From positions 1 to 64,000 of the forward strand of contig MCFE01000449.1 in NCBI GenBank assembly GCA_002104905.1: 64,000 bases of DNA, read 5' to 3'. The notes under the pieces were generated by a model. The model did no database searches and was not told where the DNA came from. It saw nothing but the letters and a program-made list of their open reading frames with translations. The stretch comes from Basidiobolus meristosporus CBS 931.73 (Eukaryota; Fungi; Basidiobolomycota). Of the stretch, positions 1-64,000 are shown piece by piece; positions within the stretch are counted from its first letter, which is position 1, and each line of letters opens with the position of its first letter. A program made the position numbers and the translations under genes.

Positions 1-294
1 ATCCATTGTCTAGGCTGCTTTCTGCTAGGTTAGGATGTATGTTCCTAAAGATGGCTTTTTGAATTTTTAGAGCGCAAGGTTGATCAAATGAATAGTGGTT
101 TAAGGCTTTGTTTGCGCAGACAAGACCTCCAGCATCTTATAAAAAATTGCAGAGTTTTGAATTTCAAACAAACACATTTTTGAATAAAACTTAGGAAAAG
201 TTTTATTTTCTTACGCAAAGAAAATTAGACAATTGTCAAGACTTATTATAAAAAACAACTTCAGGACAAATAACTCCCAAGGTTATTTTGACAA

Positions 295-2757
295 GTGCTT
301 TGGCACAGGAGACTTTGACACATCAATTTTGATTATTTGCACAAAATGATTGAAGATCAGCTAATTTATGTAGCAACAATTGACCCCTAGCTAATTTGGA
401 GCACTGTGAAGCCTGCACACATGGGAAACAAGCAGACAACTGTTCAAGAGCTCAGGGCTAACTTTAACTAAAAGAAACAGATTTAATTCACTGAGATCTG
501 TATGGACCTATGCAAAGTCAATCTGTAGGCAGGTTAAAGCATTGAATCAGTTTGGTAGATGATCTTACAAGATAAATGTGAGTGTACTTCATGAAAAGAA
601 AGAAAGAAGCTCTGTCTAAGCTCAGGGAGCTTAAAGCCATGGCCAAGAGAGAAACTGCTCAGAAAAATCAAGAAAATACACTCTGAAAATGGTGGACAAT
701 ATAAAACAAAACTCATAAGCAACTTCTTCAAATACATGGTATAAATCAAGACACTACTGTTCCATACCCCCCACAGCAAAATGGAGTAGCAGCACATGCA
801 AACAGCTCAATTATCAATATGGCAAGATCTATGATCCATGATCAAAAATCATCCTAAAATTTTTTGGTGAAATCACTTGCAACAGCTATGTACTGTAAAA
901 CTAAGAGCTATAACAGAGAACTTTGTGATTCTACACTATTTGAGGCATGGTATGGGTACAGATCAAGTGCAGAACCTCAAAGAATACTTGGGTGTGCAGT
1001 ATATGCCAAGATACTGCCTGAATATCAGTCAAATTTGAGCCAAAAATGTGAAATGCATATTTTTAGGCTACTGCAATGAGAGTAGAGTTAAGTAGCTCTA
1101 CAATACTAAAGCCAAGAGGCTGATTGAGTCTAGGAATGTGCTGTTTGATGAAACTTGATAATACTCACAAAAAATGCTTTCAAATGAGAAGAAAAATCTG
1201 CTCTCAAGTCCACCAATAATGAGGTTTGTATAAGAGTAAGACAATGAGAGTTTCTCACTGCAGAGGACTCTAGAGCACTGATTAAGCCTGAATCAGTGTC
1301 CAGGAAAATTCTACAAGTGATCAACTTAATACCGCAAGCCAGAAGATCCAACCATACCAGAAATAGCCAAAAGTATTGTATTAATGAGATTACAACCTTA
1401 GCCTATGCCTATTCAGGCCATATTCATGAGCCCCAGACTGTAAAAGAGGCCAAAATAGGCCTTGGACAAGGTTTTGAAGATCTGCAATGACTGAGGAGTA
1501 TAAGGCTCAGTTGAAAAATCAACCTTGGGACTTAGTCAAGTTACTAGTCAACCACAAATCAATTGGATGCAGATGGGTCTTCAAGACAAAACACAAGGCT
1601 GAGGGTACAATTGCAAGATACAAAGCAAGACTTAGGGCTAAAAGGTACCCTTAAATACAAGGACTTGACTATACTGAGACCTTTGTACTGGTAGCCAAGT
1701 TTAATTCTATCATACTAATAGTGGCTATTGCAGCTAGATATAAGTTTTTTAGACATCAAATGGATGCAAAAGCTGCATTTTTGTATGAAGAACTTCGTGA
1801 AGTTATGAATATTAGCCAGTCTGATGGGTTTGTGGACCAAGATTATCCCCACTTAGTCTGCATGCTTAAAAATTTCTTCATGGACTCAAATAATTACCAA
1901 GAGCCCAGAATTACACAATAAATTTGTATTTGGATTTTATGTGCTTTTAAAGGAGTATGGCTGACTATACTTTATACTATAAGCCAAGTAGAGCAAATCC
2001 AGTTCTATCAGCTCAATATATGAATGATCTGGTTATAGCCACCAGTAACTTAGAAATGTTGGAAGAGATTAAGTCTGGTATATCTAAGGAGCTAAAGATG
2101 TCCAATCTGAAGTACTCAGTTACTACTTAGGGATTTAAGTTCTCCATAGACAGAAGTACCCAGACTATCACCCTAAGCTCATCAAAGTATATTCAAGATA
2201 TATCAAAGAAGTATTAAGTGGTAAACTGTATACTGGCAGCTACCCCAATGGAGACATGCATTCACCTGATCAAAACTCAAACATATCAAGAGAGCTTGCT
2301 TCCATCTGAAAGCCCTTACAATCCTTATTCATCTATAGCCAGCAGGCAGATGTATATTATGCTTGAAGCAAGTCCAGATAGTTCACATTTGGTGGGAGTT
2401 GTCAGCCAGCACAATCCAAGCTATGGAACTGCTCATATTGCAGCAGTTAAGCAGAATTAGATACCTAAAGGGAGCTGCTGATATCTGCTTAAAATACATC
2501 TATAAGGATTTAGAAAAGATTTTGTAGGATGCTATTATGCTGATTAGGTACAAAACGTATAAGGCAGAAGATCCATCACAGGATGCACCTTTATTTTTGT
2601 AAAGGAGCAACTTCATGGAATACATGAAAGCAACCTACAATAGCACTTTCTACCACAGAGGCAGTGTAGATGGCAGCCTGTGAAGCTACCAAAGGCTTGA
2701 TGTAGTTAAGAATGCTTTTTAAAGATATAAGCTTATGTCAGAAATATCTCTTACTTT
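295..2757 (+). mobile_element. Ty1/Copia LTR retrotransposon relic, pol region (GAG-pre-integrase, integrase, RT, start of RNase H), with many stops and frameshifts
   Basis: Degenerate reading gives LWHRR..HI (~300), EHCEAC..GKQ (~400), DLIH.DLYGPM, WDLV.L...HKSIGCRWVFKTK...ARYKARL (RT, ~1530-1640), MDAKAAFLY, and an RNase H start YAD..RRSITG. The reading breaks off at 2757, where the CMC element begins. Confidence 0.9.
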
Positions 2758-2899
2758 CCCTATGAAATGTAGTTTGGTCCAGAGGGTGGATCTGATCCAG
2801 ATCAGCCACCAGGGTCCAGTTTGGAGACAGCTAGTTTGGTATAATGCTGATGTATCAATTTACCAAATGGTATTTCCTTTTTCTACCTCCCCTTGTGCA

Positions 2900-5190
2900 A
2901 CTCATATACTCCTCTGTAGAATCACCCCACTTTATTTGCTTACCCACTACTACCTTGGGTATTAAACATATAGTTTGCATCAAAACAAAATATGGCCTCC
3001 TGCTTACTAACTTCTACAAATGCCCACACCTGCCACAATTGACATACTTCTATCACCTCAGCTTTACAGCTTTTTAGTGTGATACTTGCAAAGCTGCCAT
3101 ATACATTGTACTGCTGGTACCATAAACATCTTGCAAGCATATGCTGTGTTGCTGCCACTTCTGCTATGAGTACCTTCTGAATATCTGCAAAGTACTTTTT
3201 GGTATTTAGCCATATATTCCTTTTCCCTGCTGGGTTCTAGTCCCCCTTATAGGTGTGATCTGGCTCTTGTTTGTGTGAATTCCATATTGAATGTGTAGAA
3301 GTTGGCTTGTGACCAAGAGAAGTCCAGCATACTTTGGTAGAGTTTTCCTAATAAAAAATAGTTGCTTGCTGCACCTAACCCAACTTTGCATTACTTAACT
3401 GATTACCTGTGAATTGGGGCTGCTTAGCTTGTTAATGCCATAGGCATAGGTGTCTCCATGTATGCATCTGTCCTTAATATTTTCCAACTCTTCCTCTATG
3501 TGCCAACTCATCACATCCATGATGGACTTGAAGGAAATATTGCTGATGAGATTGGGTTATGGTAAAACATGCAACTTGACTTGTCTTCCTATCTCCCCAC
3601 ACATTTGCTCCATAGGAAACTCCCAAAAGGTGAAGCAAGGTCCAATATTCTCTGCACACTGGGCAAGATGGAGTAGAGAATGGATACACTAACAGCAGAG
3701 ATCTATACATTCAGTTTCATGTTTGTAGTATAGCCACTCAAATCCTGTTACTAACCCCTTGCATAGCAGCAGTAGATATGTCAAGTTGGCATTGGTGATC
3801 TGCTTTAGGATATTAATTCCTACAATGTCCCCATATGACTCCAATGCTTCCAAAGTACTCTTGAGGGGAATAGCTTCAGAATGCCACTTGAATAAATAAG
3901 TTTCCAGCTTGTCCAGTCTTTGCATTTATACTGATGCAGATGCATCTGAATATTGATTGGAGCCCATGAGAAGTACTGAGGGTAGCAGATACTCTGTAAT
4001 ATCTTGCCAATTCTTTTAAATTTCTCTTGTATTTTGAGGGGCCCATTTGTATTGAGATACCCCATGTGCAACTTGGTCATTAGTATAGAGATATTGTGAA
4101 AAGCAAATGCATTGCTCCCAATGGTAAACTTTTGCTCCAACAGATACCCTCTATCTTAAGTATCTCTGGTTACCAATTAATTCCATATTCTGGTCAATGG
4201 CTTATAGCTTGCAAACTTTGCTGCAATTGCATGCTGACTTCTACATGCTCTCTCAGTTGGAAGTGATGTTCTTAGTGTTGGTGTCTGGGTGATAATAATA
4301 TGTGTGAGTTATGGAGTAAATCCCCTGGATTGTGCACATTTGACAGCAATGCCATCCATTGTGCATGGAAAAGCCAGCTATCTTGCTGATGGCTGGGGTG
4401 TCTACAATGCAGACAATACTATGAGCTTTGACATAACAGCCATTTACGGTTATCCTGCTGGAAAGCATACAAAATTCATCCAGCAATGAATACAGGTAGC
4501 TATACAGGTTAGACAGTGCTATAGGCACAGATACCAGTGAGACTACCATCAGATTTTTGCTTGGACACCATAAGATAGGTGGCAGATTCAGATTGATGAG
4601 GATCAGTGGCCAGCAGGATTTACTGGTAAAGTACTTGCATAATGAGAATCTATCAAGTGCTAATGTTAAGGCATGGTCATACATACATTCAAGGTAGCCC
4701 TTGCTTCTTTGCTGTTTGTAATGTTTGCCATCAAATATATTAGAAATATTTGCGCTAGATTGATAATGAGTGCAGTACTTTACAGCCTTGCAATATTTGT
4801 TGGACTGCATGAGCTTCTTTAGATAGGGTATTACTGGACTATATCCAGAGTGTTAACAATGCTTTCCCTCAATGATGGTGAATTCCTGACAATTTGGACA
4901 AGTTGCAATGGTGGCATTTTTAGATGTTAATGTCATGCAACTGCTAACACATGCTGGAATCAGGAGAGTCTCTGGGTCATGTGTTGCCTGCTGCATGATG
5001 GTTGTCCACTTGTACCATGTACATGGTAAGTTGCATCCTGGAGTGATTTTGGCAAGAAGTAGTAATAAATCCTCAAAGCCCCCATTACTGATATTAGTGG
5101 AAATGAGCCACTTCTCTAGCCACAACATTACATCATCCACCAGTAGATGGATTACTGGGCTCACTTGGCTCCATAAAGTATCCTTGGTAT
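2900..5190 (-). pseudogene. CACTA/En-Spm-type (Transposase_21-like) transposase, disrupted
   Basis: ORF 4253-4810 reads LALDRFSL...SCWPLILINLNLPP...NLMVVSLV...LYSLLDE...DTPAISKIAGF..HNGWHCCQMC. ORF 4853-5164 has the N-terminal CVSSCM...CPNC motif. HL...ENIGP..FW appears at ~3620-3680 in another frame. Boundaries are approximate. Confidence 0.8.
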
Positions 5191-5312
5191 TTGTTTCAGC
5201 AGGTGTTGTCTCATTGCATATACCATGCTCTATATACCAGGCTCATACATGGTACTGTTGTTAGGGGAGATAGACTCAAAATCCATCAATCCAGTCTTGA
5301 AGCACAACAACA

Positions 5313-6190
5313 GTGCCCAAGGATAAAGCCCATAAAAAAACCAATCAAACATGGGAGGGAGGCAATGTGGTGTTTATACTAAAACCTAAAAATCAAAAGA
5401 CATTCAAGAATTCTGAGGCTATTAAGTGCAATAATGAGGAGTGGGCCAATATTCAAGAGGCTGTCAGAAGTATAGCACTCCATCACCTTAAGGCTGGCAT
5501 ACCATGGGACCATCAGGAACTCAAGGCCAAGCAGAATGCACTTGACTTGTTCCATGAGCATTATCCTGGATTCAAACAGGCAAACAGATTTTGGGCCAGC
5601 ATTGGTATGCTAAGAAAGTATCATAAGATTAGCAGAAACTATCAAAGGCAGAAGAACAATGATGCCATGGTTAAATACCAGCATCTTTCTCAAGAGCCTG
5701 TTAGAAGCAGGGTCAAAAGCTTGAAACAAGCATCAAAGAGATGTCAGGTATCTGGAAGAGTGCCAATAAGGGACAAGCAGAAAGACACAGATGCACCAGC
5801 ACATCATTTATCAAGGAAAAAGTGTAATATTACACAAGAAGCACTCAGTCAAAGTAGCAGTGAAGGACCAGGTAGTGACAAAAGCAAGCAGCTATCTCAG
5901 GAGCCTATCACAACCACAGCTGAGAGCTCAAAACAAGCAGAAGAGAAATGATAGGTTGCCAGAAGAGTGCCAGCAAGGGACAAGCAGGCCAAAACAGATG
6001 CATCAGAGCAGAAGTTATCAAGCAGAAAATGTAGTTCATTACAAGAAGCACTCTTACAAAGTAGCAGTGAGCAACCCAGCAGTGATAAAGGGAAAGTCAA
6101 AGGGAAAAATGTCAATCCCAGCCTGATACAGGGATGCATGCAAAAAAAACTGCATTTCTTGCCAGTTAACACTGCAAGTCTGGAATAGAC
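5313..6190 (+). pseudogene. Accessory gene of the CMC element: helical N-terminal domain plus two ~69-aa low-complexity repeats, with an internal stop at 5949-5951
   Basis: ORF 5313-5951 (starts GTG) continues in repeat sequence to ~6190. An internal ~207-bp duplication spans ~5690-5895 and ~5897-6100. A homologous copy lies on the minus strand at ~63400-64000. Confidence 0.6.
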
Positions 6191-7114
6191 TGAATCCCAT
6201 CATAGCCAAGAAGAATTACCAACAAGAAAGCAGCTGTTTTCACAAGATCTGGAAGCACAGCTAGTTGAGCTACACTCCAGCAAGGTAGAGGAGTTTCAGA
6301 AAAAGTCAGTTTATCTACCGCAGCCACCACATCCTCTATTGTTGACAGAGTGGAGATCCCGCCAACAGACAAAGCTATAATGTCAAGAACTCAAAAGACT
6401 ATCACAATGCCTTCAGTGGAATTTTAAACATTGATAAGCACACCAAGAGGTTGCAGCACTTCTTCAAGAGCAGTGCTCAAGAAAGTGCACTTGAATATTG
6501 CAAGGATTTATTGCAAAGACTTGCAGATGAGGTGCTAGACCTTGCAGTGCTGGCTGAAGACCAGGATGTGGGGGAACCAATAAATGAACAATGGCATAAA
6601 GCTGTTGTGTTCCTGCCAAAGTCATGGAAACAGAGCTTTATGGCAGAAATACTTATTGAGCAGTGGATTTTAGTGGACTTACTTGTTGAGTGTGGGGTTG
6701 GGCTTAATGGTTGTGTAGGGTATAAGGACCCGCATAGGTCAAAACAATTGCCAATTGAGGTACAACTGAAGCTTTAACAAAATTAATCAGTTTGTACACA
6801 TGCAAAGTAAGAGAAATGGCTTATGCAGGAAGTAAGGAGTGTGAAAAAGAGCCAATAGCCACTCAAGGTACACAAACATAAGAGGTGATCAAGTGTCTGG
6901 GATCAGAAAGTGAGCAAATTGGCAGGGAACCAGTCAAAAGCCACTTTTGTATTTTGTTGAAAAAATTTGACCAAGTTTTTTTGTGAAATTGGGGGTGCAA
7001 TTATTTTTCAATGGTCTCTGCACAGTGTCCTGACAGGATCAGTACTTCTTAGTCACAGGACTTTAAGTCTGTGATGGCCTTTTGACAGAATCATCACAAT
7101 AATTTCTCATAGGG

Positions 7115-7712
7115 TTTATTTCAAAATATTTATGGATGTATACAATCAGGTAGATGTCTAACTTTTCATGCTAGAGCTAAGCACATAGTTATTAGAAATC
7201 ATTTCATGTGTGAAGCTATAGAGAGTACTTAGTCAGCCCAGTTTACTGTCCTGCAGATGAAATAATTGCAGATATATTTACCAAACCATTAGCTAGAGAC
7301 AAATTTGAATATCTTAGGTTAGAGTTAGGACTAGTCAGTAGGAGCATTTAGTTGAGTGGGAGTGTTGTAAAAGTTTGTAATTCCACCTCAATATTCTCCA
7401 AACTCAGTCACTTGGATCATTGCCTACAGATCTTAAAGAGTACAGACCAAATTTCCTATTGGGGCTTACATAGAATATTTTCACCAAAATATCAGGTACC
7501 CAGAACATGAAAGTCTTCATGGTTGTCCAAACAGCCCCAAACATGGCTCACATGCTCTTGGGACCTTCCTAAGCCTACATTACCTGTTTGCTATGCCAAG
7601 ACCATGTAAAAGTATAAACACTACTCTTACAATTAATAAATCATAAAGTTAAAACCAAATAATCTACTTGTTCTCCAATATCACTTCCAATATCTTAAAG
7701 ACTTTTATAACA
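7115..7712 (+). mobile_element. Copia RNase H C-terminus, PPT and 3' LTR (7363-7712, 350 bp), continuing the element at 295-2757
   Basis: Reads TFHARAKH...YCPADEIIADIFTKPLARDKFEYLR. PPT GAGTGGGAG lies at 7354-7362. The LTR runs TGTTGTAA...TAACA and is homologous to the LTR at 48067-48415. Confidence 0.85.
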
Positions 7713-8180
7713 GTAAGAAGTATGGCAATACTGGAAGTGACAGTGAGGACAAGTGGATTATGTAGGCTTCTCTCAATGCTTTACTTAACATAAAAGTAGT
7801 ACATATACTTTTGCATGGTCTTGCCAAAACAATCATGTAGACTATGCTTAAGACAGTCCCACAAGTATGTGTGCTAAGATTGGGGCTGCTTTGAGAACTT
7901 TGAGAAATATCATGTCATGGGCACATGTTATTCTGATGAAACACTTCAGTCAGGTACTGATAATAGTTCTAGTCAGGATTATCTAGGATTTTTAGATAAT
8001 TTAAAGTGGGTGATCATGCTATCTAAATAAGCATCTATAGCTACCAGTAATACAATACTCTCACTATACTAAGTACTCATATGTGCCAGTCTCAATTGTG
8101 ATTTCCAATTCTTCAGTGTATCTCTAGTTAATGACTTTGGAAGTGTATTAGTAATTATATTATCTGCAGGGCAACAGCTC
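7713..8180 (-). mobile_element. Second, more diverged Copia 3' end (RNase H tail, PPT, LTR 7713-8057), tail-to-tail with the preceding LTR
   Basis: The reverse complement reads CPADNIITNTLPKSLTRD..L (RNase H tail), AGTGAGAG (PPT-like), then TATTGTA followed by an LTR with the family motifs GCAAGACCATGCAAAAGTA and ACATAATCCACTTGT. Confidence 0.7.
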
Positions 8181-9223
8181 TTGGCAGTGAGCTACACACT
8201 TAGGGTTAGAAGGGAGTAAGGTAAGCGTACAAATATGCAGTCGTGCAACTTCTCATTCAATAATACTTTCTGTGTTTATTCAACCTGATAGTGGCCTATA
8301 ATGTTGCCTGGGCTCAATATCTGGTAGAGCTATGGTTCTTTAACAACTTTCAGTCCTCGAATTCTAAGCAGATCTTCTCGTTAATACCTGTAATACAGGC
8401 TGAAAATATATATATTTGCAATGCACCACTATGAATCGCATTCTGCCAATTAACCCAATATCAATTCAGCCCCAGGTGGTGCAAACATGGCTAATCTAGA
8501 GAAGCAAAATCTTATGTTAAAGGGTACAAAGTGAACACGGAGCTTGACTTAGTTGGTAGAGGCAATGTGTCCTGAGTACGCTGCCAATTTCCAGTCGAAA
8601 TACCATTAGTCTTTATATCCTTATGATTGGATTTAAGATTCAAAATATTTATTGCTACAGTAGCTTACGCTTGGCGAGCAAAAAGAAACAGATACACAAT
8701 CACTAGTAGGGAGTCTAGCCCTAATTCTTTAGCTTACCAGCCACAAACGGGCGTCTATTTAAATCCCACGTTTTTCTAATATTGGGATTGTCATCAAACC
8801 AGTGATTATTCTTACGTGGCCATAGTGGGAAACTGTATATAATTAGGATACAATATATTTTGATATTGTATCGGAATAGTGGTAACCCAGCATTTGTTGA
8901 CCGGTATTTCGAGAAATGTCCAAATTGAGTAAATATTGGTTGCCATCAAAGCACACTCCCCTCCCCTTTTCGGTGTGTACCCTTGTTGGAGAGTTAGTGT
9001 TCATATAACACCGATCGGGTCGCTCTCTCGGATATTCTATGGAACTAATCAAATCTACTTGTATAGGGCAGTTTCACACAGACTCTAATGAACAAAACGA
9101 CGATCGCCAAAACCAAGATCCCAAAAACAGTACGGTAGGTTGAAAATCTTTGGGAACTGTCAGCTTTGTATGTTCAAATCACATTGCAAGGTATTTATTG
9201 GAATTGGACATTACTGCAGTAGC

Positions 9224-9781
9224 TTACGCTTGGCGAGCAAAATTTTGGGTCCAGTAATTGCCATTGGCAACATACCCGGAGCCAAAGTGGGTGTATTGCG
9301 ATCCAAGAATGTTGCTGCGATGGCCTGGTGAGTTCATCCAGCCATTCATGACCGCTTCGATGCTTCCATATCCCTTGGCCACATTCTCGCCCACCGCACT
9401 CCACTTGAACCCGGTTTCGGAAACACGCGTACTGAGAGGCCTACCAGGCTCGTCATGAGTCATCTGACCAACACGGGCCTGATAGTCAGTATGCTTCTGA
9501 GCAGAAAGCACTAGGCGGTCGTCCAGTTTCAGTGCGGGTTGGCCATTCATCTGGCGCTGTTGATTGACCAGCTCAAGCATCTTTTGCACATCCCCATTCC
9601 CAGAGCCAGTCTGAGGGGGCGAAGTTGGTGAGGTCGGTGGAGTGGGTGGAGTCGGCGAGGTGGGGAACCTGTGAAAGCCACCACTAGGAATCTTTACCGG
9701 GTGACCAATTGGAGCAGTGAGCACCAGCACTGCTTGAAGGATAAGAAATGTGAGACATACGGTAGCAGACCAGCACTTCAT
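9224..9781 (-). CDS. Secreted CAP/SCP-domain protein (185 aa; signal peptide, Pro/Thr linker, Cys-free CAP domain), copy A
   Basis: Intronless ORF. The likely start is MKCWSATVCL at 9781, downstream of a TATA box. CAP motifs: LELVNQQR, AQKHTDY, MTHD, GENVAKGY, WMNSPGHRSNIL. Confidence 0.93.
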   Translation of the reverse strand: MKCWSATVCLTFLILQAVLVLTAPIGHPVKIPSGGFHRFPTSPTPPTPPTSPTSPPQTGSGNGDVQKMLELVNQQRQMNGQPALKLDDRLVLSAQKHTDYQARVGQMTHDEPGRPLSTRVSETGFKWSAVGENVAKGYGSIEAVMNGWMNSPGHRSNILGSQYTHFGSGYVANGNYWTQNFARQA

Positions 9782-9829
9782 AATCGTCGTTTTGAAGGAA
9801 TAATGCTCTCTGCTGGACGGATGAGCTCT

Positions 9830-9836
9830 TTTATAG
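9830..9836 (-). promoter_or_regulatory. TATA box of CAP copy A
   Basis: TATAAAA lies about 50 nt upstream of the ATG and is conserved at the same offset in copy B (12080-12086) despite surrounding divergence. Confidence 0.6.
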
Positions 9837-10980
9837 ATTGACTTGCTGTAAGGGAACGATCCATGGCTTGTCACACAAGCTCTATTCAATCAAGTGACTT
9901 CGACTTTAGGGAGCCTATTGAGTATGGACCTCTGTACCAACCAGTGCACGAGTTGACCATACATCTTGTGAAAGCCGTAATCGAGGCATGAAAGTAATCC
10001 ATGTGCTTGTGAGTAATCAGTTCAAAGTCAGGTAGAGTTGGATGAGGCCAGTACTTAATGTAGTACATACTAAACAGCTGTGTTACATACATATGAGATT
10101 GTCGGATGGATGAGGTACCACCTATGGTACTTGACATAGAAGGAAGGTGAGGGCCTGGGAATTAATAAGTTGGCTTCTCACTTGAGCTTGCTTGTTGAGT
10201 TTGAATTCAGCAAGGTCAAACCTGTTACTAATGATGATCATTTGCACTGTAGCATCCAATAATCTTAACCCAAGAGCCTTTACCGAATCCATGTAGTGCA
10301 GCCATATTAATGGTGATGAAGCCAAGCACATCCAAGAATATGAGCTTTGTGGTGATTGCTCCGTTCAGCTAACCCGTACAATTGAGGCTCTAATCACACG
10401 CAAATAAGGCAGCAAGTGTAAGGTATTCAATCCGTCAAAAGCACGGTGGGCGTCAAACCTAATGGCTGTTCAGAAAGCATTTCGATGACATAGACTGAAC
10501 CTATACCTTATGAAAAAAAATGACCAACGACCAGCATAATGCAAGCAGAAACCCATTAAAGTTACAACTTCCGATATTTGAAGTTCTATCCTTCTTGAGG
10601 ACAAATAGACATACGTCCTGGAAAGTGTTACCCTCATATCAAATTTGGCAACAGTCATCTCACTGACTCTAGAGATATTTACCCGGGAAAAATTAACTGA
10701 AAAATATCAGTAGAATACCATACAAAATCGAAGTTTAAGATGTTACATAGGGATATAGACACAGTAGGCACACCATGAAAGTAAATTTAGATGTCTGTTG
10801 AATTATGAAGCTCATCATTGAGGTTGTAGAAAAGGCTCTGGAATTGGCTATGAGAGATATACGCTGGTTGCTGGACCAATGGGTGTTGAAGGTGGAACGA
10901 ACAAGGTTGGAGCTTGTTTAAGAATACTTTGCCATAGGATTGTATTTCAATTATGCCCTGAAGTTACGTATTTGAACCAG

Positions 10981-12390
10981 AAGAAACAGATACACAATCA
11001 CTAGTAGGGAGTCTAGCCCTAATTCTTTAGCTTACCAGCCACAAACGGGCGTCTATTTAAATCCCACGTTTTTCTAATATTGGGATTGTCATCAAACCAG
11101 TGATTATTCTTACGTGGCCATAGTGGGAAACTGTATATAATTGGGATACAATATATTTTGATATTGTATCCAAATTGAGTAAATATTGGTTGCCATCAAA
11201 GCACACTCCCTTCCCCTTTTTGGTGTGTACCCTTGTTGGAGAGTTAGTGTTCATATAACACCGATCGGATCGCTCTCTCGGATATTCTATGGAACTAATC
11301 AAATCTACTTGTATAGGACAGTTTCACACAGACTCTAATGAACAAAACGACGATCGCCAAGACTAACATCCCAAAAACTGTACGGCATGTTGAAAATCTT
11401 TGGGAACTGTCAGCTTTGTATGTTCAAATCACATTGCAAGGTATTTATTGGAATTGGACATTACTGCAGTAGCTTACGCTTGGCGAGCAAAATTTTGGGT
11501 CCAGTAATTGCCATTGGCAACATACCCGGAGCCAAAGTGGGTGTATTGCGATCCAAGAATGTTGCTGCGATGGCCTGGTGAGTTCATCCAGCCATTCATG
11601 ACCGCTTCGATGCTTCCATATCCCTTGGCCACATTCTCGCCCACCGCACTCCACTTGAACCCGGTTTCGGAAACACGCGTACTGAGAGGCCTACCAGGCT
11701 CGTCATGAGTCATCTGACCAACACGGGCCTGATAGTCAGTATGCTTCTGAGCAGAAAGCACTAGGCGGTCGTCCAGTTTCAGTGCGGGTTGGCCATTCAT
11801 CTGGCGCTGTTGATTGACCAGCTCAAGCATCTTTTGCACATCTCCATTCCCAGAGCCAGTCTGAGGAGGCGAAGTTGGTGAGGTCGGTGGAGTGGGTGGA
11901 GCAGGCGAGGTGGGGAACCTGTGAAAGCCACCATTAGGAATCTTTACCGGGTGACCGATTGGAGCAGTGAGCACCAGCACTGCTTGAAGAATAAGAAATG
12001 TGAGACACACGGCAGTAGACCAGCTTTTCATGTTTGCGATTTCGATTGGATACTCATCTGTGTTGGAAAGATGAGCTCTTTTATATATTACCTCACCATA
12101 AGAGCACGATCCATGAATTGTTACGAAAAGCTTCGTTCTATTACACAGCATTAATATAGAGGGATCCCTTGAGTATGGACTTCTATACCAAGAAGTTCAC
12201 GGGCTACTATATATTTCATCAAAGCCGTTAAAGATCAGATGCGGCAAGTTTGCAGCTCATAGTCAGGTAATGTTGAATGAGTCCGGCACTAAATGTAGTA
12301 CATGCTATGGAGTTGTATTACAGTAGTATAGGATTGTCGGATGGATGAGACACTACCCATTATGGTACTTGACATAGCAGGAAAAGTGAA
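10981..12390. repeat. Tandem segmental duplication unit B
   Basis: Homologous to 8683-10150. It starts AAGAAACAGATACACAATC in both copies. Confidence 0.95.
11474..12031 (-). CDS. Secreted CAP/SCP-domain protein (185 aa), copy B
   Basis: Same architecture as copy A, with 5 aa differences, all within the first 44 residues (C3S, A6T, T7A, S33N, T44A, written A to B). Confidence 0.93.
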   Translation of the reverse strand: MKSWSTAVCLTFLILQAVLVLTAPIGHPVKIPNGGFHRFPTSPAPPTPPTSPTSPPQTGSGNGDVQKMLELVNQQRQMNGQPALKLDDRLVLSAQKHTDYQARVGQMTHDEPGRPLSTRVSETGFKWSAVGENVAKGYGSIEAVMNGWMNSPGHRSNILGSQYTHFGSGYVANGNYWTQNFARQA

Positions 12391-14681
12391 CCGCTGAAAA
12401 TCAATCGACAGCTTAATTGTGTAACTGATTATGCGAGTATTTGTGCGACAAGACCAAAGCTGAACTGATCTAGTGCCATAATTAACATTTGTATTGTGAT
12501 GGTGGATAATAGTTCCAGAGCTATCATAATATTGTATACGAAAACCCTGTTGTTGTTGGGCAGCACCGTAAACGTTTATTGAAGAAATATTTTGATTGTA
12601 TATACTATTACCACGGTAAGTCAAAAACAATGATCGTCCATCAGCACCAGCGACATTTTAGTGATAACACATCGATATATAACTTCGACTGGATTTTGGA
12701 AGCTCCATTGACTGAAAATTCTTGCAACTTGGAACAATAGGCACAGAAGAAACGCCAGTCAGGACCACATCTATCTATAAAGTGGTACATGCAGGTTATG
12801 TTTATGGGAACTGGAACTGAATGTGTTGATGCTATACTGGAGCGCATATATCAGAATAGACACAGCAAACTATTCAAATGTTTTAAACGGACCCGGCTAG
12901 AGGTCGACTGGTGTACTGTTTCAGTCTATCAGAAGATTTAACACCACCCGTTGATTTGTAATCCCACGTTTACCAAGTCTGTGGGAGTTAACTGCCCCAT
13001 CCAAAATACTTGGCAAAAAAGGAGAACATGTGGCTAAGATCAGACTCCAGACGGCTTACTACCAATGGGTGAGAATTTGTTCAAAGTGACATAGTGAAGG
13101 AGCATTAGATGAATATTACTGGAAGCATTCCAATGCCATGTTGATTAACTTGCGCCTGAAATGCGGAATTGTTGTAATTCATCAGTGGTGATGACCGCCC
13201 TAAGGAAAGTGATTAAGTGGGAGAGACAAATGCAAGTGGAAATTTTGTAAAACGGGCTGATTTCATTTTAGGGATATTACTGCTTCACTGGATTTCTTCG
13301 AAAGATGGGTAAACTTCTCATGTTTATATGCTCCTTAGTATTTGAAAGGTTGTTAAGGGGCACCCGTTTCATCAAATGCCACTTGCGACTTGTTTGGTAA
13401 TTTCGTAATAGGGGCGAGCTGGAGTTTCCTGCAAATGTTTCATCGAATTATTATTCCAATGACATCAGCCCCTCTTTGGATTGGATATGGTAAGTGCCTT
13501 GTATGTTATTCTCATGTTGCTTTATTGAGTTCAAGTATTTAACCTTTGGTTACTTTGTAGAACTAATGGTAGATATTTCTTGCGAAAGGTACCAGTAAGT
13601 GGTGTGTAAGGTCTGGGGGCTTTTGATACCTACAACACATATATCTTTGAAATAGATGAGCTGGCAGTTCTCAAGTATGGCATGAGGATAATGCACGTAC
13701 AACATCTCCAGGAGATATGCTGCTTGTCCTTGAGAGGGATAGAACTCTTAATCTTGAAAGCTTTAACTTTGAGGAAACTTAAACTTCTCTGGTTGGCTGA
13801 TCATTGGTAAACTTTCTCATAGAAACTTTGCTAGTCTTTGTGATTATTGTAATAGGAATAGGTTATAAAAGGCTGATGTAGGGATTCAGAGATAACGGAG
13901 GTGAATTGGATCACCAGTATATTATGACTCATTCACTTGATGTTCAGTTGATCTTAAAGATAATGTTTATGCTTGGAATTTGTGGGGAAATGATGCACTG
14001 TATATACAAGAAGATTTTAAAAGCAGATGTGTAACGCTTTGAGTCTTTATGCTGACTTTAATAAATATACACAATTGGGCATGCAAGCTTATTAAACACA
14101 ACCAAAGCCCTAGCAGAGAGATTGATCTGAAGTGAATGAAATATATGTGCCTGGATCCAGGTGTCAAAGTTGGTTTATATATATTGGTGTGAATATAGTA
14201 TTTTAGCACTTCTGACATGGTTTTTATTATAAATCAGGTAATATACAAATGAATGGCTATTCTAATATTCCCAGATTCCATTGCAAAGTGTTTTTGTAAA
14301 GTGTTTATTTTTCAAAAGGATTCAACTGGCCAGGTACCTAAAATGAAAAGTGGTAGTCGTGAGCCGCAGTAATACACACCAGAAGTCCATACTATATTTG
14401 TATCACTGCGAGAGCATGATGTAGAGGAGCATTTATGTTTTCAATTTAGTGGCCTAGCATCGAATATGTATATAGTTGAAATCCAAACGTCTGTATTTCA
14501 GCCGGAAATACCCACTTGTGGGGTAACTGAAATTTAAAATATTTGACCGATTTTATTTGCCAGGACCATCTACTCGATTTACCTCGGACATAACTATGGA
14601 TTTTGTTCTCTAAATAATTCGATAATAAACGCTGACGATGGTGATGGTTTCGTATGATATTTTGGCAAGAAGGAATAAAAA

Positions 14682-14754
14682 CGAGGCGCATGGGACTCGA
14701 ACCCACAATCCCCAGATCCGAAGTCTGATGCCTTATCCATTAGGCCAACGCCCC
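14682..14754 (-). tRNA. tRNA-Arg(UCG), intronless
   Basis: GGGGCGTTGGCCTAATGGATAAGGCATCAGACTTCGGATCTGGGGATTGTGGGTTCGAGTCCCATGCGCCTCG forms a 73-nt cloverleaf with anticodon TCG and T-loop TTCGAGT. A T5 Pol III terminator follows immediately. Confidence 0.95.
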
Positions 14755-15643
14755 GTTGCTAAACTTCAGTGATTTGCTAGAAAGTCAGATAATTCTCTAT
14801 AAAAAATCATCATCATACAAGCTAAGGATGCTGCCGTTTGCTGACTATATCTGGACATCGTATAATGGTTTATACGATAAGCCTCATTAAACAAACATGC
14901 TGACATTTGTAGGCATTTTCCATGAGTTTGCTTGCTGGTACTGGTATATATTTGCTGGTATTTGTGATATTTATGCCAGTAGTACTCCTGTCTATTGGCA
15001 ACTCAAATCAAACGCCAACCGACAGCTTCTCCTGCTACTCCGCATTGGGAAGAAATATTCCCATTTACTTCCTATTGATAACGCTAGTGAAAGATTGCGA
15101 ATATCCGTTTATTTGGACAGAAGAACCGATACAGATAACCCGGTAGATGTTTCTGGCAGCAAGGAATATGGTAATTGAATGCATGAGCGGCTTAGAGCAA
15201 CATACATAAGAGGTAAGTAGCACTGGAAATGAGAGACCCACGCCACCGTACAACTGTTCAGTAACCTGAAGCTTAATATGGTGCTCTCACTTGTTACTTT
15301 GCGCAACTCTGACTTGAACATTTATTATTGGTAACACGTCTGCGCTCATGGCAACTCAATATTAATCCTGGAGCCACACATCTCACTGTCAGTATTAAAT
15401 ATGTAAGCAGCTTATTTATGGTTAATTATCGTGATATCGACATGGATTTTATCCCTAGCCAGCATCAGCTCTAACCAATAAATGACCAGAGCGTACAACT
15501 TTAACCGGATTCCTAGACAATGGTGATAACCACGAGCAACCATAAAGCGCTCATCGCGGATAAGCTTAATCTTTGTATTACAATACTCATCAAATGGGAC
15601 CATCAACAGTTTTGTGGTGAGCAACGCTTCTTCGATATAAAGG

Positions 15644-15651
15644 TATAAATA
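15644..15651 (+). promoter_or_regulatory. TATA box of the small secreted protein gene
   Basis: TATAAATA lies about 40 nt upstream of the ATG at 15686. Confidence 0.55.
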
Positions 15652-15685
15652 AAGCTGCTTGAGCTCAGCCTCAGGTCATTCGAAA

Positions 15686-16069
15686 ATGAAGCCCTTCGCC
15701 CTTGTCGCTGCTTCTGCTCTGGTGCTTATGGCAGGTGCTGATGCCTGGTGTTTCCGTGCATTCAACCAGCAAAACTACTGTGGCAAATTCTCCGAACACC
15801 ATCGTTATACTGGTGGTGGTGGCTGCTTCAACCTAATCTCACCCGTGGCTGGAAACGTAAACTCCTTCAGTTATGTTGCTTCCGGCTCCTGCGATATCTC
15901 TTTCCACTCTGACTACGGTTGCAACGGTAGCAAATTAGGATCTACCGTTGGTTCATGGAACAAGGCTACAACCTCCGCCAGCGGTAAAAAAATGAAATCG
16001 TTCAGAATCTCCGGTGCACTTTGCAAACTAGATGCAAGACAGTGCAGCGAAGCCAAAAAGTGCAAATAA
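15686..16069 (+). CDS. Small secreted cysteine-rich protein (127 aa, 8 Cys), probable beta/gamma-crystallin-like fold
   Basis: Signal peptide MKPFALVAASALVLMAGADA. Greek-key-like motifs FNQQNYCG...NVNSF and FHSDYGCNG...KMKSF. Intronless, with a TATA box upstream. Confidence 0.8.
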   Translation: MKPFALVAASALVLMAGADAWCFRAFNQQNYCGKFSEHHRYTGGGGCFNLISPVAGNVNSFSYVASGSCDISFHSDYGCNGSKLGSTVGSWNKATTSASGKKMKSFRISGALCKLDARQCSEAKKCK

Positions 16070-16287
16070 AAAGTACGATTGTAACGGGTGGTTCATCATC
16101 CAGCATTGGACGTCATATTCAGGATATTAACCTCATAGTACAGCTACCGAGGTTGGAGATTTGATTAGCACTGCATGTGTATCCTGAGTGGACGGATTAT
16201 GATATATTATCTTAGTGAGTACGATTGCCAATACATTCACCGATAAAGTTTGTGAGAGAAGACTAGCAACAATGGCACCTATTGGTG

Positions 16288-17486
16288 TCAACCGAAAGAT
16301 GCTTCCTGAGATAGTTGCAGAAGTGCATTAACCACCGAGGCCTCCTCCAAGACAGGGCCTAATGACGTATATTTCGTGTTATATCGGAACCAGTTAACCA
16401 GCTTGTCAATATCATTCAAATGGGGAAATTTTGAGAAGAGCGCCCAGGCCGCTTCGCATGTTATATGTTTGGTGCCTAGGTTGTCACGCATCAATACCAA
16501 GCACTATCTTCCGAAAAATCCGTTCAATACTTACCTCTTTGTTCGCGATCGTCAGCTACTTGTCCTGCATCGTCATATTCTGCCAACCCGGCACAGCATC
16601 GGGATTCTTGTTCCTCGGTGCTGCTTTCGTTACAGTCGAATAATCCCGCACAGCACTGCGACTCCTGAGTCTCCATTTCCGTATCCACACCACTTACTGC
16701 TGCAGGTGCAATTCTGCCTGGATTACGTAATTTTTCCAATGGCTCCACCTCGTTAGATAGCACAATTTCCCCAAATTCATTCTTTTGAAAGACGCCTAGC
16801 ATGCTTTCAAGGCTTCTCTCCCTACGCTCCACATCCTGGCAAGCAAAGGTGGCGATGGCTTGACAGAATTTCTCCGCACGGTGGTCGCTTCGGGTCCTGG
16901 AACAACAGAATTTGGCTACTGCTTCGCTCACCCTCCTCGATTGGTCATTAGAAGCTGGTTGCTCACGTGCCACGGTAATCACCTCCCCTTGTTCACTTTG
17001 CAAGGCAGTACTTGAGGTCTGTTTATTCTCGAGGCGCCTAGAGGGTGCAATCGGCTGAAAAGGTTCGTAACTAGTAGGGGTCTAAATCAATCCAGTGCTA
17101 TGTAAGCCGATCACTTTCCTACACGAGTAAAATCTATAAATAGTCGTCGCTTACTGGCAAAAAGGGCCGTTGGCCTTGTCGCAATTGCTGGTTCTCTCGT
17201 TGAAGTCGAAGAACCAGGTTCTTCAGCTGGGCGTTTTCTTCCGAAAGTTTCCGGGCGATTTCCTGGAATTTGGCCAATTGCTGGGTGCGTTCTATGTCCG
17301 ACACGAGAGCCTTTTCTTCCAAGGCTTTCACATACTGCGCTTTACGTTCTCTAAAGGCCCGTTGGGCTTCTCTGGCTTTCTTCACAAAGGGAAAATAATA
17401 AACGACTGGAACTGTGAAATTGGCAGCCTGGCTATACCTACTGAGGGTGGCAGACTCGGGTCTCTCTTGCGACCTCTTTTGTTCAT
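16288..17486 (-). CDS. AP-1/Yap-like bZIP transcription factor with a C-terminal PAP1-like domain (~325 aa, 4 exons)
   Basis: Exons 17486-17442, 17379-17155, ~17054-16535 (acceptor uncertain) and 16475-16288, with GT-AG introns. Basic region RGRKRDPSLPPSKAREAQRAFRERK plus a leucine zipper. C-terminus ITCEAAWALFSKFPHLNDIDKL...GPVLEE. Confidence 0.85.
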
Positions 17487-17747
17487 TTGATGTGTTGGTG
17501 AAAGTTTCGACCTGAATGTCGATTTCATAATCAAAGTGATCATCTGATTGGAACGACCAACCACTGGATTTAATGAATTTCGTATTTTTGGCCTCAGAAC
17601 AGAACAGAGACCAATATTCAAGCGGCAACTTGATGAAGATCCACTGCACATCTAATCGGCGTAATAGTGATAAAAAAGGGATAGCAGAGTGTTGGTGGCC
17701 ATCATATACAGCATCAACCTGTATGTGTGCGAAACATGCATGCGAAA

Positions 17748-17807
17748 GAGGAAACAAGCAAGAAATCAAATGAGGAAACAAGCAAGAAATCAAATGAGGA
17801 AACAAGC
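17748..17807. repeat. 24-bp tandem repeat x2.5 (GAGGAAACAAGCAAGAAATCAAAT) upstream of the bZIP gene
   Basis: Perfect copies at 17748-17771 and 17772-17795, and a partial copy at 17796-17807. Confidence 0.95.
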
Positions 17808-18583
17808 TGACCATCGAAAAAGGAATCAACACAAGCCCACAAGTAAATGGAGCAAATCATCGCCACATCTCTTTGCAGTGATATGTTTTCTCCAAGTCCT
17901 ATCACGCCAGCCATACAGGCCGGCCTACATCCCCAGGTCACTCTTCCGAATCTGCATCGGAAATCTGATGGAGTTCACCCACTCCTCCGGAGCTGCCTGC
18001 AGCCTTAGCCTCACCACGCTGAATTTTATGCTTCACTTGTTCCCGGACACATTCATGCTCGACTGCTACTCCATCACACATCACACATAGCACATTCCAC
18101 ATTCCACACATACTCCACCCATTCCCCGCCCTGATAGCATCACCCACACAAAGCTGCTTATTTTTAATAGAGTTGGCGGGCAACTTGGTAGCGCGCCATT
18201 TGCTGATGTTTAATATGTCTGAGTCATACTGGGCACTAATTGACCCTCGATCTACAAATTTCTATACTAATTAGAACAAAGCAAAGCCTACATAAAGTGA
18301 GTGAACGTTAATCGTGGACTCGCCTCAGCCGAATGCATAGATATTTATGTTGTCCGCTTAATGTAAGAGGGTTTATGTACGTACAGTAAAGTGAGGTCGG
18401 GAGTTCGGAGATTGGGTAGCATGATCCACTCGTGAACCCCACCCCCATGGCCATCCTCGTGTGATCTCAACGCCGGATTTCCTATAAAGAGGCCGCATCT
18501 GCCCAGAAGGTGATGAGTATCAAGCTATTCTTGGCTTTCAAACTTACCAATACTGGCCATATTTAGTCATTCTCATATTAGCC

Positions 18584-20226
18584 ATGTTTGCTTGGAACAG
18601 TTTGCATACCTTTTCGAAGCTGTTAAGCGCCACACAACAGTCCGAGTTGGACGTATTTACTGCCATCCTACAACGCCGTACCCTCTCCGCAATTAGTCAA
18701 CAGGTAGATGATCCCCTTTCCCATTCCCATTCCCATTCCCATTCCAGATCCCCCTGCCTCATCCTCCCTGACACATGACTAATATGGTTTGATTTTTACA
18801 GAACACTGCCCCATGTGAAACTGTGCCATCTTCCCCTATCAAGCCATGCGCAAAGGGGTCCAAGAAATCCCAGAAACGACAACGGAAACGAACCCACAGA
18901 TTTGTAGCTCTGCCCACAGTGAAAGCAGACGAGTTTCGAGTGGAGAGCGTGGAAGACAGCCCTGCTTTTATCGCTAGGCCCACGACCCCATCTCTTCCTA
19001 GTATCGAGACCACACTCATCGAGAGTACAAGCCCCGTACCTTCACTCTACGACGGCTCCTCCGACTCGAGCGATACCTGCGATACGTCGAGTATTCAACA
19101 TGATGAATGCGACGACTATATCCAAACAAACGTGGAGTGGCAGCCATGCGAAGATGACGAGGACGATAGTGATCGGATGTCATCCGTCATGGACGAGAGC
19201 AACCCAGACTGTCAGACCCGGAGCTGGAATTATTTCACCCCCGAAGAAGAGCTGGATAGCGGCGCCTTCATCGCGATGTCATGGAACACGCTTTCACCCA
19301 ACCTCGCGAGCACTAGCCGCTTCCATTGCCATAGCTGGCCCTACCTCGACTGGGAGTATCGCAAGCACTCGATTCTAGGCCAGATCATCGGTCTACTTCC
19401 CGACTTTGTTTGCCTGCAAGAGGTGGAGCCGGAGGATTTCGCGGATTTCTTCCTTCCAGCCTTGGAGCAGTACGGGTACACCGGCTTCTACGAGAACAAG
19501 AGTAACCAGGTGGTTCAAGATGGCTGTGCTACATTCTACAAGCAGCATCGCTTCGAACTGATCAAAACCCATGTGATTCGTTACAACGAGACCAACCTCG
19601 ACGACGAGCATCGCCATTCCCTGGCACGTGACACGGCCATCCGATTCAACATGTTCAACAACCTGGCTTTGGTTGGGATCTTCCGCAACCGGGAGACCCA
19701 GTCGAAACTTTGTGTCGCCAACACCCACCTACTGGCCGATCCGGAATATCCGGACGCGAAATTGCTTCAAGCGGCGATCTTGATCGACCGCCTCCAGAAG
19801 TTCAAGAACCCAACGGTCATCTGCGGCGACTTGAACTCGCTTCCGACCAGCGCGGTACTACAGTACCTGGTCTCCGGACGTGCCCCCTCGTCGGCATTCA
19901 GCGGACACGATTTCGGTCGGTACAGCGCACATCCCCTTCGTCACCAGATGAGGCTTCGCAGCGCGTGCACCGAAAAAAGCTCCCCAAACCTGCGCTTCAC
20001 CAACCGCACCAAGAATTTCCGAGGGGTGATTGACCACATCCTATACACGCTGCACTCGCTTGACCTGCTGGCGGTTCTGGACGGCTTGCCGAAAGACCAG
20101 GGGCACCTAACCCTCCCCAACTGGCATTGCCCGTCGGACCATCTCCCTCTCGTGGCGGTGTTTTGTGAAAAGGATGGGATCCGCACCGCCCTTCGCAAGA
20201 AACTTCAAAAATCCTCCACCAAGTAA
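18584..20226 (+). CDS. CCR4/nocturnin/Angel-family EEP nuclease without leucine-rich repeats (~514 aa, 2 exons)
   Basis: Exon 1 is 18584-18703, the intron is 18704-18801 (GT...CAG, in frame) and exon 2 is 18802-20226. Motifs: SWNTL, DFVCLQEV, GCATFY, NTHL, GDLNSLP, GVIDHILY, PSDHLPL. Confidence 0.9.
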
Positions 20227-20401
20227 CCTAACCCCCTCCCACCCACGCTACCTAATTCGACTAATCTCTACTAACCACCACCCTTTTCGCACCCACCGAA
20301 ACCTGTACATATATCCCGCCTGATTCAAAATAGATGATGTATATATAGTGACCACCGATAGACCGATTATTTATTTAATAAATCCAACATTCCACTAGTG
20401 A

Positions 20402-21617
20402 CTACTCCGGTATCACCACGTCCGTCATTCGCCACATGTACCAGGATGCGATGCTCCGGTATGGCTTCCAATGCTCCGCCAGCTCCATCATCTCCTTGGG
20501 CGTGGGCAGGTAGGTGTTCCCGGCGAATGCGGATTTCCTCTTGGCGGGGGACAACCCACCCGGCGCCTTCAGCCCAAAGTGGAGGCTCATGGACTTCCGG
20601 ACCGCCAGATCTAGCACCGGCAGCACGTCCAATCGGCGCAGATCGAACATGAGGAACATGTCGACGGTCCACTAGTATGGAGATCCATCGTCGGTGAGTG
20701 GACCAGCCGCTTGCCAATGATACTAACAAACTCCACCTACCGGTCCGATCCCTTTGATGGTGCACAGCGTTTTGGACAACGTTTCGTCGTCCATGACTCG
20801 GAGTTTGGTATCGTCAATGGTGCCATCCGAGAACTTACTGGCCAAATCTTTAACGTACTCGACCTGAGGAAGCCAATGTGAGATGAGGTGGGTGCGTGCG
20901 TTACTCGGATTCGACCAGATCACGCCTCACCTTTCTACCGGACAGTCCAGCGCCTCTGAGCTTCTCCACTTCCGTAGCCAGTACTTTGTGAGGAGATGGG
21001 AACTCCAGTTCCATTGGGTCTTCCGTGACTGCGTCCGGATGATAGATCAGGATGAACCTCTTCATAATGGTGGCGGCAGCTTTACCCGAGATCTGTTGGT
21101 AGATTATACTCTTACACAGGGATTTGAACCCGTTCACTTCACCCTTCGCCTGCTCCAAAATCGTGCAATCCCGGTTACACCTGCTGATGAATTCCCCCAG
21201 CTTGGTGTCCGCCGCGATCAAATGCTTCAAAGCGGGATGCTCCAGGTGTTTTGACTGGACCAGGGGGCCGGTCATGTATTTCTCCTGGTCGGTTGGAGCC
21301 GAAACTACTGGTACTTGGCAGAAGGTAAGGGGAAATCTCTGAATGGAGCCAGAATCAAAGTGTAATCTACCTTCGGTGGTCTCTTCCTTGACTGGAAGTG
21401 TCATAGCGTGGCTGACCTTCTTCGGGGATACTCTGGAAACGGGGATCGGTTAGAATGGGTGTTGGCGATGCACGCTCCCGGACCTTCTTGGCAGTTACCT
21501 TTTCTTTGTCTGCTTGAATGTGATACTCAACGCGGTCATCGGGGCAGACCGATCCCCTTCCTCTTTGACTGCAAGTCTAGCGCTTCTCCTTACCGCTGCC
21601 AATCCTTTCTCTTTCAT
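20402..21617 (-). CDS. MAG1: DNA-3-methyladenine glycosylase, HhH-GPD/AlkA family (337 aa, 4 exons)
   Basis: Exons 21617-21499, 21432-20931, 20863-20741 and 20671-20402 splice in frame (1014 nt). Motifs: [56 protein letters not shown]. Confidence 0.92.
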
Positions 21618-21900
21618 GGGTGTGGTCCAGAGAAAGAGGCCCGTTTGTTCCAGTGATCCATTTATCTCGAAATTCCGGACGTGCGAATTACCAATCTCTT
21701 TGCATGAGAAAGAGTCACAGGGATGCGCCGCAGCCATGTGCACGTGATTGGGCAGAACCAAACTTTATTTATCTTGGGTATAAACGATCAAGGTATAGGA
21801 AGTGTGACATGCGACATGTGGTATTACTTGCTATTCATAGTAGCACCAAGATAGGAAGCTCAACGCTTACTTGGGATAAAACTCTTTCGCAGCAGGGTTA

Positions 21901-23737
21901 CTATGGCGAGGGGATGTTAGTCGATGAACCAATGACGCTACCAATGGTACCAACGTGTACCTGTATCAAAGACAATGGACTCTGTTTATAGCCTCGTACG
22001 GAAGTCGGGGGTTTTCTGGTGGCGTTATCAGAAAATTCACTTCCTTGGGTCATGGCAGGTTCAGCCGTGAGTGGTGCATCATCCAAGAACTTTGGTGTAT
22101 CGTGACCTCTTCCATGGCCCTGCCCGTTACAGTTGGCGTACCTGGATCCGTTTCCTTTGATTTTCGTGGCCTCCAATCCATCATGCCGCTCCTGATGGCT
22201 GCCATGGATCGCTAGCATGGACTGCTTTGTCTCTAGTATATTTTCTTGGCGGTACTCTCTATTCATTTTCAAATATCCAGCAACCTTTTTGTTGTACAAC
22301 AGTTGTTGCTTGCTGCTCTCGTCTCCAAACACTTGACGGTCTTCCATGATGTGCGCGACCTGCTGGACCCGTTCCTTGTCCGATCTCCCCTCTCTGCCAA
22401 TGGTACCTTTCTCCATGTGTGGCGAGGCCGGCTTCGACATCACCGCATGAAGTGTCTTGTTCGACTCTCTTAAGGCATGTTCTAAGGATCTACAGCGGTC
22501 TTTGAACCGCGTCAGCTCCGCTTTGACCTGCCCCAGGTCCTGTAGCGAAGAGGATTCCTACAGAGTTGAGCCTGATTATTCACCATGAAATCTCGGGCCA
22601 GTATCAGCGGAGAACTTACTGAGGTCACATGCTTGTGGCCGTATAATTCATTGGTAATGTCCTGTAGCACGGAGGCCAACTCCGTAACCTCGAACCCAGC
22701 GTCAGTGAGGCTGTTGAGCTCAGTCTGCATTTGGCTGATATTAGATCCAACGATACCAACTATCTACGCACATAGGCTTACTTTAAGTCGGCTCTTCCAT
22801 GCTTCCAATCTGGCCGGGGACGCACTGCCAGGGATAGGCGACTTGCTCTACCCATGGTTAAGTACTACGGTCGGGTAGCAGCATGATGAGCCCACTTACC
22901 GTTGTGTCTTTGATGCTACGTTGATTTAGCCTTAAGGAGCATGGTTTAGACCTTGGCCCAACAACAGGAAACAACGATGCATACCTAGGTGTACAAGGGG
23001 ATTTCTCAGCAGGGGGAGCCACATCTCTCGAATGCACGAGAGATTCCCTCAAGATCGAGACTCTGCAGGACACCTTTTTGAATTCTAATCCAGGAGTTAA
23101 TTCGGGTTCACCCAGGGATCACTTACTAGCCAGATCCTACCCGATTGCTCCGTTTCCAGGATATCGATCCCGAATTCCAGGAGATCGCCGTTTCTCAATT
23201 CGTGTGGTTGGCTTTCGACCCCTTCGGGGCTCAACCGACGTTCATTGAGATAGGTCCCGTTGCTGGACTTGAGATCCTTCACGTACACCTAAAACCCTCC
23301 TAGTTAACCTCCCGTCCCTATACAATGCAACTGAGGGGAAAAACCTGTCCATTCTCGGACCAGACTTCCGCATGTGTCCTTGACAACACCTTGCTGTCGA
23401 AGTAGCCGTTCTTCGGATCGGGACTGGTTTTGGGTGACACCTGACGGCCGATCTTGATCCTATCGAACAGCTCGAATCTCTTGCTCTGGATTGGATTCCA
23501 CAAGGAGGTCAGCACCAGCGTGGGTGGCAACTCCCTCACGTCGTTCAAACTATAGGTTCGCATGCTTCTTCGAGACACTGCCCACGCAAACCGGTTCGTG
23601 GTGCAATGGTCAGTATGGGAAACCAGCCGCCCCAGGAAAAATTACCCAAACCTCCACTTACCCCTCTTCCTCGGCGCCACGTCGAACGAGTCCACATTCT
23701 TCTCTCCAAAGATTTTATAGATGGCGATGGTGGACAT
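21901..23737 (-). CDS. FHA-domain coiled-coil protein (SLMAP/Vps64-Far9-like), multi-exon; 3' end uncertain
   Basis: Spliced N-terminus MSTIAIYK...RKRV/SRRSMRTY... The FHA reads KIGRQVSPK..NGYFDSKVLSRTHAEVW/VYVKDLKSSNGTYLN..RLS..G..S.PHEL..GDLLEFGIDI/FKKVSCRV. It is followed by a coiled-coil exon DLGQVKAELTRFKDRCRSLEHAL. Confidence 0.8.
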
Positions 23738-24371
23738 GATGGGGTTTAGCTAGGTTGTTCAGTTGCGGTACGGTCGGTTGCAACGAGAGGGTAACTGGGA
23801 CGTCCGCTGGTGGGATTTTCGTGGAAAACCTTGGGGGCAACAGGTTTAAGGAGTGTTAGGTTGGTTAAAGAGGGTGGAGTTAGGGTTGAGTTAGGCCAGA
23901 AACTGAGGGCTTGACTTGCTCAGAGAACCAAGGTGGTGACCAAAAGGGAGCCTCTCGATTGTTTAATACTCAGACCCAAGGAGGGAAGTGGGAAAGCGGC
24001 TCACGCAAAACGTTTTGGATGTGATGGCAAGCGATCTGGTTGGAAGAATATACAGGAATGCATGAATTGAGGCAAGGGACTCGTGTTTGGACGATGCTAG
24101 GCAAGAGGTTGCATGAATCCAAATGAATTCCTCGAACAAACTGGTTCCCCATGGCTGTCTCATGATAGACATAGATGACGACCGGGGTAACGAGCCCAAC
24201 CATCTAAGACTACTCTTTTGACACACGCACCCACCAGTGACGTAACAGATCAGCTACATTGGAGAAGTTGGGTTTATTGTACTGGATATTGTACTGGAAG
24301 GATACTAATGAAATGCATGGGTTGGGTTATAATGTGGTATGTGGTAGATCGAGAGCTACAGGTGGGAAAAT

Positions 24372-24563
24372 CTACAAGTTGTTGACGTTACCAAGATGCT
24401 TGCAGGCCTCTTGGACACGCTTGATCATGGACTTTTCAGCCTCGCGGATGAACACACGGGGATCGTAGTACTTCTTGTTGGGCTTGTCGCTGCCATCGGG
24501 GTTACCGATCTGGGTTTGAAGGTATCCCTTCTTGGCCTCGTAGTAGTTCTTGAGACCATCCCA

Positions 24564-24599
<36 letters not shown>

Positions 24600-25448
24600 G
24601 ATCACTCCGAAGTTGACGGCGGTTTGGATTTCTTGCTCGGTGGATCCGGATCCTCCGTGGAAGACAAAGAAGACTGGCTTGGTGTTGTCGGTGCCAAGCT
24701 TCTCCTTGACGAATTCTTGGTGCTTGCCCAAGAGATCGGGTTGCAAGACAACGTTTCCTGGCTTGTAGACACCGTGGACGTTACCGAAGGCGGCGGCAAT
24801 GGTGAACAGGTCAGTGACGGTGCTGAAGTTGCTATACACATCCCAGATATCTTGGGGTTGGGTGTACAAAGCAGAGTTCTCAACGCCAGTGTTGTCGACA
24901 CCATCTTCCTCACCACCAGTGATACCGATCTCCATTTCCAAGAGACAGCCCATGGGAGCAAGGCGCTTGAGGTAGGACATGCAGATCTCAATGTTTTCCT
25001 CCTTGGATTCCTCGGAGAGATCCAACATGTGGGAGGAGAAAAGAGGTTCGCCGTGCTGCTTGAAGTAGGCTTCATCGGCCTCAACCATGCCATCGAACCA
25101 GGGGAGGAGCTTCTTGGCGCAGTGGTCGGAGTGGATGACAACTGGGATACCATACTCCTTGGCAACAGCACGGACATGGTGAGCACCGGCAATGGAGCCT
25201 AGGATGGAAGCCTTTTGGCCCTCGTTGCTCAATCCCTTACCGGCATAGTAAGCGGCACCACCATTGGAGAATTGGATAATGATGGGGCACTTGTTGTCAC
25301 GAGCAGCTTCAAGAGCAGCATTGACAGTGCTGGAGGAGGTACAGTTGATGGCAGGGATAGCGAATTTGTTGTCACGTGCGTAGGTGAAGAGTTTACGAAG
25401 GTTGTCACCAGTAACGACACCAGCGGGAACAATGTCAAGGATACCCAT
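24372..25448 (-). CDS. FBA1: Fructose-bisphosphate aldolase class II (358 aa, intronless)
   Basis: MGILDIVPAGVVTG start; HSDHCAKKLLPW, SSHMLDLSEE, EMEIGITGGEEDGV, FGNVHGVYKPGNV, FHGGSG, KMNVDTD, PNKKYYDPR. Confidence 0.98.
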
Positions 25449-26978
25449 GTTAAAAGAGATTAGAGAGAGAAGTTGCTTGAAGCTACGGTTGGATTGGAAA
25501 TTCGAGATCATTATATATACAGTGTCGAGTTGGATCCACCCCAACATATTTCAAGCCATATTACGAGCCCTGTAATATGAGAGTAATCCTTCTCTACATG
25601 CAGTTGGTGACGGAACCTAGCAAGAGCACCATGATACGTAATCAAATCAATCTAAGAATCAATGGTTTATTGGAACTGATGGCAAGCCAGGTAGTACAAT
25701 GTCAATAATGATAAATCACCAGCAACACATTGATGATTAACAGTTAGCTGGTCATTAATCGATTAATCTGGCATGAAAGCATTACCGAGGATTATTTCCC
25801 ACGAAGGGTAGCCCCATAGTTTGTCGACGTAGCCGGAACCATGGCAAAATGGTTAAATCCATGTCTACGGAAACCATGGTGGTGAAGTTGTAGACCACAT
25901 AGCATGACTCGACTGCACCTGCCGAGCAAGCATTTTGGGGCGATTTTGAAACCAATGATACAAGGCTGAAACCATTCTCTCTAAACGATGTAGAGATGAT
26001 ATTTGTCCTAAGATCTTTAACCCCAATCCGATGCCATGCATGCATAGAGTTGCACATGACGGTGGTTTCTTAGTACATCAGAAACAATCCATCATTTTCT
26101 GTCATCTTCCATGGATTGATGTCTGTTTAACTTACGACGGATTGAAGTTTATTTAACCAGATTTTTAGTTAAGTAGCTGACCTTTTCATATATATATATA
26201 TATATGTAATAGCACTGGCCCACTACTGTCCGATATTTCCCACCTATTCATTATTAACATTCGCCCTTCAGAGCATACGCATCCTTGGGGATAAGCTGCA
26301 TGACGGATTCTTTGGTCCATTTTACGGGCGGGCAAGTTCTCTGTGCGAGTTTGGTGAAGTGGTAGTCGCACGAAAATAGACTCATGATATTGAGGTACTA
26401 GCAATCTGAGTAACCCATTTACTAACCCTCGGTTTATCCACAAGGTATAAGTCACCTCCCTCGAGTAATGAGTATAATTCATGCAATAGTTTAACCTCGA
26501 AAAAAGACAAGACACTGGACGATTTAGGATAAATCATTGCCTGTGAGGCTAAGGCATGCTTCGGAGTTGGTGCGACTCTGGTGGGATTTCGATAAGATAA
26601 AGGAAATGAATGTCTACACACATGGAATTGCTGCCACTCGGAGTATCCACTCAAAGAAGAACTGACAGGATCCATATATATGAATCGCTTCTGTTACTTC
26701 ACCTCAATTTTGCCTAAATGGAGATTTCTTGTCTAGAGTCATCTTATTGATTAATTTAAAGGCGCCACTCAATCTACAGTCAAGGTCGAAAGTTTAATTT
26801 CGAAACGAACCAAGTGGTGATTTTTACACTGCCTATTTATATTGATCCTTTCTATTGTCGGTCAGACCGGATCACGGTCCCAAATTAGGCGAAGTTAACG
26901 AGAATCCCGATACTGTCAGTCAGATTTTTGTAATATATATATATATTAGACTTTTGTCACCGTGGAAACGCTCAAACA

Positions 26979-28618
26979 ATGGAAAAAGAACACAGTTGGG
27001 ATAAAGAAGCCGAGCGAAGGATAGTGAGAAAGTACGACATTCGTATTCTACCTCTCATTCTTATCCTCTACACTTTTTCGATTCTTGACCGTATAAACCT
27101 GGGTATCTTTTCACCTCCCATATTGCTCGTTGCCAAGCCCGGAAAATAACGCGACTTTCACAGGGAATGCCCGCTTATACAACCTAGAGGAGGATTTGAA
27201 CCTCAAGTCCGGAGAATTTGGGTGGTGTCTCTCCATATTCTTTTTCGGTAAGCCCCGAATCCTAGCTTTACTCTCCGCTGTTGAAATAATAACTCCTTGG
27301 AATGTAGGCTATATCATTTTCGAGATTCCCTCGAACAATTTCCTGAAGCGGGCCCGGCCTTCACGCTGGATTAGTAGAATCATGGTCAGCTGGGGCATCA
27401 TTTCCAGCTGTGGGGCCGCTGTGCACAACTTTGGTGGCTTAATGTCGGTCCGGTTCTTTTTGGGCATTGCTGAAGCGGGGTAAGGATTGGTGCGAAAGTT
27501 CACAACGTCCTGCAGTCCATTAACAGGTTCCTCCTTCCCTGACACCAGATTTTTCCCCGGTGTTATATATTACTTCTCTTTTTGGTACACGCGCAAAGAA
27601 CAAGCCACCAGAATCGGCTTCCTGTTCGCTATCTCTCTGCTAGCTAGTGGTTTTAGCGGGATCCTGGCCTATGCGATCAGCCATATGCACAACAACCTAG
27701 GACTCGCCGCCTGGCAGTGGATCTTCCTCATCGAAGGGATTCCTTCCATCGTTTTTGGTATTCTTACCTTGTAGGTATCCATTTCACTTCTAGGCCAAGT
27801 ACATCTCAATGCTCATCTACCGTCTTATATCAAGTTTCATCCTTCCGGATTTCCCCGAGACCGTTAGCTGGCTAACCGAGGAGGAAAGGGAAATCGCCAT
27901 CAAGCGCTTGGAAATGGAGGGGACCATCGCATCCGATACCAAGTTCGACCGCGGCCAATTCCTGGCCTCGTTCACAGATGTGAATGTCTTACTCTACCTC
28001 GTCCTCTACTTTACCGTGTTGACTCCATCTGTGACCCTGTCCATGCTTCTACCCACCATCATCTCTTCTCTGGGCTTCACCAACGTGACCGCACAGTTGC
28101 TGTCCACACCGCCCTACGTGGTCGCCTTTTTCAGCACCATCGCGATCACCCATCACTCGGATAAGATAATGCAGCGTGGCATCTATATCATGACCTGTGC
28201 CACCTGCTGCATCGTCGGATTCATCCTGTTGATCGTACTCAACGGGGCCTGGGTTCTGTACGGGTGTCTGGTGTTCATCGCCATCTGCTTGTACGTTTGC
28301 ATGCCACTTTGTTTCGCGTGGATCTCCAACAACGTGAGGGGCTCTACCAAGGTGGCCACCAGCACCGCCCTGGTGTCGGCGTTTGGTAACATCGGCGGGG
28401 CGGTTGGAGGGCAGTTTTTCCGAGCCGAAGAAGCACCACGATACCAATCGAGTCACATCATCTTCATCTGCCTGCTGGCGTTGACGGTGATCATCTCCTT
28501 CACTCTTCGCATACGATTCAAGCGGGAGAACGATCGGATCGCCCGGCGGGCCTCAGGCCTCTCGAAAGATCTGGAGAAGTCCGAGTACGGCCAGCTGATG
28601 CAAAAGATGGTGTTGTAG
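26979..28618 (+). CDS. MFS transporter, anion:cation symporter (allantoate/nicotinate permease, Dal5/Tna1-like) family, 5 exons
   Basis: ERRIVRKYDIRILP...LDRINLG/NARL, YIIFEIPSN, RFFLGIAEAG/FFPG..YY.SFWYTRKE, WQWIFLIEGIPS, LPDFPET..WLT.EER. Four short GT-AG introns splice in frame. Confidence 0.92.
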
Positions 28619-29034
28619 GTAGGGTGAACTCGTGTCAACCTGCACACCACACCATATTCCATCCTATCTCACCATACATCATAGCAACCATCATCACCAT
28701 CATCACCATCATTCTCATCATCATCATCAAGCATTAGTCACGACTCGAACCAGCATCTTCATCTCAATATTGTAGGAACATCTTTTCAATAGGATAAATT
28801 ACTTGTAATGATTTGCTTTGGACGTAGCATGATCTCGTAGACAAGTGGGGTATATCAGACATCAATTACGGGGGGGGGACATTAAACATTCGGGGATTAT
28901 GTCAAAACGGATTAAATTGAGGAAATTCAGTGATGCCGTTATTAGCCAAAACAAAGCGATGCGTGTTCAAATGATCAAGGCATGAATGGAGGGGGACGGG
29001 GACGGGGACAGGTCCGGAGATGAGGATAGGATGA

Positions 29035-30380
29035 TTAGTTGTCCGGAGGGCAATCAGGCTTGCGAATCTTGCCAAGGGAGATCTTGGAGACGTAGCCTTT
29101 GTCGTTGAGGTTCTTGACGAAGATCGCGTTCTCCAACTCCGTCTGACGCACCTTGTCCAGATCGTAGTTCATCATCTCACTGAAGCTGATGTTGATTCCT
29201 CTGGGTGGACGGAGCTTCAGGAGCTGGGTGGTGCGATCGTTGGATCTGGGGAGTCCCAAAAGGGCGGCATAGTCTGGTCGGTCACAGGCGGCGATCTTCT
29301 TCAATAAGTGCTTGTTCCTATGGTTGGGGGACTGGTTCTCCTTGTTATGGGGGAGGGTTCTCTTTCTTCTTCTCTGGGGGTTGTTGGGCACACTTGGGTT
29401 CTGGGTGACGATGGTGGAGCTGGGGCTTGTGGAGTATCGGTAGCAGAGACCGGCCGTGCTAAGAACGCTGCGTACTGTGACTTGGAATGGGGGTAGGTTG
29501 TCATTCGTCGTGGCCCTGCGACCGCCCACCCGGTTGACACCGCTGTAGCTATTGTAGATGGTGGGATGGGCGTTTTGCCAGTCCGACCAGATCTTGTCGA
29601 TGAAGGCGTGATGAAGGAAAAAGATGGGGCTAACGAGGAAGGAGGGTTAGTGCTTGGGTTCGATCGTCAGGCGTTTCGTGGGTGATGTACTTACTCACTA
29701 GGACTGGCCATGTACATGAAGTCCCCACCAATGTTGTTGTGCACAGTACCATGTGGCCCTGGCTCGATGTTGTTTCTCAGTTGATCAAAACTGGATGATG
29801 TTCGAATGTAGCTATTAATGGATTCGGGGGAGTAGAAAGCTGAGATCGTGTTCCCCGAGTCCCAGATGCGCTGAAGGCAGTGGCTGTTGGGAAGCGGAGA
29901 CCGCCAGTTGGCGAATGGACCCGTAACAAGGCAGTTGTCACTTTTCCTGCCGTTACCGCCAAACCATTTCCAGATGGGGCTGGTTTCTGGTGCCTGGGAG
30001 TCCAGAGTCCAATCCTGTTTAGCCCGCGTTAATTAGAGTAAACCACAACGCAGAGGTGAGAAGTCATCACTTACCCAATATGGCAATACCACATTCGGAT
30101 TGATCTGCTGGAGAGCCAGCTCGAAGTTCTTGATGTACTGGCGATGCCAAGGGAAGAAGGCAGGGGTAGAATGGGCGTAAGGGACGTAGTTCCAATGAAT
30201 TGCGACTATCTGGTCGTATCTGCCGCTCTTCTTGAGAGCCTGGACGGCGGAAATAAATGCGTTTCTTTCCGCAGTCGAGATTTGGCGAATCTCTTTGCGC
30301 GTCACAGTTCTCTGGCACTGAGCCGAGGTGCTACTGAAGGAAGCACACGCCAAAACCAGGGCGCAGACGATGAATCTCAT
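29035..30380 (-). CDS. Secreted tyrosinase / type-3 dicopper protein (406 aa, 3 exons)
   Basis: Exons 30380-30075, 30014-29695 and 29629-29035 (1221 nt). Signal peptide, RKEIRQ, CuA H...AHSTPAFFPWHR, LPYWDW, CuB PHGTVHNNIGG...DPIFFLHHAFID. TATATAAA lies about 65 nt upstream. Confidence 0.93.
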
Positions 30381-31340
30381 GCTAGAACAAATGAAAAGAA
30401 AAACGAAGCGGGATTGATGTTGAACCAACCCCCGGTCGGCCATGTTTATATAGACGACTGGTGCGAGTGACAAGCCGCTGCAGCAATAATATCGAGCAGG
30501 TTTGTTATGTTTGTAATTTTCCTGGAACGAAGAAATCATCATTAGCATTGACACTCTCCCGTACACCCCCACATGAGTAAATTCGGCAGCGACTACAGTC
30601 AAGATAGAGCAAATTAATTTGGAATTAGATGTAACCGGTTCTTGCATTATTGTTTGGTTTAAATGAGCAGTTTTGGCCGAAGCAGCGCTAAAAATAGAGT
30701 CACTTGGGAATATTAACCCTAATATGCCACCCATTATTGCCACTAAATCGTGCTCGTTTGTGGATGAAAGTTAGGAGATCTACCTACTCTGGCCAGAAAT
30801 CATTTGAAAGGTCGAATGGTGTTTGCAGGCGTACATTGTGCTGGTGTATATTAATTGGATACATTAGATGCCTTCCAGTCAACCCATAAATGGCTGAGTC
30901 AAGCAATTCATTGAATTTTCCCGATCTAGGCAACATTAAACAAGGCTCGCTACACATACGCAATATTGTTTGAATTGAATTTAGTCTGAGCGTGCTACGT
31001 GGCTATCTACCCAAGCTCATGTTATCAACCACTGTGTGCCTTGGGAGGGATCGGTAGAACTCTCAATTATTCCCCGGATACCTTGGTTTGCTGTACGATC
31101 ATGCATTGGCCTTATGCTACGTCTGCTGGCGTATTCCAAAGCTCACCTGAAGATTGCGCACAATTGTCTCGTATTTCTAATCTGCTTAACATCCCGGCAA
31201 TTGGATTATCCTGCATGAGTTTTGTGGTGGTGACCAGTTTTCCATGAGACCAAGCAATCAACTGATGATTGTAGCAAGATTCTCCCTGAAAATAGATGGG
31301 ATTGAGTCAGGTTTATCTTGCTTCGAGTGCTGGATTATTT

Positions 31341-31396
31341 GATCATTCTGGTGACCATTCTGCCGACCATTCTGCCGACCATTCTGCCGACCATTC
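31341..31396. repeat. 12-bp tandem repeat (GACCATTCTGCC) between the divergent tyrosinase and peroxiredoxin genes
   Basis: Three perfect units from 31353, a partial fourth, and one degenerate unit at 31341. Confidence 0.9.
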
Positions 31397-31580
31397 AATC
31401 TATCCCCTGGTTTCCTCACCAGTAGGACGTTGATTTACATCATCCATTCATCAAGTTGCGGCTCCCTTCACGAGGATTGTTGAACAATCCTGATCACGGG
31501 TAAGACCAAAGAAACACCACCCACCCACCAGCCTTGTTTAAATACTCCCCTTGTTTACCAACAGCAGGCATAATTCACTC

Positions 31581-32120
31581 ATGTTGCGAAGCTTGCTACA
31601 CCCGATCTCTCGTCGTTACGCCACCGTCACCCCCTCTATCAAGGTGGGCCAGCAGATCCCTAATATCGCGTTGCAGGAGGCTGCTCCGTACAACGAAGTC
31701 AACGCCTTTGACGCACTAAAGCTTTACGAAAAAGCCCTCGTCCTGGGCTCGCCTGGCGCCTTCAACCCAATCGACTCCAGAGCTCAAATTCCAAGCTATC
31801 TGGATCACATGCATGATCTGGCCTCCTGCGGGGTGGACATGCTGGTCTTCGTATCGGTGAATGACGCGTTTGTGACCAAGGCCTGGGAGGAGTCCTTCAA
31901 TGTTGACAGCAGCAAGGTCAGATTCCTTGCCGACCCCAAAGGGGAATTTGTTAGGTCCATCGGGCTCCAAGAGCACTGCAGCCTCAACACCCAACCGTCG
32001 GCCAGAAGATTCGCCATGATCTTGGAAAGAGGGAAGGTGAAGCAACTCTTTGTAGAGCCTGAGAATGGGCTGAGCTGCAGCTATGCCCCCTCCATTGTTC
32101 ATCATCTCCACCACGGCTAG
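31581..32120 (+). CDS. Prx5/AHP1-type (type II) peroxiredoxin homolog lacking the peroxidatic Cys, with a probable mitochondrial presequence (179 aa)
   Basis: IKVGQQIP, PGAFNPIDS (canonical PGAFTPxCS), VSVNDAFV..AW, RFLADP.GEF, RRFAMI, GLSCSYAP. The N-terminus MLRSLLHPISRRYA is Arg/Ser-rich with no acidic residues. Confidence 0.9.
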   Translation: MLRSLLHPISRRYATVTPSIKVGQQIPNIALQEAAPYNEVNAFDALKLYEKALVLGSPGAFNPIDSRAQIPSYLDHMHDLASCGVDMLVFVSVNDAFVTKAWEESFNVDSSKVRFLADPKGEFVRSIGLQEHCSLNTQPSARRFAMILERGKVKQLFVEPENGLSCSYAPSIVHHLHHG

Positions 32121-33238
32121 ATCGATGGCAAGCCTACCACAGCACACCAAATACACCTGTGGCAATAAGTTGAGACTGACTATATGCAATGTATGCTGGT
32201 GATGACGAGATGACTATATGCTATGTACATTGGTTAAAATAAACAAGTTACGTTCGATGATGACTCAGCCCCTTTTACACGGACAGGCGCCATTCTCCAG
32301 ACATCACATGAGCCTTGGTTTCAGACCCAGATGCACACACCCTGGACCTCATCGCACGTGACATGGCGAGACCGTGAAAGCGTAATAAGTTCGAAGAAGA
32401 ACCAGGCGCTAGGGGCTTTCCGAAACGGTTAATTCTAACAAGGTTATCAATCCGTTTCCTTGATTGGCAAGCCACAGAGACAGGACTGCTTTAACAGGCA
32501 ATCTCTTGTTCTCGAGCACGGGTGGGTATACATGGAAATCAGTTCCAGATGAAAGGGCACTCGATTGAGGCTGCCGAGCGAGGCTGGTGGATCAGATATG
32601 GCTTTCGTGGAAGGTTCCATGTCGATAGAGTTTTCGCGAATATGTTCGAGTGGGTGGTGATCTGCTGTTGACCTGATCGACTGGCCCTTCTGGCCGATTG
32701 AAGTTGATCCGTATCCGAAGGCGGACAATGCAAACATTCCTGGAACAAGTCTGCACATATCAAGACTCCCAGTCCCTATCATCAATAGGGAATACAATCT
32801 ACTCAAACATTTCTATTTGCAACGATATCCCGGCTCACGTATTCCCCTAATCCACTGTGGCATTGTGTGGTGTAACAAAATGGCTGTGAACTGTTTAGCG
32901 CAACTAACGATACCCTGTAGCACGAATGTATATTTCGGGATGGATTGACTCCGAGAAAGTCCAGAATCAGGTTATTTCGGAGATGAATGGGATGCCATAC
33001 AGTGTTCGAGGGGTGTACCAACTTTCGTGGCAGGTGACATCTGGTAGATGAACAAAAAGGTGTCTACATGTGAGAGGATGAGGTAATGCAGTAAAGCGTA
33101 CGAACAGTAACAAGTCAGGAATAGTTCACAATCGAAGATATACATAGAGAATTTAGGAGGGGTTGGGGTAACTCGGTCGTACGTGGCTGCCTCAAGAGGC
33201 GCTCAGCTGGACCTTTCGTAAGGGGAAACTTGGTATTT

Positions 33239-34313
33239 TCATGATGACGTCTTAGCGGCCATTCTGCACTCCGGGAGATGCTCGCCCCTGTACTTGATGA
33301 TATACGCTCCATCTCCCTGGCTGCTAACGGTCTTATTTACAGAGCAACCTTTATGCCAGTTGGCACATTTGTAGTAGGTGGACCTACAGAGAAACGTCGA
33401 TTAAGTACGATGGGTTTGTTGGGATCGTGGGAGAGTTGGGGATTTACCTTAGACCTGTCTTCTTCTGGATGGTGTTTCCGTTGTTTAGCCAGACGTAGTT
33501 GTCCAGGTAGGGGAATTCCTTGGTCTCCACTATCATGGAGATCGGAAGCATCGCCTTGCGGTTTCTCTTTTTCTTGTCTGGTTTGGAGTGGGGAAACTGG
33601 CTGGCATTCGAGTTGGGTGCCAGGGGGGTAGCGCTGTTGTGGATGGAATCTAGCGAATTCGAAACTGGAATCAACCCTGGAATGGCGGGTGCGGCAATCG
33701 AGGTGGGGGAGATTAGGTTGGGGAATCCAGGTATAGTAGGTGAGGAATCGGTACTGGGATGAGATAAAAATGAATCATTTTCAAGGGCGCTGAAGAGGGT
33801 TGGCGGGGATGCAGTGTCACTACTGGAGAAATATAAATACACATGCAACGATCGGGTATCTTCGAAACGGGAGCCTTACCTGTCGTTGGAGGTCATTGCA
33901 CTACTGAAGTTCGCGTAGTCCGGGAAGTCAGAGAAGTCCGGGCCTTGGGGGAATTCTGCTACGGCGAATGGGTCAGGCTCAATTCGGAGCCGAGTGTTTT
34001 TCCCCATGTCAAGGAGTTCCGGGAATAGTTCATCTCTGCCTCTCTTTGTCCCAGGCTCGGGCCATAAACACATCGATGGATTGCTTTGCTCATACATCAT
34101 CAGGTCCAGTTGCATGGAGCGAAGCCTGGTCTCTTCGGTTTTCCGTTTATCCTCTTGTAACTTAGATTGAAGGATCAGCTTGAGTAGTTCGGGCTGGTTA
34201 GAATAGTGGGAAAGTAGATCAACGAGCTCAAAGCGAGGGCCAGGTGGGGAAAATTCGGGAAGTGAATGAGCTCTCTCTGACTTGTGGAAAAAGGGAGGAT
34301 TGTTACCGGTCAT
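33239..34313 (-). CDS. WRKY-like zinc-finger transcription factor of the fungal WxNNGNT type (317 aa, 3 exons)
   Basis: Exons 34313-33880, 33822-33448 and 33383-33239 (954 nt, GT-AG). The spliced C-terminus reads DNYVWLNNGNTIQKKTGLRSTYYKCANWHKGCSVNKTVSSQGDGAYIIKYRGEHLPEC. Confidence 0.85.
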
Positions 34314-37300
34314 GATATATGTGGATGAATCTTGGACAACTTGGTGTTCAGTGGTCTATGTCGCTCAATTTAAAGTTTTTCGATTGCTGGCGTGCAGCAG
34401 ACCATCACCCTATCAAGGAAGGGGATTCAATCAGGTTGATCGCACTCTAACCTCTGTAATGACTCATTCCAATCATTAGCACTTCTCGAACCTTATTATC
34501 ATCATTACCTACTAACACCACAATGCACGAGATGTGCTCGATATAACACGAATCTTCTTTGCCAGCCTCAATTCTATCCACGCATCAGGATCCACGAAGT
34601 CAACCAGAAGCAGTCCATCCACTATGTGATCCAATGAATAAATCAGTTCAACCCTACTCTAGCTACCGAATCATGATTCCGTTCAGATGCTTGGCCGTTC
34701 ATGCTGATCCCACCAACCACGCTTCACGGATAGCACTCAAGGCCAATTAGAAATTTTTCCTGCAGAAACTTGCACTCGAATCGCCTCGGTGTTGCGGTGT
34801 CCAATCCATATGAAACCAATATAACACGTCAATCGCGTTCCTTGCCATATTGCAACCAAGCTCAAGAGAGTATCTGTGACTTGGATTAATGTACCAACAA
34901 TGTATGCTTCATGTAGCGACACTAGAGAAGTTCCAAGGAATTCGCGCTGCTGTTTGTGGTGTGAGTCCGGGCCAATCTCCGAAATGAAACCCTTCATTAG
35001 ATCCAATGACCAGGTGGATGTCGATTGTTTATCCACTCGAGTCCAATCATCAATTATTTTGATCCGCTAATCCACCTTTATCTGCCACTCGTCTGATGCA
35101 ATGCCGCTTTTAAACATGTCTTGATCATGGACTTCATGACGACATGTGAGACTCTGTGGGCCAAAGGTGAGAGTCGGTTATTGTGAATCAGTACGCTCTT
35201 CGACGATTGACATACCTTCTTCAGCCATATCGATGGCTATAAACGTTGGATTACCTGTTTGTTCAAAGATGGTCAAGAAATTCATGCGAAGTAGCACCAA
35301 CCTCAATAGGAAAAACCTGTGCATAGCACCTCACCAATATAGATGATCACCACTGCTTCCAAAGAACCTTTCATTGCTATATCGGTTGAGGTTGAGGCAA
35401 ATTCCGGATGGTTGTGTAACATGTACCTTGCTGATAGAGGGTGGATCTTTAGGTTGAGTTGCTCCAATGAAACCCTGGGATTGGGCAATCCTCATGTTCC
35501 CATCACATTCGCGGAGTCTGGATAGAGCAAACGTTCTGACGATACTCCCCTTCTGGTTTATCCGCTGGAAGGTTCCTGTCTCTGTTCCTGCTCGGCCAGT
35601 GCACTGACACAGGATGGGTACTGGGACGGTGCGTTTCACGCTGGCCAGACCAAGGGGTTTATTTGATTTCCCTCTCCGCACAACATCGTCGCGAGTCCAC
35701 CTGGCAATTCCATTTTCCAATCATCTAGGGAGAATCACATGGTTAAACAAGATACGCAACAGGGTCGGTTCGCCGGATAAGGCAAGCTCGGACTGCATTG
35801 TTTCTACATGGCCAGAAAGGACTCGACCACTTACTTAAGCGGGTCAATCCTAACCATTTCCGCTGGGTGCTTACCGAGTAACGTGACCAGATCGAATGTG
35901 GCCAGGAGGTTGGCATATTGATATGAGAAGATGGGATTGATAGGTCGCATCCGAAACAAGCATCCATGTTAGCTCATCACGTTAGGGGCACGGGGCCCAA
36001 TCGTAAAGTGCTCACCGAACATCCTCCAGCCAGATTTGGAAGTCAGGCAACACAAATATCGCGAACATGGCACTCAGGGCATAGGGCTAAGCATGTATCA
36101 AATGGGTTTTAGTGGCACCAACGATTAGCGTGTGTGGGACTTGAACATACACAGCACCCAATTTCTCAAGGCTGATCTCGAGACGGGCCTCTATTCCGTA
36201 ACACTTTGCTCCCATCCTGGTATTGGCCCACTTGTGGCACATCTTGGATCATCGTATCTGGGAACACCCCTGCATTCTCCGTCAGCGCCACGCCAATCCA
36301 TTGATTTTCAAAGGCCAAGGGAAATCAGTGGTAGTCATGTGGAAATCCCACTAGCTAGAGACTGCACAAACTGCTATCACATCGTCCATTTCCTTGGAGG
36401 TCCTGACAATCCTGAGATCGGAGATACCCACAGGATGGCAGTAGCTTTTCCACAATTTCAATCGAGCCAGTCCTGTTCACTTTTGTTATCTAATTACTGC
36501 ATCGGGACTGCCTCAAGAGCTCCTCCCAGCCGCGAACAGAGTGCTCGCATTGGTTCTCTGCAGACGAGTACGGATGGACCAAGCAGTATCTCACTGATCA
36601 CCAGCCAAGAACTACACCAGCCGGATTCAATGTGCTATAGAATTCCTTCCTGTCACCACGGCTTTCGAGTTGTCGTTTTGTAGGTACTACATGGTGTCAC
36701 GGATCATAAAACCTTACTTTGACCACGGATCCTGTTTTGTTCGGGCGTTGATTGGCTCAGATAACCGGTTGTCAGTAATTCGTGCATACAATGTCTGGTG
36801 GGCTCTGTCCAGAATCCACATCAACCACACAATGAACAGGGAGGCGTGGACATTGGCCTTCCTCTGAATACATCTGATACAGCTGTCCATTGGGTTATTG
36901 AGCATGATTATTCCAGCAGCCACTCTTGTGTGTAATCCGGGACTTGGCCATTGCGCCAGGTTAATAACCAAAGGCTACATTGTATCGAAGCTAGGGTCGC
37001 AAAACTAGGGACTGGTTTGTCCTATTTGCGGAAGAGATTATTCTGTTTGTAAAGCTAGCCTACAATTGCTTGCTCATCGTCTGGCGAAAACCGTATCTAC
37101 AATTGACATTAGATTAGCCTAAAGCCGGATTTGGATATCTTGGGCACTGATATAGAATTTCACCCTTCCTAACAGCTGCGATCAGATCATAGATATGGTG
37201 GAATTGGTTCGAATTGCTCCTGTTCATTAATATGGTAGACAAATACCAAGGGCTTCTAAAACCATAGCTCGATCCGTTTTTGGATTCTCCCGACCAAGCT

Positions 37301-37888
37301 ACTTGGATATTGTGCCTACCGAACTTTGCAAAATCGACATTTGTTTCGAGCGTGATTTTCGTAGCCCTGACATTTCCTGCGATCATTGGTTGCATAACAG
37401 TCCCCATATATTCTGACAATTCGACCACGTACGATGAGATGGCACCAGCTCGATAGAATATTTGGATATCAGATAGATTACCATTTATCTACTTTGACTC
37501 CATGGTGAATTTTGGTTGTGGTGTTTAATGAATTCTTTGGAGATATGGTCTCGATGAAACAGGGCGGTATCTTCTAGATTATCGGGAAGGCAGGGTCTAT
37601 TACTCATTCAGGTAGAGATCACTAATTTGGACAAACCAACATACAAATAATCTAACCGTGGTACACTAATGTCAGCTAACTCACAAATCATTACCAAAGG
37701 CTGAACATGAAATCAATAGAAAGCCAGATCTATTCATGAAGGAGGTGATTTTCATGTGCAAACATGTTCCACTAGAAACAACGTATTTGCCATTCAGCAG
37801 GCATTTTCCTTTTGATGAGCTCCAATCATTTACTTGTAAGCACATGGACCAGTACAAGTACAAGGACTGGAGAAGCTAGCAATGTATG

Positions 37889-39130
37889 TGTTGTAAATTT
37901 TGTATTTACACCTAAATATTCACCTAACTTGGTCACTTAGACCATAGTCTACAAATCCTAGGGAATTCTGGCCAAACTCTTTGTTTGGATTTACTTGAAA
38001 TACTAAAATGTATCTGGGACAAAATATGTTACTACAAAGATGCTCCCAGGAGAATAAATGAAATATCTAATTAACAGAATTACCCTATTGGTGGATGAGA
38101 TGGAATCTGTGGGTGTACAAACTACTGATGAAGATGTGATACCTACCCTCCTGAATTGACTTCAAGACATGTTTTAAGGCCTTCTATCAGCCTTGGAGCT
38201 CAGAACTGAAGATATGATTTAAATTTTATATAAGGAAGGTTCCAGATGAAGATTAGGTAAATCAAACATCCAACAAGAAGGAAGAAGAAAATACTTTAAA
38301 AATAATGATAACCACCAAAGGAGGTAAGCAAGACACTTTAAAGGCAGCAGCCACCTTTCATGCAGCAGCGGTAAATGGGAAGGATACCTGTCAGACTGGT
38401 GCCTCAGGAAGTGATATATGCAGCACAAGGGCATTAATTTGGAAATGCTACAATTACTGCAGAGAATCTATTTATATCTACACTTGGTACAAAAAAATCA
38501 AGAATTTTCCAACATGGTACATTGACTCTGAGTTATATCAACACTTGACACACCAAAGAAACTTTTTACTCAATATCAAGAATATTCAATTAAGAAGGTC
38601 TCATGGGAGTCAGTAGATCACTTGAGCAGTTGCATAGGTGATTACCCAAGTAAACCTCAGAAGTAACAAAGGAAGCAACACACTTGACATCAAAGAAGTG
38701 CTCTATGTACCAGAAATAGCCAAGAATCTATTATTTATCAGCAAGATCACAGCAGAAGAACTCATTGTAGCTGAGACAATTCTGGATGCAAGGTCACTGA
38801 TTAAAATGGCAATCATGTTGCCTCATGTGTCAGAGATCAGACTCTATACAAAGGAGCCTGTGACCCTTAATATCTAGAAGCCTATTTGAGAAAATTAAAT
38901 GAAGTAACACCAATGCTTTCACACAGGAGATTTGGACAATTCAACCATGGAACTTGGGTAAAATGATCAGAAATCAGCTAATTCCCCAAGTGAAAATTGA
39001 TACAGCTAGTTTGGAGACTTATGAAGCCTGAATATTTGGAAGATAAGCCAGTCTGTTGGTCAAGAGTGTTGGATTTGTCAGAGCTAAGAAGAAATTAAAC
39101 CTAACTCACTTGGATCCATCAAGATCCATA
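37889..39130 (+). mobile_element. Copia relic: truncated LTR fused to gag/protease/pre-integrase fragments
   Basis: TGTTGTAAAT...ACCTAACTTGGTCACTTAG LTR start; gag-like TTKMLPGE.MKYLINRI; TWYIDSE; LYVPEIAKNLL. Confidence 0.75.
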
Positions 39131-39224
39131 TAATATTTACTTTCAACAGATAAGGAGCAGGTTTGTTTTGTCCCTACTATCTAATGCTTAAGTGCAACTA
39201 GTATACTGAATTACTGCTGAATGC

Positions 39225-40735
39225 AAACCACATAATCTACTTATTCTCCTAGTTACTTCAAACATCCCACAGTCCCTTCAAACATCTCCAAGACTCTTAC
39301 AACAGGTTATGAACCCTGAGCTGTCACTCACTGTGACATCAACTACTGCTATTACTGGAACTTTTCCCTCTGATGAAAGTAGTATGGATCAGACTACATA
39401 GTATGGAAGGTGAAGATGAAGATGCTGCTACAGGAAAGAGGCCTTTGGGATATTGCTATGGCACAAGAATACCCTCCATAGAATATAGGAGAGGAAGTCT
39501 TAAGGTACCAGAAGAAAGAAGAAAGTGCCTTTAGCTGCATTTGCCTTGATGTGAAAGATAAGTTGCTGATTCCATGCTCAAAATTAAAAGCAGCAAAGAA
39601 TGGCTGGAAGACATAGGGAGACCCCTATCAGTCATGTGCAGCTGCCAAGAAAATGTATCTTGGACAAATACTCCATGCTATAAAGATGCTGCCAGGTGTA
39701 GAAATGAAAAACCCAGTTAACAGAAATACTCTGTTGGTTGATGATATGGAATCTGTGGGTGTACCAGCTACTTATGAAGATGTCATAGTTGCCATCCTGA
39801 TTAGCCTTACAGAGAGGTGTTGGAGCCTTAGAAAGGAAAGGACACACATTAGACAGTGGCCACAAAAAGGGAGATAATCAGCAAAAAAACCTGAATTCAG
39901 AAATTCTGCAACAGCCAAAGATAAGGTATTCATATCAGCACTAACTATGACCACAAACAAGAATCTCAGATAAGGTGTATTAACTTTGGAGCATCTTAAC
40001 ACTTTACACACCAAAAACAACTTTCTACCCAATATCAAGAAATTCCAATTAAGTAGGTTTTCAGGGGTGACAATAGAACACCTGATGAAGTTAGAGAAGA
40101 AACTATCCAAAATAAGCTTCAGAAGCAGTCAAGGAAGCCACACTCTTACTTTCAAAGAAGTACTCTATGTACCAGAAATAGTCAAGAGCCTACTATCTGT
40201 AGCAAGCCCACAGCAGAAGGACTCAGTTTCAGTTTGACAATTCTAGATGCAGGATCACTGATCAATGGTGCCAATATTACTTTAAGTATCAGAGATCAGA
40301 GTCTATACAAGTTGTTTAATAATCCATCATATTTGGGAGCCAATATAAGTAACTTAAGTAAAGAAACACCAATGCTTTGGCACAGGCAATTCAGACACAT
40401 CAATTTCAATTATTTGCAGCAAATGATCAAAGATCAACTATTTTGCAAAGTGCAGATTGATCCCCCAGCTAATTCTGAGCACTGATGGACTGGCATATAT
40501 AGGAAGCATACCAGAAAACTGCACCAGAGCTCTTGGTAAGTCAAAAATTGAAAAAATTGAGTCTAATTCACTCTAATCTATGTGGGCTGATGCAAACTTT
40601 TACCCTGAGGCAGGATGAAGTATTTCATCAATTTTACTGATGATTACACAGTATATATGTGGGTCTACTTCATGGAAAGTAAGGAAGAAGCTCTGTCTAA
40701 GCTCAGGGACCTCAAAGCCATGGTAGAGATGGATC
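39225..40735 (+). mobile_element. Copia relic: LTR 3' end, PBS (39305-39318), gag, protease, pre-integrase and start of integrase
   Basis: ...CTTACAACA then GGTTATGAACCCTG; VWKVKMKMLL; LWHRQFRHINF; MKYFINFTDDYTVYMWVYF. Confidence 0.85.
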
Positions 40736-40739
40736 TCCA

Positions 40740-43035
40740 GGCATTTGATACTGGAATGCTCACTTCTGAGATATTCAAGGGCACTGCTTCAGGCTGAGTC
40801 ATGGTTGTAGAGTCCTCTGAAGTGAAAAAGTTATCATTGTTTTGCTCTGATTAACTTCAGACAATTGGTGCACTTAATATCAGATTTTTGTCATCATTTG
40901 ATGTCAATTTTTGTGAAATTTTCAATTTTCATCTGACAACACATCCCTGGACTTGATAAGCCTCTTTGCTTTGGTACTGTAGAGTCTGTATGCTTTACTC
41001 TCATTGCAGTAGCCCATAATTTGCATTGTACACTTTTTGGCTCAAATATTTATTGATTTATGGGCAGTTTCTTGGCATATGCTGTACAACCATATATTTT
41101 TAGATGTTCTGCACTTGGTCTGTATTCATACCATGCTATAAATGGAGTAGAATTACCAAGTATTCTGTTATAGTTCCTATATTTAAGGTATACAGCTGTG
41201 GCAGCTGATTCTGCCCATAAACCATGGGATAATTTTTGATCATGTATTGTAGATTTTGCCATATCAATTATTGGTATGTTAGCATGTTCTGCTACTCCAA
41301 TTTGCTGTGGGGAGTATGGTACAGTAGTCTTGTGCCTTATCCCATCAACTTTGCAGAAGTGGATGTAGATTTTTGAGGTATATTCTCCACCATTGTCAGT
41401 GCATATTTTCTTGATTTTTGCACCAATTTCTCTCTGTACCACAGCTTTAAGCTCCCTGAGCTTAGACAGTGCTTCTTGCTTTCTCTGCATGAAGTAAACC
41501 CACATGTATCTTATACAATCATCAATAAAAGTGATTAAATGCTTCATCCTACCTGAGGATAATTTTTGCATAGGTCCACACAGATCTGAGTGAATTAGAT
41601 CTAATTTTATCTTAGTTCTGATCAACCCAGAGCTCTTGAATGGCTGTCTGGCTTGTTTCCCATATATGCAGGCTTCATAGTGCTCCAAATTAGCTGGGGG
41701 ATCAACTTTTACTCAGGAAATTAGCTGATCTTTGATCATTTTGCACATATAATCAAAACTGATGCGCCCAAATCTCCTGTGCCAAATCATTGGTGTTTCT
41801 TTGTTTTAGCTACTTATATTGACTTCCAGATATGATGGAATATACATCAACCTGGGCAGATTCTGATCTCTGATACCCAAAGCAATATGGGCACCATGTT
41901 GACCAGTAACCTTGCATCCAGAATTGTCAATGCGGAAGTTGAGTCCTTCTGCTGTGGCCTTGCTTACAGATAACAGGCTCTTGGCTATTTCTGGTACATA
42001 GAGTACTTGTTTAAAGTTCAGTATATGGCTTCCTGCACTGCTTCTAAGGCTTACTTGGAAAATTGATTCTCCCACTGCATCTAGTGTTATATTTTCATCC
42101 ATGAGTACTTCTTGATGGGAATTTCTAGATATTAGGTAAAAAGTTCTTTTTGGTGTGTATTGTGTTGAGATGCTCCAGAGTCAATATACCACGTATGAGA
42201 GTCCTTGTATGTGGTCATATTTAGTGCGGTGATGAATAGTCTATCCTCAGTTGTTGTAGCATTTCCATATTCAGGTTTCTTTTGCTGAGTATCCCACTTA
42301 TTGAGACACCAGTCTGATGTGTCATTTCCTTTTGCAGTAGTTGCAAAACAGGTTGCTGTTGCATTAGTAAGGTCTTGAGTACCTTCTTTGTTAGTTATCA
42401 TTGCTTATTAAAGCATTTTCTTCTTTCTTCTTATTGGTGCTTGATTTTCTTAATTCTTCATCCATGAGCCTTCCATATATAAAATTGCAGGTCAAATCTT
42501 CAGCTCTGTACTCTCAGCTGATACAAGGCCTTGATACTAGACAGTCAAGCTATTCAGGATAGTTACTGTCACATCCTCATTAGTAGTTGGTACACACACA
42601 GATTCCATCTCATACACCAGCAGGTTAATTCTGTTAATTAGATTTTCATTTCTTCTCCTGGCAGCATCATTGTGGTAGAGAATTCTTGCCTCAGATACAT
42701 TATCTTAGCAGCTGACCATGACTGGTTGGTGTCTTCTAATGCCTTCAAGGCATTCTTTACCATTTTTGCTCTTGAGCATTAAATTAGCAATTTGTCTTTG
42801 ACATTAATGCAAATGCAGTTAAAGGCACTTTGCTCTTTCTTCTTGTACTTTAAGGCTTCCTCTCACACATTTTTAGGAGGGGATTTTTCTCCCATGACAA
42901 CATCCTAAAGCCTCTTTCTTGTGGCAGCATCTTCATCTTCACCTTCCACACTTGGTAGTTAGATCCATCTAACTTTTCAGCAGAGGGAAAAATTCCGGTA
43001 TTAGCCATAGAAGACATTGCAGAAAGTGACTGTTG
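40740..43035 (-). mobile_element. Copia relic in opposite orientation (gag to integrase/SH3), converging on the previous copy
   Basis: ORF 41050-41688 encodes the integrase core: DLIHSDLCGPM...FIDD..RY.WVY...DNGGEY...PYSPQQ.GVAE. ORFs 41806-42102 and 42132-42401 are protease/gag (WYIDSGASQH). Confidence 0.9.
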
Positions 43036-43735
43036 TGCATTAAGATTTATGAATTAGCCAATTTCACTCCTTTAGAAAATCTAGTACCCTAGCAGATTTT
43101 CCCTAACCCAAACATAACTAATCCATATTATGGTTTATTTTATCACTTCTCAGAATCTCTTTTAGCTGTCACACCTGATCAATTTTCAAGTGGTCATTAT
43201 GTCCTCAACTGACCTGCAAAGCCTCTCCAAAGGATTAGTCATCTGAGATCTATCTAACCACTTAGCGGTTGCCAAGACATCAGCTGATTAATGATGCAAT
43301 TTTTCATTTATCTTATGCACCTATCAACACCCCAACAGATTTCAATTAGTCCAGTCTCTTGCGCTTACTAATTTAACTTGATCAGAAAAATATAAATAAA
43401 GACTACTGAACCTTTTGGTTTAGTGTGTGTCTTGACAAAATTGATATTGTGCCTCAGCAAAATTAAGAATTCAAAACTCTGTTCTAGTTTCCACCCAAGC
43501 CTAGCATATCTAGCATCCCTAAGAACACCAAGCCTAGCCAGTATAGCAAACCAACTCTGTTGCCTTTATAGCCCAACTCAACTCTATACAAAACCAATAT
43601 TAGGCCAGAACATCTCTGCTAATATTTCAGTCACCCTTGACAATTCTAAGATTCTGCACTTAGTTGTCACTTGGGTTCAGTTAACTCATTCATGAGTTTT
43701 ATTACACTTTTATCTTGGATACAACAGTGACAGCT

Positions 43736-44474
43736 TGCGGCTCATATCCTGGTGTAAGAGCCTTGGAGATATTAGAAGTGATTGAGAGGATAAGTAGATT
43801 ATGTGGTTTTCACATAATGATATATTGAATGTAAGAGTAGTATTTGTGGGTTATTACTGACTGTACTTGGTGAGCAGGAGAGCTTGTAGGTCAAGTCAGT
43901 ACCACTTGGCTCAGAATAGCTTCTGATAGAAGGTAGCAAGGTAATAAAGACTTGTGTTTATTCCATCCAAATCTTGTTATTCTCTGACTTGGTTCAATTG
44001 GGTAAATATATATCACTTGGAGGGGCTTAGATAATAGACAATGTGTTAGAAACTAGGAGTGTGAACACCCTCCTTTTATAGTAAGTGTTGTAATTAGATA
44101 AGGGCAGCAACAGGAGGGAGCACAAGTGGGGGACTCATAGGGAGGATACTGGGGGACTTTGGGTAGGGCTCTGGGGAGAACTCTTGGGCAAAGCGGGTAC
44201 CACATTTAGTACTCACAGTATTTATACTTTTACATGGTCTTGGCATTACAAACATAGAATAGGTTAAGGAAGATCCCAAGAACATATGTGCAAAGTTTGG
44301 GGCTATTTAGCCAACTTTGAGAATTTTCATGTCCTGGGTACCTGGCATTTTGGTAAAAGTATTCTAAGTAAATCCCAACAAGGAATTTGGTCAGTATTCT
44401 CTAGAATCTGAAGGTAATGAGCTAAGTGACTAAGTTCAGTGGATATTTTGGTGGAATTACAAATTTTTACAACA
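43736..44474 (-). mobile_element. Copia-family LTR (44474-43750) with a degenerate PBS (GGATATGAGCCGCA), interrupted by a ~371-bp insert (43846-44216) flanked by AGTATTT direct repeats
   Basis: The reverse complement starts TGTTGTAAAAATTTGTAATTCCACC and ends ...CTCTTACACCA. AGTATTT occurs at 43839-43845 and 44217-44223. Confidence 0.65.
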
Positions 44475-45084
44475 AGTAATACTCATAAAATGGAGGATAT
44501 TAATGGAGTTACTTTTAAGTGCAAGGTTGGGCATAATGCTAGTGGTAGGTATGGGACTTGCATAGGTCAGTGCAATTGGTGTACTGAATAGACGCAAGGC
44601 AGGAGAGTAGGGCTAGGCAAGGCAGGACCAGGAAGGACTTAGATGAGGATCAACAAGGCAAGGCAGTTTATTCAAGACCTGTGTTTATCAGACTGAGGAA
44701 TACATAAGGGGGGATAGGACTATATATACTTTTTGGCAATATGGATGCCAAGATATTGGCTAATACTGATGGGGTTCTGGGGTGAGGCACAGTAAGTGTG
44801 CTGCAATAGAATATACTAAAGAACAGACTGGAATATCAGATGGAGATATGTCAGGGGTCAGCTAATCATGCGACTAGGTCATATGGCATGTAGTTACCAT
44901 TTATGGCATGGGACTACATAAACTCAAATGGGAAGCTTCCATAGAATGTTCCATAGTGTAACATTGACTTGGAGCTTTCAAGAGGTTGCTAGAATGTAGT
45001 AGAACTTTCTAAAAGGAACTGGGATTTCTTCACTGACTTGATTTGGCTAGATAATTGGAGACCAGGGATGTCATGTGATCATAA

Positions 45085-45452
45085 CAATTGGCTACTCAGT
45101 TACAACTGAAGTTTCAATAGAAATAAATCAATTGGTATACCTTCAAAGTAGGAGTATTGGCTAAGTCAGGAAGTAAGGATTGCAAAAAACAAACAATAGC
45201 CAATCAAAGTACACAAAGTTAGGAGGTGATTGAGTGTCTGGGACCAAAAAGTGAGAGAACTGGTAGCTAACCACTCAAAAGTCATTTTTGTATTGTTTTA
45301 ATGAAACATCTCAACTAAGTTTTTTTGCAAAATCTGGGATGGAATTATTTACTCTCTTTGCATGGCGTCTTAATGGGATCAATATATCTTAGTTATAGGA
45401 TTTACACTTGTGATAGCCTTTTGGCAAGATCATCACAAATATCTTCACAGGG
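45085..45452 (+). mobile_element. Right-end fragment of the same CMC family
   Basis: Homologous to ~6760-7114 (CAGGAAGTAAGGA..., GTGTCTGGGA..., TGTGATAGCC..GATCATCACA...CACAGGG). Confidence 0.75.
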
Positions 45453-46470
45453 CAAGATAGTCAAGGACACATAAAATTATGTAGAAATCCCACTTTTCTT
45501 GCTAGAACTAAGCTCAAAGATATTGGACATTGTTGCATATGTGAGGCTATAGAGAAAAACTTAGTTAAGTTAGTTTACTGTCCTATGGATGAAATGATTG
45601 CAGATATGTTTCCAAACATCTAGCAAGAGAAAATTTGAATATCTTAGTACACAATCAGGACCACTCTGTGGAAACATTTAGTTTAGTGGAGCATTGTAAA
45701 AGCTTGTAACTCCACCAAAATATTGATCTAAAACTGGTTCCTTGTTGGGATATACTTGGAATATTTTCACCTAGATATCAGGTACCCAGAACATGAGTAA
45801 TAAATATGTTGTGCAAACAGCCCCAGAATTTGCACATATGTTTTTGGGACCTTCCTGAATATATTTCATGCTTTTGCTATGCCAAGACCATGTAAAAGCT
45901 CAATACTACTTTTATATTCAATAAATAGTCAAGTGAAAACCACATAATCTACTTGTTCTCCCAATCACTTCCAATATTTCTAAGACTTTCACAACAGGTT
46001 ATGAGCCACAAGCTGTTACTCTGTACAATTTCTGCTACTGCTATCACTGGAATTTTTCCCTCTGCTAAAAAGTTGGTTAGTTCTAACTACCAAGTGAGGA
46101 GGGTGAAGATCAAGATGAAGATGCTGCTACAAGAATGAGGCCTTTAGGGTATTGTCATGGGAGAAAAATGCCCTCCTAACAACTTAGGAGATGAATCCTC
46201 AGGGTACCAGAAGGAAGAACAGAGTGCCTTTAATTATGTTTGCCTCAATGTCAAAGACAAATTGCATATTTGATGCTCAAGAGCATAAATGGCAAAGAGT
46301 GCGTGGAAGGTATTAGAGAACACCTACCAGTCATGTTCAGCTGCCAAGAAAATGTATCTTAGACAAAAATTCCTTACAACAAAGATACTGCCAGAAAAGG
46401 AAAAGGAAATACCACATAATCTACTTGTTCTCCCAATCACTTTCAATATTTTCTAGACTCTAACAATGCT
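45453..46470 (+). mobile_element. Copia RNase H tail, LTR (45692-45996), PBS (45997-46010), gag start and further LTR fragments
   Basis: Q/EDxQG.IKLCRNPTF.ARTK...YCPMDEMIAD; family LTR motifs; ACAACA followed by GGTTATGAGCCACA. Confidence 0.8.
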
Positions 46471-48066
46471 TGAGACCCTCCTAAGCATACTTTTCATGCT
46501 TTTGTTTACCATGACCATGCAAAGTATAAATACAGCTTTGATACTGATAGTTAATGCATTGCTAATTAAGAAGATACATACCAAATATGGTCAGATATGG
46601 ACAAAGCTCCACAGGTTCCCAATCAGAACAGATTAGTCTGGTAAGATATCACCCAGGACAAGATATTGCCAGCTTAAGGTAGTAAACATCAAATAATTAC
46701 AAGGTACATCTTCTTGTGTTATATGCTAAATATCCAAATCTGGAACAATCAATGAAAGTATTGTAGGCAACATTGAAGCAGCAAGTCATATGGAAGGAGT
46801 ATCAATTTTGAATCAATGCAAAAACACAGAAACTGATATATCCATGGAATAGGAGAAATCCATTGTCACTGCTGTACACAGAAAGAATAGATCTTGAATT
46901 ACTGAGATACCTGATTATATCTCATTTGTGCTCCACTATTGGGCTATCTGGTATCTTTCTGTAACAGAAAGCTCACTTTGCAATTATACACTAGTGTTGA
47001 TCTTAATAGTGCTTAATTGCAGCCTCACATTTGCCACTTCCTTCAGATCCATGGTGCTGTACCTATTCTCTCACTAGGGATCCAACTAGTACATTTATCA
47101 AATATAAGATACCCACCCTGGAGCCATTGCAGCATGATCTTGAATGTTAGAAGGCAATCCTTTCAGCATATAGTAACTGAATTGCATAAAAGGGATTACA
47201 AGTACTCAGCCATCTTAGGAATGACTATTAGCCTGACCTCTGTCACTATTTCTTGTTCTGTTTGCCATTTCTAAATACATAGCAATGTACATCCAAAGCA
47301 TCCTTCTTAATTAGGGAATAGTCTGAAGTTGTATGTTTATAGTGGCCAAATGATCTTGCCAATCCAAATGTCTTTGTAGAAAATACCAACCTGGATATTT
47401 CTCATATATGCTTAGATAGGTACTCAGAGCATATTGAAATCAGAGACCTCTGTATTAGGAAGAAATTAGCCTGCGTGATAAAATTGCAGCATAGAGTGGT
47501 TGTGTAAAACAGCTGAAAAAGGGCACACCTCCATGTTCTTTATGTGAAAGCCCTGACTAAAGCTATAAAGAGCAAGGAGAACCTAAACAGACAAAACCAG
47601 ACTGCTCCACCATGCTTGAGCTCAGAGATCTTCAATAATGAAGCTATTTGCTTGAAATTTAGGTCAAATATGACTATCTTTGTTAAAGATTGTGGTCAGT
47701 GCTACTAATTATTTAACAAACATCCCAAAATGATAAAACTTGGAATATGGCAGATCTGTAGTAGACCCAATGCAAAGAGTTTAATATGGGTAAACCTAAT
47801 CAATTTCAGCTCACACATTACTGATTTAGCCAAAACTTTCCCTATATATCAACAGTTGCAAGTCCAATGTAAACAGTGTATCAAGTTATCTAGATATTGG
47901 AGAGGCCATAGCATTAGTTACATCATTCACTTAGATTATCATGCAATCCAACTAACGCAATCAACAAAACTTTGAATACTAGCATCCCAATAAGAAATAA
48001 CTGAAATAGCATCATCAAATGTCATGTCAAGAGTTAACTCATTTGAATAAGTGGTGTTGACGCTTT

Positions 48067-51000
48067 TGCTGTAAAGATTCATAATTCCACCTAAATATTC
48101 ACCTAACTTAGTCACTTAGATCATTACTGCCAAATCATAGAAGATACTGGCCAAGATTCTTCTTGGGATTTACTCAGAATATTTTCACTAAAATATCAGG
48201 TACTCAGAACATGAAAATTCTCCAAGTTGTCCAAGCAGCTCCAAATTTGGCACACACTTTCTTAGGGACTTCCTGAACCTATTTTGCAAGGTTTTTATGC
48301 CAAGACCATTTAAAAGTACAAATACTACTTTGACATTTAATTAATAATTATGTGAAAACCACATAATCTACTTGTTCTCCCAATCACTTCCAATATCTCC
48401 AAGAATTGTACTACAGGTTATGAGCCCTGAGCTATTGGTCTCTGTAATGTCTATTAATGCTGTTACTTGAACTTTCTCCTGAGCTGAAAAGCTGGATGAA
48501 TTTAACTACCAAGTGTGGAAGGTGAAGTTGAAGATGAAGATTTTGCTACAAGAATGAGGCCTTTAGGATATTGTCATGGGAGAAAAATCCCCTCCTACAA
48601 ATGTGGGAGAGGAAGTCTTAAAGTACCAGAAGAAAGAGCAAGGTGCCTTTGATTGCATTTGCCTTAATGTCAAAGTAAAATTGCTAATTCAATGCTCACA
48701 AGCTAAAATGGTAAAGAATGTCTGGAAGGCATTAGAGGACACCTATTAGTCACATTCAGTTGCCAAGAAAATGTATCTTAGACAAGAATTCTTTACTACA
48801 AAGATGCTGCCTGGAGAAGAAATGAAAAATCTAATTCACAGAATTGCCCTGTTGGTGGGTGAGATGGAGTCAGTAGGCATACCAACTACTCATCAGTATG
48901 TGATAGTAACTATCCTGAGTAGCTTGGTAGACATGTTTCAGGGCCTTCTATCAGCCCTAGAGTCCAGAATTGCAGATTTAACCCTATATTACATATTTGT
49001 AAGTCTCCTAGACAAAGAATCAAGAAAATCAGGTGCCATTAAGAAGGAACAGAAAATGCTTTAATAAACAATGATAACCAGCAAAGGAGCAACCAATGAC
49101 CTATCAAAGGCAATAGCAGCCTGCTTTGCAACAACTGCAAAAGGATAGGACAAACTTCAGACTGGTGCTTCAAAAAGAGAGGTAATGAGCAGAAAAAGCC
49201 TGAATATGGAAATGCTGCAAAAGCTGAAGATAGACAATTCATATCTGCACTGATTATGACCACAAACAAGGATTCTCAGATGTGGTATACTGACTCTGGA
49301 GCACCTCAGCCCTTTGCACACCAAAAAGAACTATTTACCCAATTTCAATAGATTGCTATTAAAAAGGTTTTCATGGGTGATGGTAGAACACTTGATGCAG
49401 TGGGAGAAGGAACTATCCAAGTGAACCTTAGAAGCAGTGAAAAAAGCAATACACTGATCTTCAAAGAGGTAATCTGTGTACCAGAAATAACCAAGAACCT
49501 ACAATCTGTAAGCAAGGCCACAGCAGAAGGCCTCAGCTTCAGTTTTGACAATTCTGTATGCAGAATTGCTGATCAAAATGATGCTCATATTGCTTTGGCT
49601 ATTGGAGATCAGAGTTTGCATAGGTTGACTTACATTCCATCATATCTGGAAGCCAGTATATGTAACCTAAATGAAGAGACCACAATGCTCTGGTACAGCA
49701 GATTTGGACACATCAATCCAGATTATTTGTGCAAATGATCAAAGGTCAGGTATTTTCCCAAGTAAAAATTGATCCCCCAGCTGATTTGGAGCACTGTGAG
49801 GCCTGCATATATGGGAAACAAGCCAAACCACTGCTCAGGGGCTCTGGGCTAATCAAAACTAAGAAAAAATTACATCCAATTCACTCATATTTGTGTGGAC
49901 CTATACCAAACTTAATTCATAGGTGGGATGAAGTATTCAGTCACTTTTGTTGATGATTATACAGATACACATGGGTCTACTTCATGGAAAGAAAAGAAGA
50001 AGCTCTGTTTAAGTTCAGGGAGTTTGAAGCCATTGTAGAGAGAGAAACTGGCAAAAAACTCAATAAAATATGCTCTGTTAATGGTGGAGAAGATATATTG
50101 CAACTGTTCATTCATGTCTATAAGATTCATGGGATGAAGCAAGAGACTATTGTACAATACCCCCCATAGCAATATGGAGTAGAAGAACATGCAAACAGAT
50201 CAACAATTGCCAAGGTAGATCTATGATCCATAGTAAATAACTATCATACAATTTTTGGGGAGTCTGAGATGACACAGCTGTATAACTTAAAAGTAGGAGC
50301 TATAACAGAATACATTGTGGTTCTGCTCCATTTGAAGTATAGTATGGATACAGACCATGTACCAAACATCTAGGGATATTTGTGTGCACAGTTTATGGCA
50401 AGAAAGTGCCCAGAAATCAGCCAAAACTTGAGCCAAAAAATGTAAAATATATATATCTGGGCTACTGCAATGCAAGTAAGGCATATAGACTCTATAACAC
50501 CATAGTAAAGAAGCTGATCAAGCTCAGGGATGTGCTGTTTGTTGGAAATTCAAAATATTCACAAAAAATGACATCAGCTAATGACATAAATATGATCTCA
50601 AGTCTACCAATTGCCAGGATTGAATCAGAGCAAAACAATGAAAGTTTTACACTCCCAAGGACTATAGAGTGGTGGTTCAGCCTGAAGCAGTGCCCAGGAA
50701 TATCCCAGAAGTGATCATTCTGGTAGCAAATGCCAAGAGATCCAACTGGACAAGAAATAGCCCAAATTACTATATCAATAAGGGTCAAACTTAGCCTATG
50801 CCTATTCAGCCCACATTGATGAGCCCCAGGCTGAAAAAGGGGCCCTAAATAGCCCTCAGACCAAGTTTTGGAGATCTGCAAAGACTGAGGAATGTCAGTC
50901 CCTAATGGAAATCAAACTTGGGACTGGGTCAAATTACCAATCAACCAAAAATCAATTGGATGCAGATGGGCCTTTAAGGCACAATGAAGGACTGATAATA

Positions 51001-51390
51001 CAATTGAAAGATACAAAGCAAGACTTGTAACCACAGGATACTCTCAGACAACAGGACTTGTCTACACTTAGATCTTTGCATCAATAGCCAAGTTTAATTC
51101 TATTATATTACTATTGGCAATTGAAGCCAAATATCAGTTTTTTATACATCATAATCTACTGTGGATCTGATCAAATAGCAGCAGTAAAGTAGATTTTTGG
51201 ATACCTTAAAGGAGCTGCTGACATCCACTTAAGATACATCTATAAGGACCCAGAACAGGATCATGTGGGATACTCTGATGCTGATTGGGGATGAAACTTG
51301 AAAGACAGAAGATCAACCAGAGGATACACATTTATTTACTGTACAGGAGCAATTTCACATAATTCAAGAAAGCAACCAACTGTAGCACTT
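48067..51390 (+). mobile_element. Copia relic with a complete 5' LTR (48067-48415, 349 bp), PBS GGTTATGAGCCCTA, gag-pol, and a deletion within RT
   Basis: The LTR is homologous to 7363-7712. ORFs 48771, 49373, 49729 and 50382 give gag, protease (MGDGRTL..VGEGTI), HCEACIYGKQ and YIYLGYC..SKAYRLY. RT ARLV and RNase H YSDADWG follow. Confidence 0.9.
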
Positions 51391-51898
51391 TTTTTTGTAG
51401 AGTATATAATCTAATCTAAAGATGACATCTACTGGCAAACAGAACAATACAATATCTTCCCTGTAAAGGAGAGGTTTGATTGGAAGATCTACTGACTTTG
51501 AAAATCAAGATACAGATCTACTTTGAGGAAAAAAAGCCTTTGAGTAAAGTAACTGGAAAGGAAGTTGGGTCCAGAGGAACAGCAGAAGAAGTGGACAATT
51601 TCAAGAGAAGGACAGAAAGGCCTTTGTAGCAAATGTATCAATGTACAAGATTCCTTCATTGGACAAACAAGCTAATTACTTATATAAGGGTATCATAAAC
51701 AATCCAACAATTTTTTTAAAAGCTTTACTTTTAACCAAAAAATATGTTGAGCAAAAAAAATTTCCAAAAAAGTTTACTAATTAATAGTTAGTACATGGTA
51801 ATTTGTTACATAGGGACAGCATAACCAATCATATACCTTTTTCTCTTTTGACCAAAAAATATATTTGACAAAAAATATTTCTAAAAATATTTACAAAA

Positions 51899-52409
51899 TT
51901 GTTCTATTGGATAGTGCCACATTGAGCCATGAGTGCTAAATGATGCCTTAGTGTGCCAGGGAGATGTAGCAGACTTATACTTGGCTACAAAGTGTGAAAC
52001 ATAGATTTTCATCTTCATGAACAACAGCCCCTGTGTTTCACCCATAGTGCAGGAATCTGGTACTCAATACCCATGGCACTCTGAATCTAGCTCCTGTGGC
52101 TTGTAACATGTCACATAAATGCATAGCACTATCAGGCACCATATTAAGATAGTAGCCCTAAAGTAAAATCTGTACAAAGCACTTATAGTGCCAGATAGTG
52201 CTATGCATTTTTGTGACATGTTACTAGTCACAGGAGCTAGATTCAGAGAGCCATAGGTACTGAATACCAGATTCCTGCACAATGGGTGAAACACAGGGGT
52301 TGTTGTTCATGAAGATGAAGACCTATGTTACACACTGGGTGGCCAAGTTTAGGTCCTCTTGGCCTCCCTGGCACACTACAGCTTCATCTGGCACTATCCA
52401 ATGGAACAA
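51899..52409. repeat. Long imperfect palindrome 1 (arms 51899-52139 and 52188-52409, 48-nt spacer)
   Basis: For example, CATCTTCATGAACAACAGCCCCTGTGTTTCACCCATAGTGCAGGAATC pairs with GATTCCTGCACAATGGGTGAAACACAGGGGTTGTTGTTCATGAAGATG with 2 mismatches. Confidence 0.95.
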
Positions 52410-53020
52410 GTCTAATAACTAGTGCATGCCAGTTTGTTATAAAAGGGCAGCATAAACAATTCAACATCCCCTTTCTCTCAACCAAAAAGAATATTTGACA
52501 AAAGAATTTCCAATTATGAATTGTTAGATTTGGAAAATACAATATCAGCTATACCATTTAATTTTTTAAAAAGTTTTCATTAAACCAAATAAGATTTGTT
52601 CATTTGATATCAAGATTTTGAGAAAGAATCTTGTCAAATCCTTGTTAAATTGATTTTTAATCTGTATCACATATATATTATTAACAAAATATCTTCTTTG
52701 ATATGGCAGTATACATATCATTTAAGAATTGCAATTGCATAAAAATGTCAGGGGGTATTGCAGAAGAAATATATTTACAAATGAGTTGCACAAGCTTAAC
52801 ATATGGATGTATATATACAAATTTGGTGATCATATATGTAAATATGTAACTGGATATCTTTGCAGGGGTGGAACTCTGTATAATACCAATCATACTGTTA
52901 ATTATTTACTTATCTGTACAGGAGATTTTTGAATGTGTCTTATATCACAATAAAATAATATTCAAATCAAGGGTTAAAGGTTAAAATAAATAAGATAAAT
53001 GTTGGAACTAGTTTAATAGA

Positions 53021-53744
53021 CTTGTCCCATTCAATAGAGCCACATTTAGCCATGAGCGCCAAATGATGCCATAGTGTGCCAAGGAGGCCAAGTGAGCCTA
53101 TATTTGGCCACAGAGTGTGAAACATAGCACTGCATCTGCATGCAAAGCAGCCCCTAAGTTTCACTCATTGTGCTGGAGAAAATCTATTTTTTGACCTTTT
53201 TGTTTGAATTAATGTTTTGCAGGATGTGTAGGACAAAACAATTAAAGACATGCATCTGGTACTGAATACCCATGGCACTCTGAATCTAGCTCTTGTAGCT
53301 TGTATCATGTCACAAAAATGTATGGCACTATCTTTGTCCACTGGTACTATCAGGCACTATATATAAATATTAGCCCTAAAGTAAGACCTATATAAAGCAC
53401 TACAGTGCCAGATAGTACCAGTGGACAAAGATAGTGCCATGCATTTTTGTGACATGATACAAGCCACAAGAGCTAGACTCCAAGTGCCATGGGTATGGAG
53501 TATCAGAGGCATGTCTTCAGTCCTTCTGTGCTCTCACACATTCTGAACAATGTTGATCCAAAATCAAAGGTCAAAAAATGGATTTTCTCCAGTACAATGG
53601 GTGAAACACAGGGGCTGCTTTACGTACAGATGCAGAGCTATGATTCACACTCTGTGGCCAAATATAGGCTCACTTGGCCTCCCTGGGACACTTTGGCATC
53701 TTTTGGCTCTCATGGCTCAACATGGCACTATTCAATGGAACAAG
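53021..53744. repeat. Long imperfect palindrome 2 (arms 53021-53358 and 53404-53744, 45-nt spacer), same family as palindrome 1
   Basis: For example, GGCCAAGTGAGCCTATATTTGGCCACAGAGTGTGAA pairs perfectly with TTCACACTCTGTGGCCAAATATAGGCTCACTTGGCC. The spacer shares TAGCCCTAAAGTAA...AAAGCACT with palindrome 1. Confidence 0.95.
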
Positions 53745-56649
53745 CCTAATATCTATAATGCTACTTGGCTTCAAATAATTTTAAAAATTTGTTATAGTAT
53801 AATACTTTAAGAGTTTTTAAAGAAATCTTGCCAACCCATAAAGTTTTAAATTAATTTTGTATTTGAAATCAAAAAATTTTAGATGATATTCATGTTGACT
53901 AAAAGGTTGTATTAACCAGTACACACATTGATTGTTAAAAATGTAAATAACACTTTTATTATAGCTTGCTGAATATATTTTCAAAAGATACACCACTATC
54001 CTAATTTATACAAGTCCAATGGATGACAAAATTGTCATATTCATATTGTTGCTTAGACTCTCTTGTGTCCCAATAACTATTAAAGCTTCACTGGTTTAAA
54101 TATTTGACATGTGTATGTTGCTTTAATGTTTTTTATGGTTCTAAAATATAGATTGTCATATTTTGTCTGTTATCATATACATTACAACAATCCTGTAAGC
54201 CTTGTAAGAAGTTTTTGGACTACTTGTTATTCTTTAACAAAAGATGCTGGCATTTGAATAATCAAAATCTTTGGTAATAATCAAAGAATGATTGTCATTG
54301 CTGAGCCTTACACGTAAAATTTTGGGATTTGTAATAAAAGCATCAGTCCAATTCAAAGGATCCATTTGTATGGCTGAGTATGTGATATATCTAACAAAGG
54401 AGGTATTTTGGCCTAAGCTGAACAAGCCTGGTGGAGATGACATTATGAAAAGATTCTTGATGGATATTAATAAGGTTGTATTGAGGGTGTTGTTTAACAT
54501 AGTCCTATCTGTTGGTGAAGGATTGGTTGAATAATATACAGGTTTTGGATCTTAGACAGAAAAATATCTTTGCCAGTAAAACAGCAAAATTGAGAAAGAA
54601 TAAAATATAATATAAGATGCCTACTCTGAGTATTCCTCACCAGCAGTGCTGGGAGTGTCCTCTGGTCTGGGATTGAGTGTTCAAGTAGCAGTGGGTAGCA
54701 GTCATGACACTAATCAACAAGTTGGCATATTGATAAAAGGGATGTGTGGTAATGGAAAGTATTCCATTACTACAATATCCCAAAACCAATATGGCACTCA
54801 TTTCTTTATTTTACTTGTTGCTACTGTAACAGACAGGTGAAAGATCAAGAATTTACAACTTTGAAGGACAAATGCTCCAGACACTGACAGGTAATCCACC
54901 CAACAATCTTATGTTGTACAGAACATGCAGTAGCTAACACATATTTCAAGTTACACTTCATTTGAAGCAATACTCAAGGAGTTATGACCAAAAAAGTCCA
55001 ATTATTTTATATACTGTGCCTCTATTGTCAGGATTACTATGGTGACCTTGATCATGTGTAACTTTCAAGCCAGCCAGTCAAGTCACATGCGATTGTCACA
55101 GGTCTGTGCCTATGTCCAATCTGTGCCACTGCAAAATTTTGGCTTTGTATCACATGTATTGCTTGCGCAATTCCCCAAAAACTTCAATCCTTCAGAATTG
55201 TCATATACATGACTTCCCTAGCTGAAAACAAAGAGAGCCTCTCTTTCCAGAATCTCCACACTACATTTACAAGTTTAAAGGCTATAAGACTTCCCCTGCA
55301 TCACCTGCACTGTTAATTATTCTGACTTTGATTGGTACTGCATCAGTAAAGAGACTGCAAAGCTCACAAGAATTCAATCTAAGTTCTACAAGAAACTACC
55401 ACTTTTCTGCTGGAAAAGTCCCCTCTAAGAAGCTCCTTTACTCCAAAGACACCCCTTCAGTCCTAAGATCCCTTTAAAGACCCCTTTAAGAAACCCCTTT
55501 ACTCTAAAATAGCCCCATTAGGTCTAAAGACCCCTTGAGAGACTTCTACAATACACCCTTTGGGTTAAAGGGGAGCTCATAGTTTCCATATTAGGAAATA
55601 TTTTTTCAGAAGGGAGTGTGATTTCCAAATGAGGAAAAGTTGCTATAAGAGTAAATAAGCCCAATAGTCAACAGAAGGTCAGAACACTGTTGTATAAGTG
55701 AGAACCTCTGCCTATAGTATACTTTGAGCCTAAGATTGAAGATATTTGTGAAAGTTATATCTTCTATTGGTATATCAAACTCCCAATAAACTATTTCGGT
55801 ATTAGCATACCAGAAGTTGTTATATATTATTGATTAGCCACTACATTGTAGAACAATCTGTAAACTAATCATAATACAATACAACAGATGATGATTTATT
55901 GTTGAGTTATTGCCTCCCTTATATACATTTCTCATTTGCTAAGTGATTACTGATTAAGGTGCTCCAGAAGGTCCTGGAGATCAATAGAAGTCTCAACAAC
56001 ATCAGAATGAGCTAAGAATGCTCCAAGTAGATGCTGGAAGGTCTGTAGAGGCAGAGTACAACCAGCCAATCTGGGATTAGTACTCTGATACCTGCGTAAT
56101 ATAGTGATTACATATATAGAATGGAGATGGTAGGGATGGTGACATGGCTTGATCAGGTGCAACATGTTCTGCTGGGGGTACTTGCCTAATATATAAATAC
56201 TTACATCAAGTAATCTTACATAAAGTGAGGGATAACTAATGCAATAAGTAAGCAGGTATTGTAGCTTGCTGTCTTATAGGATACTATTGAACAGATAATA
56301 CAAATGGGATAAAACAAAAATAAGGGTATCAAAGAAATAGGGAAGCAGAAAATATGGGAATGAGCACATCTCAGTGGGTTTCACAATGACCCAACTACAG
56401 CATTGTAAGGGATAGTAAGGAATCTAGCAAGGCAATCTGGTGCAATCTAGACACAGTTGCTTGCAATCTGTATTCTTTCTCTTAAGGCTCACCTTCTGAT
56501 TCCTCAAGGTATTCACTTACCCACTTGTGATAGTTTAGAACTAAAAGCTCTACTAATATATCTCATAGTGCATTGGTCACATGAGCCAAAACTCATCAAA
56601 ATCTCATTGGTTCCCAAAGTTGTGGCCCAAACAGACACATCCAGCCTGT

Positions 56650-57032
56650 ACTGTGCATATTGCATACACAATTGCACTTAGGCAGCTTCCTTGTCAAATC
56701 CCCTACTCTCAGCTCATTTTTGACCTCAATGCTTGTCCTGTTATATATCTTCTTACATATATCTGCTGGCATCCTGATGTAAAACTCATGCCACAACTTT
56801 GTACTCAGATTCTTCCATCTCTGTCAACTCTCTAAGTTATCCAGTTCTGCTAGATTATTGGGTAGTACCCAGATAGCTATATGAAAGTTAATCATGGGCA
56901 CTTGAGCCATACTGAAATTTTTTGGCAAGAACTTGGGCAGATTTGACATCAACTTTTCTGGACCAGACCATGCTTGTGAGCTGGGGGATGAATTTTGCCT
57001 GGGTTGTACTCAAGACAGGTTGAGACTTAGTA
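56650..57032 (-). mobile_element. Possible older Ty3/Gypsy integrase/chromodomain relic, continuing at ~61972-62400 on the other side of the younger Gypsy insertion
   Basis: Frameshifted reading EYKV.WHEF.I.DAS.I..EDIYN resembles a chromodomain, and LDVKWIDLAQLA at ~62300 resembles an integrase W..LA.FAYN motif. Heavily degenerate. Confidence 0.35.
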
Positions 57033-60000
57033 TGTTATGATCTGCCGCTTGAATGTTTTAGTTAGATCAGTTTTAAGTCAAATCAATTAGTTATTCTTTT
57101 AGGTTATCAGTATATCAGTATTATCTATCAAATCAGTAACATCAGTCAGCAAATGAATCAGCAGATCCTTATCAGACAGAAATAGATATATTAGGTAGGA
57201 TCATATTGGGTGATGATGATGCAACCAAATGAGTCATCAGCCACAGCCTGCATTGGGAAATAATATTAGTCAGCAATTGATCTGGCAAAATGTATATAAG
57301 GAGCTGCTGGAATCTCAATAAAGATCAGTTCAAGTTTTAGAGAATACAATACTAGCTAAGCTCCCTATTCCCCTACAACTCTTATACCAAGACTTGTAAC
57401 ATTGTTAGCAGCAATAACCAGAAACATCCCTCCTGAAGAAAGAAGAAGCCTCCCTCAAGATGTTGGAAAATCAAGAATGGGAGAATGCTATGCAACAAAT
57501 CCTGGCCCAGCAGCAACAGTTACTCCAGATCCTGAGCCAGCAGCAACAAGCAACAACTTCCATGGCTCAAAGCCAGCAAAACCCTGTCAAGAGCAACTTT
57601 AGTGTGAAGGTCAACCAGCACCATGGTAGAGTCAATGAAAACCTTGGAACTTGGCTCTTCTGGATTGAAGAAGCTTTCAAGGCTAAAGGAATTGCTCCAG
57701 AAAACAAGTTACATTATGCAGCCTCTTACCTGGCAGATGCAGCTTTGCAGTGGTACCTCAGCAAGACCAGGTCAGCCACCATGATGGGATGCTATACAAT
57801 CTCTACCTGGGATGAGTTTGTGCTGGAAATTCAGCATGCCTTTGAGCCCCCACACCAACAGACACACCAAGAAGAAAGTTGAAGACACTCAGACAAAAAG
57901 GAATGGTCCAAGAGTACATTTATGAAAATAGATGTCTACTTGGACAAATTGAAAGAATGAACCCTCTGGATCAAGTTGAATACTTTATTGATGGGTTGAA
58001 AGAAAGAACTTGTAAGGAAGTGAATTATTGAAGACCTCAGACTATTGAAGAAGCCATCAAGATTGCCATTGACTACAACTCAGCTATGTTTGGAGTTGGG
58101 AAGCCCACAATGACTAATCAGGGAGGCTACAATCACTATGAAAGAAGACAATCAGAAGCAGTGCCAATGGAAATAGATGCTATGAAGAAAAATCCTACCT
58201 CAGAAGAATGTAAGAAGAAAGGGCTTTGCTTCAATTGCCACCAGCAAGGACATATTGCAAAGTACTGCCCTCAGAGAAGAAATGGACACCAGCCATCAAG
58301 AACCTTTAGCCATATTGAGGCCATGGAGCATAGTAGCACGGATGATGAACTTGAAGAAGATTCAGAACTCACCTTTCACATGACACAACAATACCTATCC
58401 CTGATGACCTCAAACTTGGGAAAGCTGTTATACTTGAATGGAGTAATTAATGGAGTACCTGCCAAGATCATGATTGGCTCAGGAGCTTTGCATGAGTAAA
58501 TGTCAGAGCAATTTGCTCTGAAAGCTGGAATCAACTCAGAACCCACTAAATCAACTTCAGTCTCAACAGCTGATGGGAACTCTCACATAATCAACCATAT
58601 TACTCAGCTAGTAAGGATGAAGATCAATGACTATGAAGCAGATCTAGAGGCCTATATATTTGGGAACTGCAAGTTTGACCTTTTACTTGGGAAAACCGGC
58701 TATTTTGTTGTAATCTGTCAATCAACTGGAGAACCCATGCTACTCAGATCCAGAAGGACAACAAGACCTATCAGCTATTACCTACCAGACTAGATTTTAG
58801 CTTGGTCAATTTCAATGTGTATGAAACAAGTGAGCTTAGCAAGACACAGTTCTGTAGAGCACTAAGAAAAGGCACCCAGATGTTCCTCATGGCAGTATTA
58901 CAGGAGGATTCCATGACTCCAGTACCCAAGAAGGTCCAGACTCTTGTGAAGGAGTATTCAGATGTATTTTCAGAAGAGCTTTTAAGCCTATGACCAGTCA
59001 GAGATGTGGATCATGCCATTGAAACAGGAGATAGCCCTCCAGTGAGCAAAACACCTTACAGAATGAGTCCATTGGAGTTGGAAGAGATGAAGAGACAAAT
59101 AGATCAGCTACTGGAGCAAGGATATTTCAGACCCAGCTAGTCACCTTGGGGAGCACCAGTACTTTTTATGAAGAAGAAGGATTGAACACTTAGGATGTGC
59201 ATTGACTACAGAGCCCTCAACTCAGTTACCATAAAGAATAAGTTCCCCATACCTTGGATTGATGTGCTCTTGGACCAACTCAATGGAGCCACTTTATTCA
59301 GCAAGATTGACCTCATTTCAGGATACAACCAAATTAGGGTACAATTGGAAGATATCCCTAAGACAGCATTCAGGACCAGATATGAGCATTACAAGTACTT
59401 AGTCATGAGTTCTGGCCTCACCAATGCCCCTGCAATTTTCATGACCCTGATGCAGACTGTCTTTCAGGAGTACTTAGACAAGTTTATCATAATCTACCCA
59501 GATGATATACTGATATACAGCAAGACAGAAGAGGACCACTTGGTGCACATTGAAAAGGTCTTGAAGAAGCTAAGAGAGAACAAGCTTAATGGCAAGCTAC
59601 CCAAGTATGAATTCTTCAAGGAACACAATGAATATCTGGGATACATAGTGACTGGCACAGGAGTAACCTTAGACCCTAAGAAGGTGGAAGTAATCAAGAA
59701 TCTGAAGCGGCTCTATAATATATCAGAGCTCAGATCATTCCTTGGAATGGTTTCCTATTATTGGAGATTTGTCAAGTCTTTTGCAAGTATTGCAGCCCCT
59801 TTAACTGATATCCTCAAGAAAGACAATACCTACAGGTGGGACATAGTTTGTGAGACTGCCTTCCAGATGCTGAAGAATGAACTTGCTAAGCTGCCAAGCT
59901 TAAGAATACCAGACTTCAGAGAAGAGTTCACTCTGTGCACAGATACTTCAGATTATGCAATCGGCAGAGTGTTGAGCCAAGAACACAAGGGAAAGGACTA

Positions 60001-61967
60001 CCCTGTTGCCTTTGAATCCAAGAAACTGAACACAGCAGAACAAAACTATCCAGTCCATGAGAAAGAGATGCTTGCTATAATACACTGTTTGAAGACATGG
60101 AGATGCTATATTGAAGGAGTCAAATGCACTGTGAAGACTGATCATGCCTCCCTCAAGTATATATTTACTCAGAAGGTACTCTCTACATAAATGACAAGAT
60201 GGAGGAATACAATCAGCAATTTGACTTATATATTGTCTACAGCCCTGGAAAAAACAACACAGTTGCTGATGCCTTATCAAGATTAGATCAAGTTGCACAA
60301 CTCAACTTGGTGCATGAATCAGATTGGCCTAGCCTATCAGCAAAGTACTAGGAGGACCAAGCCATTCCTTATGAGGTAGATGAAGATATCAAGAAGATAA
60401 TCTTGGATGAAGCCAGCAAATTTGTAGTACAGGATGAAACACTCTACCAAATTGTTGATGGAAACCCTATTGCCTATTGACCCTATGTTTCTTGCCTGGA
60501 TTTAATACATAAGCTACACATTGGATATGGACATCTTGGAATTGAAGGGACCTATAGTCTTGTGAAAGCCAGAGTATGGTGGCCCAGAATGATACAAGAC
60601 ATTGAGAAGCTAGTGAAAACATGCCTAAATTGCCAAATCAACCAAGGCCAATCACAGAGAATTGCTGAACTCTTTCCCTTGTAGCCTGTAAGACCATTAG
60701 AAAGATGGGGAATAGACATTATTAGAAGACTGCCAGCTACCAGGAAATGCCACCGCTGGATCCTATTAGCAATTGGCCCTGCTACAAACAGCCCAGTGGC
60801 TAAAGCTGTACCTATAGCCAGTGAACAAGAAGTTGCAAATTTCAACTACCATGAGATCCTTATGAAGTTTGGATGCCCTGTAGAGATTCTATCCAATAGA
60901 GGTGCAAGCTTTGTGGTAAATACATTGGAAACCTACCTGGAAGTGCAGCAGATAAGACACCTGAAAACCTTGGCATATCACCCCAGAACTAATGGAGTCA
61001 CTGAGCGGTTTAATGGATTTTTTGGAGAAATGCTGACCAAGTATGCAAATGGAGTTGTAAGTAGATGGGATGAGTTTATAGATCAAGCACTCTTTGCATG
61101 CAGAGTCAGAGTACACAACGCCACCCAGCAATTATCATTTTACTTAGTGCATGGATGTGAACAAAGGATTCCAGGCAATCTCACACAACCAAAGCTTACA
61201 GACACCTTGAAAGATGAACTCAGTCAGCCAAGTAGACACTAGCAACTGGAACAATGAGGTCAAGAGGCACAGACCAAAGTATCTCAAAGTGCAGAAAAGA
61301 TGATGTAGATATTTGATAAGACTATAGCACCGGAAGCATTGACAGTTGGGAGCTTTGTATTGCTAAGAAACAACACTTGGAAGAAGTTTGAGCCATAATA
61401 GACAGGACCATTCAAGATCATCAGAGAACGTCCATTTGTAACTTTCCAACTAGTGGACAAATAAGGCAATATCTGGGAAGACTTAGTGCATAGGGACAGA
61501 CTCAATCTTGCAAGACTTGCTGATGATACTGAACCATTAAGGTATTGGTATCACAAGAAAAGAGATTCTGGAAAACCCTCTCAACTTTAGCAGGGGATAA
61601 TGTTATGATCTGCTGCATGAATGTTTAATTTAGATCAGTTTTTAGTCAAATCAACTAGTTATTTGATTTGGTTATCAGTAAATCAGTATTATCCGTCAAA
61701 TCAGTAACATCAATCAGCAAATGAATCAGCAGATCATTATCAGACAGAAATAGATATATTAGGTAGGATCTTATTGGGTGATGATGATGCAATCATATGA
61801 GTCATCAGCCACAGCATACATTGGGAAATACTATTAGTCAGCAATTGATCCTGCATAATGTATATAAGGAGCTGCTGGAATCTCAATAAAGATTAGTTCA
61901 AGTTTAGTGAGTACAATACTAGCTAAACTCCTATTCCCCTACTACTTGTATACCAAGATTTGTAACA
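57033..61967 (+). mobile_element. Full-length Ty3/Gypsy LTR retrotransposon (4,935 bp), inactivated
   Basis: LTRs 57033-57401 and 61601-61967 (TGTTATGA...TGTAACA). 4-bp TSD AGTA (57029-57032 and 61968-61971). PPT AGCAGGGGATAA. Gag has the zinc knuckle CFNCHQQGHIAKYC, followed by protease, RT/RNase H ORF 59195-60190 (MCIDYRALN, YPDDILIYS, TDTSDYAIG, EKEMLAII) and integrase (YHPRTNGVTERFN). No chromodomain is seen. Confidence 0.95.
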
Positions 61968-62480
61968 AGTATAAGGACCATAATAATGGATTTGGATACA
62001 TTTACAGTGGTATACTGAAATCAACCTGGTCTTACATGAAATAAATACAAAAGCCAACATGATTCTGGAACTTTGCTTATATTACGCATGATCCATGTTG
62101 GACTGTATTGATATGGAGCAGATCACATCAATCAAAGGTTTCCTATTTGGTTATAGACTTATGAGAAAATCATCAATAAATATTCATGTCCTTGTATGAG
62201 GATAAGTTTTGCCACATAATGCTGGGTTACATGGCAATTGATGGATATTCAGTCATAATGCAAGGGAAACCAGATAAATTAAGCCAATTGCGCCAAATCA
62301 ATCCATTTCACATCCAGTTGATCTCAAACAAATCTAATATAACTTGCTCATCTGAATGGTTGTTGCTCATCAATCCTATTACTATCACCAGATACTCTTT
62401 TGATACATAAGAGGAGATCTGTACCTAGTACTATGGACCATGTACCCTAATCTACACAAGGAGATCCATTGTTAAGCTGT

Positions 62481-64000
62481 TACAAGAAATTACTGTGATG
62501 ATCCTGTCAAAAGGCTGTCACAGATGTAGAGTCTTGTGACTAAGAGGTACTGATCCAGTCAGCACACTGCACAGACACCATTGAAAAATGATCACACCCC
62601 AAATTTGACAAAAAGTGTGATCAATGTTTTCCATCACAACAATAAATTTGTGACTTTTATTTGGTTTCCTGTCAGTTTGCTCACTTTCTGATCTCAGACA
62701 CTATATCATCACTAACATATGTGTACATTGATTGGCCATTGTCTCTTTTTCACACTCCTTACTTCCTGACTCAACTGTTTCTCTTACTTTTCATGAGTAC
62801 AAATTGATTTATTTCTGTTGAAACCTCAGTTGTGCCTCAATTGCCATTTATACTGACACACAAAATCCCTATACCCTACACTAACATTAAGCCTAACCCC
62901 ACGCCCAGCAAGTAACACCATTAAAATCTATCACTCAATAGGTATTTCTGCTGTAACACTCTGTTTCCATGACTTTTGCAGGAACCCAACAGCTTTAGGC
63001 CACTGTTCATTCACTGGTTACAACATGTGCTGGTCTTCAAACAGCATTACAAGGACCATCATCTCATCTGCCAGTCTTTGCAATAAATCCATGCACTATT
63101 TAAGTACATTTTTTTAAGCACTACTCTTGAAGAAGTGCTGCAATCTTTTGGTGTGCCTACTGATGTTCCAAAGTTCCACTGAAGGCATTGTGATGGTCAT
63201 TTGCATTCTTGATGCTAAAGCATAGTTGGTCAGTGAGTGAGGACTACACCCTGTCAACAATGGAAGATGTAAAGGCTTTGGTAGACAAATTGCCTTTTTC
63301 TGCAAATGCATCTGCCTTGCTGGAGTGTAGCTCAACTGGCTGAGCTACCAATTCTTGTGAAAACAGCTACTTTCCTGCTGCTCATTCTTCTTGGCTATGA
63401 TGGAATTCAGTCTGTTCCAGGCTTGAGGCATTAATTGGAAAGAACCACAGTCTTTTTACATGCTTCCCTGACTCAGGCTTGGATAGACATTTTCCCCTTT
63501 ACCTCTTCCTTTATCACTGCCAGGTCTTTCACCGCTACTTTGTATGAATGCTTCTTGTAATGAATTACATTTTCTCCTTGAAAAATTCTGCTCTGATGCA
63601 ACTGTCTTGGCCTGTTTGTCCCTTGTTGGCACTCTACTGGCAACCTGTCATTACTCTTCCACTTGTTTTGAGCTCTTAGCCCTAGTTGTGACAGACTCCT
63701 GAGAAAGCTGCTGGTCTATATCACTGCCTGGTCCTTAACTGCTACTTTGACTGAGGGCTTCTTGAGTGGTACTAGGCTTTTCCTGGATAAATGTTGTGCT
63801 GGTGCATCCATCATTGCCTGCTTGTTCTTTATTGTCACTCTTCCAGCTACCTGACACCTCTTTGATGCTTGTTTGGAGCTTTTGGCCCTGCTTGTAACAG
63901 GCTCTTGAGGAAGCTGCTGGTATTCAGCCATAGCACCCTTGTACTTGTGCCTTTTATAGTTTCTGCTATTCTTAAGATACTTTCTTGGCATACCAATGCT
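62481..64000 (-). mobile_element. Third CMC-family copy in inverted orientation (accessory gene and right end), running off the window
   Basis: Homologous to ~5590-7110. ORF 63716-63991 matches the 5313 ORF (KNSRNY...QEPV.SR.KS.KQASKRCQV). The terminus TACAAGAAATTACTGTGATG matches the right TIR region, but the terminal CCC is missing. Confidence 0.85.

Follow-up and report, generated by a model that had tools for sequence, protein, structure and literature searches.

The first 64 kb of contig MCFE01000449.1 from Basidiobolus meristosporus CBS 931.73 (assembly GCA_002104905.1), which we refer to as the window and in which positions are those of the record, contain an uninterrupted open reading frame (ORF) of 179 codons running from an ATG at 31581 to a TAG at 32118–32120 (Table 1). 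The ATG at 31581 is the earliest in-frame start codon after an in-frame TAA at 31539. The product matches the Redoxin family of Pfam (PF08534, E = 5e-20, 72 bits against a cut-off of 26.6), and its top relative of solved structure is human PRDX5 (E = 8e-27), to which residues 18–175 align in HMMER with short gaps only and an unbroken frame. Its AlphaFold2 model (mean pLDDT 81.8, pTM 0.81) finds its best Foldseek matches in the PRDX5 structures 2wfc, 1oc3 and 1hd2 (TMt 0.84–0.86). By the Pfam assignment, the similarity to PRDX5 and the fold, the protein is a member of the Prx5 subfamily. An earlier reading of the window from its letters only (the sequence-only reading) had described an intact Prx5-type ORF here and suggested a structure prediction; the frame, the family match and the PRDX5 alignment bear out the description, and the prediction gave a Prx5 fold with PRDX5 as the nearest solved structure.

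The deposited B. meristosporus gene model (P0001; 157 amino acids, window 31638–32108, L002:3001-3471) is short at both ends, extending from Ile20 to Leu176, and thereby omits the putative presequence and the final three residues, in contrast to the B. ranarum model, which is full length. An exact look-up of the full 179-residue product in public assemblies returned no entry, the 157-residue deposited model being the one recorded, and the look-up listed no gene call derived from transcripts for this protein. No additional peroxiredoxin copy was found when the protein was compared with the entire 64-kb window by tblastn. An antisense ORF at 31716–32189 was rejected as a shadow of the coding frame (tblastx identity of 60% versus 73%). 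The upstream neighbors (26979–30743) are an MFS transporter and a tyrosinase gene (minus strand) that are syntenic with B. ranarum, and a WRKY-domain gene on the minus strand follows downstream (33239–34313).

Table 1 Features of the pseudo-peroxiredoxin locus in window coordinates.
Feature	Position	Strand	Basis or remark
Candidate cis-regulatory element, 19-nt block CTGATCACGGGTAAGACCA	31490–31508	+	Same 19 nt at the corresponding site in B. ranarum (upstream alignment)
TATA-like block TTAAATAC, 43 nt before the ATG	31538–31545	+	Conserved in both species; putative role
Prx5-type pseudo-peroxiredoxin CDS, intron-less, 179 amino acids plus stop	31581–32120	+	ORF, translation, Pfam, PRDX5 match, AlphaFold2/Foldseek
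Putative mitochondrial presequence, residues 1–13, RRY before AT	31581–31619	+	Basic, acid-free, amphipathic
Active-site loop P58–S66, PGAFNPIDS	31752–31778	+	Aligned with PGAFTPGCS of PRDX5 and the canonical paralogs
Q69 in place of His (PRDX5 His51)	31785–31787	+	CAA; Gln in both species
Loop before the catalytic Arg, residues 125–142, relaxed	31953–32006	+	Sliding-window identity 20–53% versus 93% in the canonical pair
R143, retained catalytic Arg (PRDX5 Arg127)	32007–32009	+	AGA here, AGG in B. ranarum
C166, retained PRDX5-type resolving Cys (Cys151)	32076–32078	+	In GLSCSY, compare PRDX5 GLTCSL; TGC here, TGT in B. ranarum
Possible polyadenylation signal AATAAA, 118 nt past the stop	32238–32243	+	Putative role

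Peroxiredoxins carry the motif PxxxT/SxxC, which the loop PGAFNPIDS lacks. Its Asn62 (codon AAC, 31764–31766) and Asp65 (GAC, 31773–31775) fall on Thr44 and the peroxidatic Cys47 of PRDX5 in the HMMER alignment, and we refer to the protein as the Asp copy. The canonical Basidiobolus paralogs described below encode the Thr and the Cys with ACT and TGC, and the change from Cys to Asp hence takes two substitutions. The catalytic Arg and the PRDX5-type resolving Cys are present (R143 on Arg127, C166 on Cys151) and are kept in the ortholog from B. ranarum. Two other residues of the site are lost: Gln69 takes the place of the His51 equivalent, and the second Arg, PRDX5 Arg124, three positions ahead of the catalytic one, corresponds to Ser140 in the Asp copy and to Phe in its B. 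ranarum ortholog, in a column where Arg is at least 90% conserved. The loop with its GAC codon, the retained Arg and resolving-Cys segment and the need for two substitutions had all been noted in the sequence-only reading and stand after codon reading and alignment with PRDX5.

The rarity of these replacements was assessed with a HMMER scan of 1.84 billion proteins (representatives of clusters at 50% identity), which yielded 2228 matches at E ≤ 1e-3. The alignment holds the best 150 of these matches and five word-search matches (155 proteins) in addition to the query; once the query, P0001 and the ortholog P0002 are set aside, 153 compared sequences remain. Thr or Ser together with Cys occupies the two active-site columns in 149 of the 153, and the pair of Asn and Asp occurs, among the aligned best 150 of 2228 and the word-search matches, only in the Asp copy and its B. 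ranarum ortholog. The same set has His at column 69 in 143 of 153 sequences, but Gln is also found there in eight active-looking relatives, for which reason Q69 carries lesser weight. Cys at column 166 is present in only 52 of the 153 sequences drawn from the best 150 of 2228 and the word-search hits. In the Asp-type proteins of both Basidiobolus species the family residues Val57, Thr/Ser62, Cys65 (97%), His69 (93%), Cys90, Met99 and Ala126 are replaced by Ser, Asn, Asp, Gln, Phe, Thr and Ser, respectively. Retained in the Asp copy are Pro58, Gly-Ala-Phe 59–61, Pro63, SVND 92–95, FV 97–98, Trp102, Asp118, Arg143 and Glu159. Judged by established peroxiredoxin chemistry, a site that has lost its thiolate, Thr, His and second Arg would not credibly reduce peroxide. 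The Asp copy should accordingly be regarded as a Prx5 member by descent and fold for which, as the PxxxT/SxxC motif is missing, pseudo-peroxiredoxin is an apt name and peroxiredoxin is not.

A homology search for orthologs with the same Asp, which the sequence-only reading had proposed, led to a B. ranarum protein of 185 amino acids (P0002) that is 73% identical to the Asp copy and contains the loop PGAFNPLDS, in which both the Asn and the Asp recur. In both species the Prx gene follows an MFS transporter and then a tyrosinase on the opposite strand, and these neighbors align at the protein level. Asp65 is encoded by GAC in both genomes, and three other residues are kept across a synonymous codon change, namely N62 (AAC in B. 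meristosporus, AAT in B. ranarum), R143 (AGA/AGG) and C166 (TGC/TGT). Four-fold degenerate sites in conserved codons (n = 55) are 25.5% identical between the orthologs, which is the random level expected at saturation; codon positions 1 and 2 are 82% identical. A maximum likelihood (ML) estimate for the pair, which is a single pairwise comparison with saturated dS, gives dN of 0.175, dS of 2.95 and ω of about 0.06, and the canonical pair has dN of 0.12–0.14 and ω of 0.05–0.10. As the NG86, LWL85 and YN00 methods are unusable on saturated synonymous sites, we rely on the ML estimate and on the raw site identities. They support clear purifying selection on the Asp copy and maintenance of the gene.

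That the Asp copy reflects an error of sequencing or assembly, or is a functionless, decaying pseudogene, can practically be dismissed: the truncation of the deposited gene model at both ends would fit such a reading, but the same Asn and Asp at the syntenic locus of an independently sequenced species rule out a sequencing error, both species have an unbroken ORF, its product has stayed 73% identical over a divergence that has randomized four-fold sites, and upstream elements are conserved. The sequence-only reading had itself thought a single sequencing error unlikely, which the B. ranarum genome upholds, and had pointed to a dN/dS near 1 as the mark of decay, which the ML estimate contradicts. 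Its broader proposal of a maintained non-catalytic peroxiredoxin that serves as a chaperone, scaffold or subunit of a mitochondrial complex survives in its first half: the ortholog, the saturated dS and the losses from the pocket indicate a maintained protein without peroxidatic residues. The second half, with its roles of chaperone, scaffold or subunit, is a conjecture on which the preserved dimer interface and the heterodimer model described below have some bearing. Judging from these comparisons, the Asp copy is very probably a maintained, peroxidase-dead Prx5 paralog.

The conserved noncoding elements lie close to the gene. The 19-nt block occurs once in the window, where 0.02 occurrences are expected by chance; it is found upstream of the ortholog too and is absent at both canonical-paralog loci. 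Together with the TATA-like block, it looks like a promoter element, and the conserved blocks argue for a regulated, live promoter, which is the one, indirect, indication of expression. A 12-nt tandem repeat (unit GACCATTCTGCC, about 3.7 copies, 31353–31396) lies in the intergenic region, roughly 190 nt ahead of the Prx start codon, and a blastn comparison showed no conserved counterpart of this repeat in B. ranarum.

Both species also possess a canonical Prx5 with the loop PGAFTPGCS and a presequence-like N-terminus (P0003 in B. meristosporus, P0004 in B. ranarum). The canonical genes have two introns at positions shared between the species (L003:3034-3099 and 3485-3544; L004:3034-3093 and 3479-3546), whereas the Asp copy has none. 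In lacking introns that the canonical gene elsewhere in the genome has, the Asp copy resembles a retrogene; a poly(A) remnant or target-site duplications would hardly have survived a divergence at which four-fold sites are saturated. Canonical intron 1 follows codon 11, within the presequence, and adjoins the site at which the Asp copy is six residues shorter. An ML tree of 53 Prx5 proteins gives the Asp pair a support of 100/100 and groups it (88/91) with the canonical Basidiobolus pair and with Prx5 proteins of Zoopagomycota (Dimargaris, Piptocephalis). The stem of the Asp pair is long, at 1.4 substitutions per site against a comparison value of 0.45, and its tips are short (0.28 and 0.19). 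Constraining the four Basidiobolus proteins to one clade improved the likelihood slightly (+1.0) and was not rejected (p-AU 0.56). In the simplest history, the mitochondrial-type Prx5 would have been duplicated, possibly by retroposition, within the Basidiobolus lineage and prior to the split of the two species, with a burst of change after it and a return to constraint.

In fold and length the Asp copy matches PRDX5 and the canonical paralogs, with identities of about 38% to PRDX5 and 42–45% to P0003, and it shares with them Pro58, the catalytic Arg, the resolving Cys, the SVND and FV-KAW motifs of the dimer interface and a presequence-like N-terminal extension. It differs from them in the changes of Thr to Asn, Cys to Asp, His51 to Gln and Arg124 to Ser or Phe, in its relaxed pocket loop, in its intron-less gene and in a C-terminal extension with His. 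The sequence-only reading had described the N-terminus as a presequence of mitochondrial type, and its features fit this putative assignment: residues 1–32 contain no Asp or Glu, the basic residues are R3, R11 and R12, the hydrophobic moment is 0.74, and residues 1–14 are disordered in the AlphaFold2 model (pLDDT below 50). The pattern MLR...RRYAT is kept in B. ranarum, and RRY|AT fits the R-3 type of presequence cleavage motif. We infer that the Asp copy is imported into mitochondria by means of this short presequence of about 13 residues. As the canonical paralogs have the same type of N-terminus, the presequence would be an inherited feature and not special to the Asp copy.

Constraint is distributed unevenly along the protein. 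Residues 35–120 and 144–165 are conserved as well as in the canonical pair or better, and in the helix comprising residues 65–80 and the segment 95–115 the Asp pair is more conserved than the canonical pair. The exception is the loop 125–142, which we take, from PRDX5, to be a wall of the peroxide pocket. Its low identity within an otherwise conserved protein indicates that the constraint imposed by the substrate pocket was released and that the constraint on the remainder was not. Several His and Asp residues appear to have been gained and are conserved in both orthologs, namely DHMHD at 75–79 (31803–31817), His174 (32100–32102) and His178 (32112–32114). They are not found in the canonical pair, and H78, H174 and H178 are not common residues at their columns among the 153 compared sequences; H76 is frequent in ordinary Prx5 proteins (29 of 153). 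Position 83 (31827–31829), Lys in most compared sequences, holds Cys in one of the two orthologs and His in the second, and the B. meristosporus Asp copy ends in a His-rich tail, HHLHHG. Were the two helices adjacent, the gained residues could make up a metal site.

When the mature forms of the Asp copy and of the canonical paralog were modeled as a complex, the ipSAE was 0.89 in three runs, against 0.00 for the best control. At least 95% of the contacts agreed between runs, and the partner pLDDT was at least 89. The mark applied to this score is attained by 51 of 78 solved complexes and by 2 of 108 mismatched pairs. The modeled interface comprises 20 residues (36, 59–63, 94–95, 97–98, 100–102, 105, 119–120 and 135–138) and is presumably the A-type interface of Prx5 dimers. 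Fifteen of these 20 residues are identical to those of the canonical paralog, as opposed to 41% identity elsewhere; the interface residues are also among the most conserved fold motifs of the family. The heterodimer score may reflect a memory of solved Prx5 homodimers, and the prediction does not distinguish a homodimer from a heterodimer. In these models, dimerization of the Asp copy is structurally plausible.

Combining these findings, we favor with moderate confidence a lineage-specific pseudo-peroxiredoxin that acts by binding, as a Prx5-like subunit that dimerizes, is insensitive to peroxide and may pair with the active paralog. According to this model, the intron-less gene would descend from an early duplication of the mitochondrial-type Prx5 of Basidiobolus, and purifying selection would have kept it after the loss of peroxidase chemistry. 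Its product would enter mitochondria through the short putative presequence. In the folded protein, the carboxylate of Asp65 would pair with Arg143 as a Cys-sulfinate would, and this pair would keep the active-site helix fully folded. Binding would take the place of catalysis, in a homodimer or in a heterodimer with the active Prx5 paralog, and the Asp copy would serve as a constitutive, peroxide-insensitive subunit or adaptor.

The main rival to a passive subunit is a new enzyme or metal-binding protein built on the Prx5 scaffold. A neofunctionalized pocket made up of N62, D65, Q69 and R143, perhaps with DHMHD 75–79, Cys/His83, His174 and His178, would bind a metal or small ligand or catalyze a reaction other than peroxide reduction. 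Considering (i) the identity of the Asn, Asp and Gln in both species despite saturated divergence, (ii) the stronger conservation of the helix 65–80 and the segment 95–115 in the Asp pair than in the canonical pair, (iii) the retention of H78, H174 and H178, uncommon in the compared sequences, in both orthologs, together with Cys or His instead of the usual Lys at position 83, and (iv) the long stem followed by slow tips, which fits a functional shift, this reading has points in its favor. However, the other wall of the pocket is only 20–53% identical, which speaks against a precisely shaped substrate site, and the frequent occurrence of H76 in ordinary Prx5 proteins weakens the case for the His residues. 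It also counts against such a pocket that we know of no thioredoxin-fold chemistry that uses an Asp at the peroxidatic position, and on balance we regard this rival as rather unlikely.

Another reading, which we hold to be unlikely, is that the Asp copy is a fixed mimic of a hyperoxidized peroxiredoxin, in which the Asp65–Arg143 pair locks a sulfinate-like state and the protein pairs with the active mitochondrial Prx5 or with readers of the oxidation state, or else that it is a mitochondrial metal-binding protein with a His/Asp patch, akin to Sco1. If the former is true, the sulfinate-like Asp copy would be a constitutive, peroxide-independent signal or regulatory subunit. The sequence-only reading had stated that Cys-to-Asp replacement serves as an experimental mimic of the hyperoxidized state, and this is the case for the C54D variant of Arabidopsis 2-CysPRX, which is used as a pseudo-hyperoxidized form (PMC7346168). 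That variant and the Asp copy are alike in having Asp at the peroxidatic position and thus a fixed negative charge at the place of the sulfinate (PMC7346168). The engineered Cys-to-Asp proteins, however, are laboratory mutants of typical 2-Cys (Prx1-type) enzymes, which form decamers, and the remainder of their active site is intact. The Asp copy, in contrast, is natural, selected and of Prx5 type, and it is also devoid of the Thr, the His and the second Arg. The decamer-based chaperone switch of typical 2-Cys peroxiredoxins is not known for Prx5-type enzymes, and the analogy with the sulfinate mimic may therefore not transfer.

A functional parallel to the favored role of a binding subunit may be the mitochondrial mTXNPx of Leishmania infantum, which is reported to have a chaperone role unrelated to peroxidase activity (PMC3203189, PMC6368585). 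It resembles the role proposed for the Asp copy in being a mitochondrial peroxiredoxin with an important function reported to be independent of its peroxidase activity (PMC3203189, PMC6368585). The two proteins differ in that mTXNPx is a typical 2-Cys decamer with catalytic cysteines, whereas the Asp copy belongs to the dimeric Prx5 subfamily and lacks the catalytic Cys.

That the Asp copy is still a thiol enzyme appears distinctly improbable. In this case, Cys166 would support a one-Cys peroxidase, or it would be a resolving or relay thiol to which the sulfenic acid of the canonical Prx5 passes oxidizing equivalents. Both orthologs keep Cys166 across a synonymous change, though this column has Cys in only one third of the compared sequences, and the heterodimer with the canonical paralog is structurally plausible in the models. 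On the other hand, Cys166 stands outside the activating environment of Pro, Thr and Arg, residue 166 is not part of the modeled interface contacts, and the canonical paralog, having a resolving Cys of its own, needs no donor subunit. Furthermore, Cys166 may be retained for packing only.

Peroxiredoxins are increasingly viewed as signaling and chaperone proteins too, and much of the evidence comes from engineered Cys-to-Ser and Cys-to-Asp mutants. The Asp copy is an evolved, conserved Cys-to-Asp Prx5, and the surviving active paralog provides an internal control; it represents a natural test of the Prx5 fold without peroxidase chemistry. The scope is narrow, as the gene is known from only two species of Basidiobolus. 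The protein raises the questions of its binding partners, of pairing with the active enzyme and of selection for a sulfinate-like charge. Text searches of the open literature for natural pseudo-, inactive or peroxidatic-Cys-lacking peroxiredoxins retrieved no description of such a natural protein, including one with Cys-to-Asp, and searches for Basidiobolus peroxiredoxins and transcriptomes retrieved nothing relevant or usable. A look-alike search of the ESM Atlas with the Asp copy returned ordinary Redoxin clusters only.

The Prx5 family itself shows other sporadic natural losses of the peroxidatic Cys. It is replaced in four of the 153 compared sequences, three times by Ser (P0058, P0101, P0127) and once by Leu (P0142), all from metagenome or Logan contigs. 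These proteins are like the Asp copy in this loss and differ from it in having Ser or Leu instead of Asp at the Cys position; P0058, P0101 and P0142 also keep the Thr, which P0127 does not. P0058, whose cluster has three members from different sources, is probably real. Among the matches, a protein of 1075 amino acids from Gregarina sp. Poly1 (P0008, EukProt) aligns with the query in four separate places, which suggests four tandem Prx5-type domains.
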